Positions 1 through 36,201 of a stretch of DNA of 36,201 nt are shown piece after piece (the first letter of the stretch is position 1; the number at the start of each line of letters is the position of its first letter). The stretch comes from Candidatus Poribacteria bacterium (GTDB lineage Bacteria > Poribacteria > WGA-4E > WGA-3G): the NCBI GenBank assembly GCA_007571355.1, contig RKRO01000548.1, positions 1 to 36,201 on the forward strand, read 5' to 3'. The notes below the pieces were generated by a model. That model was not told where the DNA came from. It worked only from the letters and a program-made list of their open reading frames with translations, and did not search any database. Both the position numbers and the translations under genes were made by a program.

Positions 1-282
1 AAACACCTCCCGGTTTACCTTATCGCTGAGAGACTTTCCGAAGCAGAGACAAATAAACGCCGCCGTTCCATCCGCCATCGTGCGAAACGCAAAGCACAGA
101 CCCCCTCAAAAGCACGCTTACGCCTCGCGGGATGGAACCTTTATATCACCAACATTGAAGAACATCAACTCACACCGAAACAGATAGCTGCCGTTGTCGG
201 CATCCGTTGGCAGGTTGAACTCATGTTTATAGTAAAGTCAATAATTATTGAAACACATCCTATCGATACGATGTCCCTCTGA
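1..282 (+). mobile_element. Remnant of an IS4-type (DDE) transposase gene: 5' end cut by the window edge, 3' end apparently truncated soon after the R-x3-E catalytic-region motif
   Basis: Frame +1 is open from base 1 to TGA at 280-282. It reads ...RLAGWNLYITNIEEHQLTPKQIAAVVGIRWQVELMFIVKS.... GWxLxxTN followed by RWQ[IV]E..F..K is the C-terminal signature region of IS4/IS5-type DDE transposases. Only about 18 codons follow before the stop, whereas intact members continue further. No terminal inverted repeat could be identified. Confidence 0.55.
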
Positions 283-575
283 TTCCCCCCTGACAAGGCG
301 GGGAGGGGGGTTGGCTTCCTAAAAGTGTGCATTTATTTTTAGATTTTACTATATCTTTTTTCTTTCCATTGTTTGTAGACCTCCGTTTTCATTTTCCGCC
401 AATTAGCGTCCTTATTTCCGACTCAAGTCATTCCTACTGAATAAACAGCACGTGCCTGTTCCCGAGATGCCCTCAGAAAACCGACTTTTGTATGGTTCTA
501 CGCAGCTTGCGCTAAGTATAGCGTTAATTTAGGTAAGTTTCAATTGGAAAAGGTGCTGTTGAGAAAGTGAGAGGT

Positions 576-1280
576 TTATGCCAAAAAGCGGTGATAAAAC
601 AGGGTTGTAAGGATTTTGTAGCCCGCTTTGAGGGTGCCGGTGAGGGTACCAGTGATTTTGGAGGTGCCGATGCGTTTGCGATACCGGACGGGTACTTCAC
701 AGGCAGGGATGCCGCATTTCGCGGCTTTCAGCTGCATCTCGACTGTCCATCCGAAGGTTTTGTCTTGCATGTTTAGGTTAAGGAGTTCAGGGTATCGGAT
801 GGCACGGAAGGGACCTAAGTCTGTATAGCGAACACCGAAGAAATGGCGTATCAGGAAACAGGCGAGCCAATTGCCGAAACGTGCTTGCGGGAGGAGTGCC
901 TCTTTTGCAGCACCTTGTGTCCTTGTGCCGATGACGAGTGCGGCTCTGTTTTCGAGTATAGGTTGTAGGAGTTGTGACATGTCCGTTGGGTAGTCGCTAT
1001 AGTCGCCGTCGAGGAAAACGACGATATCCGGTGGTTGTGTTGCAAGGGCAGCGATGCCGGCGAGACAGGCGTATCCGTACCCGCGCCGCGGTTCGGCTAC
1101 AACGCGTGCGCCGTTACGTTTGGCGATGGCGGCGGTGTTGTCGGTGCAGCCGTTGTCAACGACGATGATTTCTTGGCATGTGATTTCCGCATTGTGTGCC
1201 GTTTTAGGGATATCACTGATGACTTTCGCGATGGCACTTTCTTCGTTAAGGACTGGGATGATGACTGAGACGGTTGGCAT
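576..1280 (-). CDS. Family 2 glycosyltransferase (GT-A fold, dolichyl-phosphate-sugar-transferase-like)
   Basis: 234-aa ORF. N-terminus VSVIIPVLNEE, then VVDNGCTDNT and a DGDYSD (DxD-type) motif, as in GT2 enzymes. Confidence 0.85.
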   Translation of the reverse strand: MPTVSVIIPVLNEESAIAKVISDIPKTAHNAEITCQEIIVVDNGCTDNTAAIAKRNGARVVAEPRRGYGYACLAGIAALATQPPDIVVFLDGDYSDYPTDMSQLLQPILENRAALVIGTRTQGAAKEALLPQARFGNWLACFLIRHFFGVRYTDLGPFRAIRYPELLNLNMQDKTFGWTVEMQLKAAKCGIPACEVPVRYRKRIGTSKITGTLTGTLKAGYKILTTLFYHRFLA

Positions 1281-1403
1281 GGGGCCTCATCGTACGGTTA
1301 GGTGCAGCTCCAGTTGGGTTGAACGAAAAGTCAACTGCTAATATTTCAGACACGCCTGAATATCCTTGGCGGGGTTTCAGGCCCCGCCTGCAGACGGTGC
1401 ATG

Positions 1404-2411
1404 CTACAGTTTTGCAGCGGGTTCTTGTACTGTGTCGAGGAGGCGTTGAATGACGGTGTCAGAGTCAATACCTTCAGCTTCAGCATGGAAGTTGGTTAGG
1501 ATACGGTGGCGCAGCACTGCCGGGGCAACAGATTTCACATCTTCACAGGATGCGTTGTAGCGGCCGCGTAGAATGGCTCGTGCCTTAGCACCTAAGATGA
1601 GATATTGCCCGGCACGGGGGCCAGCACCCCAGCGGACCCACTGTTGGATGAAATCGGGTGCGTCTTCTTCTTTCGGACGTGTTGCGCGCGCGATTTTTAC
1701 GGCGTATTGCACGACGTTGTCGGCGGCAGGTACACGCCTCACAATATTATGGAGTGCTACGATGGCGTGTCCAGAGAGCGTGCTTTCGAGTTCAGGTATC
1801 TCTGCCCCAGTGGTCGCCGAAACGATGTCTGTTTCTTCCGTTTCTGTAGGGTAGTCAATGACGATTTTGAACATGAACCGGTCCAACTGTGCCTCCGGTA
1901 GTGGATATGTCCCCTCTTGCTCAATCGGGTTCTGTGTGGCGAGGACGAAGAAGGGTTGCTCAAGTTGGAATTCGTTGCCGCCAGCAGTGACGTGGTATTC
2001 CTGCATGGCTTCTAAAAGTGCTGCTTGCGTTTTCGGCGGTGTCCGGTTAATTTCATCTGCAAGGAGGATGTTCGCGAAGATCGGTCCCTGAATGAACCGA
2101 ATTGTGCGATGTCCGGTTGTCCGGTCTTCCTCAAGGACATCTGTACCAGTGATATCAGCAGGCATTAAATCCGGAGTGAACTGGATTCGCTTGAACTTAA
2201 GGTTCAGGATTTGCGCCAGGGTTCTAATCATAAGAGTTTTGGCGAGTCCTGGGACACCTTCGAGTAGGCAGTGTCCACCAGCAAAAAGTGCCATCAACAT
2301 CTGATTGACAACTTCTTCTTGCCCAACTATGACCTTTTTGAGCTGTGCCAAGATGAGTTCTTGGCTCTCCATGAGTTCTTCTATCGCTTTAACTTCTTCA
2401 GTTGCTGGCAT
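1404..2411 (-). CDS. MoxR-family AAA+ ATPase
   Basis: VIVGQEE...[11 protein letters not shown] (Walker A), ILLADEINR (Walker B) and the MoxR-type C-terminal lid are present. The maximal ORF starts at a TTG (2453). I prefer the ATG at 2411 (MPATEEV...), which has AGGAGG at 2425-2430. Confidence 0.9.
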
Positions 2412-2531
2412 TTTTAAATTATGGCCTCCTGGGCGAAAGAAACGCCCAATCAAAAACCCTTCCTCTTTGTTTCGGGCAGGTTTTCGGTTATTTCAACGCT
2501 ATTTGTGAATACAAATCAAACTCACGTTCAA

Positions 2532-5495
2532 TTAAAACGCTTGTGTTAACATGAACCGTTTTGTACCTCGGTTTGAAGCGATTCTGACGACATATTTGAG
2601 ATGCAGGATGTTCTCCGGCGTGACCCTCGGTGTTAAGAAACGGATGGTCTGATGCATTTCAGCCTTACGTTTGGATTTGGTGTAGCGAAGTTGAATTTCC
2701 GCCACCTCGGTTTTTAATACCCGTTCTTCTGGGACAATATCTATGTTGAAGGGTGCCTCGGTCCTGACGGTGATTTTATCCTCAAGGGTGAGTGCCTTGC
2801 CGATAGTGGCGGGGTACATTCGGCGTTCCTCACTCAGTAACTCGGCGTAAGGGTGTTTGACGAGCGGTAGCTCAAGCACGAACTGGCTGCCGATAGCGTA
2901 GAGATATTCTTTACAGGACCAGGTGAGCTCAATGTTCAATTCGCCTTTGAGTGCCGAGAGTCCAGAGACTTTGAAATTTTCGATTTTGGCGCGATCGTCG
3001 AGTTCCAAAAGTTTGTGAAGGAACTCGGATTTTTCTTCAGCAGTTTGGAGATGTGAAAGTTGACTTCGCAATTTCATATTATAGCTGCCTGTGAGGGTTA
3101 ATTCTTGATGGACAGAGACACTCATATCTCTTTTCACCGCTATGTCAGTGTGAATCTTTTTAAGATTTGATATTGCGTCGAGAGTGGGGCTCTTCTGAAA
3201 GCGGTAGAGTTTGTTCTCCATATTACCAGCTGCGTCGTTGGATTTTGTATCGCTTGCGTTTTCTGAGAAACGCGGGTTAATAATCAGGGTCCATCTATCT
3301 TGGTCGCTGGCAGGGAAATCGCCGAATGCACATGTCTCTGCTGTCGGGTCGAGCCAGATGAGTTCGTTGTCTTTGTCGCCTTCGACGGCGAGGATCATGT
3401 GATTAAAATAGGCAAGCGAGGGTACGGCTTCGACTTCAGAACCGCCATCCGGGAGATGTGCGTTGATGCCGCGTGTGTCGCCCGCAGAGATAAGAACAGG
3501 ATAAGAATTAATGCCTGCGGATTCAAGCATCGTCGAGAGGAGTGTCGTTTTGTCCTTACAATCGCCCTTTCCGACTTCTAAGACGAGGTCGGCGGGATAC
3601 GGTTTGATCGCCCAAATACCGAGTTCAAAGCCGAGGTACTGAATGTTCGTTGCAACATATTCGTAAAGCCGTTTTATTTTTTCTTTTCGTGTCCACGCGC
3701 CCGTGAGAAGCTGCTCTGTCTTTTTAGTGATCTTGGGTGTAATCTTGTCCTGTTCGCGAATCAGGGTTGTGTACCACGTCACGAGTTTATCCCAGGAATC
3801 GAGTGAGGAGATACTGATGTTATAAGCGAGGTCTTGGGGTGCGGGCATCAGGTATTCTTGATTCAGGGGTGGTACATCGCGTGTTTCAAAGGTGTAGGTA
3901 CGGGTATAGTTATTTTCTGTAATTGTGGGTTCAATATCGAGGAAAGATGTCTCCGGTTGCGCATCTGTGACAGCGGGCGCGCCTGAAATCTGGTAGTAGA
4001 GATCCTTTTTCTTTGGCGTATGAACTGTGAGGCGGTAATATTGTACTGGATGCGGTCCTTGGAAATAGACTTGCCGCCAGAATTCGCCTTGCATGACGTG
4101 TCCGACATTGTTCGTGGAATAGGCGTAGTCTATGATACAACCGTCGCTAATTTTAGGAAGTGTGAAGTACATCAGACGTGCGTCAACGTATAGCCCCGCG
4201 TCCACAGCACTCGGTGGTGGAACATTGGCGATAATTTGGTTTTTGTCGAGTTCAACGAGTTCACCGCTCGGGGTTAATGTACGTGCGTGGTGGATGGTAA
4301 CATCGTCTCTGCCACGCATATAAGGGATGCTCACCTCTGCAAGGTTTTTACCGTCTTCGTTAAAGATTTTTGCGATCCGCCGTGTAGAGTAGATGTAACG
4401 GCTTTTTTCATCGATATTGACATTGACGCTCTCCCAAAGGACAACCGCCCCCTCATCTGGGTAATCTTTTTGGGAGGGGAGTTTATCCATAATTTCTTGG
4501 ATCGCTTGCTCGTCTGCTTCGCTGATGTAGTTGTAAGGTAGCGATGATCCACGATTATCCGGATTCTGAGCGGCGATGTCGGGGCCACGCCCACGTGTTT
4601 CTGTTTCGCCCAGTTCGTTACTGACGACTGGCTCCGATTCGGTTGAAACAGATGTGTTTTCTAAGCGCGAACGTCGTGTCCCTAAGAACGTCTTTTCGGC
4701 GAGCGTACCATCATCTGTTTCCGCTTTTACGACTGTTAGGTTTCGAGTTGCCCGCCTGTCTCCGTTATCATCGAGATGCGGATGTTCAGTTTGAACATTT
4801 CCATCTTTCGCATACCACGCCTCTGTTCGCGCCTGTAACAATAGAAATGCTTCTAATACTGAGACATCGCCATCGTTGTCCGTATCGCTATCAGTTGCGG
4901 AAAAAGCATCTACAAGGACATCGCCGAATCCTGCTTGTAGCGAGTAGCCTTCATTGGGTGAACTGGAGGTAATAATGATACGTCCAGGTCTGCTGAGTTG
5001 TGGCACAAGTTTACCACTATAGGGGAAACCGAAGATTAGAATCTGGCGTTCGGCGGAGATGTTGTTTATGCGTGCTATGTATTCTGCTTCACTGATATCC
5101 GGTCCGATCAGATTATATTTCAATTCACCTTTGTTGGTACGGGATGCGTGTCCGATCATGAAGAGCAGGAACCGATCTGCCGGTTCTATAGTCTCTGTGA
5201 GTTGGTCGAACGCTGCTAAAACCTGTTCACGTTTCGATTCGGTATCGACGAGTCCTTCCGCGCCAGACGCGTCCATATCTTCAAAGAGAAAGGTAATTTG
5301 GTCGGGTGTATAACCGTATTCATCGGTGAGGAGTTGGTGGAATCGGGAGGTGGCATTCCAGAATGCATCATAAAAGGATTTCTCACCGGCAGCACCACCG
5401 ATGATTAGGACGTGGTCTGCTGCAAGTGCTGTTGTAGAAACCAGAATAACAGTGAGAATTACAATGAATGTTTGGCGCATTTTCTTTTTCTCCAT
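2532..5495 (-). CDS. Secreted 987-aa multidomain protein: N-terminal peptidase-C13/caspase-fold-like module, DUF3857-like region, transglutaminase-like Cys-protease core, DUF3858-like C-terminus
   Basis: Signal peptide MRQTFIVILTVILVSTTALAA. C13-like block HVLIIGG...FLLFMIGHAS...ILIFGFPYSG, plus a DSDTDNDGDVSVLEAF calcium-loop-like motif. The transglutaminase core is GKGDCKDKTTLL (Cys codon at 3558-3560) ...NHMILAV...WLDPT. The start may be M1 (5495) or M6 (5480, with GGAG upstream). Domain names are from memory of the architecture. Confidence 0.7.
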   Translation of the reverse strand: MEKKKMRQTFIVILTVILVSTTALAADHVLIIGGAAGEKSFYDAFWNATSRFHQLLTDEYGYTPDQITFLFEDMDASGAEGLVDTESKREQVLAAFDQLTETIEPADRFLLFMIGHASRTNKGELKYNLIGPDISEAEYIARINNISAERQILIFGFPYSGKLVPQLSRPGRIIITSSSPNEGYSLQAGFGDVLVDAFSATDSDTDNDGDVSVLEAFLLLQARTEAWYAKDGNVQTEHPHLDDNGDRRATRNLTVVKAETDDGTLAEKTFLGTRRSRLENTSVSTESEPVVSNELGETETRGRGPDIAAQNPDNRGSSLPYNYISEADEQAIQEIMDKLPSQKDYPDEGAVVLWESVNVNIDEKSRYIYSTRRIAKIFNEDGKNLAEVSIPYMRGRDDVTIHHARTLTPSGELVELDKNQIIANVPPPSAVDAGLYVDARLMYFTLPKISDGCIIDYAYSTNNVGHVMQGEFWRQVYFQGPHPVQYYRLTVHTPKKKDLYYQISGAPAVTDAQPETSFLDIEPTITENNYTRTYTFETRDVPPLNQEYLMPAPQDLAYNISISSLDSWDKLVTWYTTLIREQDKITPKITKKTEQLLTGAWTRKEKIKRLYEYVATNIQYLGFELGIWAIKPYPADLVLEVGKGDCKDKTTLLSTMLESAGINSYPVLISAGDTRGINAHLPDGGSEVEAVPSLAYFNHMILAVEGDKDNELIWLDPTAETCAFGDFPASDQDRWTLIINPRFSENASDTKSNDAAGNMENKLYRFQKSPTLDAISNLKKIHTDIAVKRDMSVSVHQELTLTGSYNMKLRSQLSHLQTAEEKSEFLHKLLELDDRAKIENFKVSGLSALKGELNIELTWSCKEYLYAIGSQFVLELPLVKHPYAELLSEERRMYPATIGKALTLEDKITVRTEAPFNIDIVPEERVLKTEVAEIQLRYTKSKRKAEMHQTIRFLTPRVTPENILHLKYVVRIASNRGTKRFMLTQAF

Positions 5496-5503
5496 TAATG
5501 TTT

Positions 5504-6061
5504 TTAAGATCCCCGCGTGTCGGAATTGGATATGAAATCACCGCTTTTTCCGCCAGTTTTTTTCACCAGTCTGACATCACCGATGACCATCTCCTTATCC
5601 ACTGCTTTGCACATATCGTAAACAGTCAAAGCTGCGATTGAAACGGCTGTGAGTGCTTCCATCTCTACGCCGGTGCGACCGATCGTTTGGATTTCTGCTT
5701 TAATCTCAATCCGTAAGTTCTCCTTTGCGATGCCGAGTTCGACGCGAATTGAGGTCAAAGCGAGCGGATGGCAGAGCGGGATGAGTTCACCGGTCCGTTT
5801 CGCTGCCATGATGCCTGCAAGCCGTGCGACCTCTAAGACATCGCCTTTCTTCATCTTTTGTTCCGCGATTAATCGGAGTGTTTCTGGATGGGCGGTAATA
5901 TGCCCGCGGGCGATGGCGATGCGCAATGTCTCTTTTTTGCCACCGACATCTACCATCCGTGTGTTGCCTTTTTCATCAAAGTGCGTTAATTTAATTTTAC
6001 CTTGCGGAGGAATGCCGTTCATTTTCATCTGTAAGGTGCATCCCTTAAAGCCGCCCTCCAT
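5504..6061 (-). CDS. moaC: Cyclic pyranopterin monophosphate synthase MoaC
   Basis: [18 protein letters not shown]..., [28 protein letters not shown] and [24 protein letters not shown] are near-canonical MoaC strings. The true start may be an internal ATG at 6028 or 6022, because the first ~11 codons have no MoaC counterpart. Confidence 0.9.
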
Positions 6062-6218
6062 TACGTTACGGTTTTCAGTGATCGGTTATCAGTTTGCCGC
6101 AGGAAAGGTGCCTGCCACGATGCGTTAACTGAGTACTGAAAGATTTTTTCTACGAAAAAAAAATCGTACTGACGACTGACACTCTTAAAACTGTAAGGTC
6201 TTTCGTAGAAAAACCTTA

Positions 6219-7838
6219 CTAACAAATAATGTGTTCGTATCTTTCACGGAACCTTTCAAGGTATTTGCCTTCGCCATGATATGCCTTGACATCTTCAGGG
6301 TGTGGACGAATCGGTTCGCCGCGTTTCAGAACGGAGGCACTGAATGCTTCGATGTCGAAAGTTTCGTTTGCTGCGTCGTGGAGTGCCTTGACCCCTGCGA
6401 CTGCGGCACCGAGTGCTGCGCCCCCCTTTTCCACGGATAGTATTGGTCTATTCCAGATGCCAGCAACCCGTCTCATGATTTCAGGACTGTCGGTCGCGCC
6501 ACCGGTTACGAATAGCGGGGCTTGTGTCCGTTTTGTGAAGACGGCGGAGTAGATATAGACAGCGGCGAGACTTGTCTCAATGATACCGGTGTAATCTTCT
6601 GCCAATGTTGGTGCTCCAATGGCGCGGATTAATTCATAAGCACCGGAAACGGGAAAGGACTCGGTCTTCGGCTGCCAGAACGTCATAAACTGTCCTGGTG
6701 CGACTTGCTTTAATGCCGCCTCTGCAGGCGCGTATTCCTCTTTTGCTAAACCGTAATTGTTTCTCACTGCATCCCATACCATAGCACCGTTCGTGCGGCA
6801 CCCGAACATGAAAGGCCGGTTGATGCCGTCATACATCGCGTTCGCGAATCCTTCGGGGTCGAGTGTGTCTCCATCGGTTGATACCATGTTGACGAAACTG
6901 GTGCCGAGGCTTAAGAGATCGCCGGCGACAGGGACTTTTGCCTGCGGGTTGTCACCAGAGCCTGCTATAACGGCGCAACGTTCCTCAAACCCGTATTTTT
7001 CTGTGTAGTATGCGGCAAGGTTTCCGACGATGGAATCTGGGCGCGCGAGTGTCGGTAATTTCGAATGAAAGGCTTCTACGCCGCCGGTTAATCCATCTGC
7101 CGTTGCTGCTAACAACGCCGAATCCCATGCCTTTGCCCGGTAGTTCATCAACGACATGCCGCATCCGTTTCCATAGTCGATGGGTACGTTTGCGTTCCCT
7201 GTTAGTACGGCTGGAATGAAACTACTAATCAACTGAATTTTCGCTGTCGCCGTGTAGTGTTCGGGATGCTGCTCCGCGACACGCCGGACGACTGTGCCTG
7301 TGAACCGAAGCGGGGCATCAGAACCGGAGAGACTGATCATCTCTGCCTTGCCGCCGACTGCGTTTCGGACAGCGTCAGTTTGAGAGGCGGTGTTCGCAGT
7401 CATCCATATCGGTGCAGTCGGATATGAGAAAACATCCGATAGCAGCGTTTTTAATTCAGATGCGCTACTTTCTGAGTTTTGGAGGCTGGAGAATATATTC
7501 GCTGCGTTCCGGTTCAGATAAACGTGTCCGTGCTGTTGCCCGGATGTATTGATGACAACGATATTTTCTAAGGTGACACCCGCCTCACGTATATCGGTGA
7601 ACATAGCATCGAGTGATGCGAGATACATCAACGGCGGTTGTTCGGCTTCGCCTTCTTCCCTCGGCGGCAGGATATAATCCTCCCCGATACCGAATCCGTT
7701 GAGTCGTGTATCGGCGCGGTAGTCGAGCGAGTGCTCAAAGCATTTCTCCGCAGTGTCTATATCAATGACGATAGCGGATAGACTTTGCGTACTTGAATCT
7801 AAACCGAGCGCGAGGCGTTGATTTTTGTGGTTAGCCAC
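6219..7838 (-). CDS. FGGY-family carbohydrate kinase, xylulokinase-like (eukaryote-type XylB-like)
   Basis: 539 aa with a GTG start. LGLDSSTQSL (phosphate-1 motif), NTSGQQHGHVYL and the C-terminal GGATDSPEIMRRVAGIW match the FGGY/xylulokinase pattern. Confidence 0.8.
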   Translation of the reverse strand: MANHKNQRLALGLDSSTQSLSAIVIDIDTAEKCFEHSLDYRADTRLNGFGIGEDYILPPREEGEAEQPPLMYLASLDAMFTDIREAGVTLENIVVINTSGQQHGHVYLNRNAANIFSSLQNSESSASELKTLLSDVFSYPTAPIWMTANTASQTDAVRNAVGGKAEMISLSGSDAPLRFTGTVVRRVAEQHPEHYTATAKIQLISSFIPAVLTGNANVPIDYGNGCGMSLMNYRAKAWDSALLAATADGLTGGVEAFHSKLPTLARPDSIVGNLAAYYTEKYGFEERCAVIAGSGDNPQAKVPVAGDLLSLGTSFVNMVSTDGDTLDPEGFANAMYDGINRPFMFGCRTNGAMVWDAVRNNYGLAKEEYAPAEAALKQVAPGQFMTFWQPKTESFPVSGAYELIRAIGAPTLAEDYTGIIETSLAAVYIYSAVFTKRTQAPLFVTGGATDSPEIMRRVAGIWNRPILSVEKGGAALGAAVAGVKALHDAANETFDIEAFSASVLKRGEPIRPHPEDVKAYHGEGKYLERFRERYEHIIC

Positions 7839-7981
7839 TGAAATTTATCCCTTCGCAGTTGTCAGTTTTGAGGGACATTGCGTCACTCTTCTTGTTCGTA
7901 AAGACGGTATATCTTTGCTTGTAAGTGTTGGTAGTGAACGTGCTGTTTCCAGTCTGCTCCGGAATTAGCAGTTGGTGCTAT

Positions 7982-8944
7982 TTAATTCCCTGGATAAGCG
8001 CGGTTTTCTAATTCAGCGATGAATTTTTCAGCGGCGATGGCGGCTGCAGCACCGGCACCTGCAGCGGTAATCGCTTGACGGAATACGTGGTCGTGTACGT
8101 CACCTGCGGCATAAACACCGTCTATATTCGTGCACTGCATTTCATCCACGATGATGTACCCTTGATCGTCTGTATGTATGACATCTGTAAACAGTTCGGT
8201 GTTCGGAATATGTCCTATAAAGATAAATACCCCGTCAATCGGGAAAAGTTGGGTTTCACCGGTTTTAACGTTTTTGAGGGTTGCGCCGGTCACTTTATCT
8301 GCGTCGCCATTGATTTCTTCAACGATGGTGTCCCAGATGAACTTGATTTTATCGTTTTTGAAGGCGCGTTCCTGCATAATCTGGCTTGCTCGGAGTTGAT
8401 CGCGTCTGTGAACGATGTATACCTCGGAGGCATACTTGGTCAGGAAGATGCCTTCCTCTAATGCCGCGTCGCCGCCGCCAACGACGATGAGCCGTTGATC
8501 TTGAAAGAAAAACCCGTCGCAAGTGGCACAGTAGGAGACACCGCGTCCGCCGTATGCCTCTTCACCGGGGATGTCGAGTGTCCGCGGCGAGGCACCTGTG
8601 CATATAATCACCGATTTGGCGCGATATTCTTTCGCGTAAGTTGTGACAACAAACGGATGTTGCAAGAAATCGACGGCTGTTACAGTGTCGAATTTAACCT
8701 CGGTGCCGAATCGTTCTGCCTGTTCTTGCATGCCTTGTATAAAGACCCCTGCCTCGTTCCCGAAGAAGCCGGGATAGTTTTCGAGGTCGAGTGTCAGAGA
8801 GAGTTGTCCGCCGAGTGCTTCGCCTGTAATCAGGACAGGTTCAAGCATCGCACGAGATGTATAGACTCCTGCGGCAAATCCAGCAGTGCCACCGCCAATA
8901 ATCACGATATTTCGGTCTTCTGTGTTGTTTGTATTCGTATCCAT
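7982..8944 (-). CDS. trxB: Thioredoxin-disulfide reductase
   Basis: VIIGGGTAGFAAG (FAD), the redox-active CATCDG, VVGGGDAALEE (NADPH) and the C-terminal GDVHD...RQAITAAGAG are present. Confidence 0.92.
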   Translation of the reverse strand: MDTNTNNTEDRNIVIIGGGTAGFAAGVYTSRAMLEPVLITGEALGGQLSLTLDLENYPGFFGNEAGVFIQGMQEQAERFGTEVKFDTVTAVDFLQHPFVVTTYAKEYRAKSVIICTGASPRTLDIPGEEAYGGRGVSYCATCDGFFFQDQRLIVVGGGDAALEEGIFLTKYASEVYIVHRRDQLRASQIMQERAFKNDKIKFIWDTIVEEINGDADKVTGATLKNVKTGETQLFPIDGVFIFIGHIPNTELFTDVIHTDDQGYIIVDEMQCTNIDGVYAAGDVHDHVFRQAITAAGAGAAAAIAAEKFIAELENRAYPGN

Positions 8945-9016
8945 AATTTTTAAATTTTGCGATAAGTGTTAACTTACGGCATATAGTTTTCGTATATCAA
9001 ACGCATCAATCAGCAT

Positions 9017-9994
9017 TTAGAATGGCAGCGGAATGCCGACGCGTTCAGCGACTGTTTTCAATTGGGCTTGATGTGCTTCGCCGACCGGAATACCGATTTC
9101 AGCCCATTCCTGTTCGCGCTCCCATTCTAAGCCGCCGGGTAGATCCGATCGGTCATAACCCGGTGCCGGTCGCATCTGTCGCGCGTCTTCGATATGTTGG
9201 TCGATCTCTGCTTTGTATTCGTCAATTGGTCGGAATCGGGAAATGTCGATCGCTGCGATGAAAGTACCTTGATTGGCACCTTCCCAGATTGTTGGTGGGT
9301 CCGGCGGCTTATCGAATAGCCAGATGCCTGCCATGAATCCTCCGAGTGCGTGGCTGACATGACTCAAACCCAACATTTTGAAAAACGCGGCGGGACTCTT
9401 TTCAAACGCTTCTTCAAACGGCTGTGATCCATAAATGCCGGTTGCCATATCGACGACGATGGGCGGCTGGCTGCCCGCTGGGATCGCAAAACTCATCGGC
9501 GAGGCCCCCGTTGCGGTGGCGATTACACCGTCCGGGTTGTGTCGGAAACGGTGGCAAGAGACCGCGAAACCGGCGCAATCCACTTCGAGTGCGAGTCGTG
9601 AATACTTTCCAGCACTCCCAAAGTGGAAGTGGTTCCGACTCGTTGCGGCACCGAGTCCCATCTCTTCGGCTTTTTTAACGGCTGCCTTTGCGGCGTGATA
9701 CGCAGCGAAATGCCCCATACCGCCATCGCCGTCGTAGACCGCTGTCGTCGGGGATTCGTCGATGCATCGGACATTTGGACGTGGGTTGACTTTACCCTCG
9801 AGCATCATCCCGACATATCCGGGTGTTTGGCGAGTACCGTGACTGAACACGCCGCGCAAATCTGTGAGCACCAATAGGTGCGCTATGTGCGCAGCGTCTT
9901 CTGCGGAGGTACCTGCCTTCTGGAAAGTCTCGCTAATAAAACCTCGCATCGTATTTGGCATCACGCGGATAAATTCTTTCGGTACCACATTCAT
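9017..9994 (-). CDS. Ldh_2 family (malate/L-lactate/sulfolactate dehydrogenase type 2) oxidoreductase
   Basis: 325 aa. LRGVFSHGTRQTPGYV, NHFHFGSAGKYS and PMSFAIPAG are typical of the Ldh_2 family. Confidence 0.8.
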   Translation of the reverse strand: MNVVPKEFIRVMPNTMRGFISETFQKAGTSAEDAAHIAHLLVLTDLRGVFSHGTRQTPGYVGMMLEGKVNPRPNVRCIDESPTTAVYDGDGGMGHFAAYHAAKAAVKKAEEMGLGAATSRNHFHFGSAGKYSRLALEVDCAGFAVSCHRFRHNPDGVIATATGASPMSFAIPAGSQPPIVVDMATGIYGSQPFEEAFEKSPAAFFKMLGLSHVSHALGGFMAGIWLFDKPPDPPTIWEGANQGTFIAAIDISRFRPIDEYKAEIDQHIEDARQMRPAPGYDRSDLPGGLEWEREQEWAEIGIPVGEAHQAQLKTVAERVGIPLPF

Positions 9995-10006
9995 GTTTTA
10001 ACTTTC

Positions 10007-10152
10007 CTTGCGGTTCGTTCAAGTAGGTTTGGTGAATGAAGTGCCTCTCCGTAGAGCCGCCTTCCACTTCGTTTCAGGTTAAGTTTTGATGTTACGAAAA
10101 GAGACATTTTTTACTTCGACTTGCGGTTCGTTCAAGTAGGTTTGATGATTGA
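10007..10152 (-). repeat. Two copies of a 25-nt perfect direct repeat in the 248-nt leader of the Ldh_2 gene
   Basis: CTTGCGGTTCGTTCAAGTAGGTTTG occurs at 10007-10031 and again at 10120-10144. Similarity continues for 8 more nt (GTGAATGA / ATGATTGA). On the coding (minus) strand the repeat reads CAAACCTACTTGAACGAACCGCAAG. Confidence 0.85.
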
Positions 10153-10242
10153 GAGACGGGCAATGCATGGTTTCCCTACTACGAGCCGTGTCTACTCTCA
10201 TGTTCAAACCACGAGTTGGGTTTACTTTCAATTTCCAATCAT

Positions 10243-11097
10243 TTAAAAACGGAACCTCGGAATTCCGTTAATAATTGGGAAATGTTGTTCGCACGCTTCA
10301 CAGTGAAGATGCTGTTCTTCCCATGTAATCCCGCCTTTACACTGCGGACAGACAAGAATCTCTTGTAATGTTTTTCGCTGTCGGTTTTTACCTTTTACCA
10401 CTTTTGACAGCAAGTTTTGGCTTGCAAGCCGCGCCAAAAGCGATTTTACGCGGGAGACGATCCCTCGCGGCACTGCGTTTTTAAGGAGCGGTAGCCACCG
10501 GTTTTTGCCGCGGTTACTACCGTCGGGCGCAAGAAGCGTCTGTAAGGTCGCCGGGCATTCTAAGTCGAGTGTCGGTTCTGCTTCAGGCAGTATTTCGTAA
10601 TCTATTTTGCCTTCCCATTCGTATTGGACGAGGAAGAGGTTGTGGTGCGTAATATGGAACCGTTTCCAGTGTTTGTCTTCTGCCGCCAATGTATGGAAAA
10701 GTTTTCCGAATTGCGGTTTCTGGTTATTCTTTTGTAGCGTTAAACGTCTGTCAATCAGGTTAACAGTCCATCGGTGGTAGTGCCATCCGTATATCCGTTC
10801 GCCTATCTCAGAAGGTGTTTCTATGTAGCCGCGTTGTGCCACGCGCATGAGCTCATCGATAAGTCGTTTCGGGTCTTCAACGTGTTCGAGGACGTGTGCA
10901 CAGATGACGTAGTCAAACGCTTGGTCTGCGAACGGGAGGAACTGTCCATCGGCTTCAACGATAGGTCGGTCGGTGACGATTCTGCCGCCGCGTTGTTCAT
11001 CATCTTCTATGAATTTATCGCATAAAACATCCGAGCGCGCTTTTGGATTGTGACCGCTCCCTATCTCTAAGACAAAGTCGTTCGCGCGAATGTTCAT
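10243..11097 (-). CDS. Class I SAM-dependent methyltransferase with C-terminal Trm112-like zinc ribbon
   Basis: VLEIGSGHNP (motif I) and FDYVICAHVLEHV (Methyltransf_11-like). The C-terminus CPQCKGG...LHCEACEQHFPIINGIPRF is a 4-Cys Trm112/UPF0434-type ribbon. The ATG overlaps the upstream stop (ATGA). Confidence 0.8.
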   Translation of the reverse strand: MNIRANDFVLEIGSGHNPKARSDVLCDKFIEDDEQRGGRIVTDRPIVEADGQFLPFADQAFDYVICAHVLEHVEDPKRLIDELMRVAQRGYIETPSEIGERIYGWHYHRWTVNLIDRRLTLQKNNQKPQFGKLFHTLAAEDKHWKRFHITHHNLFLVQYEWEGKIDYEILPEAEPTLDLECPATLQTLLAPDGSNRGKNRWLPLLKNAVPRGIVSRVKSLLARLASQNLLSKVVKGKNRQRKTLQEILVCPQCKGGITWEEQHLHCEACEQHFPIINGIPRFRF

Positions 11098-11966
11098 TTT
11101 TCTACGACCATGGTGATATAAGGGCTGAAGTACGGAAACGTGTGAGCGATGATTCTGCCTTTTATGCCAAATCCGACAGCCTTTTTGATAATCGTGAACC
11201 CGTTTTGTCGGAAAAATTGTGCCAGATCAATTGAACTGGCGTAATAGGCACTGTCAGCATCTCCCCCGATTGCGTCTGCTTGTAGGTCTGGTTCTCGGTA
11301 GATAAACTGCGGTGATTTCGTGAAGAACCGTTTCTGTAGATAGAGTTGACAGTTCCGTTTGAGCTGTCGGAACGCTTGCCGTTTCGTCTCACCCCAGACG
11401 GGTCTTCCAGATTTGCCGGATATCAGGCGGATCCAGTCGAACATCGGGATTAGCGGCGAACAGAGATTCGGTCCGGAGATTACAATGCGTCCGCCCTTGC
11501 GCACCACACGTATCATCTCACTCAAAGCCGTTTCTACATTTGGTAGATGTTCAACCAATTCATTTGAACAGATAACGTCGAAGGCATCCCTATTAAAAGG
11601 GAGCTCAAGCGCATCGCAAACTTCGTACCGGAGGCTCGGATTTTCCCAGTTCCGGGCTTCTTTGAGAAAAAGCGGTGAAATATCGGTGCCGACGACCTCA
11701 AAATCTGCCTGATTGAGCAGTTTCGCGGAGACACCGTTCCCACATCCGAGATCAAGTATCTTGGAACGCGGTGGTGCGTAACGGATGACCAACTCTACGT
11801 AGTGGCGGAGATAGGTTTCGTCGTGTGCATCCAGAAGATTTTTATAAGTTTCCGATGTTTCGTAGAATTCCCGCATCCGTTGCCGGGTTTTTAAACTATT
11901 AAATTCGGTCACCGTTCCACTTCGTTTTACGGTGGTTTCCGATGAAGTTAGTTGTGTCTGTGGCAT
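11094..11966 (-). CDS. Class I SAM-dependent methyltransferase
   Basis: ILDLGCGNGVSAKLL (motif I), VVGTDISP, FDVICSNELVEHL and GGRIVISGPN. It is translationally coupled to the next methyltransferase gene. Confidence 0.8.
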   Translation of the reverse strand: MPQTQLTSSETTVKRSGTVTEFNSLKTRQRMREFYETSETYKNLLDAHDETYLRHYVELVIRYAPPRSKILDLGCGNGVSAKLLNQADFEVVGTDISPLFLKEARNWENPSLRYEVCDALELPFNRDAFDVICSNELVEHLPNVETALSEMIRVVRKGGRIVISGPNLCSPLIPMFDWIRLISGKSGRPVWGETKRQAFRQLKRNCQLYLQKRFFTKSPQFIYREPDLQADAIGGDADSAYYASSIDLAQFFRQNGFTIIKKAVGFGIKGRIIAHTFPYFSPYITMVVEK

Positions 11967-12094
11967 GAAAAGTGTCCTAAATAATTCACAGAAGATTGGA
12001 CAGGAACCAACAGTTTCCTATTCCACAGAAAAGTGTTCAAACGATAGGAATAATTCGGGATCTGCATTCGCACAGGGAAGCGAACGGACTTTGC

Positions 12095-12496
12095 CTAAGC
12101 GCGGAGCGTATTCCAAGGTACTTCGTCATAAACGTCGATGAGTTGGTATCCCTCTGCGCCTTTGCTGGGACTCAAGGTTACAAACAATTTTGCGGATTCC
12201 GAAGATACGTTAAAGGAAGCGTGGACCATGTCCGCTGGAATAAAGACAGAATCGCCTGCGTTGAGTGTCTGTTTCTTATCTTCGAGCCACTGTTCAACGC
12301 TGCCTTCTATCACGTAGATGACCTCTTCTTGTTCAGGGTGTTTATGGAAGTCGTGTCCGTAGCCTGGAGAGAGTGAGACCTCCATAGCAACGATGTCTTT
12401 TGCGCCGGTGCTTTCTGGTCGGCTCAGCCATCCGATTGTTCCCCAATCAAGTTCGTCTCTTTCCACATCTGCGGATGCAATAAATTTCCCGTTCAT
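12095..12496 (-). CDS. Cupin domain protein
   Basis: 133 aa. GYGHDFHKHPEQEEVIYVIEG and GDSVFIPADMVHASFN are the two cupin motifs. AAGGAG lies upstream of the ATG. Confidence 0.8.
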   Translation of the reverse strand: MNGKFIASADVERDELDWGTIGWLSRPESTGAKDIVAMEVSLSPGYGHDFHKHPEQEEVIYVIEGSVEQWLEDKKQTLNAGDSVFIPADMVHASFNVSSESAKLFVTLSPSKGAEGYQLIDVYDEVPWNTLRA

Positions 12497-12525
12497 AAGG
12501 TTGAGGGGTCTCCTTTTATTCAGGG

Positions 12526-12551
12526 GTAGGCGCGCTTGACAGCGCGCCTAC
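12526..12551 (-). other. GC-box hairpin (10-bp perfect stem, 6-nt loop) between the LamG and cupin cistrons
   Basis: GTAGGCGCGC-TTGACA-GCGCGCCTAC. It lies 20 nt after the LamG stop and about 30 nt before the cupin start. There is no U-tract on the minus strand. Confidence 0.5.
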
Positions 12552-12570
12552 GTAGCTTACTCCGTTTTTG

Positions 12571-13335
12571 TTACCTGTCGGCTTTTAACGATGCCCAGGT
12601 TGTGGACAACTTTCCGAGGGGTTCAACGGGTGTTGATGCAGTGTTCATTTCTGATCGGACTTCTTCCAAGCTGAGGGCGCGGTTCCAGATGCGGACTTCA
12701 TCGATCAGTCCGAGGAACTCGCGTTGTCCTTCGTGTGTTTTCCCGATGAGTACAGAAGCCGTATCGTCAGCACCGGGGAGCGGGTTTTTACCATCAGACT
12801 CGCCGGCATGTTCACCGTTTAGCCAATATCGGTGGACACCGTCCTCAACTTGTGCGACGACATGTGTCCACTCGTTAAGTGCGATTTTCCCGGTGCAAGT
12901 ACTACCGCTCCCGCCAGCACTGAGGTGCAAGCATTCACTTGTAGCTTCAGTGTAGAAGCTATAGGAACGCGGGCCGTTCCCTTTTGCAAGGATACCTTGC
13001 CACTGTGCACCGGCTGTTCCACCGGTGTATCGTTCGGCATTAATCCATGCCATGACGGTTACATTTGTATCAACGGTAAGGATATCGGCGTGAGGTACTT
13101 CGACCCAGTCGCTTTCACCATTGAGTTTGAGTGCGTTCCCGAATTTCCCTGCGGCTAATTCGGGTGAACCTGCGATGGTGCCGTCGTTCCCATATTGCGA
13201 GAGATCGGGAACTGTATCTCCATTGAGTTCATCAAAAGAGAAATAGAGTATGAGTGAGTCATCGGCGGGATCTGCGGCGTGGGCGAAAGGTGCCGCGATC
13301 ATAATAATTGTCAATAGAGCGAGGAAAGTTTTCAT
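12571..13335 (-). CDS. Secreted LamG (Laminin_G_3 / concanavalin-A-like) domain protein, paralog 1
   Basis: Signal peptide MKTFLALLTIIMIAAPFAHA. LILYFSFDELNGD...GNDG...GKFGNALKLNG and IDEVRIWNRALS are LamG_3 hallmarks. I chose the ATG at 13335 (AAGGAG 6 nt upstream) rather than the maximal ORF start at 13383. Confidence 0.8.
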   Translation of the reverse strand: MKTFLALLTIIMIAAPFAHAADPADDSLILYFSFDELNGDTVPDLSQYGNDGTIAGSPELAAGKFGNALKLNGESDWVEVPHADILTVDTNVTVMAWINAERYTGGTAGAQWQGILAKGNGPRSYSFYTEATSECLHLSAGGSGSTCTGKIALNEWTHVVAQVEDGVHRYWLNGEHAGESDGKNPLPGADDTASVLIGKTHEGQREFLGLIDEVRIWNRALSLEEVRSEMNTASTPVEPLGKLSTTWASLKADR

Positions 13336-13355
13336 CTGTTCTCCTTTGCTTATAG

Positions 13356-13418
13356 GTAGGTGTATGCGCGCTTGGCGTTTCATAAAACCCGAAATTCAGC
13401 AGAACCGAGCGCGCCTAC
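13356..13418 (-). other. Second GC-box hairpin sharing the GCGCGCCTAC arm, in the spacer between the two LamG paralogs
   Basis: Left arm GTAGG-TGTAT-GCGCGCTTGG (13356-13375) pairs with CCGAGCGCGCCTAC (13405-13418), with one G-U pair and a 5-nt bulge. The same GCGCGCCTAC box occurs at 12542-12551. Confidence 0.4.
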
Positions 13419-13526
13419 AGTAGTTTTTGGCTCATGTAAAGACTGCGTGCGAATGAACATATCAACCCCTTGTGGTGACTGCCTCGTTAGAAACGATTGC
13501 ACTTACTTTTTACATGAGCGTAGATT

Positions 13527-14303
13527 TTATCGTTGTGAGGTTTTCTTCAGTTGCCCCCAAGAGGTTGCAAGTTTCTGACGCGGATCAACCGGAAAAAGTT
13601 CAAAATGCCCTTTTTCCATCTGTTCAATAATTTCCTCTTCGGTAAGGGCACGGTTCCAGATGCGGACTTCATCAATGAGTCCTTCGAATTCACGGCTCCC
13701 TTCGTGTGTTTTACCCACGAGGGCATCCGCTGTATCGGCTGCGCCGGGCGGTGGATTTTTGCCGCCGGATTCGCCGGCATGTTCACCGTTTACCCAATAC
13801 CGGTGTGTACCATCATCGACTTGTGCGGCAACGTGTACCCATTCATCTAAGGGAACCTCCTTGTTACAAACGCTGCCTGAACCGCCGACACTCAGGTGTA
13901 AACATTGACTCGCAGATTCGGTGTAGAAACTGTAGGAACGGGGTCCATTACTTTTCGCGAGGATGCCTTGCCATTGTGCGCCCCCAGGACCTGTATGGCG
14001 TGGGGTATTGATCCAAGCCATGACGGTAACATTCTCATCGACGGTAAGCGTTTCGTGGTGTGGAATTACAACCCAGTCGCTGGTTCCGTTGAATTCCAAA
14101 GCTTTACCGAATTTACCGTCAGCAAGTTTAGTGTCCCCGACCAATTCACCGTGGTTCTCATATAGTGAATGGTCGATGGCGTTTTTACCGTCGAGTTCAT
14201 CAAAAGAGAAGTAGAGGATCAGTGAATCCTCTGGTTCATTTGCTGCATAAGCGAAAGATGCTGCAAACGTGATAAGGGTTAATATGATAAATAGGTTCCT
14301 CAT
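13527..14303 (-). CDS. Secreted LamG domain protein, paralog 2 (tandem duplicate)
   Basis: Signal peptide MRNLFIILTLITFAASFAYA, with GGAGG upstream of the ATG at 14303. It is colinear with and highly similar to paralog 1 (for example AQWQGILAKxNGPRSYSFYTE, HRYWxNGEHAGESxGKNP, IDEVRIWNRAL). Confidence 0.8.
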   Translation of the reverse strand: MRNLFIILTLITFAASFAYAANEPEDSLILYFSFDELDGKNAIDHSLYENHGELVGDTKLADGKFGKALEFNGTSDWVVIPHHETLTVDENVTVMAWINTPRHTGPGGAQWQGILAKSNGPRSYSFYTESASQCLHLSVGGSGSVCNKEVPLDEWVHVAAQVDDGTHRYWVNGEHAGESGGKNPPPGAADTADALVGKTHEGSREFEGLIDEVRIWNRALTEEEIIEQMEKGHFELFPVDPRQKLATSWGQLKKTSQR

Positions 14304-14359
14304 TTTTACCTCCATGTAGCATAGGAGACCGTGGGATCCCTGTGCATTATTTGTATACG

Positions 14360-16060
14360 TTAATCTATCGGAACAATTTCTCCGCCTTCAATTGCCCTGA
14401 ACCTTTGATTGACAGCGAGATGTGTCCAACGGTCTGTATGTCCGCTGGTCCAACGGATTTCGAGGCGATCAATCTGTTCCGCTTTGCCGACACCAAAATG
14501 GGCGCGCAGATCATGAAAGGAAAGGTAACTCCCACCACTATGCACTTCCCGATATTGAACGTGTGTTCCGGTTACAACCTTGATTCTTGTTCCAATCCCG
14601 AAACGGTTACTCTTTTGCCCGACAGTCTGGAGTTGTATCCAATTGTTTTGGTTTCCAACTGCATTTTGGAGCAAATCTGGACGTTGGTTGCAGTTCGTGA
14701 CGAGGATGTCAAGGTCTCCGTCGTTATCGTAGTCGCCGATAGCAGCACCCCGACTGACTTTTTTGAGTGCTAAGCCATCGGTCTCGGACGTAACATTGGC
14801 GAATGTTCCATCGCCTAAATTCCTAAATAACAGATTCCGCTGTGGATAGGTTACATGCTTTTCAAGGACGTTGATGTTATCCATCAGATGTCCGTTTGCA
14901 ACAAAGATGTCTTGGTATCCATCGTTGTCGAAATCAAAAAACTTGATGCCCCATCCGAGATAACCGTGCGTTACCTCTGCTATGCCTGATGTAATCGTGT
15001 TGTCGGTAAAGAAGGAGCTATCGTGATTTCGGTAAACTGTATTGGTTTCTGTCTGGTAATTACTGACGGTGAGATCAAATTTTCCATCATTATCATAATC
15101 ACCGAAGTCGGTTCCCATTCCAGCTTCCTCTTTTCCCATATCATTATAGCATACTCCTGAGATTAATGCAACTTCTAAAAAATTGCCATTACCGCTGTTC
15201 TGAAATAAAAAATTAGGGTCTTGATCGTTTGCGACGTAGAGATCGATATTCCCATCGGCATTGTAGTCGCCAAAAGTTACACCTAACCCGTGCTGCGGTA
15301 TCAGATCGGGTGATTGATATGAAATTGAAGCATCGGTAAACGTGCCGTCTCCATTATTTTTATAAAAAGTATCGTGCACAGCAGGATATGCGTGCGGTCC
15401 GCAATAGACATGAACGCCCCGCTCTTCACAGCGGATGTCCTTTTCTGGTGTATATTCGGCATAGTTCGCAATGTACAGGTCTAAGTATCCATCGTTATCG
15501 ACATCAGCAAAGGCGCAGCTGGTCCCCCAGTTTGGATTGCCGACTTTGGCGTGTGTCGTTACATCTGTAAAAGTGCCGTCGCCGTTGTTTCGATAGAGTT
15601 GGTCTGGACCATAATTGGTGACGAAAAGATCCAAGTCTCCATCATTATCATAATCGCCGACGGTAGCACCGGTGCCGTAGGTTGTGCTACCGACCCCAGC
15701 CGTTTCGGTGATGTCGGTGAAGGTATTATCTCCATTGTTTCGGTAAAGGACGTTATGGGGGTTCTTGTCTTTGACATCGTTTGTCTGAATTGCGCCGTTG
15801 ACGAGGTAGATGTCGAGGTCGCCGTCACCGTCATAATCAAAGAACCCGCCGCCGGATCCGAGGAATTCATTGAAAAGTCTTAACCCGCTTCTGCCATCGG
15901 TATGCACAAAGGTTAACCCCGCAGATTCCGTAATGTCCATAAAAATTTGTTCTGCTGATCCGGTTGTGCAATAGAGGAAACTAACAAACACCGCTATGCG
16001 GACGCATCCGAAAAACCGATAAAAATTTAGGGATCTATTGTTCAGTGTGTTTTTTTGCAT
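14360..16060 (-). CDS. CRTAC1/ASPIC-UnbV family protein with FG-GAP (VCBS) repeats
   Basis: Repeated GDYDNDGDLD / FDFDNDGYQD calcium-binding FG-GAP loops. The C-terminal block GSYLSFHDLRAHFGVGKAEQIDRLEIRWTSG is of UnbV_ASPIC type. Confidence 0.85.
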   Translation of the reverse strand: MQKNTLNNRSLNFYRFFGCVRIAVFVSFLYCTTGSAEQIFMDITESAGLTFVHTDGRSGLRLFNEFLGSGGGFFDYDGDGDLDIYLVNGAIQTNDVKDKNPHNVLYRNNGDNTFTDITETAGVGSTTYGTGATVGDYDNDGDLDLFVTNYGPDQLYRNNGDGTFTDVTTHAKVGNPNWGTSCAFADVDNDGYLDLYIANYAEYTPEKDIRCEERGVHVYCGPHAYPAVHDTFYKNNGDGTFTDASISYQSPDLIPQHGLGVTFGDYNADGNIDLYVANDQDPNFLFQNSGNGNFLEVALISGVCYNDMGKEEAGMGTDFGDYDNDGKFDLTVSNYQTETNTVYRNHDSSFFTDNTITSGIAEVTHGYLGWGIKFFDFDNDGYQDIFVANGHLMDNINVLEKHVTYPQRNLLFRNLGDGTFANVTSETDGLALKKVSRGAAIGDYDNDGDLDILVTNCNQRPDLLQNAVGNQNNWIQLQTVGQKSNRFGIGTRIKVVTGTHVQYREVHSGGSYLSFHDLRAHFGVGKAEQIDRLEIRWTSGHTDRWTHLAVNQRFRAIEGGEIVPID

Positions 16061-16070
16061 AAAAATGGAC

Positions 16071-17339
16071 TCATTGTGTCGTTTGTGGCTCGCGCTTCAG
16101 GCGTTCGAGATTATTTAATGCTTCCCAAGCGTCGCTATCGTCAGGTTCAATTTCGGTGATATATCGGTAGGTATCTATTGCTTTCTGCAGTTGCCCTTTT
16201 TGCGTATAAATTTCGGCTAACCCGTGGTATGCCAAACTCAGGTGTGGCATTTTCTCTATAGCTGCTTGTAGATGTGTTTCTGCCTTGTCGAATGCTTTTG
16301 ATTGGGTATAGAGCCATCCGAGTCGGACGTGTGCCTCTATAGTATCAGGGTTTAATTCGAGAACTTTCTCGAAAAGTGGTATTGCATGTTGCGGCGCGTT
16401 GAAGTTCATGTAAAGCCTCGCCAACTTATCGTATCCGATTGTTCGGTCTGGATGCAGCCGAATTAGGGATTGGTAGGTCGCGATGGCTGCGGAAATATGC
16501 TTGTGTTCCAGATGGATCGCTGCCAATTCCAATCGGAGGGTCGTGTCCGTTGGATCTTCTGTTAGCGCACTTTCGATGGCGTACGTCCGGTCATAGTAGG
16601 TTTTCATCTGGTGGAACAGTTTGAGTTGTTCCGTTGCTGCAGGCATATTACCGATCAGTCGGTACGCTTTGGCGAGGTTGTAATAAGCACTCTGGACGTA
16701 AGGTTTTTTCTGGATTGCGGTCTGATAGTGTCCCACGGCTTGTTTCGGCTCATTCTGCATAAGTGCGATCAGGCCAAGCCATTCGTAAACTTCTGGGAAA
16801 TCTGGGTTCCGCGCGAGGGTCCGCTTGAACGCTGCGAGTGCTTCGTCGAATTTCGCTTGGTGTGTATAGATGTAACCGAGTCGGTAGTGTGTATCGGCAT
16901 CTGTTGGGCTACTCCGAACGGCTGCCTTTGCGTGCTGTTCTGCGGTGTCCAATTGGCTCTGCTTGCAATAGATTTCCGCCAGCGCGAGGTGCGTTAATCC
17001 GTTAATCCGTGCCTTTAACGGTGCATTTTTTAAGGCTGCTATTGTCGGAAAAATCTTGTTAAAGGTTTCAATCGCTAATTCCAATTCGTCTTGCAGTTTG
17101 TAAACGTTTGCGAGTTGGAAGAGTGCGTCTACATTTGTCGGTTGCTGCGATAGAATTGCCTTAAAAGCATCAACTGCTTGTGGGTAGAGTCGCAATTTAG
17201 CGTATTCTACGCCTACTTGAAGTGTGGCGGTCGTTTCTGCACGACTCACAGTCGATGTAAACCATAGCAGGGTCGTAAGGATTAAGACGCAGCGGGTGCA
17301 CTTTGTAAGTATGTAATGGCGTTTGTAACCTGCTTTCAT
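16071..17339 (-). CDS. Secreted tetratricopeptide (TPR) repeat protein
   Basis: Hydrophobic N-terminus, then about 10 tandem 34-residue repeats with the W/L-G-Y-A-F-A-P pattern (for example AEIYCKQSQLDTAEQHAKAAVRSSP). Confidence 0.85.
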   Translation of the reverse strand: MKAGYKRHYILTKCTRCVLILTTLLWFTSTVSRAETTATLQVGVEYAKLRLYPQAVDAFKAILSQQPTNVDALFQLANVYKLQDELELAIETFNKIFPTIAALKNAPLKARINGLTHLALAEIYCKQSQLDTAEQHAKAAVRSSPTDADTHYRLGYIYTHQAKFDEALAAFKRTLARNPDFPEVYEWLGLIALMQNEPKQAVGHYQTAIQKKPYVQSAYYNLAKAYRLIGNMPAATEQLKLFHQMKTYYDRTYAIESALTEDPTDTTLRLELAAIHLEHKHISAAIATYQSLIRLHPDRTIGYDKLARLYMNFNAPQHAIPLFEKVLELNPDTIEAHVRLGWLYTQSKAFDKAETHLQAAIEKMPHLSLAYHGLAEIYTQKGQLQKAIDTYRYITEIEPDDSDAWEALNNLERLKREPQTTQ

Positions 17340-17349
17340 CCCGATTTCC

Positions 17350-17679
17350 TCAATCAGACTGCATTTCTTTGTTCACAACATCCTGAATCCAAGACAGTGC
17401 TGCCATGCTCGACGACCAGCCGATGGAGGTCACTGCAAGCAGTGCGACCTGTTGTAATTCCGCGGGTGTGATCCCTTCTCGGAGTGAACGCCGCGTATGG
17501 GAGTGCACCGCGCCTTCAGACTTTGCCCCGATCGCCAGTGCAAGTTTGACCAGTCGGACGGTTTTCGGTTCCATAGGACCGGCGTTACTGCATGCCTCGC
17601 CGAGTGCCTGATACGCTGTCCAGACTTCGGGGTATTCTTCAATCACATCTTGAAGAAAATCGGGTAGTTTGTCTTTCAT
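17350..17679 (-). CDS. Carboxymuconolactone decarboxylase (CMD / AhpD-like) family protein
   Basis: 109 aa. KLALAIGAKSEGAVHSHTRRSLREGITPAELQQVALLA matches the CMD-domain helix pattern. Confidence 0.7.
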   Translation of the reverse strand: MKDKLPDFLQDVIEEYPEVWTAYQALGEACSNAGPMEPKTVRLVKLALAIGAKSEGAVHSHTRRSLREGITPAELQQVALLAVTSIGWSSSMAALSWIQDVVNKEMQSD

Positions 17680-17691
17680 TATGATACTGCC

Positions 17692-17901
17692 TTATCCTGT
17701 TTTCTCTTTTGATGGTGATTCTGCGTCTTGTTGCGCTGTCGTTTCGGCTTCGTTTCCGGTTTCTTCATTGAGTCCGGCTTTAAAGTTTGTGATGCTTTTT
17801 CCGAGACCGCGTGCCAATTCAGGAATACGTTTTCCGCCGAATATGAGTAGCACAATAGCCAATATAATTGCTAATTCTAAAGGGCCCAGTCCTCCAAACA
17901 T
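17692..17901 (-). CDS. tatA: Twin-arginine translocase subunit TatA/E
   Basis: MFGGLGPLELAIILAIVLLIFGGKRIPELARGLGKSITNFKAG is the canonical TatA TM helix, hinge and amphipathic helix. GGGAGG lies 7 nt upstream. Confidence 0.9.
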   Translation of the reverse strand: MFGGLGPLELAIILAIVLLIFGGKRIPELARGLGKSITNFKAGLNEETGNEAETTAQQDAESPSKEKTG

Positions 17902-17969
17902 GTCTATGCCTCCCTACTTTAACGTCGTGATTTGTGCGCCGTAAAAGCGCGCGATAGATATTCGCGTAT

Positions 17970-17999
17970 ATTTTAGCACACTAAAAAAAATATGTCCAA
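17970..17999 (-). promoter_or_regulatory. Possible sigma-70-type promoter for the tatA operon
   Basis: On the minus strand: TTGGAC (17999-17994), an 18-nt spacer ending in TGC, then TAAAAT (17975-17970). This would give a 5' UTR of about 60 nt. Confidence 0.35.
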
Positions 18000-18029
18000 T
18001 GGTATTTGGTTTGGTACAGAATAATGTAA

Positions 18030-18058
18030 TTGACAGCAGGCTTCAGACATGCTATAAT
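18030..18058 (+). promoter_or_regulatory. Consensus sigma-70 promoter upstream of serA
   Basis: TTGACA (18030-18035), exactly 17 nt, then TATAAT (18053-18058) preceded by TGC (extended -10). It lies 52 nt upstream of the serA ATG. Confidence 0.75.
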
Positions 18059-18109
18059 TTAAAAATGTAAAGGGCGTTTTGGCACGATAATAGCGGAGGA
18101 GTTTGGATT

Positions 18110-19696
18110 ATGAATAAGGTGCTGGTCAGCGATTTGCTGTCGCAGCAAGGCTTAGATGTTCTGACAGAAAATGGCAATTTTGAGGTAGATGTCATCCTTG
18201 ATCTCTCACACAAAGCACTGTTGGACCGGATTGCTGACTATAATGCACTGCTGATCAGGAGTGCAACAAAGGTAACCGCCGATGTTATTGAGGCTGCGCA
18301 GCAGTTAAAAGTCATTGGGCGCGCTGGGGTCGGTGTGGATAACATTGACGTGCAGGCAGCAACGCGGAACGGTATCTTAGTTGTTAACACGCCAACGGGC
18401 AATACGATTGCCGCGGCGGAGCATACGATTGCGATGTTGTTGGCGTTGGCGCGCAATATAGTGCCCGCCGGTATTTCGCTCAGGAATCGAACATGGCATC
18501 GCAACGATTTCATCGGTGTTGAATTATACAGGAAGGTTTTCGGGACGATCGGGTTAGGACGGATCGGACGAGAGGTAGCGAGACGCGCACAGGCTTTTGA
18601 GATGCAGGTCATTGCTCACGACCCATACATCTCGGCGAGTGCGGCGGAAAAGATCGGCATCCGGCTTGTGGATCGGGAGACACTATTTCAGGAATCGGAT
18701 TATATCTCTATTCATACTCATCTCAACGCTGAGACCTATCACAGTATCGGAGCGTCTGAGTTTGCCCTGATGAAACCGAGCTGCCGCTTGATTAACTGTG
18801 CACGTGGTGGTATTATTGATGAGGCTGCGCTCTATGATGCATTGAAGGTTGGGGCACTCGCTGGTGCTGCATTGGATGTCTTTGAAGACGAGCCTGCGAC
18901 GGATACGCCGCTGCTGGATTTGGAAAACGTGCTTGCGCTTCCGCATCTCGGTGCCTCGACATCGGAAGCACAGGAACACGTCGCTATTGAAGTGGCCCAG
19001 CAGGTACGGAACGCGCTCCAGGGGCAACCGGTTGCGAATGCTGTCAATCAGCCCAAGATTGATCCGAGGACCCTTGATATTTTGGGACCCTATCTCGAAC
19101 TTGCCGAAAAGATCGGTGGTTTTCAGACGCAGATCGTTGAAGGCCAGATATCGGCGATTAAGATCCATTATAACGGAACGCTTTTTCTGAACGAGGATGT
19201 CACACCGGTAACTGTAGCGTTACAGAAAGGGCTTTTGGCACCCGTGCTCACAGATGTCAACTATGTCAATGCCCCTTTTTTGGTTAAACAGCGCGGGATT
19301 TCCGTTACGGAGACAAAGAGCGAATCGGAAGCGAATTATGCTAACTCTATCGCTATTAGCGTTACAACGGATAAGGGTGAGACAGTGATTGAAGGCACCG
19401 CCTTCGGTAAAAAAGACATCCGCATCGTCCGTATTGACCAACACCATATAAATGTGAGACCGACCGGGTATATCCTCCTCATCTATAACAGCGATCAGCC
19501 GGGAATGATCGGGTTAATGGGGACAATTTTGGGAGAACACAATATTAACATCGCGGATATGACTGTCGGGCGTTCGCATTTATGGGAACTCGCTGTGACG
19601 CTCATCAACGTGGATAGTCCTGTACCTCGACACGTTTTGCAAACGATCGCTTCACAAAAAAAGATTGACTTCGTTAAACAGGTTTTCCTTCCATAG
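18110..19696 (+). CDS. serA: D-3-phosphoglycerate dehydrogenase (long form with ASB and ACT domains)
   Basis: 528 aa. GIGRIGREVARRA (NAD Rossmann), NCARGGIIDE, PHLGASTSEAQ and a C-terminal ACT-like ILLIYNSDQPGMIGLMGTILGEHNINI. GGAGGAG is the SD. Confidence 0.92.
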   Translation: MNKVLVSDLLSQQGLDVLTENGNFEVDVILDLSHKALLDRIADYNALLIRSATKVTADVIEAAQQLKVIGRAGVGVDNIDVQAATRNGILVVNTPTGNTIAAAEHTIAMLLALARNIVPAGISLRNRTWHRNDFIGVELYRKVFGTIGLGRIGREVARRAQAFEMQVIAHDPYISASAAEKIGIRLVDRETLFQESDYISIHTHLNAETYHSIGASEFALMKPSCRLINCARGGIIDEAALYDALKVGALAGAALDVFEDEPATDTPLLDLENVLALPHLGASTSEAQEHVAIEVAQQVRNALQGQPVANAVNQPKIDPRTLDILGPYLELAEKIGGFQTQIVEGQISAIKIHYNGTLFLNEDVTPVTVALQKGLLAPVLTDVNYVNAPFLVKQRGISVTETKSESEANYANSIAISVTTDKGETVIEGTAFGKKDIRIVRIDQHHINVRPTGYILLIYNSDQPGMIGLMGTILGEHNINIADMTVGRSHLWELAVTLINVDSPVPRHVLQTIASQKKIDFVKQVFLP

Positions 19697-19731
19697 CAAC
19701 AAACGAGGTTTTTAATTGATGGACCTCTGGG

Positions 19732-19756
19732 CTGCGCGCCATTCCATGACGCGCAG
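19732..19756 (+). terminator. Weak candidate terminator hairpin after serA
   Basis: CTGCGCG-11 nt-CGCGCAG followed by ATTTCT. The loop is long and the T-tract is poor. Confidence 0.3.
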
Positions 19757-19809
19757 ATTTCTGGGAACTTGTGGTTTAATGGTAATTGTCAGCAAATTTC
19801 AGTATTAAC

Positions 19810-19883
19810 TGGACGTTTTTGATCTTCAGATGGAAACCTAAAAGGTTAGAGGTTGAAAGTGTATTTGCTTAGGTGTTTCTGTG
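19810..19883 (+). repeat. Dispersed intergenic repeat, copy A
   Basis: TGGACGTTTTTGATCTTCAGATGGA matches 29500-29524 at 24 of 25 positions. After an indel, GGTTGAAAGTGTATTTGCTTAGGTGTTTCTGT matches GATTGGAAGTGTTTTTGCTTGGGTGTTTCCGT (about 27/32). Confidence 0.65.
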
Positions 19884-19933
19884 GATTTCTTCAGGTATAC
19901 GTCCATTAACGTTATTTACCCAATTAGCCTAAC

Positions 19934-19971
19934 CGAACCGCAAGGAAAAATTAAAAACCCGAACCGCAAGG
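19934..19971 (+). promoter_or_regulatory. Two tandem copies of the CGAACCGCAAGG(R)A(W)A(R)TTAAAA leader motif just upstream of the 19985 gene
   Basis: CGAACCGCAAGGAAAAATTAAAA starts at 19934 and CGAACCGCAAGGGATAATTAAAA starts at 19960. The same string, CGAACCGCAAGGAAAGTTAAAA, directly precedes the Ldh_2 ATG on the minus strand (10017-9995). Confidence 0.5.
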
Positions 19972-19984
19972 GATAATTAAAAGA

Positions 19985-21391
19985 TTGGATGCTAAACAGA
20001 AATGTCTATTTATTAACGATGAGATTCCGAAGGCAAAGTTATTTGAGAGCGAGAAACGGGAAGTTCATCCCGCCTGTAACACGTCTTGGCGTATTTCACC
20101 GGAACCGTTCTGGGTTACCGAAGCAGAATTAAAATGGTTTGAAGAACTCGGTCCACACCTTCTCAGTTTCTATCGTGCGTGTAATTTACTCTATTCACAG
20201 AGCGTGCGCGGTATTCAACCTTCTTGGGTCGCTGAGTACTTGGAAATCGGGAAACCGGAAACGGTTGTCCAGTATGGGCGAATGAACCGTTTTAAGACGC
20301 AGCTCCCCGGTGTCCTACGTCCTGACATCTTACCGACGGCTAACGGCATGTCGATTACGGAGCTCGATTCGATTCCGGGGTTCATTGGCGCGACGGGTTG
20401 TCTGGCGCGGCTATATGCGCAACTCGGCTATGCAATTGTCGGTGGCGACGATGGGATGGTAAACGGATATGCCGATATGATTCGCGCACTGGCAAAGCAG
20501 GATGCCCCGACGCTTGCGATTGTTGTCTCAGACGAATCAGAGGACTATTGGACAGAGATGGTATGGCTTGCCGATGCACTTTGTGAAGTCGGTGTGACGG
20601 CTTTTACTGTTAAACCACACGACATTATTTTTACCGAAGATGGACTGCTTGTTAAGCAAGGAGACACTAAACTTCGTGTCGATGTGCTCTACCGTTTCTA
20701 TGAATTGTTTGATCTCCCGAATATCCCGAAATCAGAATTAATGTTTTATAGTGCGAAGAAACGCACTGTCGTGATGACCCCGCCCCCGAAATCTTACCTT
20801 GAAGAGAAGTTATGTCTCGCCTTGTTCCATCATCGAACACTTCAGCCGTTTTGGAAACGTCAGCTCGGTAAAAGGACGTACGCGTTCTTGCAGTCAGTGA
20901 TCCCAGAGACGTGGATTATGGACGCGCGTCCTCTTCCGCCGCACGCCGTTATCCCCGGCTTGGCGGTAGAAAGCGGTGCTGTAACGGACTGGCGGCAGCT
21001 CGGTACGCTGACACAAAAACAGCGGGAGTTAGTGATCAAACCGTCCGGTTTTTCTGAATTCGCGTGGGGTAGCCGCGGCGTAGCGATTGGACATGATCTG
21101 CCTACGGAAGAGTGGGAAGGCGTTATTGAAGACAGCCTTGCGAATTTTGGGAAGACACCACATGTCTTACAGCGGTTTCACACAGCGAGACGGGTCCGCA
21201 TGCAGTATTACGATTTTGACGCGGGTGATATGCAAGAGATGGCGTGTCGTCCGCTCCTCCGTCCGTACTATTTTGTTGTCGGCGACACGGTTAAGCTCGG
21301 TGGCATGCAAGCCGCCGTCTGTCCGGCTGACAAAAAGATTTTACACGGTATGGTGGATTCTATTATCGTGCCGTGTGCTCAGATGCAATGA
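19985..21391 (+). CDS. ATP-grasp-fold amidoligase-like protein (glutathionylspermidine-synthase-like arrangement); function unknown
   Basis: 468 aa with a TTG start; there is no in-frame ATG for about 100 codons. LRPDILPTANGMSITELDSIPGFIG resembles the R-x-D...E-x-N-x-x-P segment of GspS-like ATP-grasp enzymes. EEKLCLALF and ELVIKPSGFSEFAWGSRGVAIG resemble the later ATP-grasp strands. The assignment is tentative. Confidence 0.5.
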   Translation: MDAKQKCLFINDEIPKAKLFESEKREVHPACNTSWRISPEPFWVTEAELKWFEELGPHLLSFYRACNLLYSQSVRGIQPSWVAEYLEIGKPETVVQYGRMNRFKTQLPGVLRPDILPTANGMSITELDSIPGFIGATGCLARLYAQLGYAIVGGDDGMVNGYADMIRALAKQDAPTLAIVVSDESEDYWTEMVWLADALCEVGVTAFTVKPHDIIFTEDGLLVKQGDTKLRVDVLYRFYELFDLPNIPKSELMFYSAKKRTVVMTPPPKSYLEEKLCLALFHHRTLQPFWKRQLGKRTYAFLQSVIPETWIMDARPLPPHAVIPGLAVESGAVTDWRQLGTLTQKQRELVIKPSGFSEFAWGSRGVAIGHDLPTEEWEGVIEDSLANFGKTPHVLQRFHTARRVRMQYYDFDAGDMQEMACRPLLRPYYFVVGDTVKLGGMQAAVCPADKKILHGMVDSIIVPCAQMQ

Positions 21392-21413
21392 GGATAAGGA
21401 AGGTGATTCAATA

Positions 21414-22244
21414 ATGCAATTAAGTGATAAACAACTCGCTCATTTCCGAGACAAGGGGTACCTTGCTATCGAAGGGTTTTTTAGCTCTACTGAAGCGAAA
21501 GTCCTCCGACTTGAATTGGAACGGATTTACAATACTGAACTCGCGAACGGGACCGGTATCAATTGTGCGGTGCAAGCCGATGGCACCAAACGGGACAACG
21601 AGGGCGAGCGACAGAACCTTCAGGTGATTCCGTTGAACAATCGCAGCGACTTACACAAGGCGTTGCCGTTTCATCCGAAGGTTATCTCTGCTGTCGAACA
21701 ACTGATCGGTGATGCATTTATGTTAGAGTTGGATCAAGCGTTCTGGAAACCGCCGAAAGTCGGTATCGGCACGAGTTGGCATCAAGATAACGCCTATTTT
21801 AAGATTGCTGATCCGTTGCGAGGAACGGCGATGTGGATCGCTATCCACGATGCGAACGTTAAGAACGGGTGTATGCATGTCATTCCGGGTAGTCATCGGG
21901 AGGCTTATGAGCACTACCGCGACCCGTTGAGCGACCATCATATTCGGTGTGATCCGCCTGAAGAGCGTGCCGTGCCGATTGAATTAAAGGCAGGCGGTGT
22001 ACTTTTCTTTTGCTACGGTGTTGCGCATTGTACGAAGTCGAACCTCTCTGATAAGGAACGCGCCGGTGTAGCCCTTCACTTCTTGCATAACGACTTCGGT
22101 GGTCAGGAACTTTGGGAGCGGAATAATACGACTAAGCCGATGCTTCGTGGACCACTTGCGACAGGGGGCGAAATCGAGTTCGGCGAAAAATTTGAAGGCA
22201 GGTGGGAAGAACTCATGAACGATGTGCTTGCTTCCGATATTTAG
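21414..22244 (+). CDS. Phytanoyl-CoA dioxygenase (PhyH) family Fe(II)/2-oxoglutarate oxygenase
   Basis: FRDKGYLAIEGFF, TSWHQDNAYF (HxD), HVIPGSH and GVLFFCYGVAHCT. The ATG at 21414 has AAGGAAGG upstream. The longer ORF from 21087 overlaps the previous gene out of frame. Confidence 0.85.
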   Translation: MQLSDKQLAHFRDKGYLAIEGFFSSTEAKVLRLELERIYNTELANGTGINCAVQADGTKRDNEGERQNLQVIPLNNRSDLHKALPFHPKVISAVEQLIGDAFMLELDQAFWKPPKVGIGTSWHQDNAYFKIADPLRGTAMWIAIHDANVKNGCMHVIPGSHREAYEHYRDPLSDHHIRCDPPEERAVPIELKAGGVLFFCYGVAHCTKSNLSDKERAGVALHFLHNDFGGQELWERNNTTKPMLRGPLATGGEIEFGEKFEGRWEELMNDVLASDI

Positions 22245-22411
22245 AATTGAATATTGTATCCGACAGCACCCAAAATAGAACCCTTCAATTGTCAACATTA
22301 CGCTTGTAGGAGGGGTTTGTAACCCTGATCCTTGCGGATAACAGCGCGGATATGTTCGAATATGCTCAGAAAACCGATAATTGAATGGCTCTGTACCAAA
22401 AATAATAGTTG

Positions 22412-22440
22412 TTGATTTATCCGTCACTTTCTGCTAAAAT
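22412..22440 (+). promoter_or_regulatory. Possible promoter of LamG paralog 3
   Basis: TTGATT (22412-22417), 17 nt, then TAAAAT (22435-22440). It is followed by a 5' UTR hairpin TTTCTCGTGTT-ATATAGG-AACACAGAAA (22467-22494). Confidence 0.4.
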
Positions 22441-22515
22441 CTGAGTAATTGGATGGAACGTGTCAGTTTCTCGTGTTATATAGGAACACAGAAATTTCCA
22501 TAGGAGGGAAAATAG

Positions 22516-23304
22516 ATGAGACAGTTATTTAGTTATGCTGTGCTTATCGAGCTGCTTCTAATCACAACGGGGTATGCTACAGCGGATCTCGCTGAGGGAC
22601 TGGTTGTTTACTTCACTTTTGATAATGTCAAAGGTAAGACGATTGTTGATGATTCCGGCAATGGACTTGACGCGGATATCATTGCCAATACCGATATTGT
22701 GGATGGCAAGTATGGGAAAGCGATTCGGATTACAGCAGTGGGTGCTGATTGTGTCAATGTGCCAGCCTCCGATGATCTGAAAATCACGGGTGAAATCACA
22801 ATGGCGGCTTGGATCAATCAGGATTCTTGGGCGACGGATGCGCAGTGGTTCGACAAAAACTGCCACAACGGCGGTGAGCATTCGTCTTACGGCATCGGTG
22901 CCTTCAACAGCGGTAAAAATTTTAACATGTTCTTGGGCACAGGCAACAGTAGACCGACCCTGAGTCAACCGCATGCACTGGATACCCAAAAATGGCATCA
23001 CGTTGTTGGAACGTACGACGGTGACACCATGAAAGTCTATGTTGACGGTGAACTTGCAGCTGAGAAAGCCGAAAAGTTTGATTTCAAAGGAACCAACGAT
23101 CAGGATTTGCGGATCGGGTGTTCTAAGGATCGTCCGAATTACACCTTTGAGAATGGGTCCATTGACGAAGCTGCCGTTTGGCGGCGCGCGCTCAGCGAAG
23201 ATGAAATCACGAAAATAGCGAACGAGGGTTTCCTCTCGGTTTCACCGCTTGATAAAGCTGCAACGACTTGGGGCACTCTTAAACGGGAAATTGGAGTGTA
23301 TTAA
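22516..23304 (+). CDS. Secreted LamG domain protein, paralog 3
   Basis: Signal-like N-terminus. LVVYFTFDNVKGK...DDSGNGLDA...GKYGKAIRI, ITMAAWIN, WHHVVGTYDG..MKVYVDGEL and IDEAAVWRRALSEDEI. GGAGGG is the SD. Confidence 0.8.
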   Translation: MRQLFSYAVLIELLLITTGYATADLAEGLVVYFTFDNVKGKTIVDDSGNGLDADIIANTDIVDGKYGKAIRITAVGADCVNVPASDDLKITGEITMAAWINQDSWATDAQWFDKNCHNGGEHSSYGIGAFNSGKNFNMFLGTGNSRPTLSQPHALDTQKWHHVVGTYDGDTMKVYVDGELAAEKAEKFDFKGTNDQDLRIGCSKDRPNYTFENGSIDEAAVWRRALSEDEITKIANEGFLSVSPLDKAATTWGTLKREIGVY

Positions 23305-23331
23305 GGACTGTCCTATAGAAACGTTAAACGG

Positions 23332-23364
23332 CACAGGTGTTCGTTCGGCATCTGTGCTTTCTTA
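23332..23364 (+). terminator. Rho-independent terminator after LamG paralog 3
   Basis: GCACAGGTG-TTCGTTCGG-CATCTGTGC (9-bp stem including one G-U pair) followed by TTTCTT. Confidence 0.6.
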
Positions 23365-23379
23365 TATAAAGGAGAAAAC

Positions 23380-24459
23380 ATGACAAAAATTGGAATAGTT
23401 GGTATCGGTTTTATGGGGATGATTCACTACTACGCGATTCAACGTATTACGGGTGCCGAAGTCGTTGCCATTTGCACGCGAGATCCGAAGAAACGCGCTG
23501 GCGATTGGACAGGCATTCAAGGTAATTTTGGTCCTCGGGGCGGCATGGAGGATCTTTCAAATGTCCGAAAGTATAGCGAAATTGATGAATTCCTTGCCGA
23601 TGAAGAGGTAGAGCTGGTCGATATCTGTCTACCGACACATCTACACAAACCTGTCAGTATGGCATCTCTTAACGCGGGAAAACATACCCTCGTTGAAAAA
23701 CCGATTTCTATCTCAATTGACGATGCAAACGAACTCGTGGAGCTTGAGACGCGTATCGGTGAGACGCGTAAGGCAGCAGGTAAAGGGCCGTGTTATCTGA
23801 TGGTCGCCCACGTACTTCCATTCTTCGCGGAGTACGCTTATGCAAAACGGATCGTTGAATCTGGGGAATACGGTGAGATCCTCGGTGCACATTTTAAGCG
23901 GATTACCTCGAGACCGAGCCACGCTCGGGATCTCGCTTCACTTGATAAGAGCGGGGGGCCTGGCATCGATTTGCACATCCACGATACGCATTTCATTCAA
24001 CTCCTCTGTGGTGTTCCGGATGCAGTGTTCTCACAGGGCAAACTCGCTGGTGGGAACTATGTGGACTACCTGACGACGCAGTATATCTACAACGATAAAG
24101 AGATCGCTGTCAGTTGTTCTTCTGGCGGGGTCTCGCAACGCGGGCGCGCGTTCTCACATGGATTTGAAATCTTCCTTGAAAAAGCAACGCTGCTTTTTGA
24201 TTTTTCGACGTTAGCCGGTGAACCGTCTACGGCGGTACCGTTGACTCTTCTCAATGACCAGGGTGAGGTAGAGGAGGTAGATTTGGGAGATGTTGACCCG
24301 ATTGATGCCTTCGTGGGTGAACTTCAATACGCTGTTGAAGCGATTGATTGGGAAAGTGAACCGACGGCGTTATCTGGTATTGGCGCGCGGGATGCGCTGC
24401 TGCTCTGCTATAAAGAAGCGGAATCGGTTAGGACAGGTGAGGTTGTTCCAATTCATTAG
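23380..24459 (+). CDS. Gfo/Idh/MocA family NAD(P)-dependent oxidoreductase
   Basis: KIGIVGIGFMGMIHY (Rossmann), LVEKPISI (EKP motif) and the C-terminal alpha/beta dimerisation domain. AAGGAG is the SD. Confidence 0.85.
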   Translation: MTKIGIVGIGFMGMIHYYAIQRITGAEVVAICTRDPKKRAGDWTGIQGNFGPRGGMEDLSNVRKYSEIDEFLADEEVELVDICLPTHLHKPVSMASLNAGKHTLVEKPISISIDDANELVELETRIGETRKAAGKGPCYLMVAHVLPFFAEYAYAKRIVESGEYGEILGAHFKRITSRPSHARDLASLDKSGGPGIDLHIHDTHFIQLLCGVPDAVFSQGKLAGGNYVDYLTTQYIYNDKEIAVSCSSGGVSQRGRAFSHGFEIFLEKATLLFDFSTLAGEPSTAVPLTLLNDQGEVEEVDLGDVDPIDAFVGELQYAVEAIDWESEPTALSGIGARDALLLCYKEAESVRTGEVVPIH

Positions 24460-24502
24460 TTGAATAGTTTCCCCTCCCTATTCCTACTCTACTTCTTAGA
24501 AA

Positions 24503-25633
24503 ATGCATCCTTTTTACTTTGTTAGCAACATCGGTGAACTCTATGTTCCCACCGAATATCGGGAGATCGTTTTCGCGCGCGGACGCGTCAAATTGTTCGC
24601 GCATCAGGAGTTAGAGCATCTCAATCGGATCTTTACACACATCCGACACGGCGGCGTTGCCGTTGTGGAAGGGAAATGGGAACAGATTACGGCTGTTATG
24701 GATTATATCCAACGTCACAAACGGGATTTAGTCCAGCAATCGCCTCGCCGTAACAGGTCACGGGGGCGCGACGCGTCGCGTGGAAATCTTGTCGGTAGTA
24801 TGCAAAAAGAAGCATTATCAAGGTTGATGTGTTGGGCAGATGCTGATGGAATTTTACAGGTCGAACCTGCACCCGTTCTCCCAGAGTTGCTGGCACTTGC
24901 TGGTGAACCGATGGGCGAGAATCAGGGGAAACCTTTTCTCCTCCCGCTCATCAAGATTCAACAGATACAAGACGCACTCGCTAAGACTTACCCTATTTAT
25001 GCCCTTGATGCCTCGCTTGTCGCTTCCGAAAATGTTCTCGCGCCGCGTTCGCAGGAGACGATTGCATGTTTTCAGGAGGCGTTGCAGTATGTCCGGAGGT
25101 CGTATGCGTTTGCAGTTGCGGACATCGGGTGCGGGTGCGGGTGTTTAACCCTCTTAGCGCGCCAGGAACTTGGCGATCATGCTGAGGTGTATGCATCTGA
25201 CGTGCTGCCCGAAGCGGTTGCGACGACGAAACTGAACATCCAACGTCTCCTTCCAAATTCAGACGGTCTAACGGTGATGCCTGCCGGTGATCTGTTCGAT
25301 CCGTTTTCAGGACATCAATTTGATGTAGTTATCTTCAATGCACCGTGGGTTGTTGCCCGTGTTCGCAACCGTGCTGAGCTTGCTATCCATGACGAGAAAC
25401 AGGAGACGGTGAGACGGTTTTTCGCACAGGTTTCGGATTTCCTGAAGCCGGGTGGTGCTGTTTTGTTGGGATATGCGGATGCTTCGGGGCCTAAGGCGAT
25501 TGCGAATCTGGAAGCGATCATTGCAGAAGCCGGTTTTGCGGTGGATGCCTCGTTTAATAGACGGATTGCAACGCATCGGTCGAAACGGAAATGGGAGCAG
25601 ATTCGGGTGTATGTGTTACGTACAAATGTCTGA
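24503..25633 (+). CDS. SAM-dependent methyltransferase of the HemK/PrmC-like (D/N-P-P-Y class) type with variant NAPW motif and an unassigned ~190-aa N-terminal region
   Basis: VADIGCGCGCLTLLA (motif I, nt 25115-25147), VYASDVLPEAV, and DVVIFNAPWV (motif IV position, NAPW at nt 25337-25348). The N-terminal half has no motif I recognise and includes an SPRRNRSRGRDASRG linker. There is no clear SD. Confidence 0.65.
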   Translation: MHPFYFVSNIGELYVPTEYREIVFARGRVKLFAHQELEHLNRIFTHIRHGGVAVVEGKWEQITAVMDYIQRHKRDLVQQSPRRNRSRGRDASRGNLVGSMQKEALSRLMCWADADGILQVEPAPVLPELLALAGEPMGENQGKPFLLPLIKIQQIQDALAKTYPIYALDASLVASENVLAPRSQETIACFQEALQYVRRSYAFAVADIGCGCGCLTLLARQELGDHAEVYASDVLPEAVATTKLNIQRLLPNSDGLTVMPAGDLFDPFSGHQFDVVIFNAPWVVARVRNRAELAIHDEKQETVRRFFAQVSDFLKPGGAVLLGYADASGPKAIANLEAIIAEAGFAVDASFNRRIATHRSKRKWEQIRVYVLRTNV

Positions 25634-25694
25634 TGTGTCTTGATTTTTAGTTGACGAGTCATCTGAAAGATGGTACGCTAAGCAAAATATCTAC

Positions 25695-27314
25695 GTGGAG
25701 GTTGTAGAATTGAGTAAGGTACAATATCCTAACCGAGATGCACTTAATAGAGCCCTTGATTATTACTTAGATGCTATGTCCCAGTTCGTCGGTGAATGTT
25801 TAGATGAGCAATCAATTAGAGAATTCTTGAAATTGCAATCAAGTGATGACCTCATAGAAAATATAGAATTTACAGATATTGCAAGTCTCATTAAGAGTCA
25901 TCTTTATTGGTCACAGTCTTTTAATGCGAATTTTAAGATTGTTGATCGTGATGATATCCGTTACTATGATGCTCGGAGTGTAACAAGTTTGATAATAGAG
26001 GGAAGAAATCGAACATCACATCCACCATGGGATTTGGATCCTGAATTCACCCGGACTCAACTGTTCCTTATTGCTGATATACTGAGACAGATTAAGAGAC
26101 CAAATGCCCAACGCGAGGTTGAGGATATCCGAAAAAAACTCTTTGACGATGTTACGGAGCAGCTTGTAGCAAAACAGGTTAAATCTAAAAAGACTGAGTA
26201 TGAGAAGTCTCTTGCAGAAGTGAAGAAACGCTTAGCAGCCGAAGAAGCAAACAACAAGGAACTGTCGAAGCGGCTAAATGACAAGGAGGCTAAGCTAGGC
26301 GAAAAGACGGAAGAACTTGAAGAACTGGCAGGGAAATTTGTAAATATGAGGACAAGTAAACAAAAAGTCGAAAAGCAGCTTGACGCAGAGTCGAAAAAAC
26401 TTGAGGATGAAGAAACGAAACGGCAGGCGTGTGAGGGTAATCTCACTACTATGCAAAACCTATTAACGGTATCGACAATCGGGACGGTATATCCACCTAT
26501 TGAAACTGATTCTACGGTCCGAATACTTGACCGACGCGGCGTGCCCAAGCAAAATTACCTTTTAGAGTTGTTGGAACAAAAGCAACCCACTATTATCTAT
26601 GTTCAAAGTGAAGATAAAATTGATCAGTTATTGGAAAGCGTTGTTCAAGAGAAAGCGGACCTTATTGAAAGGCATGGTGAACAGACCTCTGAGTCAGAAG
26701 AAATGGAGATTTTAGAAAAACTTGAGAACGCAGAAAAGATCGCTGTTGTTTCAGATACGACACTTTCCGCATTAGCATCATCGCACTGTATTGAGCACTT
26801 TGTGTTCTGCCACCTTGTTCCGAGTTTAGATAAATTTTTCAAGCAATGTGAACCTGCTTTTACATCGGAAAAACAGGCTTATCTACATCTCATCTATAAT
26901 GACACAGCTGATGTTAAGTTTTTGGATGAGTGGTTAACTCAAAAATATCCCAGTGAAAAAACGTTAAGAAAGTTGTACGAAGAATTGAGTAGGTTGGCCA
27001 AAACAGGCGACGGTTTTATTGAACCTGAAAATGTTTACAACGAAAATATCTATAACAAATTCGGTATGGCAAAGTTGGGAGTTGAAACCGGACTTGCTAT
27101 TTTTGAGGAATTGCAATTTCTTGATCGAAATGAGAGAGGCGTGAAAGTTTTACCGGATCCAGAGAAGAGAGATTTAGGCGAATCGAAAATTCATTGTAGT
27201 GGCGAGGCACTAAGACAGGGAATAGCAGATGCTCAGGCACTTCAACTTAAACAGCCGATTGAACAAATCTGGGAAGAGATAAAGGAATTATTTCCGCCGG
27301 TGTCTATCGTCTAA
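25695..27314 (+). CDS. Swt1-like HEPN domain + coiled coil + degenerate RecQ-type helicase C-terminal lobe protein (candidate RNase effector)
   Basis: The ORF starts at GTG 25695, or at TTG 25710, which has GGAGG 8 nt upstream. The HEPN Rx4H motif EGRNRTSHPPW lies at nt 26001-26030. Residues ~150-250 are a K/E-rich heptad region. Residues ~298-405 are colinear with the RecQ RecA2 lobe, but the motif V/VI catalytic residues are substituted. G+C is markedly lower than in the flanks. Confidence 0.6.
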   Translation: MEVVELSKVQYPNRDALNRALDYYLDAMSQFVGECLDEQSIREFLKLQSSDDLIENIEFTDIASLIKSHLYWSQSFNANFKIVDRDDIRYYDARSVTSLIIEGRNRTSHPPWDLDPEFTRTQLFLIADILRQIKRPNAQREVEDIRKKLFDDVTEQLVAKQVKSKKTEYEKSLAEVKKRLAAEEANNKELSKRLNDKEAKLGEKTEELEELAGKFVNMRTSKQKVEKQLDAESKKLEDEETKRQACEGNLTTMQNLLTVSTIGTVYPPIETDSTVRILDRRGVPKQNYLLELLEQKQPTIIYVQSEDKIDQLLESVVQEKADLIERHGEQTSESEEMEILEKLENAEKIAVVSDTTLSALASSHCIEHFVFCHLVPSLDKFFKQCEPAFTSEKQAYLHLIYNDTADVKFLDEWLTQKYPSEKTLRKLYEELSRLAKTGDGFIEPENVYNENIYNKFGMAKLGVETGLAIFEELQFLDRNERGVKVLPDPEKRDLGESKIHCSGEALRQGIADAQALQLKQPIEQIWEEIKELFPPVSIV

Positions 27315-28888
27315 TCACGGACAATAGACACAGGCGTTCCATCTTGTAATCGGTGTTGATCAGCCACAATCACCGATGTACCTCTGGCGAGTTGGGAGGT
27401 GACCTCAATTTCACCGCTGTGAACGCCGCCAACATTTACCCGTTTTGTGCGTGCCACGTTTCCTTCAACAACGAAAATAGTACCACTGCCGTTTTGGATA
27501 TTCAAGACCGAGCGCAACGGCAGCAGTTGGACATTCTTCCGCTCCCCGGTTTTGATAGAAACCGTAATAGCGGTTCCAGGTTTAAGGCTGTTTTGGGAAT
27601 TCGGGACTGTCGCGCGGACAAGCACGGTGTTATTATCACGGTTAACGGTCGGACTGATAAAAGAGACCGTGCCGACAATATTCCGAATGCCGGAATTCGC
27701 AGAAATCAAGACGAGGTCGCCGTTATTAATACGGGACGCGTCTCCGGCAGGTATATTCCATTCCGCCTTGAGGACATCGACTGCGACGACTGTAAACACC
27801 GGTTTTGCTGAAGGTATTGAAACGAGTTGCGCATAATCCCCAACGTTCAAATGTTGCGTTGCAATAACACCGTCAATCGGTGATTTAATCGTTGCGTCAT
27901 CTAACTGTTCTTGCGCCAGTTTCAGTTGTTCTGTGGCTTGCTTCACTGCGGCTTTTGCGATTTCAATTTCTCGTTCCCAGGACTTTGCTTCTACGAGTTT
28001 TTGAGCTGTGTGGAGGTTCGCTTGCGCCTGATTAACATCCGATTCCGCCGACGCAATTTCTCGTTCCCACCCTCGGCTCTCAACAATCTTCTGAGCGACA
28101 GCCAATTCCGCTTTCGCCTTTTCCACCGACGGGTGTGTCGCACCCTCTTTAAACTGTTCTGCCGTGACGACAGCCTCTTGATAACGCGTTTGTGAGACTT
28201 TAAAACTTCGTTCTGCTGTCTCGAGGTTGCTATCGCTGACGTGTTGTTTCTCGTGAAGTGACTTCGTCCGCTCGTAATCCAACTTGTTTTTATCGAGTTC
28301 TGTTTTTGCGCGTTCTAATGACTGTTGCGCGTTTGTTTTTGAACGTTCTATGGATGCGATGGCTGCTTGATATGTTGTTTCTGCTTGTGTCAGTTGGTTG
28401 CGAATCCGCATTTCAGCGAGAGATTTTGTTTCTACAAGTTTCGCCTGCGCTGCCATCAACGTTTCCTGAGCGTTCGCCAGTTGGGATTCGACACGTGCTT
28501 GCGCGCTCGCTTCCGTTGTTGTGAGTTGGGATTGTGCGCTGCTTAATGCGGATTCAGCACGTATGACAGCAAGCGCAGCCTCTCTTGGGTTGCTCTGGGC
28601 GAGCACGGCATCTTTCGCTACACTTTGGCCCACCTTCGCATCGAACGAAACAATTTTACCGGAAACATTGGCAAAGATCTTTACTTCGGCATTGGGTTGC
28701 AGATGCCCGGTGTACTCCTTAGTTGAGACAAAGGTCCCGCGTCTGGCTGTTGTAGTGGACACAGTTACGGGGGTGTTTTGTGCCACCAAGCTGCTAACAC
28801 TGAGGCAGCAAATGACAAAAACCCATAGCAGCTGCGCTTTTAGATGGGTCGCGATCGACGGTTTCAAAATATAGTTATTATTGATCAT
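27311..28888 (-). CDS. Periplasmic adaptor (membrane fusion protein, HlyD/RND-MFP family) with an unusually long alpha-helical hairpin
   Basis: N-terminal anchor helix. Lipoyl-like halves VKIFANVSGKIVSFDAKVGQSV and ATIKSPIDGVIATQHLNVGDY are separated by about 230 helical residues. A beta-barrel and a membrane-proximal domain follow (VQLLPLRSV...GTPVSI). Confidence 0.85.
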   Translation of the reverse strand: MINNNYILKPSIATHLKAQLLWVFVICCLSVSSLVAQNTPVTVSTTTARRGTFVSTKEYTGHLQPNAEVKIFANVSGKIVSFDAKVGQSVAKDAVLAQSNPREAALAVIRAESALSSAQSQLTTTEASAQARVESQLANAQETLMAAQAKLVETKSLAEMRIRNQLTQAETTYQAAIASIERSKTNAQQSLERAKTELDKNKLDYERTKSLHEKQHVSDSNLETAERSFKVSQTRYQEAVVTAEQFKEGATHPSVEKAKAELAVAQKIVESRGWEREIASAESDVNQAQANLHTAQKLVEAKSWEREIEIAKAAVKQATEQLKLAQEQLDDATIKSPIDGVIATQHLNVGDYAQLVSIPSAKPVFTVVAVDVLKAEWNIPAGDASRINNGDLVLISANSGIRNIVGTVSFISPTVNRDNNTVLVRATVPNSQNSLKPGTAITVSIKTGERKNVQLLPLRSVLNIQNGSGTIFVVEGNVARTKRVNVGGVHSGEIEVTSQLARGTSVIVADQHRLQDGTPVSIVRD

Positions 28889-29420
28889 TTTTCAGTTTAT
28901 CCTTAAAATCTTTTGTAAATTTTTGCATCTTCGGATGAATCACGAATTGACAATACGGCTGCCTTGAATTCAAGCGAAAGTAGTTTTGGTGATAATCTTC
29001 GGCTGGATAGAAGGTGTTAATGGGTGTAATCTCTGTAACAATTGGGGCATCCCACATATCGGAATTATCCGTGTCTACTTTTGATTGTTCGGCGATGTGC
29101 TGTTGTTCTTCTGTGTGGTAGAAGATCGCAGAACGATACTGGGTACCGACATCATTTCCCTGCCGATTTAGCGTCGTTGCGTCGTGCGTGTGCCAAAAAA
29201 CTTCCAACAGTTCCTCGTAAGAGATAACCGTCGGATCAAATTGGATCTGGACCACCTCAGCGTGGCCAGTTCTTCCCATGCATACTGCTTGATAGGTCGG
29301 GTTGACGGTGGTGCCGCCGGTGTATCCTGAGACAACCTCGTGAACGCCTTCCAATTGCTGAAAGACTGCCTCGACACACCAAAAACAGCCTGCTCCGAAC
29401 GTCGCTGTTTCTAATTGCAT
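28878..29420 (-). CDS. msrA: Peptide-methionine (S)-S-oxide reductase
   Basis: ATFGAGCFWCVEAVF (GCFWC active site), GYTGG, HAEVVQIQFDP and YHQNYF. Confidence 0.92.
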   Translation of the reverse strand: MQLETATFGAGCFWCVEAVFQQLEGVHEVVSGYTGGTTVNPTYQAVCMGRTGHAEVVQIQFDPTVISYEELLEVFWHTHDATTLNRQGNDVGTQYRSAIFYHTEEQQHIAEQSKVDTDNSDMWDAPIVTEITPINTFYPAEDYHQNYFRLNSRQPYCQFVIHPKMQKFTKDFKDKLKNDQ

Positions 29421-29499
29421 CTTTTTGTGAACGGTTATCGCACAGTGGCGAACCCATCTTCTCCTTTAAAAAATTGTGTAAGCAAGTTTCAATATGAAA

Positions 29500-29563
29500 T
29501 GGACGTTTTTGATCTTCAAATGGATTGGAAGATTGGAAGTGTTTTTGCTTGGGTGTTTCCGTA
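29500..29563 (+). repeat. Dispersed intergenic repeat, copy B
   Basis: See copy A (19810-19883). Both copies are on the + strand and begin about 160-175 nt upstream of a + strand gene start. Confidence 0.65.
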
Positions 29564-29661
29564 GTGAAGAGTCCCATCCCTCCACGCTTCTAACCTTCCA
29601 TCCTTCCGTGAAAGTTAAAATTTGTTTCCTAATATTGCTTAACTGTGCTATACTGAGTTCT

Positions 29662-30333
29662 ATGAAACGTCTTTTCTTAATCCTAATTTTTCTTTGTTTA
29701 ATGGCATGTCAATCCCAGGAGGAACATGCGAAGGTGCTTGTTATGCAACTCGGTGAGCCGATTGCCTCCCATCGAGTTAAGGCATATAGAGCCTTAATCG
29801 CGATGGGTCCCGAAGCGATGGATGCTCTGATTGTAGGACTCTCCGATGACAATCCACGGGTTCGTGAGATGTCTGCGTGGGCCCTCAGTGAAATCAAGGT
29901 GCCTGCTGCCCATGTTGTGCCTGTCCTTATTACGGTTCTCACCGATCCGGACGAAAATATCCGTGTTGCCGGTTCTGTTATGCTACAGCGTCTGGGTGAG
30001 CCTGCTGTACCGTATCTCATCGATGCCTTAAACGCTGAATCGCCGGAGATTCGGTTGAATGCGGCTTATGCGTTAGGCGAAATTGGTGCACCCCATGATA
30101 CAATTCTGCCTGCGCTTATTCAGACGCTCACAGACCGAGAATGGAATGTCCGTCGTCTTGTTGTGCGTGCCTTGGTTACGATAGGTCCGCCTGCGGTTAA
30201 TGCGTTAATTCAATCACTCAATTCGGCGGATCCTGATCTTCGCCGGATGGCGGAGCGCGCTTTGAATGATATTGGGACTCCGAAAGCACGCCAAGCCATC
30301 GCCGATGCCAAACGAAGATTTTCCGATCAATGA
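29662..30333 (+). CDS. HEAT-repeat (PBS-lyase-type) lipoprotein
   Basis: MKRLFLILIFLCLMAC is a lipoprotein signal with an L-M-A-C lipobox. Repeated units follow: DDNPRVREMSAWALSEI, DPDENIRVAGSVML, SPEIRLNAAYALGEIG, REWNVRRLVVRAL, DPDLRRMAERAL. The ORF-track start at 29494 lies inside the repeat element. Confidence 0.8.
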   Translation: MKRLFLILIFLCLMACQSQEEHAKVLVMQLGEPIASHRVKAYRALIAMGPEAMDALIVGLSDDNPRVREMSAWALSEIKVPAAHVVPVLITVLTDPDENIRVAGSVMLQRLGEPAVPYLIDALNAESPEIRLNAAYALGEIGAPHDTILPALIQTLTDREWNVRRLVVRALVTIGPPAVNALIQSLNSADPDLRRMAERALNDIGTPKARQAIADAKRRFSDQ

Positions 30334-30335
30334 TG

Positions 30336-31322
30336 CTATTGAGATGCAGCTGCTTGTCCCTCAATACGGAGACAGTCATCCCAATAAGCGACAGCATAAG
30401 TTTTCACAGATTCTGGTTGCTGTGCCTGTTCGAGATATTCTGTGATCCAGCTAAGTAACTGTTGCCGCAACGATTCTCGGATCTCGCCCTCCGTATAAGC
30501 CAACTGATGAAAATCCTGCCTTGCTTCTTCATCTATCTCGAAATCGACTTGGCGATAGAGCACGAGGTTAACTATCAGACTGAGTGTCAATCGTTCAATC
30601 GGATTCGGAAAAATACTGAGCGGTGGATCCAACACGAATGGATTTTCGAGCGGTAGCGCCTTGACGTAATCGCATCTATATTCTATGCACGCCAATTGTC
30701 GGTCCATCATCTCGACTTCGTTGAGGTGAAGGAGCGGGCGCGGGGTATCGATATCTCTGATTGTCACCTGCAGTGTCTGTATAGTGATCCGATATATCAG
30801 CAACGCCTTTAGAAATTCGAGTTCCGCTTGCGTGTAGATTTGAATACCTTCAGTTTCTATATCTGTGTAACCTGCACCGAGCAGGCTCTCCCCGTCTCTG
30901 TTGTGTGGTCGGATCACAGCGTGTTCTAAAAGATGGCGTGCTCTATCGCGCAGTTTTTCCATTAACGTGTTGCCGATCTGGAAAAACTTAACGACCCTTG
31001 TTTTACGAAGGAGTTGAACGGCTTTATCCAGATCGCCTTTGCTACCGTATTCCAATCCGAGACTGGTAAGTGTAAAAGCGGTCTGGATATGCGTTCGCAG
31101 TGCTGATTCGTCGGAGAGATCAGCGGTTTTCATTGTGATAAGTTTATGCGCGATGGTGGCAATACTCTCGTAGAGTGTATCCGCTTGCTCGTGCTGGATG
31201 CGACTCAAGGTATCACCATGTGCCAATGCTTGTGCCAGGAACAGTCGTCTGTCGAGAGTTGCCTCGGCGACAAGAGAAAATTTATTCGTCGTCATATTCG
31301 TCATCATCTTCTCCGTCCTCAT
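30336..31322 (-). CDS. Hypothetical protein (about 320 aa, helical, no recognised motif)
   Basis: Long ORF translationally overlapped with the upstream gene. Candidate starts are M1 (31322), M6/M7 (31307/31304, GGAG upstream) and M10 (31295). It converges on the HEAT gene with only 2 nt between the stops. Confidence 0.6.
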   Translation of the reverse strand: MRTEKMMTNMTTNKFSLVAEATLDRRLFLAQALAHGDTLSRIQHEQADTLYESIATIAHKLITMKTADLSDESALRTHIQTAFTLTSLGLEYGSKGDLDKAVQLLRKTRVVKFFQIGNTLMEKLRDRARHLLEHAVIRPHNRDGESLLGAGYTDIETEGIQIYTQAELEFLKALLIYRITIQTLQVTIRDIDTPRPLLHLNEVEMMDRQLACIEYRCDYVKALPLENPFVLDPPLSIFPNPIERLTLSLIVNLVLYRQVDFEIDEEARQDFHQLAYTEGEIRESLRQQLLSWITEYLEQAQQPESVKTYAVAYWDDCLRIEGQAAASQ

Positions 31323-32094
31323 CGAAGTTAAGCGCGTCTAAGTCAATTTTTTCCATGAGATCGGATTCAGTGATATCAATGCCTGCTTCCCTATCGCGTT
31401 CGGCGATGCGTTGGGCTCTATCAGCCTCTGCGGCATCGAAAATGGCGGCGAGTTCTGCCTCAACATCGCCTTCGGTGTCAATTGCGAAGAGTTCGCTAAG
31501 GAGCATGTTGAAAACTTCGTAATCGGCTTCCCAGATAGCATTGGAGATCGCTCGGGCGCGTTCATCAACGTAATGAATTACCGGTGAGGCTGGATCTAAG
31601 AAACTGCGTTCAAGGAGCAGCGCAGCGTGTTCATCTTGAAGTTTTATGCGTCCATGGAGGAGTGCTGCGAGTAGACGGATGTCTAATTCTCTGAGGAACC
31701 GTCCGAGTTCGTCTCGATCACACTCAGAAAGTTCAAAGAGCCAGAGGTCCAATGATTTTTCGTCAAGTTTACCCTCGCGCCAGACAGCGATGTCGAGCAG
31801 CTCTTCAAATTGGTCGTTTGAAAGGCATGGCAGTAGTGCTGAGGCGAGTCCGGTGCCGAGCATTGTGTCCAAAACTTGGAGTACATCCTCAGTTGAACTT
31901 TCCTGAACGAGTTCTGTACAATCTGGGACGAGGTAATAGAGTTGCTCACGTGCTTTCGGGTTACGGGTTGCGCTGAGGATCTCTAATTGCAGTTGCTTCC
32001 CATAACTTTGAAAGAGTTGTTCTGCTTCCCGCGTCGGTAGCGATAACAACTTCTCGCCTTCGGAGCGTGGAACTATTGTTTTTGGGCTGTTCAT
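31282..32094 (-). CDS. Hypothetical protein with poly-acidic C-terminal tail
   Basis: The ATG at 32094 has GAGGA 7 nt upstream; the maximal ORF start at 32172 would overlap the upstream gene. The body is helical-repeat-like and the protein ends in LNFDEDGEDDDEYDDE. Confidence 0.6.
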   Translation of the reverse strand: MNSPKTIVPRSEGEKLLSLPTREAEQLFQSYGKQLQLEILSATRNPKAREQLYYLVPDCTELVQESSTEDVLQVLDTMLGTGLASALLPCLSNDQFEELLDIAVWREGKLDEKSLDLWLFELSECDRDELGRFLRELDIRLLAALLHGRIKLQDEHAALLLERSFLDPASPVIHYVDERARAISNAIWEADYEVFNMLLSELFAIDTEGDVEAELAAIFDAAEADRAQRIAERDREAGIDITESDLMEKIDLDALNFDEDGEDDDEYDDE

Positions 32095-32168
32095 GCGAAT
32101 TCCTCTATGGGGTTTCCGATATTGAAACGTGCGAATCTCCGATGACAGATGGCATTTATGCCATCGCC

Positions 32169-32933
32169 TCAAAAATTTTCCCTCACAAAATCGAGGTTTT
32201 TCGCCGCGGACGCGACTGGATCGTCCTTACCCGGCGTTTCCAATACGAACCAACCATCGTACCCGACAGCGTGTGCGGCTTCAAAGACTGCAGGAAAATC
32301 GACATCGCCTTCACCAGCGTGATTACCGCCAGTGTCCTTAATGTGCATCTGGGAAATCGATGTTCCTAAGCTCCGAATTTCAGAGGGTGAGTCATAGCCT
32401 AAACCGGTAGCGTTCCCCATATCGTAATAGACCCCAACAGCGGATGAACCGACATTGTCAATAATTCGTTGATGTTGTTCTGCGCTCAGCGTCGATTCAA
32501 TTGCAAGGGCGACATCGTGTTTTTCGGCGGTTTCAGCAGCGGCTTTCAATCCATCTATGAACCGTTGTGCATCGATATGATCATCCTCAATTTTACCGTT
32601 TCCAAAAAAGGGCACCAATATCACTTTTGCGCCGAGTTGTGGCGCGATTTCTGCAAGGTATTGCAGTTTCGCGATGCCTTCGCTTCTGGTGCTGTCGGTC
32701 GGATGCATAAACGAATAAGCCGTGAAACCACCCGGGGACAGCGAAGAGACTTCGATGTCTGCAGCTTCCGATAGACTGTTCACTTTATCGAGCCCACCAT
32801 CTTGCCAGAGGGCGTGCTCGCGGTAATTGACACCCATACACAGTTCTATGCCATCAAATCCAATGTCTTTAGCTTTCTGAAACGATTCTTCAAAGGAAAC
32901 GGGTAACATCCCATCCCGAATACCTACTTTCAT
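32169..32933 (-). CDS. Sugar phosphate isomerase/epimerase (xylose-isomerase-like TIM barrel)
   Basis: AKDIGFDGIELCMG, LAIESTL, YDMGNA and GEGDVDFPAVFEA fit the AP_endonuc_2/TIM-barrel pattern. AGGAGG is the SD. Confidence 0.8.
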   Translation of the reverse strand: MKVGIRDGMLPVSFEESFQKAKDIGFDGIELCMGVNYREHALWQDGGLDKVNSLSEAADIEVSSLSPGGFTAYSFMHPTDSTRSEGIAKLQYLAEIAPQLGAKVILVPFFGNGKIEDDHIDAQRFIDGLKAAAETAEKHDVALAIESTLSAEQHQRIIDNVGSSAVGVYYDMGNATGLGYDSPSEIRSLGTSISQMHIKDTGGNHAGEGDVDFPAVFEAAHAVGYDGWFVLETPGKDDPVASAAKNLDFVRENF

Positions 32934-33089
32934 ACCTACCTCCTAAACGGAAATAATGTGCGATTGAGATTGAACCTTGGTCAATTCTGAATTTTAACAT
33001 AGTCTTAACACGAATTGCAAAGAGATTTGAAATCTTTTTTTTATGCTGTTATTAAGGACGCTGTTAATTACGGAATCGTGGGAAAAAAG

Positions 33090-33118
33090 TTGAATTTTTC
33101 TAATCAATGTGGTAATAT
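33090..33118 (+). promoter_or_regulatory. Probable sigma-70 promoter of the ConA-like gene pair
   Basis: TTGAAT (33090-33095), 17 nt ending in TGG (extended -10), then TAATAT (33113-33118). It lies about 100 nt upstream of the ATG at 33217. Confidence 0.5.
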
Positions 33119-33216
33119 GTTTGAAGTTAATCACAATGTATGGAACGAACCCAAAATTGTTTGGGATGCAAAAGATGCTTTCAAATGTTCCTTACCCAAA
33201 ATAGAGAGGATTTGGA

Positions 33217-33996
33217 ATGAAAAAGATTACTTGCATAATGGCAGTTTTGCTTTTATCTGTATGTCTTATTCCCGGTGTTTTCGCGCAGACCTTGATGAGC
33301 GACGAATTCGTGGGAACCGAACAAGACTTGCAGTCCTTCTGGCAAGTCAAAGATGGCGATAAGAGTCCTTGGGAGCTGCAAGATGGATTGCTGGTTGCCG
33401 AAGCGGGTTTCGATCAGAATGTATGGACTGATGACACATCTACACGTTTTTATCAGATCACGGATCAGCAACAGTTTGACATTGAAACGTCAATGGTTGT
33501 TGATTACGCTGACGCGTGTACTGTGGCTGGCATCATCGTGTATTCTGCCACAACAAAAGATCACCAGGACCGTGATGGTCAGTGGGTAACATTGAAATTG
33601 TGGGGACGTGGTGCTGCGCAAGGCAATAATGCAGTGCTTCAATACCAACGTCGTCAGAATGATGATGCTGCTTTAGGATATGTTGGTACACAAGTCGATT
33701 ACAACCCAGACCAAGGTGTTATCCCGATTGAGTTACGTGTTAAACGCGATGGCGATGACTACGAGTCGTGGTTCAAGCCGAATGGAGAAGGCGATTGGGT
33801 CTCAGTGAGTACAGTGACAAACGAACTCGAAGATCCCCTTGAGGTTGGCCTCTACGTCGGTATCTGTGAAGGCGAAAGTGCTATAGGTAGAATGACTGTT
33901 ACTTTCGACTATTTCCACGAGGCCTCCAGCCCGGCGACACCGGTTGACCCGCGCGATAGGCTCGCTGTTACGTGGGGTGGACTCAAAGGACAGTAG
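33217..33996 (+). CDS. Secreted concanavalin-A-like lectin/glucanase-fold protein (DUF1349-like), paralog A
   Basis: Signal peptide MKKITCIMAVLLLSVCLIPGVFA. DEF..T..DLQSFWQV...WELQDGLLV..AG.DQNVW, FDIETSMVVDY...AGIIVYS and WVTLKLWGRG form a beta-sandwich-like pattern. The fold assignment is tentative. Confidence 0.65.
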   Translation: MKKITCIMAVLLLSVCLIPGVFAQTLMSDEFVGTEQDLQSFWQVKDGDKSPWELQDGLLVAEAGFDQNVWTDDTSTRFYQITDQQQFDIETSMVVDYADACTVAGIIVYSATTKDHQDRDGQWVTLKLWGRGAAQGNNAVLQYQRRQNDDAALGYVGTQVDYNPDQGVIPIELRVKRDGDDYESWFKPNGEGDWVSVSTVTNELEDPLEVGLYVGICEGESAIGRMTVTFDYFHEASSPATPVDPRDRLAVTWGGLKGQ

Positions 33997-34028
33997 TCGC
34001 GAAAGTTGTTTGTAGTTTTTCTGAATTG

Positions 34029-34058
34029 CTGGCGGCTCTAATGCCGCCAGTTCTTTTT
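34029..34058 (+). terminator. Rho-independent terminator between the two ConA-like paralogs
   Basis: CTGGCGGC-TCTAAT-GCCGCCAG (8-bp GC-rich stem, 6-nt loop) followed directly by TTCTTTTT. Confidence 0.75.
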
Positions 34059-34070
34059 AGGAGGCGAGAT

Positions 34071-34871
34071 TTGAGGTACACCGCTATTTTATTCTTTATT
34101 GGTTTTGTGATGCTTTATGGGACTTCTACTGAAGGGGCTGAGTCTCTCGGCGATCCGTTTGATGGAAATGCTTTGAAGAATCCGAATTGGAAATGGAAGA
34201 CCTCTGATGTGGAAGACGTTGAACCGAAAGAATGGGATCTGGGTAAAACAAAAGCCGGATGGCTTCATGTCACCGGTGAACTGAATCGTAATCTCTGGCC
34301 CTCAGACACAACGAATCGGCTCTATCAAGAACATGAAGGTGATTTTGACATAGAGACGCACCTGTACATGGACTATGAAGATGCGTGTGTCGTTGCTGGG
34401 GTCGTTGCCTACTCGCCAACAACGAAGGATCGTCAAGGACGCGAAGGTGAGTGGGTGACGATTAAACTCTGGGGTCGCGGTCCCGCAAACGGCAACAATG
34501 CAGTTATCCAATATCAGAAACGGCAGTTTGATGCAGGTGAAGGGCTTGTTGGTGTTGTTCCGAGGTTCCAAGACCCGGCGGGTGAAATGGAGCTTTACAT
34601 ACGACTCCGGCGTGAAAAGGATACTTTTACGGCGTGGTGGAAACGGGAAGCCAATGATACTTGGATTGACATCGGCGAAACTGAACAGGAGTTTGATGAA
34701 CCGCTTGAAGTCGGTATCTACGTCGGTATTTGCGATGGCAAAGGCGAACAGATTGCGCAATTCGAGTATTTTGAAGACCTTCTCGTGCCGTTTGATGTTT
34801 CGCCGCGTGCGAAGCTGCCGATTGCTTGGGGTGACTTGAAACGTCGGCAGAGTCTGTCGAGTGATCGTTAG
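34071..34871 (+). CDS. Secreted concanavalin-A-like fold protein (DUF1349-like), paralog B
   Basis: TTG at 34071 with AGGAGG at 34059-34064 gives the signal peptide (M)RYTAILFFIGFVMLYGTSTEGA. It is colinear with paralog A (NLWPSDTTNRLYQE, FDIETHLYMDYEDACVVAGVVAYSPTTKDRQGREGEWVTIKLWGRG). The ORF-track start at 33972 would run through the terminator. Confidence 0.65.
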   Translation: MRYTAILFFIGFVMLYGTSTEGAESLGDPFDGNALKNPNWKWKTSDVEDVEPKEWDLGKTKAGWLHVTGELNRNLWPSDTTNRLYQEHEGDFDIETHLYMDYEDACVVAGVVAYSPTTKDRQGREGEWVTIKLWGRGPANGNNAVIQYQKRQFDAGEGLVGVVPRFQDPAGEMELYIRLRREKDTFTAWWKREANDTWIDIGETEQEFDEPLEVGIYVGICDGKGEQIAQFEYFEDLLVPFDVSPRAKLPIAWGDLKRRQSLSSDR

Positions 34872-34913
34872 TTGTTGCTAAATTCGGAGCATCACAAAAG
34901 ATTCTTGCTGAAA

Positions 34914-35798
34914 ATGAAGTTCGCTTGTTTTACAATTTTTATCCTTATCTTTATCGGTGGTGATGACTTTATTGGGGCTGAGATAAGTGAGGCTGCCCAA
35001 CGAGTTCTCTCCACAATAGAGTGGGTCTCTATTCCTGAAGGCACGTTCCTGATGGGATCGACACCTGAGGAAGCGGAAGCTGCTTACGAGGACGCAAAGT
35101 TGCGGAGTTCGATGCTTGAACGGCACACGTTTGATGCGGAACTACCTCAACATCAGGTCTATTTGAGTGCTTACGAAATTTCACGGTATGAAATCACGAA
35201 CGCGCAATACCGCGCTTTCATTGAGGCAACGAACCGTCCGACACCGCGTGGACACAATGGCGAGGAGACTTGGTTAGATGAAACACTCAATGGTGACACA
35301 CAGCCCGTTGTTGGTGTGACGTGGTTCGACGCGCAAGCGTTCGCGGAATGGATCGGTGGAAGCCTTCCAACTGAAGCGCAGTGGGAACGCGCTGCACGCG
35401 GCACATCAGCACGCACCTATCCGTGGGGGGATACGCCACCGAAGGCTCGTCAACATGCGAACTTTGCGCGTCGCTATAATCGTCCTGTGTCGGTGGGACA
35501 GTTCTCGGAAGGTGAATCACCAGATGGCATCGCGGACCTTGCTGGGAATGTATGGGAGTGGTGTCTTGATGAATATAGCCCGACAGCTTATCAGCGAGGA
35601 GGCAGTAGCGATGTGTCCCGAAATCCGCTCAATCTTCGCTTTCGAGATGTGCTTCGGGCGAGAGTGATTCGTGGGGGCGCGTGGGATGTCGGGCGCGCGT
35701 TTCTCCGCTCAGGTTTGCGGTTCAAATTCTACCCTTTGGATTCAACACACACGATCGGATTTCGGATCGTCCGCCCGCGTCCAAAAATAAAAGAATAA
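34914..35798 (+). CDS. Secreted SUMF1/EgtB/PvdO (FGE-sulfatase fold) family protein lacking the FGE catalytic cysteine pair
   Basis: WVSIPEGTFLMGS, YEITNAQYRAFIEAT, PVVGVTWFDAQAFAEW, LPTEAQWERAARG, GNVWEWCLDEY, VIRGGAW and GFRIV. The ATG at 34914 gives the hydrophobic N-terminus MKFACFTIFILIFIGG. Confidence 0.85.
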   Translation: MKFACFTIFILIFIGGDDFIGAEISEAAQRVLSTIEWVSIPEGTFLMGSTPEEAEAAYEDAKLRSSMLERHTFDAELPQHQVYLSAYEISRYEITNAQYRAFIEATNRPTPRGHNGEETWLDETLNGDTQPVVGVTWFDAQAFAEWIGGSLPTEAQWERAARGTSARTYPWGDTPPKARQHANFARRYNRPVSVGQFSEGESPDGIADLAGNVWEWCLDEYSPTAYQRGGSSDVSRNPLNLRFRDVLRARVIRGGAWDVGRAFLRSGLRFKFYPLDSTHTIGFRIVRPRPKIKE

Positions 35799-35811
35799 CC
35801 TTCCTGCCATT

Positions 35812-36201
35812 ATGTTCCAATGCAAATACTACTCGCCCTGTTTTTTGACCTCCATACTAACGCCTTTTCTCCTTTTTATATTTCCACACCTCAGCAATGC
35901 TGATCCTTATTTCCGCGATATAACGAATGCGATGCATCTCGATTTCCAGCATGTCAACGGATTTTCAGCAGAACGCCGACTCGTTGAGACGATGGGCAGT
36001 GGTGGGGCACTCTTTGACTTCGATAACGACGACGATTTAGATCTCTACCTCGTTCAAGGCAATTCACTTTTGCCGTCGGCAGAATCTCTGCCTAACAATC
36101 GACTTTACCGAAACGATGCTGGTATTTTTGTTGACATCACAGCATCCGCAAATGTTGGTGATACCGGCTACGGACTGGGGGCAGTCGCTGCGGATTACAA
36201 T
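35812..36201 (+). CDS. CRTAC1/ASPIC-type FG-GAP repeat protein, 5' part (runs off the window)
   Basis: The ATG at 35812 is open in frame to the window end (130 codons). YFRDITNAMHLDFQHVNG...GSGGALFDFDNDDDLDLYLV...NRLYRNDAG.FVDIT parallels the N-terminus of the 14360-16060 protein. Confidence 0.75.
   Translation, partial: MFQCKYYSPCFLTSILTPFLLFIFPHLSNADPYFRDITNAMHLDFQHVNGFSAERRLVETMGSGGALFDFDNDDDLDLYLVQGNSLLPSAESLPNNRLYRNDAGIFVDITASANVGDTGYGLGAVAADYN

Follow-up and report, generated by a model that had tools for sequence, protein, structure and literature searches.

We analysed a 36,201-nucleotide window of Candidatus Poribacteria DNA (contig RKRO01000548.1 of assembly GCA_007571355.1), in which one forward-strand gene encodes a protein predicted to consist of an N-terminal Swt1-like HEPN domain, a coiled coil, and a RecQ-type pseudo-lobe with a winged helix. 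This three-part architecture had been proposed in an initial annotation of the window and is borne out here. The mechanical open reading frame (ORF) spans positions 25695 to 27314, opens with GTG and encodes 539 residues, and its numbering is used for residues below unless stated. The true start is most likely the TTG at 25710 rather than the GTG at 25695, giving a coding sequence of 534 residues (25710 to 27314) that is the same as database protein P0001. A Shine-Dalgarno sequence, GGAGG (25697 to 25701, forward strand), lies 8 nt 5′ of this TTG, the arrangement TGGAGGT-N7-TTG is kept in the DNA of all 16 loci inspected, and locus L016 lacks any start codon at the GTG position. With translation beginning at 25710, the putative catalytic residues initially named R104 and H109 become R99 and H104 in the 534-residue numbering.

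A sigma-70-type promoter is predicted on the same strand at 25651 to 25679, with a −35 element TTGACG (25651 to 25656), a 17-nt spacer, an extended −10 TG (25671 to 25672) and a −10 element TACGCT (25674 to 25679). It was missed by a simple scanner because the −10 element of the window fits the consensus at only three of six positions; upstream of the gene, the pattern TTGACA-N17-(TG)nTATGCT is kept in most of 17 aligned loci. The start coordinate of 25640 originally given to the feature falls within this promoter region, outside the ORF.

In the window, an MTS methyltransferase gene lies 61 nt upstream, and a convergent gene for an HlyD-like adaptor (27311 to 28888, reverse strand) overlaps the gene tail to tail by 4 nt (27311 to 27314). 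The overlap had been reported correctly, whereas its reading as a sign of insertion into a tight spot did not stand: the window copy has lost a C-terminal tail that most alleles carry, and the gap between gene and adaptor in other genomes is 19–270 nt or larger. A second ORF of the same length in the window (6219 to 7838) was considered as a paralogue and rejected.

A predicted HEPN domain of the Swt1 type

The N-terminal all-α domain (residues ~10–135; 25722 to 26099, forward strand) contains the sequence IEGRNRTSHPP (25995 to 26027), within which R104-N-R-T-S-H109 (26004 to 26021; arginine codon 26004 to 26006, histidine codon 26019 to 26021) forms an Rx4H signature predicted to be catalytic. 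The Rx4-6H motif of HEPN domains is thus confirmed at the position where it was first noticed, and neither R104 nor H109 varies among 38 orthologous N-domains, which share 35–73% identity with the window copy and space the two residues as Rx4H or Rx5H. Conservation of N105 is at least 90%. An AF2 model of the domain is mostly helical, with a pLDDT of 87 and a pTM of 0.82.

The Pfam family HEPN_Swt1 (PF18731) matches 31 of the 38 orthologous N-domains with a best E of 4e-7. The L035 orthologue lies above the gathering score (30.0 versus 27.5 bits), and the others reach 16–25 bits across nearly the full model. The window's own N-domain has no Pfam match; because this copy falls below Pfam detection and its orthologues match, its HEPN membership is by transitive homology. 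Foldseek searches of the N-domain model against PDB and BFVD returned nothing significant (best E 0.86 and 0.79, to ferritin and haemoglobin helical bundles), so the predicted HEPN fold found no structural confirmation, and an N-domain profile run against PDB sequences gave InlB noise only. Matches of a profile search with the N-domain alignment were short proteins only; the two that were checked map to the family's own syntenic position in long-read assemblies of low coverage, and each is probably a fragment left by a frameshift and not an independent paralogue.

We assign the N-domain, on sequence evidence, as a predicted HEPN of the Abi2/Swt1 clade, and its intact, invariant Rx4-6H site makes it a predicted metal-independent endoRNase. 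In a survey of HEPN domains, the bacterial proteins of this clade are reported to be catalytically active and to have ties to R-M or Abi systems, and the partners surveyed comprise a DUF499 AAA+ ATPase, giant SF-I helicase proteins, TM helices and, in eukaryotic Swt1, PIN (PMC3710099). The family shares with Abi2/Swt1 HEPN domains a nearly full-length fit of its orthologues to PF18731 and a polar residue after the arginine of the Rx4-6H motif, but the surveyed partners never include a coiled coil with a RecJ C-terminal module (PMC3710099). No cognate antitoxin gene of the HEPN-MNT type is adjacent, nor is there a conserved small ORF at the locus.

A coiled-coil linker

Residues 136–260 (26100 to 26474, forward strand) form a K/E-rich linker, with 17% E, 17% K and 11% L, that AF2 models as long helices. 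The coiled coil described in the initial annotation is confirmed as heptad-periodic, its hydrophobic residues recurring with a 3.5-residue periodicity (p = 0.008 versus shuffles). In database matches the region resembles lamin, SMC and JetC coils; the SMC, JetC and LmuB matches from PADLOC and NCBIfam were rejected as homology and attributed to composition. The linker is the shortest in the family, with a spacing of 154 residues against a median of 198. Linker and tail lengths differ widely across the family, and recombination breakpoints lie at both linker borders.

A C-terminal module related to RecJ

The C-terminal half comprises a degenerate SF2 (RecQ-type) RecA2 lobe (residues 262–405; 26478 to 26909) and a helical and winged-helix tail (residues 406–535; 26910 to 27299; winged helix at ~440–490) that corresponds to PF10141 (ssDNA-exonuc_C), both on the forward strand. 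Pfam Helicase_C matches the window copy with an E of 3e-3 and 26 of 36 orthologues with a best E of 3.9e-6, two homologues lying above the gathering score; PF10141 matches the window copy at 5.5e-4 and 21 of 36 orthologues (best E 2e-10). Foldseek searches of the C-terminal half recovered RecQ cores, the D2-Zn-WH portion of hRecQ1 and the C-lobe of DDX41 at E values of 1e-5 to 1e-4, a range that extends to 1e-3 with WRN; MrfA also matched, and the top match was S. aureus RecJ (8y30). The tail runs H-H-H and then a β hairpin in the AF2 model and is colinear with the tails of RecJ and of RecJ-helicase fusions. Searched against PDB sequences, the whole protein recovered nothing beyond lamin coils and weakly matching DEAD-box C-lobes, and the C-module profile gave nothing useful.

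The module shares a colinear RecA2 and winged helix with lobe 2 and the winged helix of RecQ (1oyw/1oyy, C. sakazakii 4tmu and hRecQ1 6jtz), and motif IV is kept as the motif IV-like IIYVQSE. In the HEPN-fusion gene, as in Poribacteria RecJ, other residues take the place of motifs V and VI. Their positions read VVSDTTLSALA and KQCEPAFTSEK, respectively, when the protein is aligned with a RecQ-like protein and with RecJ-helicase fusions that are intact, and the RecQ-type motif VI GRAGRDG, intact in the RecJ-HIRAN-SF2 helicase fusions P0184 and P0187, aligns to CEPAFTSEK. In contrast to the RecQ family, the protein lacks the RecA1 lobe, the motif V and VI residues and the Zn-binding Cys4 subdomain; no DEAD, ResIII or RecA1 lobe was found in the ORF or in neighbouring genes, and RecQ_Zn_bind matches neither the window copy nor its orthologues, whereas the RecQ-like control P0217 has such a match. 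An ATP-driven helicase is therefore not possible. The earlier description of an inactivated RecQ-type C-lobe followed by a winged-helix tail agrees with the Helicase_C and Foldseek matches, the replaced motifs and the absent RecA1 lobe.

Sequence relationships of this half point to the host's own RecJ. Among 1.84e9 representative proteins, no more than 109 match it, and the nearest relative from outside the family is Poribacteria RecJ, with 42% identity over ~260 residues and an E of 9e-46 to RKU34831.1 (P0149), a protein laid out as DHH-DHHA1-RecJ_OB plus a C-terminal module. A neighbour-joining tree places the family as sister to Poribacteria RecJ, nested in the clade of RecJ C-modules, and the RecA2 lobe is paralogous to the opening part of the Poribacteria RecJ module. 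Long-form RecJ shares with the family the motifs xHFVFCHLxP, C(E/Q)PAF, LHLIY, QKYP and TGLxIFEEL as well as the same degenerate helicase motifs, and ~26 invariant positions are left in the C-module. We therefore read the C-terminal half as a duplicate of the non-catalytic C-terminal module of the host RecJ, in which motifs V and VI are already destroyed. The related proteins P0149, P0163 and P0171 carry DHH, DHHA1 and RecJ_OB, which the ORF lacks; with this nuclease core missing, the protein is not a RecJ. It also differs from long-form RecJ in that its module evolves far faster, the C-module having a mean identity of 58% in the HEPN-fusion family versus 98% within the RecJ cluster.

We found no literature on S. 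aureus RecJ 8y30, the RecJ PF10141 module or RecJ-HIRAN-helicase fusions. The link between the pseudo-helicase module and RecJ was absent from the initial annotation.

Distribution, neighbourhood and base composition

The family was found only in Poribacteria, where the gene occupies a fixed slot between the MTS methyltransferase and HlyD-like adaptor genes in ~45 species representatives and on a contig of the Tara Oceans metagenomes. ORFs are intact in ~45 species; in one genome an IS element interrupts the gene, and some alleles are truncated. No relatives were detected in phage GenBank genomes or IMG/VR contigs. Most of the flanking genes have ordinary roles in metabolism or transport, and the variable inserts at the locus are TnpB, IS transposase, FGE-sulfatase, WD40 and DUF6575 genes. 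A classical defence island around the gene was rejected, DUF6575 being the only defence-linked gene among the variable inserts. A DUF6575 ORF matching PD-T4-10_B (E 4e-7) lies directly 3′ of the gene in 10 related loci, an adjacency that recalls PD-T4-10; in contrast to that system, DUF6575 is absent from the window, the HEPN protein fits no PD-T4-10 model and the association is facultative. The upstream MTS methyltransferase was likewise rejected as a partner: its PADLOC mad2 match reflects only a generic catalytic domain, its divergence does not follow HEPN type (rho 0.14), and it is absent upstream in L043.

The G+C content of the ORF is 0.398 compared with 0.496 ± 0.021 for the 28 other ORFs of the window (z = −4.6), and its GC3 is 0.359 compared with 0.501 ± 0.033 (z = −4.3). 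As GC3 deviates as well, the break exceeds an effect of amino-acid composition. Five G+C values counted by hand in the initial annotation (0.40, 0.30, 0.35, 0.583 and 0.483) were all correct within rounding, and the deviation that they suggested is upheld by proper computation. The gene had been interpreted as a low-GC defence island, recently acquired by horizontal transfer and inserted between two resident genes. That origin is highly unlikely in our estimation, even with a real compositional break (z about −4.5) and a tight 4-nt overlap in its favour, given that the slot is filled in ~45 species and in the distant Tara lineage, that mobile-element flanks are absent in the window, where no integrase, tRNA or IS element adjoins the gene, and that the C-terminal half stems from the lineage's own RecJ. 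Furthermore, GC3 is below that of the neighbouring genes in 43 of 43 orthologues tested and tracks the GC of each genome, and is therefore a family trait that bears no trace of recent transfer. The notion of a horizontally acquired single-gene island thus gives way to a syntenic slot with a conserved promoter and a uniformly low GC3; homologues embedded in conserved neighbourhoods are what the initial annotation had itself set against it, and such a neighbourhood is found. These comparisons argue for an old gene of fixed position whose modules have been swapped between lineages, and recent import is rejected. Low GC alone is no proof of a recent island.

Mosaic evolution and selection

Three HEPN types occur within the family. 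Pairs of orthologues are on average 48% identical in the N-domain and 58% identical in the C-module, compared with 76–87% for neighbouring genes, and N-domain identity is uncorrelated with that of the C-module (rho 0.11) or of the neighbours (rho 0.09–0.16). Individual pairs of loci depart from their surroundings in both directions: L010 and L032 have an N-domain dS of 0.011 with neighbours at 0.33–0.76, and L025 and L027 have a C-module dS of 1.03 with neighbours at 0.06–0.32. Identity switches sharply at residues ~140 and ~300. The RecJ copy of the module is conserved like the RecJ core (98.2% versus 98.3%). From these patterns the gene is best described as a recombining mosaic, its HEPN head and RecJ-like tail apparently exchanged independently between lineages. 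Since segments are exchanged between Poribacteria lineages, horizontal allele replacement within the phylum is real. Such a mosaic pattern is typical of conflict or immunity genes, and the locus offers a clear example of a position-fixed, near-universal gene of a phylum that evolves in this way. The initial annotation did not touch on the mosaic nature of the gene.

Values of dN/dS range from 0.1 to 0.5, which denotes net purifying selection, and are 2–5 times those of the neighbours; the comparison demonstrated no positive selection. Rates elevated to this degree could also be expected of a non-catalytic or decaying protein, in which the HEPN domain merely binds RNA or the gene drifts under relaxed constraint. 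RNA binding without cleavage has been proposed for the HEPN domain of eukaryotic Swt1. Decay would likewise accommodate the truncated or split alleles, the minimal form of the window copy and a low GC3 produced by AT-biased mutation under weak selection. We nonetheless judge it improbable, as the arginine and histidine are invariant across all three HEPN types, the ~26 invariant positions of the C-module persist, ORFs are intact in ~45 species with promoter and ribosome-binding site conserved, and the dS discordance points to imported alleles and not to drift alone.

Predicted function

HEPN RNases need a composite active site formed by two paired HEPN domains. In the mechanism that we propose, the coiled coil would form a parallel dimer and thereby pair two HEPN domains into such a site. 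The RecJ-derived module would bind whatever the module of RecJ binds, which may be ssDNA, a DNA end, SSB, a partner helicase or a foreign anti-RecJ protein, and this binding would switch the RNase on or position it. The protein could then act as a single-gene, self-regulated RNase of the abortive-infection type, in which RNA cleavage is tied to a signal from DNA ends or the RecJ pathway. Our best explanation for the HEPN-coil-RecJ-module protein, to which we give about an even chance, is accordingly that of a predicted conflict RNase.

Independent module exchange, together with divergence far faster than that of the neighbours, makes a role in genetic conflict the most likely, and from sequence a conflict or abortive-infection role is plausible. 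The split and truncated alleles point to dispensability and are consistent with this explanation, and a weak TTG start and low GC would both fit a toxic protein whose expression is kept low. Defence genes are normally patchy in distribution, and a gene that is near-universal and syntenic within its phylum is unusual among them; the mosaic pattern thus supports the defence reading, whereas the core-like distribution weighs against it.

That same distribution, syntenic and with a conserved promoter, suits a housekeeping accessory of the RecJ pathway, in which the module would bring the RNase to resected ends, gaps or SSB-coated ssDNA for RNA removal (R-loops, primers or transcripts) during repair or replication, with no conflict role. 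Net purifying selection, paralogy with RecJ and the absence of a defence-database match are further points in its favour. Such an accessory would not be expected to have three deeply diverged, reassorting alleles of its catalytic domain beside neighbouring genes that are 93–99% identical, wide variation of linker and tail length, an IS-interrupted copy in one genome and truncated copies in others, or confinement to one phylum. We hold this role possible, though doubtful, and return to the conflict RNase as the preferred explanation.

The initial annotation could name no defence system with this architecture, and we concur: PADLOC gave coiled-coil noise only, the PADLOC-DB v2 matches being confined to JetC and LmuB coils (E between 3e-5 and 3 for the window copy; three orthologues gave 6.5e-5 to 5.6e-4). 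We also found no literature on a combination of HEPN, coiled coil and RecJ module. The closest logic is that of the RloC and PrrC anticodon nucleases, in which a HEPN RNase is restrained by a large regulatory module; the regulator of RloC, a coiled coil that resembles Rad50, is reported to respond to DNA damage and provides a precedent for linking the state of DNA to the cutting of RNA. Unlike these nucleases, the HEPN-fusion protein lacks both an ABC/Rad50 ATPase head and a zinc hook, and its HEPN domain is N-terminal, whereas that of PrrC and RloC is C-terminal. Profile searches detected no sequence similarity to RloC or PrrC.

HEPN RNases fused to sensor modules recur in prokaryotic immunity; to our knowledge, no previously described sensor of this kind is a copy of part of the host's own RecJ. 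The family would illustrate the reuse of a non-catalytic RecQ-like helicase remnant in RecJ, duplicated and redeployed. It may also provide a handle on the function of the widespread RecJ PF10141 module, whose ligand the HEPN protein probably shares. Poribacteria are uncultured and largely sponge-associated, and the gene is a candidate lineage-specific immunity or addiction locus in this phylum. A more speculative possibility, which we think rather unlikely, is an integrated decoy: the RecJ-derived half would serve as bait, fused through a dimerizing coil to a suicide RNase and tripped by a RecJ-targeting phage factor or by aberrant DNA ends or SSB complexes that arise on infection, with bait and effector reshuffled between lineages under frequency-dependent selection. 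If so, the protein would be a bacterial counterpart of plant NLR integrated decoys, made from the cell's own RecJ.

Domain architecture and expression signals

The HEPN gene occupies a single long ORF (25695..27314, + strand) encoding 539 aa from a GTG start. Its true start is most likely the TTG at 25710, which follows a GGAGG ribosome-binding site, because TGGAGGT-N7-TTG is kept at the nucleotide level in 16/16 related loci and one related locus offers no start codon where the window has GTG. Initiation at TTG would yield a 534-aa product, equal in length to the database gene call P0001. Residue numbers here follow the 539-aa frame, and the likely true numbers are five lower. Upstream, the pattern TTGACA-N17-(TG)nTATGCT is kept in most of 17 aligned loci and reads TTGACG (25651-25656) and TACGCT (25674-25679) on the + strand of the window, so the gene has its own predicted promoter. 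The initial annotation, which spanned 25640-27314, correctly placed one long ORF ending at 27314, but its start falls within this promoter region.

The three-part architecture proposed there, an HEPN domain, a coiled coil and a degenerate helicase lobe, was right. EGRNRTSHPP is encoded where it had been placed. Among 38 orthologous N-domains, which share 35-73% identity with the window copy, R104 and H109 never vary, and the motif spacing is Rx4H or Rx5H. The window's own N-domain gave no Pfam match; HEPN_Swt1 (PF18731) matches 31/38 orthologous N-domains with nearly the whole model covered (best E 4e-7), and one orthologue, at L035, exceeds the curated threshold (30.0 vs 27.5 bits). Because these profile matches are consistent across the family and the catalytic dyad is invariant, we accept the predicted assignment of the N-domain to the Swt1 clade of HEPN, as first suggested. 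The N-domain model is mainly helical (pLDDT 87, pTM 0.82), and Foldseek searches with it against PDB and BFVD found no significant match. Bacterial Abi2/Swt1-clade members were described in a 2013 HEPN survey as active and tied to R-M or Abi systems; the fusion partners there differ, and the RecJ-tail partner described below is absent (PMC3710099). At a non-syntenic site, a 475-aa ORF (L051:7989-9416, JAJDWA010000050.1) adjoining a 403-aa ORF has the same HEPN type with a different C-terminal half, and the HEPN module therefore also exists in another architecture.

The linker (aa 136-260) bears out the proposed K/E-rich, heptad-like coil, with 17% E, 17% K and 11% L, a significant 3.5-residue periodicity of hydrophobic residues (p = 0.008), and matches to lamin, SMC and JetC coils. 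At 154 aa, the linker of the window allele is the shortest of the family (median 198), and only 16 residues follow QIWE, versus a family median of 195. The convergent 4-nt overlap with the HlyD-like adaptor gene is real; it had been taken to mark an insertion, but arises because the window allele is missing the C-terminal tail present in most alleles. The extensions past the QIWEEI motif in database proteins P0003, P0012 and P0100 have no counterpart in the window. Such a variable tail occurs in most family members and combines an acidic linker of low complexity with an HTH-like segment (…EEQVREIRSRSAAGESNSELA…) and a ~130-aa module, beginning SEFWQPIRDGEFG, in one or two copies. When a 219-aa segment of the P0012 tail was scanned against Pfam, nothing matched at E ≤ 0.01.

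Origin of the C-terminal module in RecJ

Helicase_C matches the window C-half weakly; 26/36 orthologues match, and two homologues score above the gathering threshold. The AlphaFold model has a pLDDT of 74 overall and 70-91 per 10-residue block over aa 261-530, and Foldseek matched the C-half to RecQ catalytic cores, hRecQ1 D2-Zn-WH, MrfA, the DDX41 C-lobe and S. aureus RecJ (E 1e-5 to 3e-4). As previously noted, no RecA1/DEAD lobe occurs in the HEPN ORF or in the neighbouring MTS methyltransferase and HlyD-like adaptor.

A full HMMER scan of 1.84 billion representative proteins with aa 262-539 as query returned only 109 matches. Outside the family, the closest match (42% identity, E 9e-46) is to the final ~260 residues of a DHH-DHHA1-RecJ_OB protein of 861 aa, annotated as a Candidatus Poribacteria RecJ (RKU34831.1). 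Further away lie other ~850-aa RecJs bearing the same module, followed by ~1200-aa RecJ-HIRAN-DEAD-Helicase_C fusions in which the RecQ-type motif VI, GRAGRDG, is intact. PF10141, the Pfam RecJ C-terminal family, matches 21/36 orthologous C-halves (best E 2e-10). An NJ tree places the HEPN-family modules as sister to the Poribacteria RecJ module, within the RecJ clade. In alignment, motif IV is retained, motifs V and VI are replaced alike in RecJ and the HEPN gene, and both share xHFVFCHLxP, C(E/Q)PAF, LHLIY, QKYP and TGLxIFEEL. The earlier alignment of this region to RecQ was thus correct, but its direct origin is the Poribacteria RecJ rather than RecQ itself. Because the nearest relative is RecJ, the tree supports sister placement and the same motifs are replaced, we conclude that the C-half arose by duplication of the C-terminal module of RecJ from the same lineage, a module that was degenerate before it was copied. 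RecJ has DHH, DHHA1 and RecJ_OB domains plus this module, whereas the HEPN gene has only the module's counterpart, in its C-half.

P0184, P0187 and P0188 (about 1200 aa) and P0189/P0251 (Clostridia) combine RecJ (DHH-DHHA1-OB) with HIRAN, a full RecQ-like SF2 helicase and a PF10141 tail. The ~850-aa RecJs, including that of Poribacteria, look like derivatives after RecA1-lobe loss, which suggests that PF10141 in general is a relic of a helicase C-lobe and winged helix. In the giant protein P0156 (1848 aa), DHH/DHHA1/RecJ_OB units occur two or three times alongside a Toprim match and the C-terminal module; this may reflect a tandem fusion of RecJ or an artefact of assembly or gene calling.

A fixed locus with lasting low G+C

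The composition break reported initially is real, its five hand-counted G+C values being correct to within rounding, and K/E-rich amino-acid usage alone is insufficient to explain it. The G+C of the HEPN gene is 39.8% versus 49.6±2.1% in 28 other window ORFs (z = -4.6), and its GC3 is 35.9% versus 50.1±3.3% (z = -4.3). Orthologue GC3 is below that of syntenic neighbours in 43/43 loci (mean 0.378 vs 0.478) and moves with the G+C of each host genome; low G+C is therefore a stable property of the family rather than a sign of recent arrival.

All related loci found in species-representative genomes (50/50) are from Poribacteria, and in the about 40 with enough flanking DNA the HEPN gene occupies the same slot, with PhyH, LamG, GFO/IDH/MocA and the MTS methyltransferase upstream and the HlyD-like adaptor, MsrA and further genes downstream. 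A Tara Oceans contig with one of the most divergent members (C-module 34% identity) has the same arrangement. This conserved neighbourhood and the family-wide low GC3 contradict the horizontally acquired island originally proposed. Two other 500-nt stretches of low G+C, 33001-33500 (0.392) and 19501-20000 (0.418), each overlap a gap (32934-33216 and 19697-19984, respectively) in the set of ORFs ≥ 150 aa; neither coincides with a whole gene, in contrast to the low-GC stretch of the HEPN gene.

Mosaic evolution and possible function

The HEPN gene is far more divergent than its neighbours, with mean pairwise identities of 48% (HEPN domain) and 58% (C-module) versus 76% (MTS methyltransferase), 80% (LamG) and 87% (GFO/IDH/MocA). 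Three types of HEPN domain can be told apart (identity ≥ 55% within a type, about 35-45% across). HEPN identity is uncorrelated with that of the C-module (rho 0.11) or neighbouring genes (rho 0.09-0.16), whereas C-module identity tracks the neighbours (rho 0.64-0.76). L007/L025 share 97% identity in GFO, 40% in HEPN and 87% in the C-module; the values for L025/L027 are 99%, 89% and 63%. Segments also disagree in dS: HEPN dS is 0.011 versus 0.33-0.76 for neighbours in L010/L032 and 1.69 versus 0.12-0.51 in L007/L025, and C-module dS is 1.03 versus 0.06-0.32 in L025/L027. In sliding windows, identity changes abruptly near aa 140 and again near aa 300, at either end of the coil. Most of this diversity stems from allele exchange between lineages. 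dN/dS is 0.10-0.50 versus 0.03-0.25 in neighbours, and each module is probably functional, yet under less constraint. Within RecJ, the module and the catalytic core are equally conserved (98.2% vs 98.3%, cluster of 14 sequences).

That the protein is a housekeeping RNase of the RecJ pathway, the main rival explanation, agrees with the core-like distribution but conflicts with the reassorting deep alleles, and we regard it as rather unlikely. Since effector and sensor modules reshuffle independently, a role in conflict, as a self-contained RNase of the abortive-infection type or perhaps as an addiction-like element, has about an even chance of being correct, and the defence function originally suggested remains a plausible hypothesis. 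The active site in the HEPN superfamily needs two HEPN domains; the coiled coil would dimerise the protein and so assemble that site, and the RecJ-derived module may bind whatever ligand or partner RecJ has, or else a foreign factor that targets RecJ, with binding gating or localising RNA cleavage. HEPN RNases fused to sensing modules are already known. To our knowledge, a duplicated host RecJ tail as partner, confinement of such a gene to one phylum, and strict synteny combined with modular hypervariability are new in the literature searched.

Because identical IS copies split the gene within the coil at L045/L052, it is evidently dispensable in at least one genome. Both loci lie in OZ246979.1, where identical transposase ORF pairs (211 aa + 173/207 aa; L045:6773-7926 and L052:8729-9984) flank gene halves that now lie about 230 kb apart; an IS-mediated rearrangement has broken the gene in the coil. 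The 332-aa allele at L048 entirely lacks the RecJ-like module.

Neighbouring genes

PADLOC returned nothing for the HEPN protein beyond coiled-coil noise, phage genomes and IMG/VR held no relatives, and no antitoxin-like conserved partner occurs among related loci. Occasional adjoining inserts include TnpB, IS transposases, FGE-sulfatase and WD40 genes. In 10 related loci (L048:9127-9786; L003, L004, L008, L014, L028, L031, L037, L049 and L056), though not in the window, a DUF6575 ORF (144-219 aa; Pfam E 1e-26) that matches PADLOC PD-T4-10_B (E 4e-7) lies directly 3' of the HEPN gene and in the same orientation; this ORF could be an optional accessory or an independent defence gene that uses the same spot. 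The upstream MTS-type methyltransferase (24503-25633, + strand; 376 aa, motif FNAPW, ~190-aa N-terminal region) matches PADLOC mad2 of the MADS system (E 1e-16), but the match is confined to the catalytic domain. Most genomes keep the methyltransferase in synteny with the HEPN gene, although the two belong to separate transcription units. At L010:11040-12464 (- strand), a TnpB/IS605 OrfB gene (Cas12f1-like TNB domain, HTH_OrfB_IS605) sits between the HEPN gene and the adaptor, and a recurrent 189-193-aa ORF (MPKHNQSKALG…) adjoins the adaptor in L010, L037 and L038.
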